NCBI RefSeq assembly: GCF_009914755.1
Contig: NC_060928.1
Reading direction: 5' to 3' (one strand)
Length of the DNA stretch: 64,000 nucleotides
Origin: the human T2T-CHM13v2.0 reference genome, Homo sapiens
Positions within the stretch are counted from its first letter, which is position 1. Each line of letters begins with the position of its first letter. This document shows, piece by piece, positions 1-64,000 of this stretch. Both the position numbers and the translations under genes were made by a program. Under the pieces are notes generated by a model, which was not told the DNA's origin, did not search any database, and worked only from the letters and a program-made list of their open reading frames with translations.

Positions 1-133
1 TTGATTTGATTTCAGGCCAGTCAGCTTGTTCTATTCTGTGGTCTTCATACTGTATGTCCAAATAAGCAAATATGTAACGAATAATTTCTGCTCTCCCCCT
101 CATATTAAAATAAGTGAGTTTGTAGTTTGGCAT
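1..133 (-). CDS. HPGDS: Hematopoietic prostaglandin D synthase (sigma-class GST), first coding exon (exon 2), codons 1-44 plus 1 nt; gene continues beyond the left edge
   Basis: Reverse complement reads MPNYKLTYFNMRGRAEIIRYIFAYLDIQYEDHRIEQADWPEIKS, the recognisable HPGDS N-terminus with catalytic Tyr8 and Arg14. ATG at 133 has a GCACC context. The polypyrimidine acceptor ttttctttttccAG sits at 144-143, so the exon starts at 142. Confidence 0.97.
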   Translation of the reverse strand, partial: MPNYKLTYFNMRGRAEIIRYIFAYLDIQYEDHRIEQADWPEIKS

Positions 134-1420
134 GGTGCAATTCTGGAAAAAGAAAAAGGGAGGGATTATTTTAAGAGCCCTCTAGAGATGCCTCAATATT
201 TTTCTTCAGAATTTTTTGGAAAACTTTATGGCATCTCTTGAGATTACTGGAGACATTAGAGGATATTTCAAAACCAAAATTATAAATCACTATCTAATTA
301 CATACGGGGAAACTTGGTTGAAATCAGATCATGACTCTCTCTTGGCACTACTTAGAACATTACAGTGAAATAACCAAATTCAAACTTTATTTATAAAAAT
401 ATTCAGATTAAGAGGGTAACTACACCCCAACCTTCAGAGCATGGAGCAAAAAAAACTTCCCACTTTAAGATGATTTTACCCTCCTTTTAGTCACTGGTAA
501 TGTGTAATATTTGATATTTTGCCTGTTTTGTTTGCCCTTGTGACACAGCTCAGAGTTTATGAGGACATCTGGGTAAGGACAGCCAAGGGCTGGGCACATG
601 CAAGAGGAATGTGAGTGCCATGCCAACCTGTCTTTGCCTCTCTTTCCTCACCTGTGGCTTTCCCTCTAGGCATCCAAGGCCTAGGGAAACACTGCTCTCT
701 GGTTCCCTCTGACTACATCCACGCTACTGGGTTTTACTGGGTTACCTGCACCACAAAACACACCCCATCTCCAGACCTCTGCAGAGATGGGGCAATCTTC
801 CTTCATTCCCTCTGTAGAGGAAGAAAGCCAAGTACTCTTACATTTCAAAACGTTTGCTAATACCGACGAATTCAGTCATTATAATTTTATGGGTTTTCAG
901 TGATTTGTATCTTTTCATTTTCATTGTTTATAAATGGTTAATGACTTTAAGCACTCGTAGTGGAATATATTTTAATTTCGTAAGATCAAACAACTGAGAA
1001 AGAAATGTTTTCATTTGAAATTCAATTCTTTGAATTTGGGCTTTGGCCAGTTAAAATCTCCCTGAATTTCAAAGACCACTTTTTATAAATAGTGATATTA
1101 ACATGGATTTGTAAATTAATGAGGTAATACATATAAGGTACGTAGCACAATGGCAAACTTAATCATTAGCATCAGTAATAATGACTTTGATCTCATTCTG
1201 TAGTCAAGAATAAACACTATGAATACAGCACACTAAAGATAAATAATAATTATGGTAACTAAATGAATAAAAGCATATAATGATGATTATTTATTTAAAG
1301 TGGTGAGTTTAAATAGTTTATTCACTACTAAGAAAGTTTTTAAAGAATATTAATGGAATACTAATTAGATAAAAGGGAAAGTTGGGCTCAAGCCTCAAAA
1401 CAAAGTTTCATCAAAAATCA

Positions 1421-1754
<334 letters not shown>

Positions 1755-2423
1755 TTAAACACGAATCATAAAAATCTAGCTTGCCAAGTCTTGACTTTAA
1801 GTTTATATATTCCTGGAGTCTAGTGGGAAGAGGATGACCTGGAAATAACTGGTTGCCTATCTAGAAGCTCCCAGGTTCAGGAAGTGACGGTGATGGTAAT
1901 TCCTAGCAAAACCATTTTTTCTGGCCCTGGCTTCTGTGTCCAGATGTTGTGGAGTGAAGCTGGTGCTCCTTGCTAAAACGAGAGAGCTACTGCCAATCAT
2001 TCCTGCCCAGTTTGCATCAGCCAGTCCAGTCCCCACCCAACTGAGATGTAGCATTCACCGCATATATAGATATGTGGGGAAATGTCCTTGAAAGAGACAA
2101 GAATTGACTAAATAAATAAGAATTCCATGATTTACAGCCATAAATTTCTTTCAGGGAGAACTATACATATAAAGGAGTTCAAATTTGGGAGACTAAATGA
2201 AATGCCCATCAGAACAATGGAACTGTTTTCCAGGTTACTTAGAAATGTTGAGCTTAGAAATAAATAGTGGAAAAGGTCTAAGAGCACGAAAATAGTAAAT
2301 AAAAAACATAATAATTAAGAGATTATTCTTATCCAGGAAAAGCATGATAGTTATAATTCCTGGACGTATTTGTTTTAAATATCAAAACAATTTTTAAAAG
2401 CCTACAGAGTGGAAAAAGTTTGA

Positions 2424-2774
<351 letters not shown>

Positions 2775-2898
2775 TGCAGCTTCTATTTGAAAAGCATTCT
2801 ATATAAAACTTTTTATTGGTTTTGTTGGCATAGTCAATGTTTCCACAGCATGAAGAAATTATATTTTCTCCCTTTAATATTAAAAGTTATTAGCATTA

Positions 2899-3193
2899 CG
2901 TGGGGCACCATGGCTCACGCCTGTAATCCTAGCACTTTGGGAGGCCAATGCAGGCAGATCACAAGGTCAGGAGTTTGAGACCAGCTTGGCCAACATGGTG
3001 AAACCCCGTCTCTACCAAAAATACAAAAATTAGCTGGGGGTGGTGGCGGGCGCCTGTAATCCCAGCTACTCAGGAGGCTGAGGCAGAAAAATCACTGAAA
3101 CCCAGGAGGCAGAGGTTGCAGTGAGCCAAGATCCTGCCATTGCACTCCAGCCTGGGGGACAGGGCAAGACTCCATCTCGAAAAAAGAAAAAAA
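2899..3193 (+). mobile_element. AluS (Sg-like)
   Basis: GATCACAAGGTCAGGAGTTT 2-bp-deletion diagnostic; TSD aaaagtta..agcatta. Confidence 0.93.
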
Positions 3194-3645
3194 AGTTAAC
3201 AGCATTAAAAGTTAAACATACAACCTTTTCTCATTCAGTCAATTACCACATAGATACCAGTGTCCACCTGTTGAATTCTGCATGAAAACAAAGTGATTGT
3301 TTTTTATTATTGTTAATTTTCAAAATCATGCTATTTTATATTGTATTTCACTCAAGTAAAGAAGACATTTAAAAATTCTCAGCATAGGTTGGTAGCTATC
3401 TATATTTCTCTGCAAAAATATCTTGAAGTCTAAGATTTGGCAGAGGCCCAATAGCAGCTAACAAATGCTTATCTTTCCTTTTAAAATATTCTTTCAACAG
3501 TTGTAACTCATTAATGAAGCTGTACTTTTTACATGACATTTCTGTAGTTATTTGCATAATTATATTTTCTGTTTGTCTCAGGAATACCAGATGTTATATC
3601 AGAACATCCATCTGTATAATAAACTACATTAAAAGAGAAAAATCA

Positions 3646-3940
3646 GGCCGGGTGCAGTGGCTCACGTCTGTAATCCCGGCACTTTGGGAGGCCGAGGCGG
3701 GCAGATCACTTGAGGTCAGGAGTTTGAGACCAGCCTGGCCAACATGGTGAAACCCCGTCTCTACAAAAAAATATACAAATTAGCTGGATGTGGTGGTGTG
3801 AGCCTGTAATTCCAGCTACTCAGGTGGCTAAGGCACGAGAATTGCTTGAACCTGGGAGGCAGAGGTTGCAGTGAGCCAAGACCGCGACACTTCACTCCAG
3901 CCTGGGCGACAGTGAGACACTCTCTCTCAAAAATAAGAAA
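3646..3940 (+). mobile_element. AluS
   Basis: GGCCGGGTGCAGTGGCTCAC start, full dimer. Confidence 0.93.
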
Positions 3941-3944
3941 CAGA

Positions 3945-4670
3945 ATTATCATGAAACATACTATCATCTCAATAGATACTAAATGCTTTTAAAAAGCATT
4001 TATAACATTATCACTCATTTGTGATCAAAATTCTTAGCAAAATGAAAAAACAAAATAAAATACCTCTTATCAAACTAGCAATAGAAGAATACTTCCTTAA
4101 CCATATAAAGAGTCTCTACTAAAAACTTATAGCAAATATAATACATAATGGTGAATCAATAAAAGCATTTTCTTTAATGTCAGAAGTAACAAGAATCCCA
4201 CTATAACATCTACTATTCAGCATAATGCTGGACAGCCTAGCTAATTCAATAATGTAAGACAACAATAAATAACATTTGTTAAGTAGTAGGAAGGGAGCGA
4301 CACAGCATCCATTTGCTGTGTCCAAAATGATTGTCTATATTTAAACTTCGAGAGATTCTACAGATAAACTGGATCCTAGATTTCAAATGGAAATGCTAAG
4401 GACCAAAATAGCCAAGACAAAGAAAAAAAGAGAACAGGAGAGGAGGACCTGATGTACCAGATAGCAAGACTTAGATAAAAAGCCTTGTAATGCGGTATTT
4501 GCTCAGAGGTGCATTGTCTTAAAACAGAACCTCATATATAGGACAGACATGACATAGAGTGAGGACTAAATGGTTCTGAGACTGAAACTAGACTAAAATG
4601 GTTCTGAGACAATAGAGGGAAAATAAGCATAATTAGACCCCAACTTTCTATCAAACACAGAAATAACATC
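3945..4670 (+). mobile_element. Old L1M ORF2 remnants
   Basis: Degenerate L1 ORF2 motifs (atcatctcaataga..., atacataatggtgaa..., ctattcagcataatgctgga..., atagccaagacaa). Confidence 0.7.
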
Positions 4671-5502
4671 TAGGTTATCTTGGTATGATTTGACTAGCAT
4701 AGCAAAACTGCAGTATCATTCTGGTCCCTTATTTCCTGTTAGCTTCATTTCTGAACCCTTCCACTGTCGTTGTGTTAAGAATCTCATGTAGAGAAAACTG
4801 CATGTTTCCTGAAATGATACAGAAGCCTGAAGTTTAAAAGCTGATTGTGTTTGAAGATATTTACATCTAAAGATCTTTGCATCTAAAATTAACCACTGGC
4901 TTCCTTACACCCCAAAGTATATCGTGTAAAGTTACTAATTCAGCAGATAGATAAAAAGCTCATTTAGAATTCTGTTTGAAAAATAACCTATACGGTTTAT
5001 CAAAGAACACATAAACGACTAATAAATACCCTGGATAAAAACTTAGACATATAAACTCATATGAACATAGCTATCCACTGCAGAAGATTTAACTTTTAAT
5101 ATTAATATATGCATTAGGAAATAAGCTCTTTTATATGGGAAATAACAGTGTTTTTAAAGTACTATCTTGGGTACTTCCTTTCTTTCTCTTTCTTTCTTGT
5201 AGCTTTTTTTTACTTTATAGAATGCTTGTTATGGTTTGGCTATATCCCCACCAGAATCTCATCTTGAATTGTAGCTCCCATAATTCCCACTTGTCATGGG
5301 AGGGACCCGGTGGGAGATAATTGAATCATGGGGGCGGTTTCCCCCATACTGACTTCATGGTAGTAAATAAGTCTCACGAGATCTGATCATTTTATAAGGG
5401 ATTTCCCCTTTAACTTGGCTCTGGTTCTGTCTTGCCTGCTGCCATGTAAGACATCCCTTCCTCTTCCGCTATGATGGTGAGGTCTCCCCAGCCATGTGGA
5501 AC

Positions 5503-6143
<641 letters not shown>

Positions 6144-6156
6144 CCGCCCCCCTCCC

Positions 6157-6330
6157 TTTTTTTTTTTTTTTTTTTTTTTTTGAGACGGAGTTTTACTCTT
6201 GTCGCCCAGCCTGGAGTGCAATGGCGTGATCTCGTCTCACCGCAGCCTCTGCCTCCCGGGTTCAAGCGATTCTCCTGCCGCAGCCACCAGAGTAGCTGGG
6301 ATTACAGGCACCAACCACCACGCCCGGCAA
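6157..6330 (-). mobile_element. Alu right arm only (Sp/Sq-like)
   Basis: T tail then gagacggagttttactcttgtcgccc...; stops at the linker. Confidence 0.88.
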
Positions 6331-6641
6331 ATTTTTTTCTTTTTTTTTTTCTTTCTTTTTTTTTTTTTGAGACGGAGTCTTGCTCTGTCGCCCAGGCTGG
6401 AGTGCAGTGGCGCAATCTCGGCTCACTGCAGCATCCGCCTCCCGGGTTCAAGCGATTCTCCCTGCCTCAGCCTCCCCAGTAGCTGGGATTACAGACGCCC
6501 ACCACCGCGCCCAGCTAATTTTTGTATTTTTAGTAGAGACGTGGTTTCGCCATGTTGGCCAGGACCTCCTAACCTCAGGTGATCCGCCAGCCTCGGCCTC
6601 CCAAAATGTTGGGATTACAGGCTGAGCCACCTCGCCCGGCC
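6331..6641 (-). mobile_element. AluS full length
   Basis: T tail, both arms, ends ctcgcccggcc. Confidence 0.92.
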
Positions 6642-8300
6642 AAACTTTTTTTTCTTTATAAATTACCCAGTCTCAGGTATGTCTTAATCAGCAGCGTGAA
6701 AACTAACTAATACAATGCTGATTTATTTCATCTGATTAATTCAATCCCAGAGGCAATTTTAACATAATCATTGAAAAAATTACAAACTTTTATAATAAAA
6801 CAATTTAACAATATATTATTCCGTATACTGCTGTAAAAGCACAGTAAAAAATAGTCTCAAAAATTCTAGTCTCTGTGCCAGAAAGATGACAACAATCCAA
6901 TTTCAACTCTCTGACAACACAGGCTAATCAATATCCAATGCCTATACTAAACATCTTAATAAAGACTTCAGCCGAAATATTTTTAGTTCAAAAAAGAGAA
7001 CTTTTGGAATAATTTTGTTAGATAGAAAACTTACAAATGAGGAATTAAGTATTGACCATTCTACAGTTCAATACAAAATGTTAGCCAACGTAAGCTCTTA
7101 CTCTTAAATACGACACATCAAGAATTCAAACATATTTGGGCATTCCAGACACAGTTTTTTACATGCTTAGTAATTGCGCAATAATCTGAGTTAGAGATAT
7201 AAAAACAAAGATTACTTGTGAATTTGCTATAGCTCTTCTTTGAGTTTAAGATGCAGATCTTAACTTGCCCAGTAATAAACTTATACAAAATGTAATGGCC
7301 TAGAGCATGTTTACACTCCTATTATATAGACCCTGGTGTTCTGAAATGTAAAAATTGGATTCAGACAGCAATCATGTGAGATACTATTGTTCACAGGGGA
7401 ACTTCTTGCATATACTGACATTAAAACAGCTTTTTATTACCCCTAACATTTGATGGTAAAGAATGTTAATTTCCCTCATTTCACAGTGTCCCTGGGCATT
7501 TCAAGTTCAATTCTGGAAAAGTTGCCAGGTTGGAGTTAAATTATAGGACAATAGAGAAATAGAAGAATTGTTGTTGACTGAGTAAGATATTGATTTCAAT
7601 CAAGCACTGGATGTTTAACTTTGAATTAGCAAGCTGAAAGCTCTATTTTTTTTTTTTTTATCAAATATCAACTAAATGTCATTTTAAGTGACTGTTTCAC
7701 ATTAAAGCCAAAGCAAGAGGAATAACTGAAATATCCTTTGGGAGCTGTGAGTTGAAATTCCTGGCCTGGGGTAAATCCCTTAAACCATCTCTGAAGCCAA
7801 AAGATGATAGGTTGCAATTCTTATCAAAACATGGAGATGCTTCAACAAAATGTGCCTTAAAATAATATAAAATATTACCAGTAAAAGTCTTAAACTTTAA
7901 AGCAAAGGAAAGAAATTGAACAGCCATGAGATAATATTCTCTACTCCATCAATCCAAGTTATTGAAGAATCACTTGGGAAAATTCTGGAAGTAGTAACAA
8001 ACCCTGATTAAGACAGGATTTTTCCTCTAGCATTGATTATATTTTCTATGTTAAAATCCACTTGAAGAGATCTTCTTAAATCTCCTGTACCTATATTTCC
8101 TTAAAAATGACTATTTGAGTTTCACATATTCGCATATATGGAGAGGTTCTGGGTAAGACAAGGTCAGAGTGAGCACCATCATGAAAATAGCTCACAAGAC
8201 AGTTAGTCACAAACAGGATATGAGAATAATAAAAACTCTGAAGTAAAGAGTAAAGCATATCTCATTTATTACCTATGTGGAGTTCAGTAATATGACTTAC

Positions 8301-8340
8301 CTGTGTTATGTCTCTCGGGAGTCTGCAGTGTCTTGTATCC
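8301..8340 (-). other. HPGDS: HPGDS non-coding exon 1 (TSS approximate)
   Basis: Minus strand ...GACACTGCAGACTCCCGAGAGACATAACACAG|GTAAGT is a perfect donor at 8300-8295. It lies ~30 nt downstream of a TATA box, and joining it to AATTGCACCATG matches my recollection of the HPGDS 5'UTR. Intron 1 = 8300->143. Confidence 0.85.
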
Positions 8341-8359
8341 CTGGGTATGTGACTGTGCC

Positions 8360-8950
8360 TTGGGTTTATATGACGAGTAAGTGATAATCACGAGCCAGTG
8401 AGAGGACAGGCAACTTCCTTCTACCTAACGCTCTTCCTTCTTTTCTTAGATAAAACATGCATGCCAGGCAGTTCAAGCCTGCGAAGACTGCTGGTTATAC
8501 AGGATATCTGGGTATAAATAAACCAACACATTTGTATACAAGGTAAAGTCAAAGTTATAGCTGCATATGTATGCCCACTGTTACATGTTCACTTATTTTC
8601 AGTTTTACACCATAGGCTCCTGGAGAATAAGAAAACCTGAATGTAATGAAATCATCTTTGCAGATGTGCACATGACTTGCTTCTCTATTTTAGAAACAGT
8701 CTCTCCTGTACCTGCTGTATGTTCCTTCGAGGCAGTGTCTAACAATGTGGTGTATTTAACTTGTTTGTTTTTGGTTTCTCCCAGTGGAATGTAAGCTCTG
8801 TAAAGGCAGGCACTTCACTGTCTTTTTCACTATTGTCTCCTCAGTTCTAAGAGGAGTGCCAGGCATGTCATGACCACTAATATACATCTGATGATAGAAT
8901 AACCCTAATTTATAGTTCACGTTTTTGCAAGGACTGTAAATTTGCATTGT
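8360..8950 (-). promoter_or_regulatory. HPGDS: HPGDS proximal promoter
   Basis: TATAAA (minus) 8370-8365; TGACG half-CRE 8371-8375; TGATAA GATA site 8382-8387; GGAAGT ETS site (minus) 8418-8413; AGTCATGTGC M-box (minus) 8677-8668; ATTTGCAT octamer 8940-8947. Confidence 0.75.
8750..8900 (+). mobile_element. L2 3' end remnant
   Basis: gaatgtaagctctgtaaaggcagg...ttcactattgtctcctcagttctaaga..gtgccaggcatg motif. Confidence 0.7.
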
Positions 8951-9554
8951 TGCTGGTTTATTTCATTTACTCTCATTTCTCAGAAAAGCCAAAGTGTTTA
9001 AAGTAAACCTGGTGTAGAAGTTTCCAATTCATCTTGTTTGTGATCCTTTTACAATTTAGTAACAAATGCCTGACATTTTAGAAATTTATTGTTTCACTTC
9101 TTAGTGCAGGAATTATTTTTATCTATAATATTAGGACAGCTCAGTGAAAAGATCCAATAAAATGCCTGCCTGGGCCTTACTGAGCCTGAGGATTATCCAT
9201 GAAACATTTCAATGACCAGCTGGCTTTCAACTTCCAGAAAATTACTCCCACAGGCAACAATAGCAACATATCAATCATTTAATATTTCTTATTTCTAAAG
9301 TGCTTTTAATTTTGAAAAATATGTTTACATCCACTTAGTATAAACGTCAGAAATGAAAATAAATGTAAATACTAGTATGTAAAAAGAGAAGACGCAAGTG
9401 TAGCCCTTTACCCACCAAAAAAGGATACATGTGTGTCAAAATCAAGTGCAAATGGGATGGGAGTGGGAGCTATACAAAATTAACACAATGCATTTATTAT
9501 CTTTGACAGCTTTAACTTATATTTTCAAAAAAATCTTTTTATCCTCACCTCAAT

Positions 9555-9700
9555 GATTTTTAATCCCTATTTTTATAAATGAGGAAACTGAGACATAGGG
9601 AAATTAGGTAAATTGCCTGCGAATTTTTGTTGGGACAAGCTAGGATTAAAATCTAGGCCTTCTGATGACACATTTAATATTTTTCCTTACATAATGCTGC
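9555..9700 (-). mobile_element. MIR
   Basis: Core ttttataaatgaggaaactgagaca. Confidence 0.7.
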
Positions 9701-10346
9701 CTATATATAATACGAGACTGCTTCAGTTAAAAAAAAATCAAGTATACAAAAAATAACACTTTTCTCATTTTGTATTACAATTTTATCTTTTACGACCAGT
9801 TGTTTTGGCTGGAGGAAAGCAGAGTAACACATCAAGGATTGGGGAAGGAGCAGCCACTTGATCCTTGGTCACCGATCAACAGAGGCTGCTCTAGAGGCAT
9901 CCATTGTCCTTGTGTGCATGGCCTCCACGCCAGGAGCTCTCTGCAGCTCCTGTAGCATTCTCATTTTGCTACCTTCTTGCCCCAGTGTGGTGGTTTCATC
10001 ACAACGCTGCCTGAGATTCCACCTGCCCAGTACCCAACAGAGCCACTTCTTCTCTGTGGTCTTTCTACCTCCCTGGAGGCACAAGAGGGTCCCAGGAGAG
10101 GGTCCCAGATCTCCTCTACTCGGGAAGCACAGCTTTCCCATCCTCTTGTCTCTTCTCCCAGCCCAGGTGGGGGTGCTCTAACTCTCCTAGTCTTCTACCA
10201 GCTGTGGGCCTTTGGGCAGGTAACTTAATCTCTCTGTGCCTGAGCTCCTTCACCTTTAGATGGAGATTGATTCTACAATAAATATTTATTTGTTCCTAAT
10301 CTTTGCCAGGTATTGTTCTGAACGCTAGAGATATAGCAGTAAATAA

Positions 10347-10733
<387 letters not shown>

Positions 10734-11389
10734 TTACAGAATTAAATGAGTACACAGATATGTGCTTCAAAGTGTGCCTAATGCATAGTTAGGGATCCAT
10801 GAGTGAGAGCAATTGTTAATATTATTAGCAGTTCACCTGAAGGGAAAATCGTTTCCCTTCAAGAATCTATGCTCAAGAATTCTTTCCTTTTCTGTGGTTG
10901 GGTTTGGGCACTAACAGCAGAAAGAGAAGTAGCTGTCAGGCAACTTTCATTTTTCACCCTGCTTCATCCTCTTCTGAGGAAATGAGCACGGAGCCAAGTG
11001 TCTACTGGAATAGGGAGGAGGAAAAGGGCAAGGGCAAAGTGAAAACCCCTCATGGATTGTTACCTCTCAGTTCCCTGCTCTCCAGGGCAGTGACTTCTTC
11101 ATGCCACACACCCTTCAGGAGCATGTTGTGGATCCAGACTGGACTGCATGAGAAATACCCGTGAAAAAACGTGTCAAGTTGTATGATCATGTCCACACAG
11201 TCATTTAAAGGCCTATTATAATTTAATAAATATGTCTTCATTTTCTCTGGGGCTTCCTAGTTGGAAAACTTTTAATCCTGTGGTATTGAATTAGCAAATT
11301 CCTAACTGCTGTTAAAAATCCAACGTTAAATCATAGTCCATTTCTGTCCTTGTTTTCTTTATTTGCCCACCTGTGTAGTAATGTGACTA

Positions 11390-11610
11390 TACAAGATAGT
11401 GATTAAAGAGTTTCATCCTGGAATCATGACCTCTTAGAGGAATCTCCACTCCATTATTTGCAAGCTCTGGGACTTTAGGCAGCTGCCTTAGTTTCCTTAT
11501 CTGTAAAATGGTGATGATAAAAATCATTCTACTCAGAGTTGAAAGGATTCAATGAGTTTGTGCATTTAAGTCACGTAGTGCCTTGCTTAGCAAGCAGTTG
11601 CTCGATAAGT
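11390..11610 (+). mobile_element. MIR
   Basis: ccttagtttccttatctgtaaaatgg core. Confidence 0.7.
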
Positions 11611-13427
11611 AATGGAAAAACACATACAATTTTTAAAACGTGGCCCACATATTTGTTCCTCTTTATTTATTTTTGTAAAAGAGAAGTGTTCAAACAAACC
11701 TATTTCTCCTTTTCTAGCTTGTCTGTTGATGGGGAAGGGGAGAAGTATCCAGGAGAAGCCCACAAAACTTCCTTTGCTCAGATTCTAGAGTGGTCTGGTT
11801 TACTTTTGTATATTTTATTTAATAAAACAGTTTTCCTTTTTATAGTTAGTTATTTGAAAAACTAAAAACATGTAAAAGTGACGTATTTAAACCTGGGGTT
11901 GAAAATACAGGAAATAAAGAATATGTTTTTCTGCTTCTAACCTACTTGAGTAATTGAAACATGCCTGCAAATATTTTAGTGTCTGTGTTTTCCCAGATTT
12001 CAATAATGATAATGCTATTATCTGAAGTCTGCCTCTTCAGATACTGTGAAGAATGATATGGTAATTATATCCAAGATTATGAGCAAATCTTTCACTACCT
12101 AGCCTTTTGGCTAAAAGAGGATTCCTATATGTAGGCAAATAATAGTAATAGAAATAGCTAAAATTCATTAAGTATTTCCTGTGGGCCAAGCATTGAACCA
12201 AGCACTTGTCTTGTATTACCTCATTGAATGCCTACAAAACAACATCACAAATAGTGCATGCACCCTTGAGTGTAATTGCATAACTGACTGGGCCTTGTCA
12301 TGAAAGCATTTATAGATAGAAAATTTCTCAGACATTTGAATCTCATTCACAAGATTTTATGTTTTTTCTTCTGTCAAGAATGAAGAAAATAAGCATTAAG
12401 TTAATTTGTTTTTCAAGGTTTTTTCAGAATCAATTAATGTCACCTCTGTACCATTACAACTTGTGCTGTAGGAGGAAGGACTGTGCAGTAAGTCCCACCT
12501 TTGCCTGTGCCCTGTCCTGTGTTCCCCAAAAGAGTCATGTCTCCTCTCTGAACCTCAGTTCTTGGAAAAGAAAAGAGATGTCCTGGTGACCTCTGAAGTC
12601 ACTTCCTACTCTATTATTTCATGACAGAATTTTCCCCCTGAAGACATTTCTCTGTCTTACATGATAATTGAATGAAAACTAAGTCCAAAAAGGCACAGAG
12701 CTCATGGGCTGAGAGTTACAGGTACACAAGTTACCTTTGTCCCCAAGTCTAGCAAGAAAGGCAAAATTCTCAGATCAAAGGAAGGCCACCCATTCTGATA
12801 ATCCCAGGTCACAGGATGGACTTACTATTTATAGGTACTAAGAAAATGCAAACAAAAGTGTAATTTAGAGAGAATTTTTTTTTTTTTGGTGAGATTAAAG
12901 TGTCTTCCTAGCAGTTATCAAGAAGAGGCAACCAAAATATACCTATTAAAGGAATTTGTATATTTGGAATTTTCTTATATCTCAAAAACAGATTAATCTG
13001 AAGAGGTGTGTTTTCCTCATGAAGTCTAGAAAAAGGAAATTTTGGAGAATAAGAAGGTGTCAGAAAATTTCTAGGACTCCACAGAGGACTAATAATAGCA
13101 AACACGGACATTTGAGTTTATCGTGTACCTGGTACTCACTCAAGATTTTAATTTGCCAAGGTCTCAAACCTAGCAAGCAGAAGATCCAATATTTGAACCC
13201 AGTAGTCAGCCTTCAGAGTCTTTGCGATTAATTACTGCATGAGATTGACTCCAAAATATAGAATACTAGAGTGAAAGAAAAGAAACAAGTTACAATCATT
13301 TGCTGACATTTTCTCAGGATTATCCAACTTTCTTTGGCCTAACTGTAAGTATCAAGCAAATTTCAGACCTAAATTCTTTCTCCTAAGCAGGTTTTTGCTC
13401 ACCATTTTATTCTGAAAGTTGGTTTTG

Positions 13428-13710
13428 CATCATTCTGAGCAAACTATCACAAAGACAGAAAACCAAACACTGCATGTTCTCACTCACAGATGGGAATTGA
13501 ACAATGAGAACACTTGGACACAGAGCGGGGAACATCACACACTGGGGCCTGTCGTGGGGTGGGGGAATGGGGGAGGGATAGCATTAGGAGAAATACCTAA
13601 TGTAAATGATGAGTTAATGGGTGCAGCACACCAACATGGCCCATGTATACCTATGTAACAAACCTGCACGTTGTGCACATGTACCCTAGAACTTAAAGTA
13701 TAAAAAAAAA
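13428..13710 (+). mobile_element. 5'-truncated L1PA 3' end (~280 bp)
   Basis: L1PA 3'UTR (gggatagcattaggagaaatacctaatgtaaatga...cctagaacttaaagta) with A tail; TSD aaagttgg(t/c)tttgcat. Confidence 0.95.
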
Positions 13711-15462
13711 AGTTGGCTTTGCATGCCTTCGTATCAAACATACAGAATTTCTGGAAGAATACTTTCAGATTGGCCTGTGATACAAAGAAAGGAAGCTACC
13801 TACAAGAAAGAAAATCAAGAAATCTTGGTTTCTGATGACACAGCTCACATTTGCTGCCCTGTTCCTAGGGAAAGAATTCTACAGTGAAAGGAGAATTTTA
13901 AGAGATGACTGCAGTAATTAAATGAAGCTTCAATCCTTAACACAAACTTATACAAGAATATAAACAACATATTGCTATGTAAGGAAAGAAAAAACTGTTT
14001 TCATCTGAACCAACGTAGCAAGAAGATCCAGAAAACAATGAACAAAATTATGCTAAAAATATTTTTCTGGCCTCCAAGATACAATTTTACTACATATACT
14101 TTGGCTTTTCATAAAGTGAGCCATTGAGAGAGAAAATACCAGCTGCTTCTAAAACTCTAGGATCCAGTCCATGAAAGGCTAGAAATGATCTGTTTTCTAG
14201 CAGTACATACATTTTGTTGGTGTTAACAGTTAAATAACTCATGGGAAGCTGCAGGCCTCAATTACAATATATCATCAAAATTTAGAGACAAGATCCAGAA
14301 TTGCCACTAGGTCTGCGATTTGGAAGAACTTATATAAATGGTAAAATTTGTCCCCTGTGGACACCAACCGAAAGATGATGTGTAAATTTGATTCTGAAAA
14401 CTTGAATGTTTCCTAAATTTTAGCACAGACTCTATGACTCATGTAACAAATATCAGACACATGGTTTTGAGATGGCGGCATCTTTTGTTTAATGACTTTA
14501 GATGGATTTGACCATTTGGCTATTCCCTTTCTGGTTGCAGACATTTTATTAGGCCCAATTTGAAAAGACAGGCTTTCTTTTCTGCAAACAAATTCATATG
14601 AAACTGTATGTCACACTGACTTAGACTTCGTGCTAAAGTGCTGCTGTGTTTCTGTAAATGTTCAGAATAAAATCTTTGCCTTTTATATTATTTCTTTGGA
14701 TGTAGTGGTAATCTCACATCAATTTTAAAATTTCTATTTGTTTCTGTTTTATAACAGCAGATTACAAATACGTATGCTCTGAACTACACCAAAATCTCTT
14801 TAGTTACACAGCTTAAGCAAGATGATATTCTGATACAGATTAGCTACCAAAGTGAAGTGGCTGTTCATGACTCATTTTTCCAGTCTTAGCAAATGGAAAG
14901 TATTACATTCTTTTCAAAACATCAAAGTCAAAGGCATCTTTTAACACCCCATGAATGTCAAAAAGTAAAGTTTGAGCTTAAGCTGATTGAGTATTTAGTT
15001 TTAGTTCTCATTCTTTGGATCATATTTACAAAGCCCTGTTTATTAACTCAAGGAATAAAATTACATAGCAATTTTCCTGGAAAATATGCTTTTTAAAAAT
15101 AAATATTTAAAAATGTTCTGCTGTTATCTTAAGAGCTATATAATGGAAGTACACAAATTAAATATATGTATTGATCTCTGGAAACAAGTCACAAATCTTA
15201 TATATTTTACTTGAAGTTTTAAAGATTTTTTTTCCTTTTGTATTATTCATATCAAGTTTAAGATTTTTTTTCTCTTTTGTATTATTTATATCAAGTTTAA
15301 ATCCTATTATTTAAATTTCCAAACTTGCTCTTTTCAAGGCTTCTGGTTAAGCATGACATATTGACAATACATCTTAATCTCATTTCCCTCCCCAAGACCC
15401 ATGAAAGGTCAGTAAAATTATACAAAAGGTATAGTCAACAAGGACAAAGAGAAAGGGTATAA

Positions 15463-15796
<334 letters not shown>

Positions 15797-16589
15797 CCCT
15801 TTATCTGACAGGAAGCAAGTGGAGGAGTGGCAGTTGAATGGACTGCATAGTCAAAGTTATGAGCTAAGTTTAGGGGCAGACACACTGAGGGGAACAATGC
15901 CATCCCAAGCACCTTTGAAGGATCCATGAAATACCTGGCCCCCAAAATCCACATACGTGAATTTGATATTTGAGGTCAAAAATGAAAAGATTAGTTAAAA
16001 GTCAGCATAGAAAGCACTAGAACCTGCTTTCCCTACCTCTTCTCACCCGTTGCTGCCCACCAACAAATCCCTTGGTCTTAAAAAGAAAAGAAATAGGAGA
16101 ATCTTTGGGAAGCAGAGAAAATACAGGTTCTGAGATAAAAATTAAAGTATCAGTCATTCATGCCATTTGAAAAACAGTGACTGTTGGCATCAGACCAAAT
16201 TCCCATCAGACTCTACTCCAAAGCTCACTATAGAATGCATTCGCCTCTGGCTCGGATAATGAACCACGGAAGGTAAGAGAGGACTTCCAAGGTTTCTGTC
16301 AACTCGGATTTTTATAGACATTTCTACCTGCTGTTCCCAGTTCATTTTTGCTTGGAAAAAACTTTGCCAAAAAAAGATTTATAAGTTCTTCACAATCACA
16401 GTTGCAATAGGAATTGCAATTATTTTCATACTGAGAAAGTAAATGGAAAGCATTGTATGGATGAATAGAGTAGTCTAATTTTTGAAGATCTTCTTATTTG
16501 AGAACATTGCAGTGAATTCAAATATTTGGTGTGCTTATTTCATAGTCATGATTGCTGTGGGGATATTTAAGGCACACAGCAAATCTGTA

Positions 16590-16725
16590 ATGCAGATATT
16601 ATTAGACCCATTTTTACAGATGAAAACATTAAGGCTTAGAGTGATTAAGTAACTGATGCAGAGTCATACAACTGTGAAGTAGTGGTGGTATGAGTGATCA
16701 AACTCAGTTCTGTTAATTACAACTA
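16590..16725 (-). mobile_element. MIR
   Basis: cccatttttacagatgaaaac..aggcttagag. Confidence 0.7.
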
Positions 16726-18149
16726 TCCCAAAATTCTTCACAAAGTTTTGGTTCACAACAATTCTGCACCAAGGGGAGATTCTCCAGGGTAAAGAAATAA
16801 GTGTCAAGGAAACTTCCCTACAAGTTTAGAACTTCTAGTTATATGAGTGTTTATTAGATTGATGAACTTGAAATTTAAAGGCTGGGAAAAATACTTTCAA
16901 ATATTACTTTTTTTTCTAAAACTGCAAGTACACAAAATCAAATTTAGAAATACAAATGAAACTGAACAATGAGGGTCAAACTTATCAAGTGTTTCTTATC
17001 TTGTTTCCATTAGTCATTTTCTCTGACACTTTTTCTCTCTGCCTAATGTGGTCTGGACTCATCTGCCTGATAAAAGTTTTGCCCCGGTTAATATTTGGTC
17101 CAAGATGAATTAATATGATTTCTATTCATATAAATATTAGCTGAATATTTTTTGAATTCTGTGTCACCCTTTGTCAGGTAGCCCAAAGAGCAGTTTGCAT
17201 ATTCACATTTTGATTTTAAGTTCCCACTTTCTTTATATGTAACAGTCGGGCAGAATCACCCTCCGGGACAGTTGGCTGAGGTAGGGGTGGGGAATTGGGT
17301 AGAATGGGTAGAAGGATCAATTTGTGGGAAGATCTGGAAGGAAAAAAACCTTACAGCAAGTCTTTTGCCCATTTGCCATACCCAGCATTTTTAGGCAGGT
17401 TAAATAAAATGAAAAGTGTATCAAGAACAGCATTAAAGAGGAGAAAAGGTATGAACAGCAAAATCCTTTGAGGATACTGTACAAATGGGGTAGGGGCAGT
17501 GCCATCTGATCATCTCTTTATGCCTAAATCGGGGAGGGGTGAGCTCTTGAACGTGTTCCATCCTCAATAGTCTGTTAGCACCAATGCCAGCCTCCCCACC
17601 AAGTGCCTGCCCAGCTGGGAGGATCTTCACAATTCTGAGCCAGGGCTGACCATCCCAGTTCATTCTTTATTAGAAAGTGCCTGAAAACGCTCTGCATCAA
17701 CTATGCTGCATTTGTTTTCTTCCCCTGCAGTTTCATAAGATCTGCTAAAGAAACTCCCGACAAAGTGTGCTAGGTCCAAAAGTTTACAATCTGTGTACAA
17801 AATGCTATAAAATTCAACCTTTTTAAAGGTCTACAATGAAACCCAGAGAACATGTTAAAATGAATTGCCTGATAACCTTCCTCTTTTCATTTTTTTCCAG
17901 CTTTATCTTTCTATCTCATATTCGCCTTCCTGTTTCCTGATAGTTTTTAACGTTTCACAGTAAAGACACATTTTAGTTCTGAAAAGGAATTTATTATGTT
18001 GGTGGTAAATCTGCTACTTTATTGGTAAGTTTAGTCTACTATGAACTACAAAATTTGTGATTATATGCAACAGATGAAATGATCGATTTAGCTCTGCCAT
18101 GTATATAATGGTGATGTTCAGGTAAAAGCAAGAGAACAAAGAACTTTCC

Positions 18150-18540
18150 TCAATTTGGTCATTTTTTTCCCCAAGTAAATACCTTTGTACATAAGTCTTT
18201 GCACAATCACTTTTGTTGTCAATTCCTAGAAGAGGAATTGCTGAGTAATTGGCTATATGCATTTTAAAATGTTAATACCTATTGTCAGATTGATATCCAG
18301 AAAGATTGCACAAATTAATCTCTAGCCAATGAGCTGATGTTTATCATTCTATTATTTTCCAATCTTATGGGTTAAAAAGTGTCTCACAGTATTTTATATT
18401 GGCATTTCTTTGATTACAGATAAGACTGAACATCCCATGTTTCTTTATTTTTATGTGTATACTTTTGTGAATGTCCTGCTATTGCCGTGGAGTATTTTTT
18501 TCTATTGTGGTTTTCATCTTTTTTTCTTATAGATATTATA
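18150..18540 (-). mobile_element. Old L1ME 3' fragment
   Basis: attcctagaagaggaattgctgagt...ggctatatgcattttaaa; tggcatttctttgatta. Confidence 0.65.
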
Positions 18541-18549
18541 GGCAAGCCA

Positions 18550-18870
18550 TAGAATATATATTCTATATATTTACCCATCCTTGCTGTGGATTCTCAGTAG
18601 GCAGAGTGTACTTTCTCATCATTTGGCTGGAAACTTGGCCATGTGATTTGCTGTGCCCAGAGTGTAATACTAGATGTGATGCAACCAGAGGCTTTAAATG
18701 TGCTTTCACAGTTTGGATTTTCCTCTTCCACTCCTGTGATGTGACATAAGAAGGGCATTCTTGTAAGAAGCCATCCCAGCTGCCCTGTAGACTTGTGAAT
18801 GAGGACACTAAAATGTTTGTTGTTATAAGCCACTGAGAATTTGTTATGCAGCATTACGGCAGCAACATAA
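18550..18870 (+). mobile_element. MLT1-type MaLR LTR remnant
   Basis: cttggccatgtgatttgct...; ttgttataagccactgaga.tttgttatgcagcatt 3' motif. Confidence 0.65.
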
Positions 18871-19147
18871 TGCTGCGAAGTTTTTCTCTAAATATCAATG
18901 TGCTCCTGTCAACTTACAAAAAGAGGAGATATTTTAAAATACAAGAAAGAAAAAGAAAATAACGTAGAGAAAAAAATATACTGCTCTTTTTTCAGGGAAA
19001 GAGGTATACTAAGAACACTTTGCCCGCAAATAGTTGCTAAGGTTGGCAAGAGAAGTAGCAGCTTCCACCGTTATCAGCCAGTATAGCAGACTGTACTAGG
19101 AGGCAAAGTCAGAACAGCCATTTCTTCATGAAATATTTAATGGTCAT

Positions 19148-19600
19148 TGTATTGGGTCAGGGTTCTCCAGAGAAACAGAACCAATAAATATAGAACCAAC
19201 AGAACCAACGTGCATAGATATAAAAAGAGGTTTATTTTAAGGAATTGGTTTGCATGACTGTGGAAAGTGGCAAGTCCAGGAGACCCAGGAGAGCCAATGT
19301 TGTAGTTCCCGTTTAAGAGCAATGTGCTGTAGAGCCAGGAAGAGCCAATGTTGCAGGTGAAGTCTGGAGACCATCTGCTGGAGTGTTCCCTCTTGCTCAG
19401 GAGAGGCTGGTCTTTTTGCTATACTGAGGCCTTCCGCTGATTAGATCAAGCCCAACCATATTATGGAGGGCAATCTGCTTTGCTCAAAGTACACCAATTT
19501 AAATGTTAATCTTATCTAGAAGCATCCTCACAGAAATAGCTAGAATAATGTTTGGGCACCCCGTGGCCCAGCCAAGTTGACACATAAATTAATTACAACA
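19148..19600 (-). mobile_element. MLT2 (ERVL) solo LTR
   Basis: tgtattgggtcagggttctccagagaaacagaacc ... aagttgacacataaatt..aca; perfect TSD GTCAT. Confidence 0.9.
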
Positions 19601-19744
19601 GTCATTTTGAGATAATTGTTGACCATAAGGCTAAACTTGGAATTTTGAGGTCAACATGAACCCAGTGTAACCAGGGTATGTGGCAAGATAAGCCTGATAT
19701 AAGGACACTGAAGCCATGGACAATCTCCAAAGAACCATGGAGGA

Positions 19745-20410
19745 AGATAGGGTCAGTCACAGTCCAATCAGGAGACCATGACCACACCAGTTATTTTAAC
19801 CAAGAAAACTTAAGAAAAGGAAATACTAAGTATTGAAGGACTAGAAAGTTTAAAAGAGCACCTTTAAATACCATGGAGGTTAGCATACACAGGAAGCAAC
19901 TCACCTCTCCTGGCCTACAGGAACAAAGGGAAAGAGGTTGACATTATTTAAACTTATAAGCTTGAAGGAGATGCCCCATGTCACTGAAGCTCAGACACCT
20001 GAGGAGGGGCCCATGAGGTTGCGACACAGACCTCTGAGGAGGGATGCAGGTCAGCTGCTGATAGTGTCCCTGAGAGGCACAGTGAGGCTGGTCCTACAAG
20101 GGTTGGAAGAACGGAGAGCTGAGATCAAGGGCTGCTACTAGAATGAACTGCCTCTTACAGGGTGAAGAATTGTTGCTAGGGTGATGCTTGACACCGAGAG
20201 GTACAGCAAACAAACACGGAGAAACAGGAAACGGCAATTCCCTTCTTCCTCTTCCAGCCTTGACATCTCCCTGTAGTGTCCTCTACTGACAAAATCTAAT
20301 AGACAGCTAGCTGGCCAAGGAGAAATGTGATTGGCAGAGCCCCCGCTCAGTCCCAGCTGAGCACAGAAGGGTAGATTTGCAGCTGGGAGACATTAGCTAA
20401 TAACAGGCAC
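19745..20410. mobile_element. Ancient ERV-type LTR remnant (family uncertain)
   Basis: cagtccaatcaggagac...cacaccagttatt start and ...ctaataacaggcaca end resemble old LTR families. Confidence 0.45.
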
Positions 20411-20763
20411 AGACCCATGATCTCCAAAGTGAGGTGCATGCACCCAGGGAGTGCAAAAGATAGTCCACTAGGACATGAGAAGAAATCCATTTCCATTATA
20501 TTTCTTATCTAAAAGAATAGGAAAAAAAATCAAGCTTTATTCATATTTAAAATGCAGATTGATAAGCCTCCTTGGGAACAGTAAGACTGTGGAAAATAAA
20601 AGTAAAGAAAACAGCCAAGAGAAAGCAAAACAAAACAGCAGGTAGGAAACTGGTCTCAGTAAAATGCAATGTTTACATATGTAGTGACAAGGAAGAGGAA
20701 TTAATAGCCAGGCTCAAATTTGCTAGTTATTTCTCTAATGTGGCATAAGCATCTGCAATATTA

Positions 20764-21177
<414 letters not shown>

Positions 21178-22274
21178 TCAGGGCCAGAGTTCTAGCTAGC
21201 ATCTAGCTCCAGGTAGATGAGTCTGAAAAGCAAGCACAGGTCAGACCATAGCAAGTCTCTCATGGCATGATGGAAAGAAAGAAGCCTGTGGAAACTACAT
21301 GTAAACTTTTCTCCTTGAGAACTCTGTCAGTTGCTAATAGCATGCTCTACCCACTATTTCTTATATATGTATAGAGAACTAAGCCTTAACTGTATGTTTA
21401 AACACAGTCATAGGAACAGTGCATTTATGATCAATAAGCCCAACTAAGTCTCAACTCTCTTTTAGAGTTTAGATATAGTCAACTTGATAAACTTTTATTG
21501 AGCAATAGCTATGTAATACTTAAGCCAAAACTTGAAGATGAGAAAGTGTGGGAAAGAAGAAAAGCATTCAGGCAGAGGGAAGGTTCAAGTAAAGGCACAG
21601 AAGTAAGAGTGAAGAAGACATTCCAATCTCTATGTAAAGCAGGGATCCTGGTGGGAGGCAGGTGTTGTCTGAGCCTAACCCACCAGACTGAACCTCATGG
21701 AGCTTGTACCCCAGGCAGTGAGGAATCACTGAAGGATTTTAAGTAAGGAAGCAACAGGAGTACATTTCATTTGTAAACAATCGCTCTGACCAATATGAAT
21801 CAGAGAAAGAAAAGAACTATGAAAAGAAAGCAGTGAAGTTGCACTAAGACATCATAAAATGTTAAATGGAATTATCGAGCCTCTTCCATAACATGCCTAC
21901 AGTAACAACACAAGCAGTGTTTGCTTTTTAAGTTTTCATTAGGCAGTTGTTTCAGGGAGGACCCTGTTCAACAGCAACCCCAAATTACACAGACTTCAGA
22001 AAAAAATAAAAAAAGAATTGTATTGGATATAGAAATGGCTGCCTGATCTCATGCTGTTATCACCAGCTTCATCCCTCGGTTCTGCTTATATAAAGTTAGT
22101 GCCATTCCCAGCTTCCTCCTCATGGCTTCCAGCTACTCCGAGATTACCCCTTGTGGTTGAAAATATCTGAGCAGGTGCAAGCCCAAAGGTCTTTTGCCAC
22201 CAAATCCAGCAGAATAGAAGGCTTCTGTTTCCCAGAGGCCTGGCAAATGTCATCTAGAATCTCACTGCCTGACT

Positions 22275-22510
22275 GCAAGGCCCTGTGCCTAGGGCCTGCA
22301 ATACTTTCAGGGGCCTATGAAAAATGTTTTAATTTCTTTCAAAATCAAATGAAAAAAACACTTCTAGTTCAAGGAAAATGTCTTATTAACAATATCAATG
22401 TATCTATATCAGTGCCATTTAAAATAAGATTTTTAATTTTTTTGTATGGAGGAAGGTGTCCACGTAGGCAAAAGTACCCAGGGCCCACAAAAGCCGTACC
22501 TTGCTCCTGG
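22275..22510. mobile_element. hAT-type non-autonomous DNA transposon (ORSL-like) inside an MLT1 relic (~21950-22730)
   Basis: gtgcctagggcc...aaaatgttttaatttc...ggcaaaagtacccagggcccacaaaag GC-rich ends around an AT-rich core. Confidence 0.5.
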
Positions 22511-22949
22511 GTGACTGGGTTATGTGCTCATCTCTGAACCAATCACTGTGTCCTGAGTGGTGGTGGAGGGTATGGTGATCAGGGAAAACCAATAAAGGCT
22601 CACTCCAGATCCAAAGATCAATCCTACGCCAACCACTTGGCTGGGAATGGGGGTTGTAGTTTTAGGATGCTGTTTCCAGAAAGCAGAGGATGATGCTGGA
22701 CAGCAAATAATAGATGCCCAACATGCAGGGCCTTCTGATAACACAGGGATTTGTACACTTTTTTTTATGCTCTTGGCATTGCGTGAGACACTTCCTACTA
22801 CAGGTGTTGCTGTATTTTATAGTTCTCTTAGTAAATCCAAATTTTTAATGTCCAGCCTTTGAAGAAAGAAATGTTCTAGGCATAGTTTTAGTGATTATCT
22901 GATTTCAAGCCCATTAGATGAGAAAGAAATGTCTTTTTAGTTTATCATA

Positions 22950-23605
<656 letters not shown>

Positions 23606-24947
23606 TAGCACTGAGTTGGGATGAGGAGAGGATTCTATTTCTTGTACCATTTGCCATCCCAAGATTTCTCAGTTGCAGGAGCATCAGGACATGCACCCTT
23701 GTTGAAGGCAGCAACATTTTCCCATTCTCACATTGTTTAGCTAAGGCAGTGATCATGAGGAGACACTCCCTCAAGGTGCTTGTAGGTAACAGGCAGCAGC
23801 AACAAGGAAGGCAAGTCAGGAGAACCAGACCAGACTTGTTCTTACACACATGTGAGACATACTCTGGGGATGTTACAAAAAACTGAAGATTTTGGAAGAG
23901 GGATGCTAATAACTGTCAGTCAAGAAGGTGAGGCACAGAGCCTGTTAAATTTGGAAAAATTGATGTTAACATGACCTCATTTGTACCTTCATGCTGTTGT
24001 AAACAAGAGATGTGTGTGTCTGTTGGAGGGGGTGGGGTGTGGGGAGCTGGTGGGGTGGGATATTCTTTCAGTCTAGAACTATTTCTTGAGTGCCTTCTAT
24101 CTGCCTGGCACTATTCCAGAAATCAGTGGTGCGCAAAATAAGCAAGTTTCCTTCCCTCAAGGGTTACACACCTAAGAAGTCTATGTGAAGTAGAAACAAC
24201 CTGGAGCTTGGCTTTCCCTGATGTTCTAGAGTTCTGTGGGTGTTACACTCCATGTCATTTATGGATTATCAGGCTCTATGGAACTAGCTTCTAAATCAGA
24301 GTCAGTATCAAGGTAATCTCACTAACCCTCTAGCCAACTCAGTAAAATTGTAATGCCTGTCCCAAGCTAAACTCAAAGCATAAAGCTTTACTCCAAATTC
24401 AAGTAGTCATCCATTAGCTCTATTAATTCTATGCCTAATATTTGGAGGCCAGTGGTCTTGAAATGAAACGTATGGTTATTTAGCTTGGTTAGAGAGATAG
24501 AGACTGAATTCTTAGCCTCAAACCATTGGTTTTCTTTCTTTCACCTTTTTTCAAGATGTGTCTTTAAAAAATGGGATCACTGTGGCAATAGATCCAAAAA
24601 TTATTTGATGAAGTGGAATATTGATCATTCAGGTGCCTAAGTACTGACACTATTTTTTAATTCTTACACTGTTTCACACTGAATGGAAATATAATCCAAG
24701 GTAACCTTCTGCTCATTGGGACTGCCTTAAGCCTTATGCGCAGTAGGGCTATTTATTAGTGATCCCAAGCAGAGAATTAAAAAACAAACAGCAAAGCATC
24801 CATTTGAACAAATTGAACTCATATGGTAAACTCAGATACACATTCTTTAAAGGAACTGTGAAGTAATCAAGAGTTTCTTCCAAAAGACATTTATAAGGAA
24901 TCAAATGGGAAAAAGCCAAACGTGTATATATTCTAAAGCTACTCATC

Positions 24948-25110
24948 CTTTGGGATAGTGAAAAAGATCTGAAAATGGATAGTGGTGATGGCTATACAGC
25001 AGTTTGAATGTACACAGTGTAATGTCCCTAAACTATACATTTAGAAATGGTTAAAAAAGTAAATTTTTTGTTATGTATATTTTATCACAATAAAAATATT
25101 TGAAAAAAAA
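24948..25110 (+). mobile_element. L1MB/MC 3' end
   Basis: gatagtggtgatgg...aaatggttaaaa...ttatgtatattttatcacaataaaaa. Confidence 0.8.
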
Positions 25111-26309
25111 ACCTTTCCATCCTGAGTTAAACCAGAACTTAAAAATATTCTCCAAATTGAGCTTGAACTTTCATCATATGTTATTTGGTTTGAGCCTTGA
25201 GTGACTACCACACCAGTGACTCTTTAGCGCCTGCCAAAATCTTTCTGAATGTATTTGGCTTAGTTTTAAATAATAACATTTATTGGATACAGAAAATATA
25301 ACTCATGTCCTTTCCGATTCATTGAAATAAACAAATAAGTAAACATACTGTCCAAACTGAGCTCGGTTTTGAATTAAGTCATTATCATAAGCGCAAAGCA
25401 AAATGCCTGTTGTCTTTCTAGCATGTGTGTTCGATACTTGTATTTGTATTTGCCAGTTATTCCCCCAGAGATGTCATATGAATGCTTTTAATTTGAAAAA
25501 TGTTGGACTGCTTTATCTGATGTCCAAACCTTACAAAAAATGTTTGCATGGAAAACTAATTAATGGTTCAATGTCCATCTTCAAGCCAAAGTATGTGCAC
25601 AGCTCAAATGACGTTCAATTTTAGGCCATTGGGATCAATGCTTAATACAGAGTTGATGGTCCTAAGATCCTGGAGATTATTGTCAAGTATCTCAGCCAGG
25701 ATTCTTAAGCCAAGTGGCTGTTTGCTTTTAACATAAATTTGACCTAGGTTTTCATCCATCACAGAATCAGGATATTGTTTTCCACGTGGTTTTGTGTGTG
25801 TGTTTGTGTGGTGAGACAGGCTATTATGCAGTGAGTCTATGCATAATTACTGAATTTTTTTGTTTCATTTTGTTGAATTTTTATTTAAATAATTTTCTGT
25901 TATGAACAATTTAATTCTAGTTGGTTATTGGTATTTTATTAATTTAAATATGTGTTTAAATCTGATCTGCATAAAATGATCACTACTCAACTAAATTCCA
26001 AAGGCTTATAACAAAAGAAATGTTTCAATTCCTGGTCAGTGATACTTAAGCGTTTTGGTTGTTTTCAAAGAAAAATTTCATCATCTTCTCCAGTATAGTC
26101 ATATATATAACTAGTGGCACCCTATGTAGAATGCCACCATTTATGTTGATGATTCTAGTTAATATTTCAATCAATTATTACTGAATGATCTCCAATCAAA
26201 TATATCAGTTCTTAAGAACATCATTGACTTTTTCTTTTGAGATAGATACAGTGGCCCTATTTTGTGATTTGATTAAGTTACTGTCTTTGATTACATCTTA
26301 GCAATACTC

Positions 26310-26620
26310 TTAGCTAACATAACTTACTGGCAGTAGGCATTGTTCTAAGTACTTCATATTAATTAATATATTTAATTTTCATAACTGCACTATGGGGTTT
26401 TGTATTATTGTTACTACTACTGTTATTCTTATAAGTATTTTACCACTACTATTATTTTTTACTATTTTTAATTATTACTACTACTATTATTATTCCTATT
26501 TGATAAGTAAGAAAACTGAGGATCAGAACTTGCTCACAATTACACAACTAATAATGAAAATAATATGGACTTGAACCCAAGCAGTCTGTCTTTAAAATCA
26601 TTGCTCTTAATCCTTACACT
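26310..26620 (-). mobile_element. MIR with internal (TAT/TAC)n low-complexity expansion
   Basis: ggcattgttctaagtac...aagaaaactgagg...acttgaacccaagcagtctg. Confidence 0.65.
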
Positions 26621-27129
26621 ATAATCCAGGCACATCCTCATAAATTTCCTACCTGTATCCAGCTTCCTCTCTTGGCATTTGCCTCTTAACACCCTATGTT
26701 CATACATTACAAAACTCATAGTTGTTTTTGCTTTATTTTGTTTTGAGCCTTTACAATACTTACTTTAGTTAGGGAAAATTATATGGTAGAGGGCAGAAAG
26801 GTGTTTCTGATTCACTTGCTTTGCTTCTGGGTCATGGTCTCCTTGTAGATTGTGACTTGCAGCCAATAAGGATTGCTGAAGTGACTTTGTCAAATGGAAA
26901 TCAGTGTTTGCAGAAATGCGATAGAATAAAAGATATCACAAATATATTTTTAAATGTTCTGTATGGAACTACTTAGATTCCATATAAAGATAATCTAGGT
27001 AAGACCTGCAAGAAAAGCTGAGATCCAGCATCATTCATACTTTGTCTATGATGGAACTAAGTGTTGGTTGCAAGGCTGAGAGTAGAGGCTACCTCTCCTG
27101 ACTCCCTATTTAATGCTCCTTCTTCTCGC

Positions 27130-28010
27130 CTCAAGAACTAATAGTCTAATAATGGGTGCATGGAAGTGAAAAGACAGTTATACAACTGGGAATGTGGTAG
27201 AGGTGAGCATAGAGTGGAAAATGAATATATGGAGACTAGAAAATATTTCCCAAAGGAGGAGATACAAACTTTAGAATTGACTAGGTAAAGGGGAGAAGGG
27301 AATGCTCCATGAGGTGAGAGCAGCATATTTTAAAATCCCAGGTCTGTGAGCATAGAGGAACTGTTCAGAGACTGCAAACAACCCAGGATGTCTGGGTAAG
27401 CTGGAAAATGAGAAAGGGGAAACTGGATATAGATAGGAGAAAAAAAATATGCCTACTATGCCATATTGAGGAATTAAAATTTTAGCCAGTCTTTTATGGA
27501 TGACACTGGATGATTTTATACAAAAAAAAAGTGTCATTATTAGATTTGCATTTTAGGAAGAATGCTCTGTAAGAGAATGTGTTGGACTCTGGGATGGGAA
27601 GAGAGCTCTGTAAAGACTAATGACGGGGTGCAAAGAGACAAGAGGAAACTGTTGCAATGCAATGGAGAGGAAAGAGCAAATCCCAGAGACAGGAAGAAAA
27701 CAGTGACATTATGAAAACACGTGCCTTAGGTATCTGTTGCATGACGCCAAGACAAAAAAAAAAAAAAAAAGCCAAGTGAAGAGCCCACTAAGAGGTTCAT
27801 CATGAGGTAATTGTGAGAAATCCAAGTGGAAATATCTAATTGATATATGGTTCTGTGCATCTGGTGCTCAGAAAAAAATTCAAAGGCAAAATACAAATGT
27901 GGTCATTATCAATCATTTGTTTGAACAACATCTAGTAAGCATTTACAAAGTGCCGGTATTGTGATAGGCTCTGGGAATTCAGAGGAGAATCAAGTCAGAT
28001 CCTATTCTTG
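27130..28010 (-). mobile_element. L2 fragments
   Basis: ttagatttgcattttaggaagaat, gtggaaatatctaatt, agcatttacaaagtgccgg motifs. Confidence 0.6.
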
Positions 28011-28279
28011 TGTCTGTTTGTAGCTTACAGAGGAGGAGAGGAACATATGAAGAGTTAAGGGAAGGAAAGAATTTTTGGTTTGACCACACATTGTGTCCAG
28101 AGCACAATGCGATAGTTGTCTCTGGGAAAGGTAATCCAATGCAGTGCTCTGCAGTTATAGTCTCGGTGCCTTTGAAAAAATAATTTGCATAAATAATGAA
28201 TTGCTATCTCACAATTCAATTAAGTTTCCTTTGGCATTTGACCCTGATTATTATTATTATTTCTGATGTCTCAGAAATA

Positions 28280-28520
28280 ATAATAGTAGCTAACATTTAT
28301 TGACTACACTTACTACATTTATTGACTACCTTGTCTACTACCTGTTAGATAATTTTCTCAGTATTTCAAGTGTATTTTCTCATTGACTCCTCCCAACAAC
28401 CCCATAAAATTGGTACTATTATAATCTCTATTTTACAAATAAAGAATCCAAGCACAGAAAGAATAGGTGACTTGTCCAAGTACACTAGTTAGAAAATAGC
28501 CAACCTAAAATTCAGGCCTG
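28280..28520 (-). mobile_element. MIR
   Basis: tagctaacatttattga...ctattttacaaataaagaa..aagcacaga. Confidence 0.65.
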
Positions 28521-29225
28521 CAGATTCACTTCAGGTCTGAATCTTATAGAAAAAATAAGAGTAACAGATTATAGGAAAGATAATAAAATGCTACTTTTTC
28601 ATCATCGGTTGTGCATTCATGTTAAATTGTCTTATTTTGCTCTGCTATAAAATTCATATGAAGTTAATTTTTTTCAGAAAAACCTTTAATTTGGAATTAC
28701 TTAATGGATTGAGAATCATTCGTATTTTTTGTGCCAGGGAGTAAAATATCTTCTTGATTTCCTTGATTGTGTTTGCTTTTCTTCATTCTCAACCTACCAA
28801 AATATTTAATGACCAACTAAGAATGTGACCACCCTCACTGTTACCATGTTAAACAAGCTTAGTCACAGACCTCTTTTTCCGGCTCCTTTATCTTTTATCT
28901 AAAAAAAAAAAAAAAAATCAAACTAGACTCATTTCCTTTTAGAACCTTTTTTTCTCTTATCTCTTTAACTCTAATTCTTCCATCAATTATAGCTTTTATT
29001 CCAGAGAAAAAATATAGACACCCTTAGCAAGAAACTCAGGGTGTCAACACTGTTGGTGATAAAAGTGATACAGCCTTGCGTTTCCTGTGGGCTGCTCGGA
29101 GAAAAAGTACATAACAATGTGCAAAAAGGTCCAGGATTGTCATGTTGAGTCTGCATTTACTTACCTAACTATAATGCTGTGAAGACACATAACTGTAAAT
29201 TGTCCTAGTCTCCTGACTTTCTCTA

Positions 29226-29380
29226 TTTTTGCTTTTAGACAAGGTCTGTCTCTGTCGCCCAGGCTGGAGTGTGGTGGTACCATCATAGTTCATCGTAACT
29301 CAAACTCCTGGGCTCAAGCGGTCTTCCTACCTCAGTCTCCCAAGCACTGGGATTACTGATGTGAGCCACCACACACCGCC
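29226..29380 (-). mobile_element. Alu monomer (FLAM_C/AluJ-like)
   Basis: ctctgtcgcccaggctggagtg...ctgggatta...gtgagccacc. Confidence 0.85.
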
Positions 29381-30702
29381 TCTCCTGATTTTTATCTCCT
29401 CAAAAGAAATAAACAGGAATCATAAATTGTGTGAATGAATATGAACCATCTCACAGAGAAACAAACTCCAAAACTGCTAAATTTTCTTCTACAAGTTTCA
29501 CTCTCTTAGTCTGGACCACAACACACTGGCTGTAGCAATTATAATCTTAAAACAAATTCAATTAATTATTATGTACTATGTTCCATGACTGCTGGTAATC
29601 ATGTTTTTAAAGTTATGTTTGAACACTTGTTTGACTTTTTTGGGTCATGATTATGAAGCACAGTTAGTTTTTTTAACATAAATTGTTTTGGATCATGATT
29701 TTTAAAGCAAGGTTAAGAAAGCCAACTCAATGGCGTGCCATAACTAATGGTAATTTTAATTGAACTGACAATCAGACTTCAGGTTTGATGGAAATTGCCA
29801 TCAAACTGTATTTGAGGACACAGAAAAGGAAGCTATCCTGAACATTAAGTTATATTATTAGAGACTGGTCTTCCTCACTCCACTCTTGCTGTTTCTTATT
29901 TATCTTGATTTGTACAATTAAATTAATCTTTCCAAATAGCAAAATAATTCTGTTATTCTTTGGCTCAAAACCTTTCGTAGCTCTTTATTGCATACAGAAA
30001 AGGAATCCAGTTGATTACAGCAGTGGTCTCCAAACTTGTTAAAAAATCAGCTATGACTAAACAAAGTAAGGAAAAAGAAACCATGCAAATATGTATTGCC
30101 TCTCTGTAAAATCATATATTACTATAATTATCTAATATCTAGTAGGATATCTAGTATAATTATCGCTTAGCACAGGCCTTATTGCTAACGATAGTAGATT
30201 AAATTCATCTCTCAAATGGCCTTCTTGATTGTTTGACTAATTTTATTAGACTACTTCCTCTCATATTCAATTAGATTATCATTTGCTTTTTATCTCTTAA
30301 CATAGCTGGTCAAAGATGGGCAGGAAGAAAGTCAGCTTTGTAATTTCCTCGTTGTCTGTCTGTGCTTGCATTTTTAATATTTTCCATTTATGGCTCCTTT
30401 GCAGAGATCTTTTCACGTGTTGTCCATTTATGATTGTTTAAAACATATTGTATATCAGTGATTTCACATAAGCAGGCATACAGTATACAGCAGGTGAAGA
30501 CTTTAAGGTCTGATAAGATATCCAGCCCTAACCTCTGTTTCCAGAAATATGGCAGTCTGATGTTCACAGAATTATTCCTAGTAGGAAGCACTGAACAATA
30601 TTGTATAAAATACTTTTCAAAAAGGATTATTGATTAATTCTGGCAGAGGAATTAAAGAACCCTTCAGAGATTAGAAATAATAAGAACATGGAAAGTGAGC
30701 AA

Positions 30703-32935
30703 TTTTTTTTAATTTTTGTGAGTACAATAGGTGTATATATTTATGGGGTACATGAGATATTTTGATACAGGTATACAATGCATAATAATTACATCAGGGT
30801 AAATGGGGTATCCATCACTTCAGGTATTTATCCTTTTTTCTTTTGGATTACTTTGTTTCGGTGTAAAATTCAAAAACTCCTTTAAAATAAGCCTTGCAAC
30901 ACTATAATTTCTGAGAATGAGCCTTACATTCTTGTCTTTAGTATCACTTCCTTCATGATTTTGCATTTTATATGTTATATTTACATTGGATACTTTCCAC
31001 AAAATTATTTTATGATGAGAAGACTTCTATTTTCCTTGTACAATGGTTGTTAGCAAGATTGAGTTCCTCTTGAGCTGTTGGACTAAGGGCATCAGGTACT
31101 TGTTGGCTGCCCTCAGTTTCTTGTAATATGGGTCTCTCCACAGGGTAACAGGCTAGCTCACATAGCTGGGTCACAGGACTGATTTTTGGTTCTTAAGAAA
31201 GTGTTTTTTGGGTGGATAGTTTTCCAATTTGGTGTTCCTGTAGGAGGAACAATTGCTGGAGGCTTCTATTTGGCCATCATTTATGCCATCTATGCCTCCT
31301 CATTTATCCTTTCTTTGAGGTTACAAACATCCAGTTATACACATAACTAAAAGTTTAGTTAAAATAACTGAATTTTGAAATGTACAATAAATTATCGTTG
31401 ACTTTAATCATCCTGTTGTGCTATTAATACTAGATCTTTTTTATTCTAACTATATTTTTGTACCCATTAACCATCTCCCCTTCCTCCTCCACCTCCGCTA
31501 CCCTTCCAAGCCTCTGGTAACCATCATTCTGCTTTCTAACTCCATGAATTCTATTGTTTTACTTTTTTTTAAAGCTCCCACAAATCAGTGAGAATATACA
31601 AAGTTTGTCTTTCTGTGACTGGTTTATTTCACTTAACATAATGACTTCCAGTTCCATCCATGTTGTTACAAATAACAGGATTTCATTCTTTTTTATAACT
31701 GAATAGTATTCTGTTGTGTATACATGTGCCACATTTTCTTTATCCATTCATTTGTTGATAGAGACTAAGGCTGCTTTCAAATCTTGGCTATTATGAATAG
31801 TGCTGCAATAAACATGGGAGTGAAGATATCTCTTCAATACACTGGTTTCCTTTCTTTTAGGTAAATACTTAGCAGTGGATTGTTGGTTCAAACGGTAGTT
31901 GCATTTTTAGTTTTTTGAGGGAACCTCCAAACTGTTCTCCAAGTGGTTGTACAAATTTACATTGTCACCAACAGTATACAAGGATTCCCTTTTCTCCACA
32001 TCCTTGCCAGCATTTGTTATTTCCTGTCTTTTGGATAAAAGCCATTATAACTAGCGTTAAGATGATATCTTATTGTAGTTTTAACTTGCATTTCTCTAAT
32101 GACCAGTGATTTGAGCACCTTTTCATATACCTTTTTGCCATTTGTATGTTTTCTTTTGAGAAATGTCTGTTCAGGTCTTTTGCCCATTTTTAATCAGATT
32201 ATTATATTTTTTCCTATAGAGTTATTTGAGTTCCTTAGATACTCTGGTTATTAATCCTTTGTCAGATGGACAGTTTGCAAATCTTTTTCCCAATTTGTGG
32301 GTTGTCTCCTTGTTGTTTCCTTTGCTGTGCAGAAGCTTTTTAATTTGATGTGATCCCATTTGTCCATTTTTGCTTTGTTGCCTGTGCTGTCTTGGTATTC
32401 CTCAAGAAATTTTTGCCCAGTCCAATGTTCTAGAGAATTTCCCCCAATGCTTTCTTTTAGTAGTTTCACAGTCCAAGATCTTTAATCTATTTTGATTTGA
32501 TGTTTGTATATGGTGAGAGATAGAGGTCTAGTTTCATTCTTATGCATATGGGTATCCAGTTTTCCCAGAACCACATATTGAAGAGATTGTCCTTTCCCCA
32601 ATGTATATTCTTGACATCTTTGTTGAAAATGAGTTCTCTGTAGATGTATGAATTTATTTCTGGGTTCTGTATTCTGTTCCACTGGTTTATGTGTGTGTGT
32701 TTATGCCAGTACATACTGTTTTGCTTACTGTAACTCTGTAGTATAATTTGAAGTCAGGTAACGTGATTCCTCTGGTTTTGTTATTTTTGGTATATTAACA
32801 TCAGGTACTGTGATCACTCACCTGATTTTTGGTTCTGAAGAAGGTGCTCTTTTGTGCGGATAGTTGCTCAATTTGGTGTCCCTGCAGTGGGCAGAGTATG
32901 ATCACTGGAGGCTTCTATTCAGCTGTCTTGCTCCA
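30703..32935 (-). mobile_element. L1MA element: 3'UTR and ORF2 C-terminus (30703-32790) fused to ~145 bp of L1 5' leader (32790-32935); interrupted at 30837-31301
   Basis: ORF2-like peptides (WYWHK-type region, KMDKWDHIKLKSFCTAKET), L1MA 3'UTR, and minus-strand 5' start GGAGCAAGACAGCTGAATAGAAGCCTCC. Confidence 0.9.
30837..31301 (-). mobile_element. Putative retrocopy of a spliced chimeric RNA: L1 5' leader (31300-31179) + MLT1-derived exon (31178-31043) + unique segment (31042-30845)
   Basis: Flanked by direct repeat ATTTATCCTTT (30826-30836 / 31302-31312) and interrupts otherwise contiguous L1MA 3'UTR. The leader ends at AAAAATCAG, exactly where the second leader copy (32823-32816) continues GTGAG. 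Confidence 0.72.
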
Positions 32936-33049
32936 CTGGGCTTTAATGGACCACTAATAAGGCCACGAGACAAACCTGGGGTTCTGACCAGAATACAGGT
33001 TTGGGACAGAGATCTTGGCATAAAGTCAGTACACTTAAAGGACGGTATC

Positions 33050-34100
33050 TATATTAGGTAAAATAAGAAAAAATAATGGTCCTCACAGAGAAAGATAGCT
33101 GCCACATTCTGAGAAGATTAAAAAAAAGAAAATTTCTCCTAATAATTTGTAATCACAAGCCTGCCCTCATATGGGTTTGTTGCCTAAATTCATAATATTT
33201 GCCCCTCTCCCAAAAAACACAATAAAAAATTTAAAGTAATTCCAGATTGTAGTGTTCTCTGAAAAAAGGTACATTAAACTCAAATAACAAATAATTCTCC
33301 CAAAGTTCCAGGGAAAATCAACTCATAAGAAAAAATTACTAAATAAAAATTAAAACAAGACACCATGAGTGAAAGTCAACGGAAACAACAAACTCCTATG
33401 TTAAAGTCTTTAAAACTATAAATGTTAGAATTGTTAACAAAGGAAAATATGAAATAAGTTTGTTTAGTATATTTAAAGATATAAAATAAATTCATTGAAA
33501 GTATGATGAAAGAGCAAATTATCAAAACTGATTAATAATTGTCAAAATTGTAATAATTGTAAAAATTGTCAAAAGAAGTGTCAAAAATGAAAAATATAAT
33601 AATTGACATTAGCAAATCAATGTTTTGGTTAAATTGCAGATTGGAAATGACTGAAAGAGAATTAGTAAATTGGAAGAAAGTAGAGCTAAAGAAATTATAA
33701 CAAACGTAATCTAGAGACTCAAGGATCTAGGAGATATGGAAGAACAAGATCAGAAACGTATGGAATAGATAGAGAAAATCATACCTGCATCTAATTGAAG
33801 TTCAACAAAGAGAAAGAGACTAGAGAGAAAATTTAAAGAGATAATGGCTGAAAATTTTCCAGAAATGATGACAGAAATCAATCCTCAGAGTCAGAAAGCT
33901 AACTAATCTAACAAAGAATAAATAAAAAGAAATATGCACATTATACTATAGAGGAATTTCAAAGTATCAAAAATAAGATCTTAAGAGTAGCCAGAGATAA
34001 GATACAGATCATCTTAAAATACAGATCATCTTAAAATACAGATTAACTAAGTTCTCAACTGCAAGAATAGAAATCCAATAACAGTGAAATAACATCTAGA
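33050..34100 (+). mobile_element. Very old L1M ORF1-region remnant
   Basis: gaaagagaattagtaaattggaaga, aaagagataatggctgaaaattttccagaaatgatg, aagatcttaagagtagccagaga. Confidence 0.7.
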
Positions 34101-34594
34101 TGTTGTCAACCAGGTTGACAAGTACTCTATCCTTAAGCAGCACTTGGAAATGTGGAGTGTCTTCCTTGTCACAATGACTGGCGTGTGACTAGAAAGTTAC
34201 TGTTCTTTGTGCCTCAATTTTCTTATCATTATGGGAGTAGTAGTATTTATCTCATAAGATTGTTGTGCAGATTACATGAGTTAAATATATAGAAAGCATT
34301 CATAATAGCACTTGACACATTGAAAGTGCTTGTAATGAAAAAAGGAGTTAAGACAACCAAGAATTGTCTCACCCAAATTTCTAAGAAAATCCCTCATTGG
34401 AAAAAACTGGAAACCTATCCAACTTCTTATACAACTCCAACTATTTTTCTCCATCTCACCTCATCACACCCTATCCTCCAGTCACTCTCACTTTTTCATC
34501 CAATAAATTTAGTTAGACAATGCCTAGTAGGTGCCAGGAACTATTCTTTGCATTGTTTTGTGATTACATAGGTTTAAATTTCACAAGGGCATAT

Positions 34595-34970
34595 GTAGCA
34601 GAGACTGGCTAGATATTCACTAATTTCATTTTCTCTTCCTGGTCACATGAGATGATTACATTCCTCAGCCTCCCTTGCACTTGTGGTAGAGCTACACAAC
34701 TGGGTTCTTGTTAGTGGAATGGTAGAAATCATGCACTCCACATCCAGGCCTGGCCACAAAACATCACATGCTATCGTTTCCTCAAGTGCTCTTTTTACTT
34801 ATGAGCCTGCTAAGTGCGAAGTATCCAAGGGTGGACTTCTAGGAGACCAGAAGCTCTGAATCAGCATATCCAAAACACCTAATAAGACTTTGACATAAGC
34901 AAGAAATAAACCACTATTATGTTGAGCTGCTGAAAATTTTAATATGCTGACGAATGCAGCATAATTATTT
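34595..34970 (+). mobile_element. MLT1-type LTR remnant
   Basis: tacattcctcagcctcccttgca...; aagcaagaaataaacc..tattatgttgagctgctgaaa. Confidence 0.65.
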
Positions 34971-35277
34971 CCTTTAAATCTTGTAAACCTAGAACACAGC
35001 ACAGTGCCTAGTATATAGTAGATCTCTGTAAATATTTGTTAAGACAATAAAAGAAAGGAAAGAAAGAAAAATGAAAGAAAGGAAGAGAGGGAGGAAGGAA
35101 GAGAGAATCCACTAATAAATTTAACCATTCCTTATTTTATGTGAAGTGATCACTTTAACCTATCTACATCTCTAATTTTACCAGTCATGCCCTCCGTTTT
35201 GATAAGGAAGACTCCCTCCTCTGCCTCCTATTTATCTTCCTTAACTTATACACTGTAAGAAAATACAAGACCACTTT

Positions 35278-35720
35278 TCTCTCCCGCCATCTTGGATCCT
35301 ATGGAGGCCTGCTGGGAATAGGACTTCTAAAAGGAAATATATCTGGAAGGCTGTTGTCCAAGCCATTTTGCGGTCTATAAGCGGGGTCTCTGGAACCAAA
35401 GGGAGCACACAGCTCTTCTTAAAATTGAAGGTGTTTATTCCCGAGATGAAGCAGAATTCTATTTGAGCAAGAGATGTGTTTATGTATACAAAGCAAAGAA
35501 CAACACAGTGACTCCTGATGGCAAACCGAACAAAACCAGAGTAATCTGGGGAAAGGTAACTCTGGCCCACGGAAACAGTGGCATGGTTCATGCCAAATTC
35601 CAAAGCAACCTTACCGCTAAAGCTATTGGACACAGAGTCCGAGTGATGCTGCACCCCTCAAGGATTTAAACTAATGAAAACTCAATAAATGAAAGTGGAT
35701 TTGTGCAAAAGGAAGGAAGG
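35278..35720 (+). pseudogene. RPL35A: RPL35A (eL33) processed pseudogene
   Basis: Intronless copy with 5'UTR (cgccatcttgg). Start ATG->ATA at 35339, early indels, then [31 protein letters not shown]...HPSRI* (stop 35667-35669). AATAAA at 35684, decayed tail, TSD GACCACTTT (35269-35277 / 35724-35732). Confidence 0.96.
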
Positions 35721-37415
35721 AAGGACCACTTTAGTGATAATGTTGGCTTTTTAGGTACTGTTCTTAATGGATTAAAGTAAGAGCATCTATTCAAAATTGT
35801 TCCTCAGACATTTCTTTTTCCAGAAGAAAAGCAATCCTGAGCATTTCACCATTGGAGCTGGAGTGGAAGTGATGCAGTCGGATAGGCTGGAGGCTCTGAA
35901 TGAGGCAGGAGATAGTACACTAGTACTGAGACCCTGCAGATAAGATGAGCCCAGTAGTGGAATGGAAAGGACAAGCAGAGCTTTCAGAGGGTCACCTTCC
36001 CTTCCTTCCTTGCCCTCAGCCATCTCTTCCCACACACTCTCCACTGAAGTAGTACTAGGGAAATGGGTGTGAGGAATCTGAGCTAGCATAAGGGTAGGAA
36101 CGGGGATAGAGGAAGAAAAGGAAGTGAGGTCTCAAGATCAGCAACTGGAAGGAAATAAGAATCTCTGTGCTCAGCACTGGCAATTTTTCCTGTGTAAGGG
36201 CTATTCGTAAATTGAGCTTAAAGACTTTTTAGGCTGTCTAATATACGTCGGAATGCTAACTTAATTCCAATACATACCATTAGGTGATCTCTAGTTAACT
36301 TTTACGGTTAAAATTGTTCCTAAGGTTTTACAAAAGGGAAAGTAAACCAAACACTTCACTTAATATTAAACCTGTCCACATTTGAAAACCACACATGTAT
36401 TGTTTCATTTGTTGTTATTTTTCTTGTATTTCTCCAAGATTCCTTTGGAAATAATCACTGTTGTAAACTCACTGATGTATCCAAGGAGACAGTTAGAAGC
36501 CTAGTTTCAAACATATGGCAAAGTAAATACATAAAAATATTTGGAAATGAATTTTTCCAATCATAAACATTCTTATTAATGCTTGGGAAAGCACAAAAGA
36601 CACTTTTATAGCTCTCTGGTGGTGATTTGATTTAAGACAAGAAAATTCTGGTAATCATTTTTCTCCTCCGTACTTTATAACTTTTGTTCTTTCTTATAAA
36701 GGAAAACATTTTTGTGGGACTATAGCTTAAGCTGAAGAAATGCCTATTTTTATATATCATATCACTCAAACCAATTTATATTCTGACTTTTTAAGGTGTC
36801 CCAGCATCAGAGTAATGTATAATTTTCTTTGGAACTCTTGACAAAACATTCTAATTCACAAGTCTTTAAACACTTCAAAAAGATTATATTTTCATAAATT
36901 TCATATTGTCTCTTTCCTGAAACAGCAACTTCAGTTAGGAAAATTTGCACACAGCTTTGGGAATTACCAGTTTGTAAGAAGCCCATGTGTTCACTACCAC
37001 ATTTCAAAATATATAGAGATGGTTTCCCTGGAATCCTCCCAGGAACTCCAGTTTTGGAACCATGAATATAGAGGACATACTTCAAGAGTGACCAGTGAGG
37101 AATAGGACTTCCTTGATGCAAGATAATACAAGAAGTTGGGAAGGAACTGGATTAGAATAGTGACTTTCAATCTCTAGCCCACCTGACTATAAGGGGTTTT
37201 AAAACTAAGTAAAAAGCCTATAATGCACATTAAATGCTACCTTTATTCAGAATAAATAAAATTATTTGCAAATATAGATATTAATAATGCTATGATTTCT
37301 GGAGATATTCTTAAAAGTAGTAAAATATCAAAGTGTTGCTGAACTCATGGTAGCTCTTGCTACTATCTGTTCCCCATCAGTTACTTTCAAGTAGAATATT
37401 GGTTTGATATCAAGT

Positions 37416-37772
37416 AGCTATGGTTTGAATGTATATGTCCCTTTAAAATCCACATTGAAACAATCCCTATTTGTGTGGTATTAAGAGATGAAGCCTTTTG
37501 GAAAGTGATTAAATCACAATGAATGAAATTATTGCCCTTATAAAGAGGCTTCAGAGAGCCACCTGACCCTTCCATCTCTTTCACCATGTAAGAACACAGT
37601 GAGAGGTACCATGCTGTAAGCAGACAGCGAGCCCTTACCAGACACCAAATCTGCTGGCACGTTGATCTTGGACTTCCCAGGTTCCAAGCTTTATTATTAT
37701 AAATAATTTCTATTATTTATAAATTACCCAGTCTAAGGCATTTTATTATAGCAGCAGGAACAGACTAAGACA
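37416..37772 (+). mobile_element. MST/MLT1A-type MaLR solo LTR
   Basis: gctatggtttgaatgt...gccottaccagacaccaaatctgctggcac-type core...ataaattacccagtct...cagactaagaca. Confidence 0.85.
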
Positions 37773-39093
37773 AATGTGTATCAGCCCCATTACTAAAACA
37801 CAACCGGAGGAGGAGTTGGTCTGGCTGAGAACAGAGGTGTCCTGGGAGGTAAATAAATCTCTATTTCAATGGAAACAAATGGTCTTCACTAGATGTTTCC
37901 CATTTATCAATGACAGTTGTCATCCTTTCCTTCTACTGCCAATATATCTTGTTAATAGCTGCAGAGGTATGTACTGTGCTTAGTTACAGGTTCTTGTTTT
38001 TATTGACTGGAGGCCCTGCTACTCTCAGATAGACTTCTCTGATGACAATTGTCTGCACGGTTCAAATAATAAATAACCTTGCTTCAAACCCTGTCCTTGG
38101 CTCCACCAACCTACTAGAATATCCAGATGCCTCAGTTTGTACTAATGCATTTGTTGGTGTTTGCTTGAATTGTGTTTGAAGACTATTGAAACCCTTAGTT
38201 ACCAGGCTTTCCTGCAAGACTTAATCTGTCTCATCACCTGCTACAGATGGAACTTGGGCCTATCCTACTCCAGTGGGAGGGTTTATTGCCATCCCTAGAT
38301 TTACAGTTCCAGTAGTCAAGTGCCATACGGTGTCATAAACTGTAAGAATGGGCACCAAATGGAAATGTTCTCTAAAAGGTAATACAGTTCTTCGTTTAGA
38401 AAAAGAATGTTCCTTCCTTTCTGGAGAGTTCTAAACTGCTTTTTCTTCAATGTGCCCTCTACCTTAATTGAACTAAGCTTTCATCTTGCATATTTTGAGC
38501 CATGATAGGTTTTATTTCCATATAGGATGTTAATGAACCAGATTGTGTTAAATTTTCAAGTCTTTATCAGTAGTCTCCACACTAGGGCGCGTGAAGACTT
38601 CTCATGGGGGATGTGAACATGGAAAGTTTTAAGGGAATCAAGTTTCTTTTCTCAACTTTTAAATGTTCACTTCCTTGAAACTGATCTGCCTGAGAATATG
38701 ACTGTGTTCAAGGAGTCATGCCAATTTTCCTCTCCCACCCTCCCTTTCACTATATAAAAGTGAGGTGAACTGCCCAGCCATACTGAATTTAATATGTACA
38801 TTATGCCAGGGTGTAAAAATCTCTGGGAGTGCCAAAATAGAAGAAGTTCAAAATTATTGCTGTCCGTGAAGCCTCATTTAAGTAAGTTACCATAAATCAA
38901 CAGTAGAACTTTATATATTTCCCTCTATTACACATGTTTCTTTGCATAGTGTTAGAAATGGGGTGTTTTGGCCCGTGTTGGAATGGAGCAGCAAGAGGGA
39001 TGACTGTTTTTGTTTAATGATAATTTCTTTTCTCTCCCCTAATTATGGTCAAGAAAAATATGTTTCATGTGAGAGAGAAAGCAATAAAAACAT

Positions 39094-39387
<294 letters not shown>

Positions 39388-39741
39388 TCAAAACAAAGCA
39401 AACGGAATGTCAGAAATGTATACAAAATGAAATGTCACCACAGCACCTTATTTTATCCAGTCAGCAAATTCAGTTTTTTGAACTCCTCTTCTCCAGTGAT
39501 CTTTTTCTTCATCCTACCTCAGCCATCAACTTTCAGGATTATCGATTATATTTTATTAAGCCTTGTCATGTACAATAACTGCAACACCTCCAGAGTCTCT
39601 CACCACCACAGGTACTCACCCACAAAGAAATGTAACCATATCTTCCATTCCCTCCTGTTAGTAAAGATAACTATTATACTCTGATCAAAATCCAATTTCT
39701 CCATCTTGGTACCAGTCCCAACCTTTCTCTACTCAGGAACT

Positions 39742-39815
39742 GGGAAGAGTGAGCTATGATCACATCACTGCACTCCAGCCTGGGTGACAGAAGAAGACCC
39801 CATCTCTTTAAAAAC
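39742..39815 (+). mobile_element. Alu 3' fragment
   Basis: gtgagctatgatcacatcactgcactccagcctgggtgacaga. Confidence 0.8.
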
Positions 39816-40024
39816 TTTTAAAGGACTGAGAATAGCATTCCCACTCTTTTCTGCATCATCAGTGTTCACCCTCTACCAATTATTTCCTATGAGTATCAAA
39901 ACATGCTGTCATTTTTCCTTAGGAATATCCTTTTAACCTCACTTCTTCAGAAAACTACAATCACTTTTTGTTCTCATTTCTAACAAGATTCCTCAAAAGA
40001 ATCATCTATACTTGCTTTCCCTAA

Positions 40025-40331
<307 letters not shown>

Positions 40332-40745
40332 CTCTTCTCCCATTCTCTTTAACTCATTATGTGCTACAAAATTAGGTTTTCACTCATCACATCACAGTTA
40401 CTAAACCCAATGATCAATTTTGTCTTAGGGGATTTAATTTGGTCAATTAATCTTTCCTCCTTAATATAGAGATTTTCCATTTGACTAAACTCTTTGTTTT
40501 CTTTCTCCCTCACTGGTCTCTCTTTTTCAGGTCCTTATTTTTTTCTTCCTTTTCAATCCAACCTGAATATGATGACCTGTCACATGGCTCAGTCCTTCAT
40601 ATCTTCTCTACAGCCAATCCATTTGTGATCGTGTCCAATCTCATCACCTTAAATAACATAGTCCATATGCGAATGACTCTCAAATGTATATTTCTAGCCC
40701 AGTCCACTCTCCTGAACTTCAGGCTTATTATGTATTTTATTTTAT

Positions 40746-40777
40746 ACACACACACACACACACATACACACACACAT
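40746..40777. repeat. (CA)n microsatellite
   Basis: About 15 units with one TA interruption. Confidence 0.9.
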
Positions 40778-42016
40778 TTATAAAAGCCCTTAGTCATCCT
40801 TCATCCTTTCTCTCATGTTGCACATCAAATGCATCTAGAAATCATGTGACCCACCTTCAAAAAAATTGATAATCAGACCACTGCTCATCAGTCTCTTCTG
40901 AGATATTGTCATTTCTCACTTGAATTATTCAATAAGCTCTTTAGAGGTCTCCCTAGTTCCACACTTGCATCCATACTGTATTCTCAAAGCAACCAGAATG
41001 ATCCTTTCAAAATGTAGTTCAGATCATGTTATTTATCTGTTTAAAACCCTAGAGGGCCCCCTCCTCCATTCCGCTCAGAGTTAAAACCAAAGTCTTCACA
41101 GTGGCGCTCAGGGCCCTTCATTATCTGGACTCCTAATACCTCTCTGACCTCCTCTTCTGCTCTCCCATCCCTTACCACACTGCAGACACATTGGCACCCT
41201 TGAACATGCGAGGTGAGCTTCCACATTAGGACCTTTGCATTGGCAGTTCCCTTTATCTGGAATAGTCTTCTCCCACTTGCCTCATCCCCTCCCCTCTTTT
41301 AAGGCATTGCTCAGGTCTTATTAATACATTAATACTACAAACCACCTAAACCTCTCCCACTGCCTTTGCATTCCTGACTTCCTTTTTCCTATTCTACTTT
41401 TTCCTTTTGCCATAGCACATATCACCTTCTAATACACTATTTAATTTAATTATTATGCTTATTATCTGTTTCCTCTCACTAGACTGTAAGCTTTTTGAAG
41501 GCTGGATCTTGGTTTTATTTTGTTTACTGATGTATTCCAAGAATGTAGAATAGCACCTGTCTATAGAGGATGCATAGGAAATATTTGTTAAATAAGTGAA
41601 TGAAAAATCCTTTAGAGAATAGGCAAGCAAATAATTTTGAAAACCGCTACTAGGAATGATTTCCAATTTCATAAGGGAACTATAAGTTCAAGTGAGACAT
41701 GTCTAAATGAAAATCTTCTAACAGCAAATTTTGGGTTTGATTTTTTTTAATTTAACAATATTCAAATTGGAAACTATTTTAAGTCATTTTTTTGAAATGT
41801 ATTTCTGAATAAACACTCAAAGATGCAGACTATTCTTTTATTCAGAGCAATGAGGAACTATCATCAATTCATGACCAACTTAAAATAGAACATTTTCTGT
41901 GTGTCAGCTTTTGGAAGAGAATGGAGAACTACATTGGGGAGTTTTATACTATGAGGTTATATAAATATATGTACGTATATATATATTTGCATTTTTAATC
42001 AAGAATTGATTTATTA

Positions 42017-42325
42017 GGCTGAGCATGGTGGCTCATGCCTGTAATCCCAGCACTTTGGGAGGGCGAGGTGAGCGGATCACTTGAGTCCAGGAGTTTGAGA
42101 CCAGCCTGGGCAACATGGTATAACCTGGTTTCTGTAAAAAATACAAAAATTAGCCAGGTGTGGTGGCAGGCACCTGTAGTCCCAGCTACTCAGGGGACTG
42201 AGGTGGGAGGATCACTTGAGCCTGTGAGGTCGAGGCTGTGGTGAGCCAAGATTGTGCCACTGTACTCCAGCCTGGGTGACAGAGTGAGAGAACCTGTCTC
42301 AAAAAAAAAAAAGAAAAAAAAAAAG
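42017..42325 (+). mobile_element. AluJb-like
   Basis: gggaggatcacttgagcc, gaggtcgaggctg; TSD aagaatt..tttatt. Confidence 0.92.
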
Positions 42326-43479
42326 AATTTACTTTATTGCCTTAGCTTTTTAAATGCCAATCCTTATTAAGTATTTTTCATTAACTATAAATTTTGTCAG
42401 TCAAGAGCCAATGCGCTACCTCTTTTTAAGAAGGAAAGCTTCCCTCCAAATAGCTAAATTTAATCATTAGAAAATCAACTGGAGAACACCTTAGGAACAA
42501 TAAAATAAGACACAGCGTGGCTCTGAGAAGAATAGCATCCTGTGAGACAAACCTAACTTTTTTGGAGACCAGAATGACAGAACTGGTTAGAATAGATATA
42601 GTTTATCTTACCTTGAATTAGGATCACTACAGGAATGAAAATCATGACCCCAGAAAAAATACAGTTTAGTATGTTTGTGGTAGCCCCTTCTTTCAGTCAG
42701 TTTCTGGTCAAGACTATAAACAAATTTTCTGCACATATCGCTTTTTGTGGTGATAGGAAAATTTTTTGGTGGTGATAGCTCATGGCCATGGTTTGGAGGC
42801 ATGCAAAAGAAGGAGTGAGATACACCTACCAAACTATGTTGTGGAGCAAGCTAGCACACACTAAAGCCAAGTGACACAAGCTCACAGTGAGCCATTTCTG
42901 ATCTGTCTACAATGGCAAAGCAAATGATGCTACAGGAACAAACTCAGTGCAGCTACAATGCAAATCAACACTGTCCACAGACTGTATGTGTGTTGTCCCT
43001 AAAGATTGGCCTAAGCTAATGTTATTGCTCAGCGGAAATATTTTCCTAGGAAAAAGAAGCAGTCATCAAAGGTAACATTGACGTGGAAGCCAAATATTTT
43101 CTAGGATCTATGTTTAATAAGCTGTTTTTTTCATATTGTATTTGATAATCACATGAATGTAATGTGGAGCATATAAATTAAAATCATAGGTAATTTCAAA
43201 TAGAAGAATAAGATATTTGCACTCTGCAATGGATATTTGGCTTAGTCAGAAAAAATAGAATTCAGTTTAATTCAATTTAGCGATAAGATTTATGATCCTA
43301 AAGTGACACAAATACAGAAGAAGAAGAAAATGCACATATTTAAGTTGAAGAATGTGTGACTTAGCTATAAAGAAAACAGCATGAAGGATACAGATAATGA
43401 TATGTTAGAAAATACACCATATTATTTAAAGGTGGATATAATATATGTAGCAGAGAAAAGAAATTATTCTCAACTCTGG

Positions 43480-43850
43480 TACAAATATCGAAGTGTCTTG
43501 TACGCCATTTATGAGAAACATGAAAAACATATAATTTTCAGGTGTGAATTAAAATGATTAAGAGTTTGAAAATAGGTGATAGGGAGACAGGCTAAATGAA
43601 TGGGATCATTATCCAGTAAAAGAGAACACTGTGGGATGACCTCAGCCATCTAATTTATAAGAGATATGCAGATGGTTCCCAGCTGTTCTCCACCTCTCCT
43701 TTGAGGACTAAACCAAAGGAAACGGATCTAAACTTTGGCTTCTGGGATTTAAGTTAAATATGAAGAATAGTTTCCTGACAGCAAGGGTTGTAATATACTG
43801 AACAAATTCTTGAGAGGCAATGTAGAATCTCCTTCGCCGTTTATCTCTTA
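43480..43850 (+). mobile_element. CR1/L3 LINE 3' remnant
   Basis: gatttaagttaaatatgaagaatagtttcctgacag...tactgaaca...tgtagaatctccttc. Confidence 0.6.
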
Positions 43851-45029
43851 AGAACATAAAGTGCTTTACCATCTGCTGGCAATGAGCTCACTATAGAGCT
43901 GCAGAGTAACAAAGGGCTATAACTCAAATAGGCTATAACTCCAAATCTTGTCTTTATGAGTCAATAAGTATGATCAGATGTGATATTTCCACCCAAATAG
44001 ATTTCCATGGTGGTGGTTGTGTTTTTGTGTTGTTTATTTATTTATTTTTGAGAAATAAAGTCTTAGTGGTTGAGAATTTTACTCACTTCCGTACATTTTT
44101 CTTCAATACCCATAGTTCATTTTAAAATATATGTGGCTCATTTTTCCTGGTCTCTAAAAGTAATACAGCTTTGTAGGATTTTTAGACATAATTAAATATT
44201 GCCTTATTCCTCACTCAAAAGATGTTATGGGAGCTGCAGTTTTTGCCTCAGTTTTCTTTTAGCATCCTATAGCTAGAGTACTATTTCTAGGACACCTGGA
44301 TCAGTATATTTTCATAGGGTGAAAATATTTCAACTGCCAATAACAGCTAGGCTTGAGACTGACTCCCAGCAATAAGAACCGTAGTGTCTCATCCTCACTT
44401 TGCATGTATTTAAGCCTTTATTTTTCTCTTGAAAGCAGAGAAGATAAAAGATATCTTATGTCACTAAGTATAAGAATTTAGCTCTGTACCTCTGCTCATC
44501 TTATCTGAGTAAATCAGACAAGGTAAGTAAGTATGAAGCTCATTGCTCACACATATGTAGACTGAAAAAAATAATAAACATTTTATGTTCAATTCTAAAT
44601 TTTCTAAGAAGGCAATATATATTGGCTACAGTTGTTACTGGGTTTTTTTGTAATCAGAATTGACCAAAGTAGTTACAGTTTTTATGAGTGAGTTTTTATA
44701 TAATCTATGACACTAATCAGGGACTTATTTGCTTATGCAAAAACGTCATGTTTAATGTTGGCTATAAGAACTTTCCATACCTATTACTTTATTAATGACC
44801 TTGAGAACTTAATAAGTTGCCATTTTATAAAATACTTTCCAAATCAGTGATTTGCCTAAGGTCACACAGTCATGAGAGAAGTCAGAACTAGATCTCAGAA
44901 ACTCTATGGATAGAAGTTTTCCCAGAACTCCTTGTCTCAGGGAATGCATTCTCTACCCATCAGAATTTACAAAATGAATGCTTGCCTCTTTCTCCTCCCT
45001 TGCTCTTCCTTTCCCTTCCCTTCCAATCA

Positions 45030-45280
45030 GAAGACCACAGCATCACTCTGTGCTAATCCTGCCAAAGATACCTGAATTTAATCATAAGGAAACACTTTTT
45101 TTCAATGAAGTATGTTCTACAAAATAAATGGCCATAATATTCAAAAGTATCAAGGTCATAAAAGTAAAAAAGGGATTGGGAGTAGTTTCAGATTAAAAAA
45201 TACCAAAGAGACATAACAACCAAATGCAACTTGAGTTTCTGGGGTGCAATTTTTCACTATAAATGACGTTATTAAAGTAT
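45030..45280 (+). mobile_element. L1MC/ME 3'UTR fragment
   Basis: acctgaatttaatcataagga, ttcaaaagtatcaaggtcat, aagagacataacaaccaaatgcaa. Confidence 0.65.
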
Positions 45281-45439
45281 TTTGATGTCTTAAGGAGGAA
45301 AGAAGTTCTTAGTGGATATGACTACACCTGGCACCAAAGTACACATTAGTAATACTTCCTCAGAGGTACCTAAACTCTCTTGTCATATCCCAATGGTAGG
45401 AGTCAGAATTTAACACAATGTCTCTAATCTCTGATATTA

Positions 45440-45817
45440 ATTCTTTTTGAGAACACGTATATAAGTGAACAACCTTGGATGATATAAATAGTGTCTCTTC
45501 CAGAGCAAAGAGTAGGCATGCTTTCTGTTCACTATAAAAGATTAAGATTCACTAAGCTTAGGGCTCCTTTCCTATAACACAACTCACTGCGTGAACAGAT
45601 GCCATCCGGCCCTGTTTGAGTTGCCTGGGAATTGTGTCTCAGGGAACTGACACCAAAAATGCTCATTCTCTGGCTGTTGCAATTGATAAGTAATAAACTG
45701 TCTTTCATCTCTGACCCAGGAGTCTTGTGTCTTCCATCAGCATCTATGAAACGATGGCAGGTTAACCTGTTAACTTGCAAGTAGGGTAAATCTCATACCT
45801 TTTGCAATTCTTCACAG
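45440..45817 (+). mobile_element. ERVL LTR (MER54/MER74-like)
   Basis: aataaa...tctctgacccaggagtcttgtgtctt...cttgcaagtagggtaaatctca...ttcttcaca 3' end. Confidence 0.7.
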
Positions 45818-46354
45818 TTCATTCCTTCACTAGTTTTATTTGAAATGTTATGCTGATATCCAGTACCATATAGACTAATTTATAATCTTAGCTACTACCA
45901 ACTATGCCATATAAAATAACAGGGGAAAGGAAAAAATGAAGTAAAAATGTAATCAGTTACATACACATATGACATACACAAGGCAAGATGAAATATAACC
46001 ATTACAATACTCATTCTGTAGCTGATCAAAGGCCAAAATTTGTAACTTGTTTCTCCAATATCCCTTTTATGGTCCCCTTTACCCTTGGTTGCACTTCAGA
46101 AGGTCTGAGTTCTTTATTTATCTAATGTGATGACTAAATAATACATTATGGTTTATGCAATGAAATACATGTCTCAAAATGGAAGAAACTCACATATATA
46201 AATGTTGTTGATGAAGTGACAAAAGAAGGCACATAGGGTGGTATCACTTACACTAAAACAATATATATTTAGGGATTTCATATATATGTGTATTACATAT
46301 ATGATATATGTATAGCAAAACTATAATGACAAAAAAAGAAGGTGACAAAAATTA

Positions 46355-46783
<429 letters not shown>

Positions 46784-47085
46784 TCACACATTCAAGAGTT
46801 AGATAATCTTCTATTTGTTGGGCTGGGTGACATATACAGATATTTGTTTTATTAATATTTTATGATATGTGTATTTGTTGGACATATAAGTGATATTCAA
46901 AGCCTTTCTAACCTAGCCACAGAAAATCAGTGTAAAACAGCACAAGGCATCTTGGAGATACTGTGGATTCAGTTCCAGACCACCATAATAAAACAAATAT
47001 TGCAATAAAGCAAGTCACATTAATTTTTTATTTCCCAGTGCATGTAAAAAATTATGTTTACACATAATGAGAATACAATATACAC

Positions 47086-47278
47086 AGAGAACTAGAATTA
47101 AAAGTGGAGCCTGAAGATGGGATTGAATTGCTGCAATCTCATGACAAAACTTGAATGGATGAGGAGTTGCTTCTTATGGGTTAGCAAAGTGGTTTCTTGA
47201 GATGGAATCTACTCCTGGTGAAGATGCTGTGAACATTGTTGAAATGACAATAAAGGATTTAGAATATTTCATAAACTT
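47086..47278 (+). repeat. Inverted copy of Tigger1 segment 47688-47880
   Basis: 193 bp reverse-complement match, e.g. gaagatgctgtgaacattgttgaaatgacaataaaggatttagaatat. Confidence 0.9.
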
Positions 47279-48429
47279 TCCGTACACTTGAATGTATATT
47301 TAAAGTAACTCACTGAGTATCTGGTAGTTTATTTACTGTGCAATAGCCTTATGTCTAAAGAAATGTACACACCTTAATTTTAAAAATACCTTATTTTTAA
47401 AAAATGCTAACGATCATCTAAATCTTCAGTTAGTTTTTGTTGGTGGAGGGTCTTGCCTCCATGTTGATGGCTGCTGACTGATCAGGGTGGTGGTCACTGA
47501 AGGTTGGAGTGGCTGTGGCAATTACTGAAAAATAAGACAATAATGAAGTTTGCTGCATCCATTGACTCTTCCTTTCACAAAAGATTTCTCTGTAGTATGT
47601 GATACTGATGAATAGCGTTTTACCCACAGTAGAACTTCTTTCAAAATTGAAGTCATCCTCTCAAATCCTGCTACTGCTTTCTCAACTAAGTTTATGTCAT
47701 ATTCTAAATCCTTTATTGTCATTTCAACAATGTTCACAGCATCTTCACCAGCAGTAGTTTTCATCTCAAGAAACCACTTTGCTGATCCATAAGAAGCAAC
47801 TTGTCATCCATTCAAGTTTAATTACGAGATTGCAACAACTCAGTTACATCGTCAGGCTCCACTTCTAATTCTAGTTCTCTTGCTATTTCCATCACATAGG
47901 CACTTACTTCCTCCACTGAAGCATTTAACCCCTCAAAGTCATCTGTGAAGGTTGGCATCAACCTCTTCCAAACTCCTGTTCATGTTGATATTTTGACCAT
48001 TTCCGATGAATTGTGAATATTCTTAATGGGATCTAGAATCGTGACTCTTTTCCAGAAGGTTTTCAATTTACTATGCCCAGATCCATCAGAGGAATTGCTG
48101 TCTATGACAGCTATAGCTTATAAAATGTTTTTCTTATTTAATAACACTTGAAAGTTGAAATTCCTCCTTGATCCACGGACTGCAGAATGCATGTTGTGTT
48201 GGAGGAATGAGAACAATATTCAACTCCTTGTATATCTCCATGAGAGCTCTTGAGTGACCAGGTACATTGTCAATGAGCAGTAATATTTTGAAAAGTATCT
48301 TTTTTTTCTAAGTAATACGTCTCAACAATGGGCTTAAAATATTCCATAAACTATGCTGTAAACAGATGTGCTGTCATCCAGGCTTTGTTGTTTCATTTAT
48401 AGAGCACAGGCAGAGTAGATTTAGCATAA

Positions 48430-48826
48430 TTCATGCACGTCAGTGTGAAGAGACCACTAAACAGGCTTTGTGTGAGCAACAAGCCTGTTTATTTCACCTG
48501 GGTGCAGGCGGGCTGAGTCCGAAAAGAGAGTCAATGAAGAGAGATAAGGGTGGGGCCATTTTATAGGATTTGGGTAAAGGAAAATTACAGTCAAAGGGGA
48601 TTTGTTCTCTGGCGGGCAGGAGTGGGGATTGAAAGGTTCTCAGTAGGGGAGCTTTTGAGCCAGGATGAGCCAGGAGAAGGAATTTCACAAGACAGTGTCA
48701 TCAGTTAAGGCAGGAACAGGCCATTTTCACTTCTTTTGTGATTCTTCAGTTACTTCAGGCCATCTGGGCATATAGGTGCAAGTCACTGGGGATGCGATGG
48801 CTTGGCTTGGGCTCAGAGGCCTGACA
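48430..48826 (-). repeat. HERV-H 3' LTR (LTR7)
   Basis: Minus strand TGTCAGGCCTCTGAGCCCAAGC...; AATAAA at 48493-48488; preceded by PPT AAGAAGGCAGGAA (~48839-48827). Confidence 0.96.
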
Positions 48827-49686
48827 TTCCTGCCTTCTTATATTACTAAGACAAATAAAATGAAATAGTGCTACAAAATAGTGTTGAAGTGTTGGGGAGG
48901 TGAAAATTTTGGGGGGGTGGTATGGAGAGAGAGAATGGGCGATGTTTCTCAGGGCTGCTTCAAGCGGGATTAGGGGTGGCGTGGGAACCTAGAGTGGGAG
49001 AGATTAAGCTGAAGGGAGGTCTTGTGGTAAGGGGTGATATTGTGGGGCTGTTAGAAGAAACATTTGTCGTATAGAATGATTGGTGATGGCCTGGATACGG
49101 TTTTGGATGAATTGAGAAACTAAACAGAAGATACAAGGTCCAAATAAAAGGAGAAAAATGGGTATTAGAGGACTAAGAATTGGGAGGACCTAGGACATCT
49201 AATTAGAGAGTGCCTAACAAGATTCAGCATAGTCCTGCCAGCAAAGATTATTGATTTACTTTAAGAGTTAAGAGTGGCAGTTTGGGGATAGCACCAGGAG
49301 ATATCAACTGTCATGACTTGGAGTAACAGTGTAAACCGGCAGTGTAAACAAGAGCAGGGCATGTATGAGTAGTTGCGAATGGTGAATAGAAGTCTGTCTA
49401 GACAGAAGATAGTAGGGATGACAAGTTTTTGGGGGCACAGTCTAAGTTGGTCTGGGGTCTGGAATGAGACTGGGGCTTAATAAAAAGGAGCATCCATACA
49501 GGAGCTCAAATGGGCTGTACCCTGTAGCATTCCAAGGACAGGCCTGAATTCTGAGAAGGGAAAGTGGTAAAAGTATTTCCAGTCCTTTTTAAGTTGGTGA
49601 CTGAGCTTGGTGAGGTGTGTTTTTAAAAGACCATTAGTCTGTTCTACCTTTCCTGAAGACTGAGGTCCGTAAGGGATATAAATGTT

Positions 49687-50424
49687 TCACTGAATACCAA
49701 GAGCCTGAAAAAATGCTTGGCTGATTTGACTAATAAAGGCCGGTCTGCTATCAGACTGTATAGAGGTGGGAAGGCCAAACCGAGGAATTACGTCTGACAG
49801 AAGGGAAGAAATGACTGCGATGGCCTTCTTAGACCCTGTAGGAAAGGCCTCTACCCATCCAGTGAAAGTGTCTACCCAGACTAAGAGGTATTTTAGTTTT
49901 CTGACTCGGGGCATGTGAGTAAAGTCAATTTCCCAGTCCTGGGCAGGGGCAAATCCCCGAGCTTGATGTGTAGGAAAGGGAGGAGGCCTGAATAATCCCT
50001 GAGGGGTAGTAGAATAGCAGATGGAACACTGAGAAGTGATTTCCTTGAGGATAGATTTCCAGGATGGAAAGGAAATGAGAGGTTCTAAGAGACGGGCTAG
50101 CGGCTCATAACCTACATGGAAGAGGTTATGAAATGACGACAGAATAGAATGGGCATGTGAGGCTGGAAGGAGATATTTTCCTTGGTCTAAGAACCATTTG
50201 CCTTGTGTGGGAAGAGATTGATAGATGGAAGTTTCAGCGGGGGAGTAGGTGGGAGTGACTCGTGTGAAGGAGAAAAACTGGCCGTGAGGGACAGAAGTTG
50301 GAAAGCTAGCTGCTTGTCTAGCCACCTTATCAGCATAAGCGTTGCCTAGAGCAATGGGATCTGACGCCTTTTGATGGCCTTTGTAGTGAATGACTCTAGC
50401 TTTCTTTGGAAGTAAAGCGGCCAT
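49687..50424 (-). pseudogene. HERV-H pol: RNase H C-terminus and integrase fragment
   Basis: HYKGHQK..GNAYADKVA; HHCC finger (HNLFH...CSIC); WEIDFTHMP, VDTFTGWVEAFP, IQSD. Premature stop before the catalytic Glu region. Confidence 0.93.
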
Positions 50425-51269
50425 GAGCAGAGTTTTTATTAAAGAGGCATTAATGATGGAGGACCCTTGCGTGGTGAGGGAATCTCTTTCAGCCTATATA
50501 ATAGCTTGGTGGTGCAGAATATAAAAGGCATATTTAGAGTCAGTATAAATATTGACGTGTAGTCCTTTTGCAAGAGTGAGGGCTTGAGTTAAGGCAACTA
50601 ATTCGGCTTGCTGAGAGGTAGTGGAGTGGGGCAGAGTGGTAGCCTCAATGATAGATGTGGAAGATGCTGTAGCATAGCCTGCCTTCGCTGGTGAGTGGCG
50701 ATCAGGTCTGGTGGAACTGCCATCAATAAACTAAATGTGATCAGGGTGAGGAACAGGAAAGAAGGAAATATGGGGAAATGGGGTGAATGTCAGGTGGATC
50801 AGAGAGATACAGTCATAAGGGTCAAGTGTGGTATCCAGAATAATGTGGGAGGCCGGATTGAAGTCCGTGCTGGGAAAAATGGTAATTGTGGGAGACTCAA
50901 CAAAGAGTGAGTATAGCTGAAGGAGACGGGGAGCAGAAAGTATATGTGTCAGGTATGAGGAAGAAAATAGATTTTGGAAGTTATGAGAAATGTAGAGAGT
51001 GAGTTGAGCATAGTTTGTGATTTTTAGGGCCTCTAAAAGTATGAAAGCAGCGGCAGCTGCTGCATGCAGACATGAGGGCTAGGCTAAAACAGTAAGGTCA
51101 AGTTGTTTGGACAGAAGGGCTACAGGGTGCGGTCCCAGCTCTTGTGTAAGAATTCTGACCGCACTAACCATGCCTAGAAGGAAAGGAGTTGTTGTTTTGT
51201 AAGGGATTGAGGTTTGGGAGATTAGTTGGACACAATCAGCAGGGACAGCAGGTGTGTTTTTATGAGAAT

Positions 51270-51773
51270 TATGCCAAGATAGGTAACAGATGAGGATGAA
51301 ATTTGGGCTTGACTGAAGTAAAGGGGGCTGTCTGTGAAGCCTTGTGGCAGTACAGCCCAGGTAATTTGCTGAGCCTGATGGGTGACAGGGTCGGTCTAAG
51401 TGAAAGCCAAGGGAGGCTGGGATGAAGGGTGCAAAGGAATAGTAAAGAAAGCATGTTTGAGATCTAGAACAGAATAATGGGTTGTAGAAGGAGGTATTGA
51501 GGATAGGAGAGTATATGGGTTTGGCACCACGGGGTGGATAGGCAAAACAATTTGGTTGATAAGGCGCAGATCCTGAACTAACCTGTAAGTCTTGTCTGGT
51601 TTTAGGACAGGTAAAATGGGGGAATGGTAAGGAGAGTTTATAGGTTTTAGAAGCCCATGCTGTAGCAGGCGAGTGATAACAGGCTTTAATCCTTTTAAAG
51701 CATGTTGTGGGATGGGATATTGGCGTTGAGCGGGGTAAGGGTGATTAGGTTTTAATGGGATGGTAATGGGCAT
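51270..51773 (-). pseudogene. HERV-H reverse transcriptase fragment lacking YxDD
   Basis: YRLVQDLRLIN, YSVLDLKHAFFTIPLHP, stop at 51396, then WAVLPQGFTDSPLYFSQA|QISSSSVTYLG, i.e. an in-frame deletion of the YxDD segment. Confidence 0.92.
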
Positions 51774-51975
51774 GTGATTGGTTGCCAGGGAAGGAGTAGA
51801 GATGTCTCATACTTGTGGGTTAAGTGGGGAGATAAAAGGGGAGGATGTGAAGGAGGCTTTGAACTGGGAGAAAAGGTGGCAATGAGGTGTGGCTGTAGCC
51901 CAGGAATAGTCAGGGTAGCAGATAATTTAGTTAAAGTGTCTCAGCCTAATAAGGGAACTGGGCAGGTGGGGATAA

Positions 51976-52164
51976 CTAAAAGGAGTGCTTAAAAGAGTAT
52001 TGTGTAAGTTGGCACCAGAGTTGGGGAGTTTTAAGAGGTTTAGAAGCCTGGCCGTCAATACCCACAACAGTTATGGAGGCAAGGGAAACAGGCCCTTGAA
52101 AAGAAGGTAATGTGGAGTGGGTAGCCTCTATATTGATTAAGAAGGGGACGGACTTACCTTCCAC
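51976..52164 (-). pseudogene. HERV-H protease fragment (inactive)
   Basis: FLINIEATHS where an active protease has FLxDTGA. Confidence 0.85.
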
Positions 52165-52332
52165 TATGAAAGTTACCTAAAGCTTGGCATCCATGATGGT
52201 CTAGGGGTCTTCCGAGGTGATCAGGCAGTGTCAGTCTTCAGCCACTAAGCCGAGAAGATCTGGGAAGGAGTCAGTCAGAGAGCCTTGGGCCAGAGTTCCA
52301 GGGGCTCTGGGAGTGGCTGCCAGGTGAGTTGA

Positions 52333-52440
52333 ACAGTCCGATCTTCAGTGGGGTCCCGCACAGATGGGACATGGCTTAGGAGGAATCCTGGGCTGCAGGC
52401 ATTCCTTGACCCGGTGGCCAGATTTCCAGCACTTGTAGCA
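52333..52440 (-). pseudogene. HERV-H gag nucleocapsid zinc knuckles
   Basis: Hand translation: CYKCWKSGHRVKEC...CPICAGPH*RSDC; the second knuckle has a TGA stop. Confidence 0.88.
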
Positions 52441-53537
52441 AGCTCCTGTGGGAGGAGGTTCTGGAGGAACGCCTGGCTGCTACAGTTCCGGCATTTGGAA
52501 GTTCTTGTGTGCTGGAGATGTGGATGGGGTTTGTCTCATAGCGGAGGCAAGGAATTGCAACTTTTTTCTATTATTGTACACCTTGAAGGCGAGGTTAATT
52601 AAGTCCTGTTGTGGGGTTTGAGGGCTGGAATTTAATTTTTGGAGTTTTATTTAATGTTGGGAGCAGATTGGGTAATAAAATGTATATTGAGAATAAGACG
52701 GCTTTTTGACCTTTTAGGGTCTAGGGCTGTACAGCATGTCAGTGTTGCTGCCAAACGAGCCATGAACTGGGCTGGGTTTTTATATTTGATTAAAAAGAGC
52801 CTAAATGCTCTCCGATTTGGGATAAGGAAAAAGGAGCATTAACCTTGACTATGCCTTTAGCTGCAGCCACCTTTTTAAGAGGAAATTGCTGGGCAGGTGA
52901 GGGAGGGCTACTCATGGAATGAAACTGTAAGCCGGACCAGGTGTGAGGAGGGGAGGTGATAAAAGGATTATAGGGTGGAGGAGCAGAGGCTGAGGAAGAA
53001 TTGGGACCTAGCTTGGCCTGGCGAGGAGGGGAGAGGTCAGATGGGTCTGTAGAAAAGGAAGATTAGAAAGACTCAGTGACGCTTGGGGTTGTGACTGAGG
53101 GGACAGGCGAGAGGGAAAGAAGGAAGATTAGGGATGAGTTGCACTGGGAACAGAGACTAGGGAGGGACTGATGTGTAAAAGAATGCCTGGATGTCAGGCA
53201 CCTTAGACCGTTTGCCCATTTTACGACAAGAATTATTTAGATCTTGTAGGATGGAAAAATTGAAAGTGCTGCTTTCTGGCTATTTGGAACCACTGTGGAG
53301 TTTGTATTGGGGTCAAGCAGCATTGCAGAAGAAAATAAGGCATTTAGGTTTTAGGTCAGGTGTGAGTTGAAGAGGTTTTAGGTTTTTAAGAACACAGGCT
53401 AAGGGAGAAGAAGGGAGAATGGAGGGAGAATGGAGGGCAGAAGCTTACCCGTAGTGAAGGAGGCAAGCCCAGAGAAAAGAGAGAGTAGAGACATGGAGAG
53501 AAGGGCTTGGGGGTTCTTGCCCCCCAGAAAAGTGGTG

Positions 53538-53820
53538 AAGGGGTTGGGGTGTGGAAATAAGGGGTTGGTGCACAGAGATAAGAGGTCAGGACATGGAAAT
53601 AAGGGATCGGGGCACAGAGATAAGAGGTTGGGGCATGGAAATAAGGGATCAGGGTGCAGAGATAAGAGGTTGGGGTGTGGAAATAAGGGATCGGGGTGCA
53701 GAGATAAGGGGTTGGGGCATGGAAATAAGGGATTGGGGCACAGAGATAAGGGATCAGGGCATGGAAATAAGGGATCGGGGCACAGAGATAAGGGGTCAGG
53801 GTGCGGAAATAAGGGATCAG
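53538..53820. repeat. 21-bp minisatellite (~13 units, 42-bp alternation) in the HERV-H leader
   Basis: Alternating ...GGAAATAAG (7x) and ...AGAGATAAG (6x) units; 7-aa periodicity in ORFs 53430 and 53551. Confidence 0.95.
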
Positions 53821-54219
53821 TGGGTTCTTGTCCCCCAGAAAAGCAGAGAAGGGGTAGAGACAGGGAGAGAAGGGGTCAGGGTTCTTGTCCCTCCCCCAGA
53901 AAAGCAGGACTTGCCGCTAGCTAAGAGTGAAGGACCAAGGCAGGCATCCCTACGTGGTCAGACACCTCTGAAACATGGGTGAATAATCAGAGAGGCATCC
54001 CTGCAATGATTAAACACCAAGGGAAGGCTGCCTTCCCGAGTCCATGACTGGCGCCGAAGTTTTGGGTCCACGGATAAAACGTGTCTCCTTTGTCTCTACC
54101 AGAAAATAAAAGGAATTGAAATTAAGAGAAGGGAGAGATTGAAGGGTAGTGCCAAGATTGAAAGGAGAAAGTGGTTGAGGGATAGTGAGAGAGGTTGGAG
54201 AAGAGAGTAAAGAGAGGCT

Positions 54220-54228
54220 GCTTACCCG
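54220..54228 (-). promoter_or_regulatory. HERV-H major splice donor
   Basis: Minus strand AAATCGG|GTAAGC (exon ends 54226), ~145 nt past the 5' LTR, the usual HERV-H position. Confidence 0.8.
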
Positions 54229-54351
54229 ATTTAAAATTGTTGAGATGTTCCTTGGGCTGGTGGGTCTGAGTACCTGAGGTCCTAAGTGGATCTTTCTCAC
54301 GGAGCAAAGAGCAGGAGGACAGGGGATTGATCTCCCAAGGGAGGACCCCCA

Positions 54352-54369
54352 ATCCAAGTCACGGCACCA
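54352..54369 (-). other. Primer binding site (tRNA-His)
   Basis: TGGTGCCGTGACTTGGAT; one mismatch to TGGTGCCGTGACTCGGAT. Confidence 0.93.
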
Positions 54370-54371
54370 AA

Positions 54372-54766
54372 TTTCATGCGTGTCTGTGTGAAGAGACAAA
54401 GCAGGCTTTGTGTGAGCAACAAGGCTGTTTATTTCACCTGGGTGCAGGTGGGCTGAGTCCAAAAAGAGAGTCAATGAAGGGAGATAAGGGTGGGGCCGTT
54501 TTATAGGATTTGGGTAAACGAAAATTACAGTCAAAGGGGATTTGTTCTCTGGCAGGCAAGAGTGGGGATCGCAAGGTGCTCAGTAGCAGAGTTTTTGAGC
54601 CAGGATGAGCCAGGAGAAGGAATTTCACAAGACAATGTCATCAGTTAAGGCAGGAACAGACCATTTTCACTTCTTTTGTGATTCTTCAGTTACTTCAGGC
54701 CATCTGGGCATATAGGTGCAAGTCACTGGGGATGCGATGGCTTGGCTTGGGCTCAGAGGCCTAACA
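54372..54766 (-). promoter_or_regulatory. HERV-H 5' LTR (LTR7) promoter
   Basis: TGTTAGGCCTCTGAGCC...CATGAAA; TATAAAA at 54505-54499; CCCCACCC GT box at 54495-54488. Confidence 0.95.
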
Positions 54767-55444
54767 CTAACAGCTCTAGGATTTTCAGAATGATAAATGA
54801 ACGTTGGTTTTGACATAAAGTCACAAGCTGCATTAGCCCCTAACAAGAGAGTCAGCCTGTCCTTTGAAGTTTGAAAGCCAGGCACTGACTTCTCTTTAGC
54901 TAGGAAAGTCCTAGATGGCATCTTCTTCCAATGTAACTGTTTTGTCCACATTGAAAATCTGTTGTTTAGCCACTTTCATTCTTTGTCTTAGCTAGGTCTT
55001 GTGGACAACTTACTGCAGCTTCTCCATCAGCACTTGCTGTTTTACTTTGTACTTTTATATTATGGAGACAACTTCTTTCCTTAAACCTCATGAACCAACT
55101 TTTGCTAGCTTCCAACTCTTCTTCTGCGGTATTCTCCTCTTTCAGCCTTCATAGAATTGAAGAGAGATAGGGTCTTGCTCTGCATGAGGCTTTGGCTTAA
55201 GGGAATGTTCTAGCTGCTTTGATCTTCTATCCAGACCACTCGAACTTTTTCTCTATCAGCAATAAGACTGCTTCACTTTCGTATCATTCACCTGTTTACT
55301 GGGGTAGCACTTTTAGTTTCTTTCAAGAACTTTTCCTTTGCATTCACAACTTGGCTGTTTGGCACAAGAGGCCTGGCTTTCAGCCTTTTGACATACCTAC
55401 CTCACTAAGCTTATTTCTAGCCTTTAACTTGAAGTGAGGGTCAC

Positions 55445-55752
55445 TGCTGGGTGTGGTGATTCATGCCTGTAATCCCGGCATTTTGGAAGGCTGAGGCAGG
55501 AGAATCATTTGAGACAAGAAGTTTGAGATCAGCCTGGGCAACAAAGTGAAACCCCATGTCTACAAAAAGTTTAAAAATTAGCCAAGGGTGATAGTGCAAG
55601 CCTGTAGTCCTGGCTACTTAGGAGCCTGAGGTAGGAGGATTGCTTGAACTCAGGATTTCGAGGTTACAGTGAGCCATGACTGTACCACTGCACTCCAGTC
55701 TGGGCAATAGAGCAAGACTCTGGCTCTATAAAAATAAATTTAAAAATAAAGT
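55445..55752 (+). mobile_element. AluJ inside Tigger1
   Basis: Diverged dimer, ggaggattgcttgaac; Tigger1 resumes at tgtgactcttcctttca. Confidence 0.9.
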
Positions 55753-56699
55753 AAAAGGCATGTGACTCTTCCTTTCAGCTGAACACTTAGAGGCCATTGC
55801 TATTAATTGGTCTAACTTTAATACTGTTGTGTCTCAGAGAACAGGGAGGCCCAAGGAGAGCGAGAGAAGCAGGGAAAAGGCTGGTTGGTAGAGCAGTCAG
55901 AACACACACATTTATTGATTAAGTTCACTATCTTATAAGGGCACAGTTCATGGCACCCCTAAACAATTCCAGTAGTAACATTAGAGATCACTGATCACAG
56001 ATCACCATAACAGATGTAATAATAATTTAGAAATATTGCAAGAATTACACAGAGGCATGGAGTGAGCACATGCTGTTGGAAAACTAGTGCCAATAGACTT
56101 GCTTGACACAGGGTTGCCACAAACCTTCAGTTTGTAAAAAACGCAATATCTATGAAGATCAATAAAGCAAAGATCACTAAAATGAGATATGTGTGTAGTC
56201 ATTTTAAATGTACTTACCATTTTTCCTCCTCTTATCTTTTTGGCTATGTTAATTTAAAAAAAACAAAATACATATAGATCTGAAGTTCATTTGAAATCTC
56301 CTTGAAATAACTGCTTTAGTTTTTTATTAATTTGTTTCTTCATGGATATCTCTTCTTCTCTGGATAGTAAGTAGCTTTCCTGTAGTAACCATTAAAGTAT
56401 AAAAAAAATGAGTAGTAGGGACCAGGACCTGGGTCCAAATCTTAGATTGTAGATCTCACAATTTGTATTTTTATTTTGTTTCCTTTTCCCTTTTTGACAC
56501 AGAGCCACCTGCTGGCAAGAGGAGGTTAACTTTGAATATATTGTAGCATGCAATTGGGTTCAGGTGCACAGGAAAAGTAGCATTGATGAGGCTGCACCTC
56601 AAAATGGCTTATAGATTTTGACTGTTAATGATACTAAAAATGTTAAAATGTACCATGTAGTTGGAGAAGGATTTTTTTTAAGCTGAGCTTTCTCAAAGA

Positions 56700-58020
56700 T
56701 CAAATTAAAATGTTGATGAGAAAACCTCATTAAAAGCAAAGAAGTTGAAGAGACAGTGGAGAGGAGGGAGAATCCATTATCTAAGGTTCTTTAAAGGCAA
56801 GAATAGGAGAATTCCTGGGCAAAGGTGGAAAACAGGTGAAGACAAGAGAAGGGGATTCTCCACCGATGCACCAGACAAGAATGGGAAGAGATAAGCGGAA
56901 GATGGTGAGGTAGTGGGAAGTTGATTTTGATTTTATCTGGGCTAAAAGGGAAAATGGGATAAGAGTCTAAGGCATAAAGTAGAGCACAGAAAATGTAAAA
57001 CAGTCCAGCAAGTAAGAAAGCAACTTGCTTAGGGAAACACACTAGGATTTTAGGGCCATGTTGAAAGTCCAGTTGAAGTTGACGATAGCAAATTTCCAGT
57101 ATTATTGAATGGATATGCCCTACTTTGTGATTTTTCTCCAAAATTGGTCTGTTATCCAGGTTAAGATATACAAAAATGAAAGAGTGGAGGTCACACTGCA
57201 TTAGTTTTTGCTAAACAGGAGAGATAAGACAGTTTATGGCACTGACAAAATTGTTCTTAGAATTATGGGCCATGAACTATAAACTGAATAGGAAGATAAT
57301 TAAACATAGGGAGAGGATATAGAAATGGGGACTGGACCTTCACTGAAGGATCATCAAGGTAGGAGTAGTTAAAGAATCAATCCAGAAAAATGAGACATTA
57401 TGGTAAGAGTGCTCAATGTCTAAGCCATTTATTTGGAATATTGATAATTTTGTTCTTTTTCATTAAAAGATCCAGAATTTCATTAAAAGATCCAGACCAG
57501 GGGAAGAGATAACTGAGTGTAGAAAAGGCCGTAAAAGATGAGTTTGGTAAGAAAATGAGAAATCAGAGCATCGAAAAGATACTATGGGTATTGAAACCAC
57601 CCACAATGATGGCAGGAATTAGAGCAGGGGAAAGACTCTGAATCAAGTGCAAAGTTTTTGATGATCAAAGGAAAGTAATCAAATGATAGCAATGACAAAG
57701 AAAATTAGCAGGTTATAGAGGTAAAATGGTATAAGCCTTAAGAAATAGGATTCCTTTTCACAAGAGATTGGGTGGGTCATGTTCTGAAAGATGAAATGAG
57801 GAGCAGAAAGTTTTCTAATCTTGCATCTAGATAGCAAAGTCTCTGACGTTTGAAAGAATCACATCCACCACTCCACTGGGCTGCTGGAGAGCACCAGCCC
57901 TGCAGTAAGGCAAGTGAAGGGGCTCCTTGGAGACCGGAGTTTGTGCTGATGATGAAGGAGCAGTTCCAGGGCTCTACAGCTGGGGAGGTGGGAAGTGGAG
58001 ATAGAATGGAGGACAAATAA
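56700..58020 (-). mobile_element. Degenerate L2 internal fragments
   Basis: Purine-rich relic with ttgaaaccacccacaatgatggcagg and aaagtttttgatga motifs. Confidence 0.45.
57458..57496. repeat. 20-bp tandem duplication
   Basis: tttcattaaaagatccaga(a) x2. Confidence 0.85.
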
Positions 58021-58142
58021 TTTAGCTTCAATAATATACTTAGTTTATTAGTCTTAGTCGAATAGTCTTCCTCTTTCCTAAAGGATCTATTCAAATTGAA
58101 GAACTAAGTTGAGGTTACTTGTATTAAATACTCAGTTACTGA

Positions 58143-58812
<670 letters not shown>

Positions 58813-59822
58813 CTAAAAACTAGTTAGTTTGTACTAAAAAATGGGCATAATTATTATCTCAAAGATTAGTAATGATGCAATGGAATTTATATATGTGTAT
58901 ACATGTGTTGCATATATACATAATGTGTGTATGTATACACATACAATATCATTAAAAATAACTGTTTCAAAAATAAGTACATACAATAAAATATAAAATA
59001 AATAGAAAAATAAAATCAGGGCAAGACAAATAGGATAGTAAGACGAAGGCAAGTGTGAAGTGGATATACTGGAAATCATAAGTTCTTACACAAATGCTGG
59101 AATTAAACCACAAATTTTTTGATTGCCTGGAAGGAAATATGATGAATTTAATATTCAGTATCCATTGAAATTAAAATATTCTGGTTGCTTAGCAGAAGTA
59201 CAACTTTTCTTAGCACTGATAATAAAAATGTCTCTCATGGGCCCTCATTAAATGAGATTCTCGTGTAGTTAAGATGTTCAAAATATCCTGACAATAAAAT
59301 GCCATAACACAAAAACTTAACCTATATTTTGTGACCATTATATGAGAATTTATGAATACAAGTCACGTTTCTGTCACTAGATAAAAGCAATACCTTGTTT
59401 TTGAGGTTCAAGCCTTTAGACTGGCTCTTCCCAGTTGCAGGCAAGTGGATTTTAGTTTTTCAATCAAAATAATTATTTAGCTTTGAGAAAGAAAGAAAAA
59501 AAACAAATAAAATAATGGTGGGGGGGATGAGGGAGAGTGAAATCAATACAATAAGTTGAAAAGTTTCTTATAAAATTTGAATCTTTAAAAATGTGTTGCA
59601 ATTTAAAACTAGGAAGTGTCATCTCCAGATTGATCTATAGTTCCAACATTTTCAGTCAAAATCTCAACAGGCTGTTTTGGAGAAATGTACAAGGTGATTC
59701 TAAAATCTATATGAAAAAGCAAAATATCTAGAAAATCCAAGACAATTTTGAAAGTGAAGAAAGCGGTCAATTGATTTTTGATAAAGATGCCAAGGATTTC
59801 GATAGGAAAATAACTCTTTTCG

Positions 59823-60330
59823 GGTAGAATCAATATTGTAAGAGTGACCATACTGCCAAAAGCAATCTACAAATCTGATGCAATTCCCATCAAAAAAGCA
59901 CCATCATTCTTCACAGAAGTAGAAAAAAACAATTCTAAAATTCATATGGAACCAAAAAAGAGACCGCATAGCCAAAGCAAGACTAAGCAAAAAGAACAAG
60001 TCTGGAGGCATCACACTACCTGATTTCAAACTATTCGAAGTGAAGAAACTCAGGAATGGAAAACTAAACACCATATGTTCTTATTGATGTGTGGGAGCTA
60101 AGCTACGAGGATGCAAAGGTATAAGAATGATACAGTGGACTTTGGGGACTTGTGGGGAAGGATGGGAGTGGGGCAAGGGATAAGAGACTACAAATAGGGT
60201 GGAGTGTATACTGCTGGGGTGATGGGTGCACCAAAATCTCACAAATCACCACTAAAGAATTTACTCATGTAACCAAATACCGCCTGTACCCCAATAACCT
60301 ATGGAAAAATACAAACATAAAGTAAAAATA
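59823..60330 (+). mobile_element. L1PB-like element: ORF2 piece joined to 3'UTR, next to older L1M pieces (~59600-59820)
   Basis: aattcatatggaaccaaaaaagag...cctgatttcaaacta, then aactcaggaatggaaaac...caaatcaccactaaagaa. Confidence 0.88.
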
Positions 60331-61733
60331 AACTTTATTCTTAAACTTAGGTTTTTAAAAATTCCCTTAAGATGTCTAAATATCCAAATATTATCTATAT
60401 TTTAACTAAGATTTAGTCAGGAAAATATATTAAATGGTGATTGTATTTTGAAAAACAATTGATAAATAAAATAATCATTTTTCCAAAATAGTATTTGGAT
60501 TCATGCTTTGAACAAAGTTTTCTGTATTAAAATAGTAAAGATTTTGGACTTACAATAGTATTTAGCATCATTTAAAATCTACAATTTTTCATTTCTGATT
60601 TTGGTTTCAGTTGGAGAGAAGGAACTATAAAAACAGCTATTGAAGTTTAGTTTTTCCATATTACTTGGAAAACACGAGGCATATAATTAAAACTTTGGAT
60701 ATATTATAGTCTATTTTCAGAATCTTTCAGATATTTTTATTAGTTGCATAGCTCAATGATTTGTCATACTATATATATGTATATTTACATACATAAACAT
60801 AGAAACATGCACACTTATATATGTAATAGTGTTTCAACAAAATGGCATTCACATTTTTCTGTTTCACAATAACTTTCAAAGTAGCTGGATGACTGATGAA
60901 ATTTAGTTTACTCCTATAGAACATAAAAATATAAAGCTTAATTTGTGTTTCTCTGCCATGTGAAGTAAAATCACTCATAAAATTATTCAAGCCACAATGT
61001 TTTCTATGACAAAAGATGGAGCTGACATCTTGCTGTAATCTTACCTAGCATACCCAATATTACATGTAATATTTTGGAAGGAAGGCACAGAAATAAAGTT
61101 TCCTCATGTTTGAGGCATCATGTTCTTTGATGAAGAGCCTCTTGTTCCTCAAAGTTAAGCATTATTAGAAGATACTCTATCCTGGTTTGAACCCTTGCTC
61201 TTTGTTCTGCAGCTCTGGTAACTTGTCCCAGTCATCTAGCGTGGTATTGGCAAATGAACACAATTACTCATGGCTTTTGCAGAGAATTGTTCATGTCTAA
61301 TCAGTCATATTCTTGGAATCAGAGAAGATGCAGGTGTTTTCTGGGAATTATGCCTTTAAGTAGATTTATTTTTTTCAAGAAACTGAATTATATTTCTCTT
61401 TTGGAAGCTTGCTCACAAAATAAAAATCATGAGTCTTCTTTTTATTTTCAAAACAAAGGTTTACATTTCCATGAGTTAGTATTGATTTAAAACATTTTAT
61501 CTAAATGGAAGTAATAGAATATTTTTCTAACTCATATCTGTACATATCTCATCAAAGTCAACAGCTTGGTTTCTTCTTCAAAATTTAAACCTTTTGTAGA
61601 AAGCCTATTCCAAGAGAAAAAGCAGGAGAAATTTTGGAACAATATAACAAAATTACAAAAAGATAATACAGACTCCACTTGGTGAGTTCTAGGTAGAATA
61701 AAATGAACATGATATAAGAAAGTAGAAAGATTA

Positions 61734-62042
61734 GGCTGGGCGTGGCGGCTCACACCTGTAATCCCAGCACTTCCGGATGCTCAGGCGGGTGGATCACTTG
61801 AAGTCAGGACTTCGAGACCAGCCTGGCCAACACGGTGAAACCCCATCTCTACTAAAAACACAAAAATTAGCCGATCATGGTGGCACACACTTGTAATCCC
61901 CAGGTACTAGGGAGGCTGAGGCAGAGAATTGCTTGAACCTGGGAGGCAGAGGTTGCAGTGAACGCCAAGATCAAAATCGAGCCACTGCATTCCAACCTGG
62001 GTGACAAAGCGAGACTCTGTCTCAACAACAACAAAACAAGAA
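61734..62042 (+). mobile_element. AluS
   Basis: Full dimer, (CAA)n tail, TSD agaaa.tagaaaga. Confidence 0.92.
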
Positions 62043-62270
62043 AATAGAAAGAATTCACATTTGCTCCATTAAATTATGTTAAAGTGATTGGAATTTTTGT
62101 TTTCTTCTGTCCTATTTCTAGAAAAGGTCATTAATTGTTCGTCACATATTTAAACTTCAAAATACAGACAATCTGTATTACTAGAATTTTTTTTTAGTAA
62201 CGGGAAAACAAAAATACCTTAAAACTTAAAATCACAAAAAACATACATATTTGTGTATATATATATATAC

Positions 62271-62566
62271 TTTTTTTTTTTTGAGATGGAGTCTCGCTCT
62301 GTAGCCCAGACTGGAGCGCAGTGGCGCAATCTCGGCTCACCGCAAGCTCTCCCTCCCGGGTTCGTGCCGTTCTCCTACCTCAGCCTCCCGAGTAGCTGGG
62401 ACTCCAGGCTCCCGCCACCATGCCCGGCTAATTTTTTTTTTCTTTTTGTAGAGATGGGGTTTCACCGTGTGTTAGCCAGGATGGTCTCGATCTCCTGACC
62501 TCGTGATCTGCCCTCCTCGGCCTCCCAAAGTGCTTGGATTACAGGCATGAGCCACCACACCTGGTC
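62271..62566 (-). mobile_element. AluY with adjacent (TA)n
   Basis: cgcaagctc, ttagccaggatggtctcgatctcc. Confidence 0.93.
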
Positions 62567-62999
62567 ACAGAAAAGATATTTTTTAAGCAAAGACTTCTTG
62601 AAAATATATACTAAATTTAAACAAAAATACTAAAAGTTATTATTGAACTAACATTGTAACATGTATTATTTTGCAAGAAATTGCTGACTTTCAAAAAATT
62701 AATTTTTTTAGATTGTAAAGTTAGTACATGTGTATTGCAGAAAGTTTAGCAAGAAAGAAGATAAGAGATGGTCAAGTAGGGGTCAAGGGGAAAGGGAATG
62801 TCCTGCAAGTCTGGGGAAGCAATATCTTCAAGGCCTGGGCCATTAATAAGCATGAAGGTAATCCTTGGTGTGCATATTACTCAATCCCATATGATATCAA
62901 GATTGGTGACACTGGCTTCAGCTGACTTCCTTGACACCTTAAGTTTTCTTCATGTCTCTTTAGACATTCCCTCTCAGTTTGTTTTGCAGGTTCATCTTG

Positions 63000-63418
63000 T
63001 GTATTAGGCCATTCTTGCACTGCTGTAAAGAAATACCTGAGACTGGGTAATTTACAAGAAAAGAGGTTTAATTGGCTCATGGTTCTGCAGACTGTACAGG
63101 AAGCACAATGTTGGTGTCTGCTTCTGGGGAAGCCTCAGGATGCTTACAATCATGGCAGAAGGTGAAGGGGGAGCAGGTGTCTCACATGGTGGGAGCAGGA
63201 GCAAGAGACAGATAATGAGGTACCACATACTTTTAAGCAGTCAGATCTCTTGAGAAGGCATGCTCCATTGTGAGGACAGCACCAAGAGAATGGTGCTAAA
63301 GCATTCGTGAAAAATTCACCCCTATGATGCAATCATCTCCCACTAGGTCCCATCTCCAATACTGGAAATTACAATTCAACATGAGATTTGGATTGAGACA
63401 CAGATCCAAACAATATCA
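63000..63418 (-). mobile_element. MSTA-type MaLR solo LTR
   Basis: tgtattaggccattcttgcactgct...aagaaaagaggtttaattggctca...atccaaacaatatca; TSD tctt(g/a). Confidence 0.9.
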
Positions 63419-63503
63419 TCTTATTCAACTCATTCTTTTAATGTTGGTCTCCTTTGTGGTTATGTTTTAGGCCTTCTTTTCATTCTGCCCATCCTCCTGG
63501 ATG

Positions 63504-63826
<323 letters not shown>

Positions 63827-64000
63827 TAATTACAGTCTGTACGCTGATGACTTTCAGATCCTTTTCTGGAATATGAATTTCTCTCTAGTGCGCCGTATCC
63901 ACATATGCAAAATAAATATTGCCACCATCCACTAGTTGGCCTGGAAGGAATTTCAGCATCGTCTTTCACTCTTCTCTCTCTCTCTTTCCCCAGTAACTAC

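What the first reader, a model, noticed from the sequence alone, without database searches (positions are those of the whole stretch)
30826..31312. Fossil retrocopy of a spliced, L1-promoter-driven three-exon chimeric RNA
Seen: ~465 bp interrupts an L1MA 3'UTR and is bounded by the direct repeat ATTTATCCTTT. On the minus strand it starts with an L1 5' leader (GATGGCCAAATAGAAGCCTCC...AGAACCAAAAATCAG) that stops at 31179. The host L1's own leader in this window reads AGAACCAAAAATCAG|GTGAGT, so the cut falls exactly at a splice donor. Next comes ~135 nt of MLT1-like sequence ending AACAACCAT at 31043; the MLT1F-type consensus, as I recall it, continues GTGAGT there, a second donor. Then follow ~200 nt of non-repeat-looking sequence and a short A-rich end. 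Known: L1 5'UTRs have an early splice donor, and spliced L1 RNAs can be retrotransposed. Inference: an old L1 elsewhere drove a transcript spliced to two downstream non-L1 exons, which was reverse transcribed and inserted here. It would record an ancient L1-promoted lncRNA that repeat annotation shows only as unrelated fragments. Caveats: no AATAAA near the 3' end, and the tail is short and overlaps the TSD.
Basis: partly seen in the sequence, partly recalled or inferred. Interest (0 to 1): 0.8.

Follow-up and report, generated by a model that had tools for sequence, protein, structure and literature searches.

The report
Retrocopy of L1-leader-spliced chimeric RNA
A 465-base insert inside an old L1 element is a reverse-transcribed copy of a spliced non-coding RNA whose first exon is an L1 leader and whose other two exons come from chromosome 1, a rare fossil of an ancient L1-linked transcript.

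Summary
A 465-bp insert (30837-31301, minus strand) sits between two copies of ATTTATCCTTT in the 3' end of an old L1. Seven of 37 paralogous L1 copies carry the two flanks side by side with that stretch once.

The insert has three parts:
- a complete L1 leader (31301-31179) that ends exactly where the family reads CAG|GTGAG;
- 136 nt (31178-31043) that are 90-91% identical to chr1:185189088-185189221, minus strand;
- 206 nt (31042-30837) that are 81-86% identical to chr1:185162283-185162479, minus strand.

On chr1 the two pieces lie 26.6 kb apart. They are bounded by ...ccag|, |gtgagt and ...tttcag|, so at least one GT-AG intron was removed.

The same leader donor is joined to an internal L1 5'UTR site in 22 other genomic copies, so it was used in vivo.

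The source L1 for exon 1 is missing. No leader of this family lies within 200 kb upstream of exon 2, and three exact 13-mer probes found none within 4.8 Mb. "L1-promoter-driven in cis" is therefore inferred, from the retrocopy starting at the L1 5' terminus. Trans-splicing or template switching remain possible.

The insert has almost no poly(A) tail and no AATAAA. It is non-coding and probably inert.

The parts
31302..31312 (.). Target-site duplication, copy next to the 5' end of the minus-strand insert (ATTTATCCTTT on +)
   Evidence: Only two copies in the window. It is a single copy in 7 of 37 paralogous L1 3' ends, where the two flanks overlap by 11-15 nt.
31179..31301 (-). Exon 1: complete L1 leader (123 nt). 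It runs from the family's 5' terminus to the exon side of the CAG|GTGAG donor and carries a ~12-nt internal duplication (GATGGCATAAAT/GATGGCCAAATA).
   Evidence: 83-87% identical to hundreds of L1 5' ends; mean 85.4% to 17 fetched copies. The family reads AATCAG|GTGAG (1737 sites within 2 mismatches against 32 in the control; alignment). The duplication is unique in the genome.
31043..31178 (-). Exon 2: 136 nt copied from an exonised old dispersed repeat (MaLR/MLT1-like by recall) at chr1:185189088-185189221 (-)
   Evidence: 122 of 134 aligned bases identical, K2P 0.096. The source is flanked by ...gatgaaaaccag| and |gtgagtagc. 11 weak paralogs at 71-89%.
30837..31042 (-). Exon 3: 206 nt of unique sequence copied from chr1:185162283-185162479 (-). 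It ends ...CCAAAAGAAA directly at the TSD.
   Evidence: 168 of 196 aligned bases identical, K2P 0.159, 15 gap columns. The source is preceded by ...ttatctctcatctttcag|, and homology ends at ...CAGAAGAAA|cctttt. It is the only relative in the genome.
30826..30836 (.). Target-site duplication, copy next to the 3' end of the insert
30703..32937 (-). Host L1 (context). Its leader is at about 32937-32790, with the intact donor AATCAG|GTGAGT at 32822/32821. The leader is joined to the ORF2 3' part near 32789. The 3'UTR is interrupted by the insert, and the A-run ends near 30703.
   Evidence: The 3' end is 87-91% identical to many L1 3' ends. The host leader is 77.9% identical to the 17 family copies, more diverged than the insert's leader.

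Best explanation
This is a dead, non-coding processed retrocopy made by the L1 machinery (target-primed reverse transcription) from a spliced chimeric RNA.

The proposed sequence of events:
- A then-active L1 of the 'AATCAG|GTGAG' leader family started transcription at its own 5' end.
- Its strong leader donor, about 110 nt in, was spliced to the acceptor of an exonised old repeat on what is now chr1 (~185.189 Mb, minus strand).
- That exon's own donor, supplied by the repeat (AACAACCAT|gtgagt), was spliced 26.6 kb downstream to a terminal exon.
- The mature ~465-nt RNA was reverse transcribed and inserted into the 3'UTR of an older L1 on chr4, duplicating 11 bp.

Shown: the three-part anatomy, the target-site duplication, the two chr1 exons with their splice signals, the family-wide donor, and use of that donor in other retrotransposed copies.

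Inferred: that exon 1 was joined in cis from an L1 upstream of exon 2. That L1 is no longer detectable. It may never have been fixed, may have been deleted, or may lie far away. The date is also inferred: roughly 30-65 million years from about 12% mismatch between copy and source, using a recalled neutral rate.
For: 1. Insertion.
- The 11-bp direct repeat flanks the insert exactly.
- 7 of 37 paralogous L1 3' ends have the two flanks contiguous, overlapping by 11-15 nt. One more such copy lies in the fetched chr1 DNA.

2. Spliced source.
- Segments 2 and 3 hit one chromosome, same strand, in transcript order, 26.6 kb apart (E = 9e-46 and 1e-42). These are the only strong hits when searched alone; all 14 candidates were scored.
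- At the source, exon 2 is bounded by ...ccag| and |gtgagt. Exon 3 is preceded by a pyrimidine tract plus cag|.

3. Leader donor.
- The leader ends at the base before GTGAG in the host L1.
- By my reading of the alignment, 13 of 18 aligned full leaders (17 fetched plus the host) keep G|GT at that spot.
- 1737 genomic sites match within 2 mismatches, against 32 in the control.

4. The donor was used in vivo.
- 22 genomic sites (control 0) join the same donor to CTTGGGTACCAGC.
- In full-length copies that motif lies about 600 and 900 nt downstream. In 3 of 17 matches it still follows ...ttgcag|.

5. Transcript start. The insert begins GAGGAGGCA..., at the family's 5' terminus, directly after the TSD.

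6. No other role is visible. There is no ORF over 48 aa and no Rfam match.
Against: - No leader of this family lies on either strand in the 200 kb upstream of exon 2. The best blastn hit is 27 bits, the chance level.
- Three exact 13-mers from the leader have no chr1 hit between 184.29 Mb and 189.98 Mb. I estimate each probe would survive in only about a fifth of copies of this age, so this screen is weak beyond 200 kb.
- The last 8 nt of the leader (AAAATCAG) resemble the last 8 nt of the chr1 intron before exon 2 (AAAACCAG). The leader/exon 2 junction therefore has a 3-nt ambiguity and could also have formed by microhomology.
- The first 4 nt of exon 3 differ from the source (TGTA against ACTG), so that junction is placed only to within about 4 nt.
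- There is no canonical poly(A) signal. The tail is at most 3-6 A and merges with the TSD.
- The inferred nick site (TTT/CT on the + strand) is not the usual L1 endonuclease site (TTTT/AA, recalled).
Confidence: 0.7

Rival explanations
1. The same retrocopy, but the L1 leader was joined in trans. One route is trans-splicing of an L1 RNA's leader donor to the exon 2 acceptor. The other is the L1 reverse transcriptase finishing the exon 2-exon 3 RNA and then switching to an L1 RNA at the AAAA(T/C)CAG microhomology and copying it to its 5' end. No L1 ever sat upstream of the chr1 exons.
For: - No leader of this family lies within 200 kb upstream of exon 2, and no 13-mer hit lies within 4.8 Mb.
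- 7 of the 8 nt at the junction are shared between the L1 leader end and the chr1 intron end.
- Trans-splicing and template switching are both listed as routes to L1 chimeras in the passages read from bioRxiv 10.1101/2025.02.02.635956.
Against: - The L1 side of the junction is exactly the exon end of a donor that other retrotransposed copies used.
- The chr1 side is exactly an AG with a pyrimidine tract upstream.
- A template switch would hit both splice boundaries only by coincidence.
- By recall, known template-switch chimeras carry the L1 as the 3' part, not the 5' part.
Confidence: 0.17
2. The retrocopy derives from a cis transcript whose L1 promoter still exists but lies more than 200 kb upstream, is too diverged for the probes, or was separated from the exons by a later rearrangement.
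For: - The search beyond 200 kb relied on three exact 13-mers only.
- Same-strand leaders of the family exist at chr1:189.98 Mb and 193.00 Mb.
Against: - An intron of 4.8 Mb or more is implausible.
- Full blastn of 200 kb found nothing.
- The leader's 12-nt duplication has no second copy in the genome within 3 mismatches of 28 nt, although it may have arisen after insertion.
Confidence: 0.1
3. This is not a retrocopy. It is a chance mosaic of repeat fragments, or a DNA-level rearrangement or gene conversion, inside the host L1.
For: The poly(A) tail is almost absent and the nick site is atypical.
Against: - An exact 11-bp TSD flanks the insert, and paralogs show empty sites.
- Two segments are copied from chr1 exons 26.6 kb apart and joined precisely at GT-AG boundaries.
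- The leader is cut at its donor.
Confidence: 0.02

Closest known systems
SpIREs (spliced integrated retrotransposed elements; Larson et al. 2018, PMC5860796, passages read)
   Same: A retrotransposed copy of an L1 RNA that used the splice donor about 100 nt into the 5'UTR. It is flanked by target-site duplications and is a dead end for the element.
   Different: SpIREs splice to an acceptor inside the same L1 and keep the L1 body and 3' end. Here the acceptor and everything downstream are non-L1 exons from chr1, and no L1 3' sequence is present, so the RNA must have been mobilised in trans. The paper reports SpIRE97/622 only in L1PA1-L1PA6 and none in L1PA7-17, L1PB or L1MA, using a probe from a modern L1. 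This leader belongs to an older family.
Gene-exon to L1 chimeric insertions ('5' transductions' by splicing; bioRxiv 10.1101/2025.02.02.635956, passages read)
   Same: A chimeric RNA joined at a splice donor and then inserted by TPRT within one TSD pair. Cis-splicing, trans-splicing and template switching are discussed there as routes.
   Different: That is the mirror image. There the host-gene exon is 5' and the L1 is 3' (17 cases in hg38, six ending exactly at donors). Here the L1 leader is 5' and the host exons are 3'.
Hybrid transcripts between the L1 5'UTR donor and cellular exons (Belancio et al. 2006; paper not held; known to me by recall and from one sentence in PMC2896524)
   Same: The proposed parent RNA is of this kind: an L1 sense transcript spliced from the leader donor into downstream non-L1 exons.
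   Different: By recall, those are present-day RNAs of young L1s, and PMC2896524 says they are detected at low levels. This is a fixed genomic copy of such an RNA from a much older L1 family.
Ordinary processed pseudogenes / lncRNA retrocopies
   Same: An intronless copy of a multi-exon transcript with a TSD, in an unrelated chromosome.
   Different: The first exon is an L1 leader and the second an exonised repeat. The tail is nearly absent and there is no canonical poly(A) signal.

Membership tests
L1-mediated processed retrocopy | Flanking target-site duplication, single copy at the empty site | tested here: met
   The 11-bp repeat occurs only twice in the window. 7 of 37 paralogous L1 3' ends show contiguous flanks overlapping by 11-15 nt. 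The orthologous empty site was not testable.
L1-mediated processed retrocopy | Intronless copy of exons that are separated by GT-AG introns at the source | tested here: met
   chr1 exons 26.6 kb apart, bounded by ccag|...|gtgagt and tttcag|
L1-mediated processed retrocopy | 3' poly(A) tail downstream of a poly(A) signal | tested here: not met
   Homology to the source runs to ...GAAA and abuts the TSD, leaving at most 3-6 A. There is no AATAAA or ATTAAA in the last 60 nt of the copy or the source.
L1-mediated processed retrocopy | Insertion at an L1 endonuclease-type site (TTTT/AA, recalled) | tested here: inconclusive
   The inferred nick is ...CCTTT/CTTTG on the + strand: T-rich before the nick but pyrimidines after it. 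The site is old and may have mutated.
SpIRE | Uses the L1 5'UTR leader donor | tested here: met
   The leader ends at AATCAG, where the family continues GTGAG.
SpIRE | Acceptor inside the same L1; L1 body and 3' end retained | tested here: not met
   The downstream 342 nt map to chr1 non-L1 exons. No L1 3' part lies inside the TSDs.
L1 sense-promoter chimeric transcript (as parent RNA) | RNA starts at the L1 5' terminus | tested here: met
   The insert starts GAGGAGGCA..., aligned with the 5' ends of the 17 family copies, directly after the TSD.
L1 sense-promoter chimeric transcript (as parent RNA) | The L1 lies upstream, on the same strand, of the exons it is spliced to | tested here: not met
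   None in 200 kb. No 13-mer hit on chr1 between 184.29 and 189.98 Mb. Only the present human genome could be tested; the ancestral state is unknown.
L1 sense-promoter chimeric transcript (as parent RNA) | RNA evidence (EST, long read, CAGE) for the junctions | not testable with these tools
   No transcript data are held.
Template-switch chimeric retrocopy (U6/L1 type) | Junction independent of splice sites; the 5' partner is copied from its 3' end | tested here: not met
   The junction coincides with an L1 donor and a chr1 acceptor. A 3-nt CAG ambiguity and the AAAA(T/C)CAG microhomology leave a small opening.

The most novel reading that the evidence does not exclude
The retrocopy is the only surviving record of a full-length L1 insertion that once sat upstream of a chr1 non-coding gene, drove it from the L1 sense promoter, and was then lost (never fixed, or deleted). 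Retrocopies would then archive extinct transposon-promoter alleles. Together with the 22 leader-to-internal-acceptor copies found here, it would show that the donor about 100 nt into the L1 leader was already spliced, both within L1 and into host exons, in an L1 family far older than the L1PA1-6 range in which such spliced copies were reported in the passages read.
Probability: 0.4. Interest if true: 0.55.

Novelty: new variant of a known kind. Interest (0 to 1): 0.45.

Why it matters
L1 leaders are known to carry a splice donor, and spliced L1 RNAs are known to be retrotransposed. Documented genomic copies are L1-internal splices of young families, or host-exon-to-L1 fusions. This insert is the reverse arrangement: an L1 leader spliced onto host exons, preserved as DNA from an old L1 family.

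It gives direct sequence evidence for three things. An ancient L1 leader donor was functional. It could capture downstream exons, including an exonised repeat that supplies its own donor. Such RNAs entered the germline retrocopy pool.

Repeat annotation would show only three unrelated fragments. A junction-based search for leader donor followed by non-L1 sequence could recover other extinct L1-linked transcripts. In the partial census here (154 exact-match sites), this was the only case whose downstream sequence was mapped to non-L1 exons at another locus. Two other sites remain unresolved and two were not fetched. The event therefore looks rare. The element itself has no sign of present function.

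Tried and rejected
1. Exon 1 source.
- blastn (word size 7, E up to 10) of the 123-nt leader against chr1:185189230-185389229 gave nothing above 27 bits.
- Instead I used exact 13-mer patterns, whose chr1 hits are listed in full. ACCAAAAATCAGG, AATAGAAGCCTCC and GGAACACCAAATT give no chr1 hit between 184.29 Mb and 189.98 or 193.00 Mb.
- The leader's 12-nt duplication has no second genomic copy within 3 mismatches of 28 nt.

2. L1 bodies upstream of exon 2.
- Family 5' regions blasted against the 200 kb gave mostly Alu hits.
- One L1 lies on the minus strand about 59 kb upstream. It is a well-preserved full-length element with a different leader (GGAGGAGCCAAGATGGCCGAATAGGAACAGCTCC...; an 'L1PA type' label is by recall), so I rejected it as the source.

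3. Sibling copies. None were found. Segments 2 and 3 searched alone gave 14 candidates, all scored: the insert itself, the two chr1 exons and 11 weak repeat hits.

4. Other leader-to-foreign-exon retrocopies. I listed 154 sites with the exact 15-mer AGAACCAAAAATCAG followed by a base other than G (60, control 12; 94, control 2). I classified them by eye from the 20 nt after the 15-mer, and for 17 of them from fetched DNA:
- 108 mutated donors
- 9 small deletions
- 17 leader|CTTAGGTACCAGC-type junctions
- 2 sites where an Alu-like start (by recall) follows the junction
- 4 other L1-internal junctions (L042, L043, L046, L057)
- 2 unresolved (L044, L047)
- 10 without leader context
- 1 not fetched
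- 1 this insert

5. Coding or structured-RNA readings. There is no ORF over 48 aa and no Rfam match at E up to 1.

7. Belancio et al. 2006 and 2008 are not held.

8. Prior print. Searches listed no paper that, by title or abstract, describes a genomic retrocopy of an L1-leader-to-host-exon RNA, or spliced copies of L1MA-era elements. Only the held open-access library was searched, and no supplements were read.
Full report
ANATOMY.

On the minus strand the region reads as follows:
- host L1 3'UTR ...CCTCAAAGA, then AAAGGATAAAT (TSD, 31312-31302);
- GAGGAGGCATAGATGGCATAAATGATGGCCAAATAGAAGCCTCC...AGAACCAAAAATCAG (31301-31179);
- TCCTGTGACCCAGC...CTAACAACCAT (31178-31043);
- TGTACAAGGAAAAT...AATCCAAAAGAAA (31042-30837);
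- AAAGGATAAAT (TSD, 30836-30826), then ACCTGAAGTGATGG... and the rest of the host L1 3' end.

The 11-mer occurs only at these two places in the window.

The host element runs on the same strand from about 32937 to about 30703. Its own leader reads ...AGAACCAAAAATCAG|GTGAGTGATCACAG at 32836-32808.

IS IT AN INSERTION?

I searched the genome with the host L1 3' region including the insert (6288 candidates, 40 scored).
- 37 paralogous L1 3' ends match the downstream flank.
- In 7 of these, the upstream-flank match reaches the TSD and overlaps the downstream-flank match by 11-15 nt in the paralog. Those copies therefore carry the two flanks side by side with the duplicated stretch once.
- In the others, where an upstream match was reported, it ends about 70 nt short of the site, in a variable part of the 3'UTR.
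- A further copy of this kind lies in the fetched chr1 DNA.

The 465 bp are therefore an insertion with an 11-bp target-site duplication. The orthologous empty site could not be examined, because only this one genome is held.

WHERE THE PIECES COME FROM.

A whole-genome search with the insert gave three classes of hit.
- Bases 24-123 match hundreds of L1 5' ends at 83-87% (797 candidates, 40 scored).
- Bases 116-259 match chr1:185189088-185189229, minus strand, at 90% (E = 9e-46).
- Bases 264-465 match chr1:185162283-185162479, minus strand, at 81% (E = 1e-42).

Searched without the leader (all 14 candidates scored), segment 3 has this one relative only. Segment 2 has this one close relative plus 11 weak partial ones (71-89%), as expected for an old dispersed repeat.

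At the chr1 locus:
- exon 2 is preceded by ...ccctctcttgctctctgatgaaaaccag| and followed by |gtgagtagcttgg;
- exon 3 is preceded by ...ttgttatctctcatctttcag|;
- the similarity ends at ...ACAGAAGAAA|ccttttgg.

The copy's two internal boundaries thus fall on an acceptor, a donor and an acceptor of the source, and 26.6 kb of intron are missing from the copy. Global alignments give 122 of 134 identical bases for exon 2 (K2P 0.096) and 168 of 196 for exon 3 (K2P 0.159, 15 gap columns).

About 12% mismatch shared between two neutrally evolving copies suggests an age of very roughly 30-65 million years. The rate of about 1-2.2e-9 per site per year is recalled, so this is an estimate and not a measurement.

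THE LEADER AND ITS DONOR.

I aligned the insert with 17 fetched L1 5' ends and with the host L1.
- The insert starts at the family's 5' terminus. The family copies begin ...GAGGCAGAGCAAGATGGCC, and the insert begins GAGGAGGCATAGATGGC...
- The insert has a ~12-nt internal duplication that is unique in the genome.
- By my reading of the alignment, 13 of the 18 full leaders (17 fetched plus the host) keep G|GT at the point where the insert's leader stops. The others carry point changes or small deletions there.
- Genome-wide, AGAACCAAAAATCAGGTGAG has 1737 matches within 2 mismatches, against 32 for the reversed control.
- The insert's leader is 85.4% identical on average to the 17 copies. They were picked as its best matches, so this figure is biased upward. 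The copies are 82.5% identical to each other. The host's leader is 77.9% identical to them, consistent with an older host.

WAS THAT DONOR EVER USED?

I listed every genomic site with the exact 15-mer AGAACCAAAAATCAG followed by a base other than G: 60 sites (control 12) plus 94 sites (control 2), 154 in all. I sorted them by eye from the 20 nt after the 15-mer. For the 17 unclear ones I used fetched DNA.

| Class | Sites |
|---|---|
| Mutated donors | 108 |
| Small deletions | 9 |
| Leader joined to CTTAGGTACCAGC... | 17 |
| Alu-like start (by recall) after the junction | 2 |
| Other L1-internal junctions (L042, L046, L057 into the 5'UTR interior; L043 into the 3'UTR) | 4 |
| Unresolved (L044, L047) | 2 |
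| No leader context (chance 15-mers) | 10 |
| Not fetched | 1 |
| This insert | 1 |

A direct search for the 24-nt junction CCAAAAATCAGCTTGGGTACCAGC found 22 sites within 3 mismatches, against 0 in the control.

In full-length copies the GGTACCAGC motif lies about 600 and about 900-1000 nt downstream of the donor (17 matches in 12 of 17 loci). In 3 of those matches it is still preceded by ...ttgcag|.

These 22 sites are therefore retrotransposed copies of L1 RNAs spliced inside the 5'UTR from the same donor. They are the older-family equivalent of SpIREs. So the donor was functional, and spliced products reached the genome.

In this exact-match census the insert is the only site whose downstream sequence was mapped to non-L1 exons at another locus.

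THE MISSING EXON 1 SOURCE.

If the RNA was made in cis, an L1 of this leader family should lie upstream of chr1 exon 2, at higher coordinates on the minus strand.
- blastn of the leader against the 200 kb upstream (chr1:185189230-185389229, no Ns) found nothing above 27 bits on either strand.
- Three exact 13-mers from the leader have no chr1 hit between 184.29 Mb and 189.98 or 193.00 Mb. I estimate each 13-mer would survive in only about a fifth of copies of this age, so this is a weak screen beyond 200 kb.
- The only 5'-intact L1 found on the right strand, about 59 kb upstream, has a different leader and is well preserved, so it is too young.

The cis model therefore needs one of three things: an L1 that was polymorphic and lost, one that was later deleted, or one that is very distant.

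The alternative is a trans event, either trans-splicing or reverse-transcriptase template switching. It gains some room from the resemblance between the leader's end (AAAATCAG) and the intron's end (AAAACCAG). Against it, the junction sits on a proven donor on one side and on a pyrimidine-tract AG on the other.

My weights are about 0.70 for cis, including a distant or rearranged L1, about 0.17 for trans, and the rest for unknown or other causes.

THE 3' END.

- The copy's similarity to the source runs to ...GAAA and abuts the TSD, whose first three bases are also A. The tail is therefore at most 3-6 nt.
- Neither the copy nor the source has AATAAA or ATTAAA in the last 60 nt. The source has AATACA 13 nt from the end. 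I recall this as a weak variant signal and did not test it.
- The inferred first-strand nick (+ strand ...ATCCTTT/CTTTGAGG) is T-rich but not the canonical site.

These points weaken the membership test for a textbook processed pseudogene. They do not affect the splice evidence.

FUNCTION NOW.

There is no ORF longer than 48 aa on either strand and no Rfam family match. In the annotation supplied with the task, no gene or functional-element row overlaps the insert. I read it as an inert fossil.

COMPARISON WITH PRINT.

- Larson et al. 2018 (PMC5860796, passages). They describe retrotransposed L1s spliced from the donor at position 97-98 to acceptors inside L1. They found SpIRE97/622 in L1PA1-L1PA6 and none in L1PA7-17, L1PB or L1MA, using a probe from a modern L1.
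- bioRxiv 10.1101/2025.02.02.635956 (passages). It reports 17 insertions in which host mRNA or lncRNA sequence is fused 5' of an L1. Six end exactly at host splice donors. It lists cis-splicing, trans-splicing, ligation and template switching as mechanisms.
- PMC2896524 (passages). [quoted passage not shown] 2006, which is not held.

Searches listed no paper that, by title or abstract, describes a genomic retrocopy with an L1 leader spliced 5' of host exons, or spliced copies of this older leader family. Only the held open-access library was searched and no supplements were read, so this is not proof of absence.

VERDICT.

It is a new variant of known kinds: a processed retrocopy, and spliced L1 RNA being retrotransposed. 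It is of moderate interest as a molecular fossil and as a search recipe, not as a new mechanism.

Noticed in passing
G000 genome-wide, e.g. C5:18171630-18171653, C7:104501189-104501212, C12:98932615-98932638: 22 sites (control 0) join the old-family L1 leader donor (...AAAAATCAG) directly to CTTGGGTACCAGC. In full-length copies that motif lies about 600 and 900-1000 nt downstream, and in 3 of 17 matches it is still preceded by ...ttgcag|. These look like spliced, retrotransposed L1s of an L1 family older than those in which Larson et al. 2018 (passages read) found SpIREs with a modern-L1 probe.
   Followed up: partly
window 32780-32937 (-): The host L1 is 5'-intact but internally deleted. About 150 nt of leader, with the donor GTGAGT retained, run straight into the 3' part of ORF2 near 32789. 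There is no GT at that junction, so it looks like a deletion rather than a splice.
   Followed up: no
L043 = G000:C2:155497309-155497893 (-): The last ~30-40 nt of an L1 leader end at the same donor and are joined to the last ~170 nt of an L1 3' end (85% identical to the window's host L1 3' end). This may be an extreme leader-to-3'UTR spliced and 5'-truncated copy.
   Followed up: partly
L044 = G000:C3:33878203-33878787 (-); L047 = G000:C6:66108303-66108887 (+): Both have a full leader cut at the donor, followed by unidentified sequence. In L044 it is about 230 nt of AT-rich sequence, then an L1 ORF2 3' part. In L047 it is about 75 nt, then an Alu. They could be further leader-to-foreign-exon copies or just rearranged L1s.
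   Followed up: partly
G000:C1 about 185,241,700-185,247,990 (-), inside L026/L027: A well-preserved full-length L1 with a different leader (an 'L1PA type' label is by recall) lies about 59 kb upstream of the source exon 2, in the same orientation as the old transcript. About 100 nt into its leader it reads CTGATGTACC. By recall this is where modern L1s carry their leader donor, which would make it a mutated donor.
   Followed up: no
L002 1635-1720 (-) and window 31043-31178 (-): Both splice sites of source exon 2 (...gaaaaccag| and AACAACCAT|gtgagt) lie within what I recall to be a MaLR/MLT1-type LTR. If so, the exon is an exonised LTR segment that brings its own acceptor and donor. The family name was not tested.
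   Followed up: no
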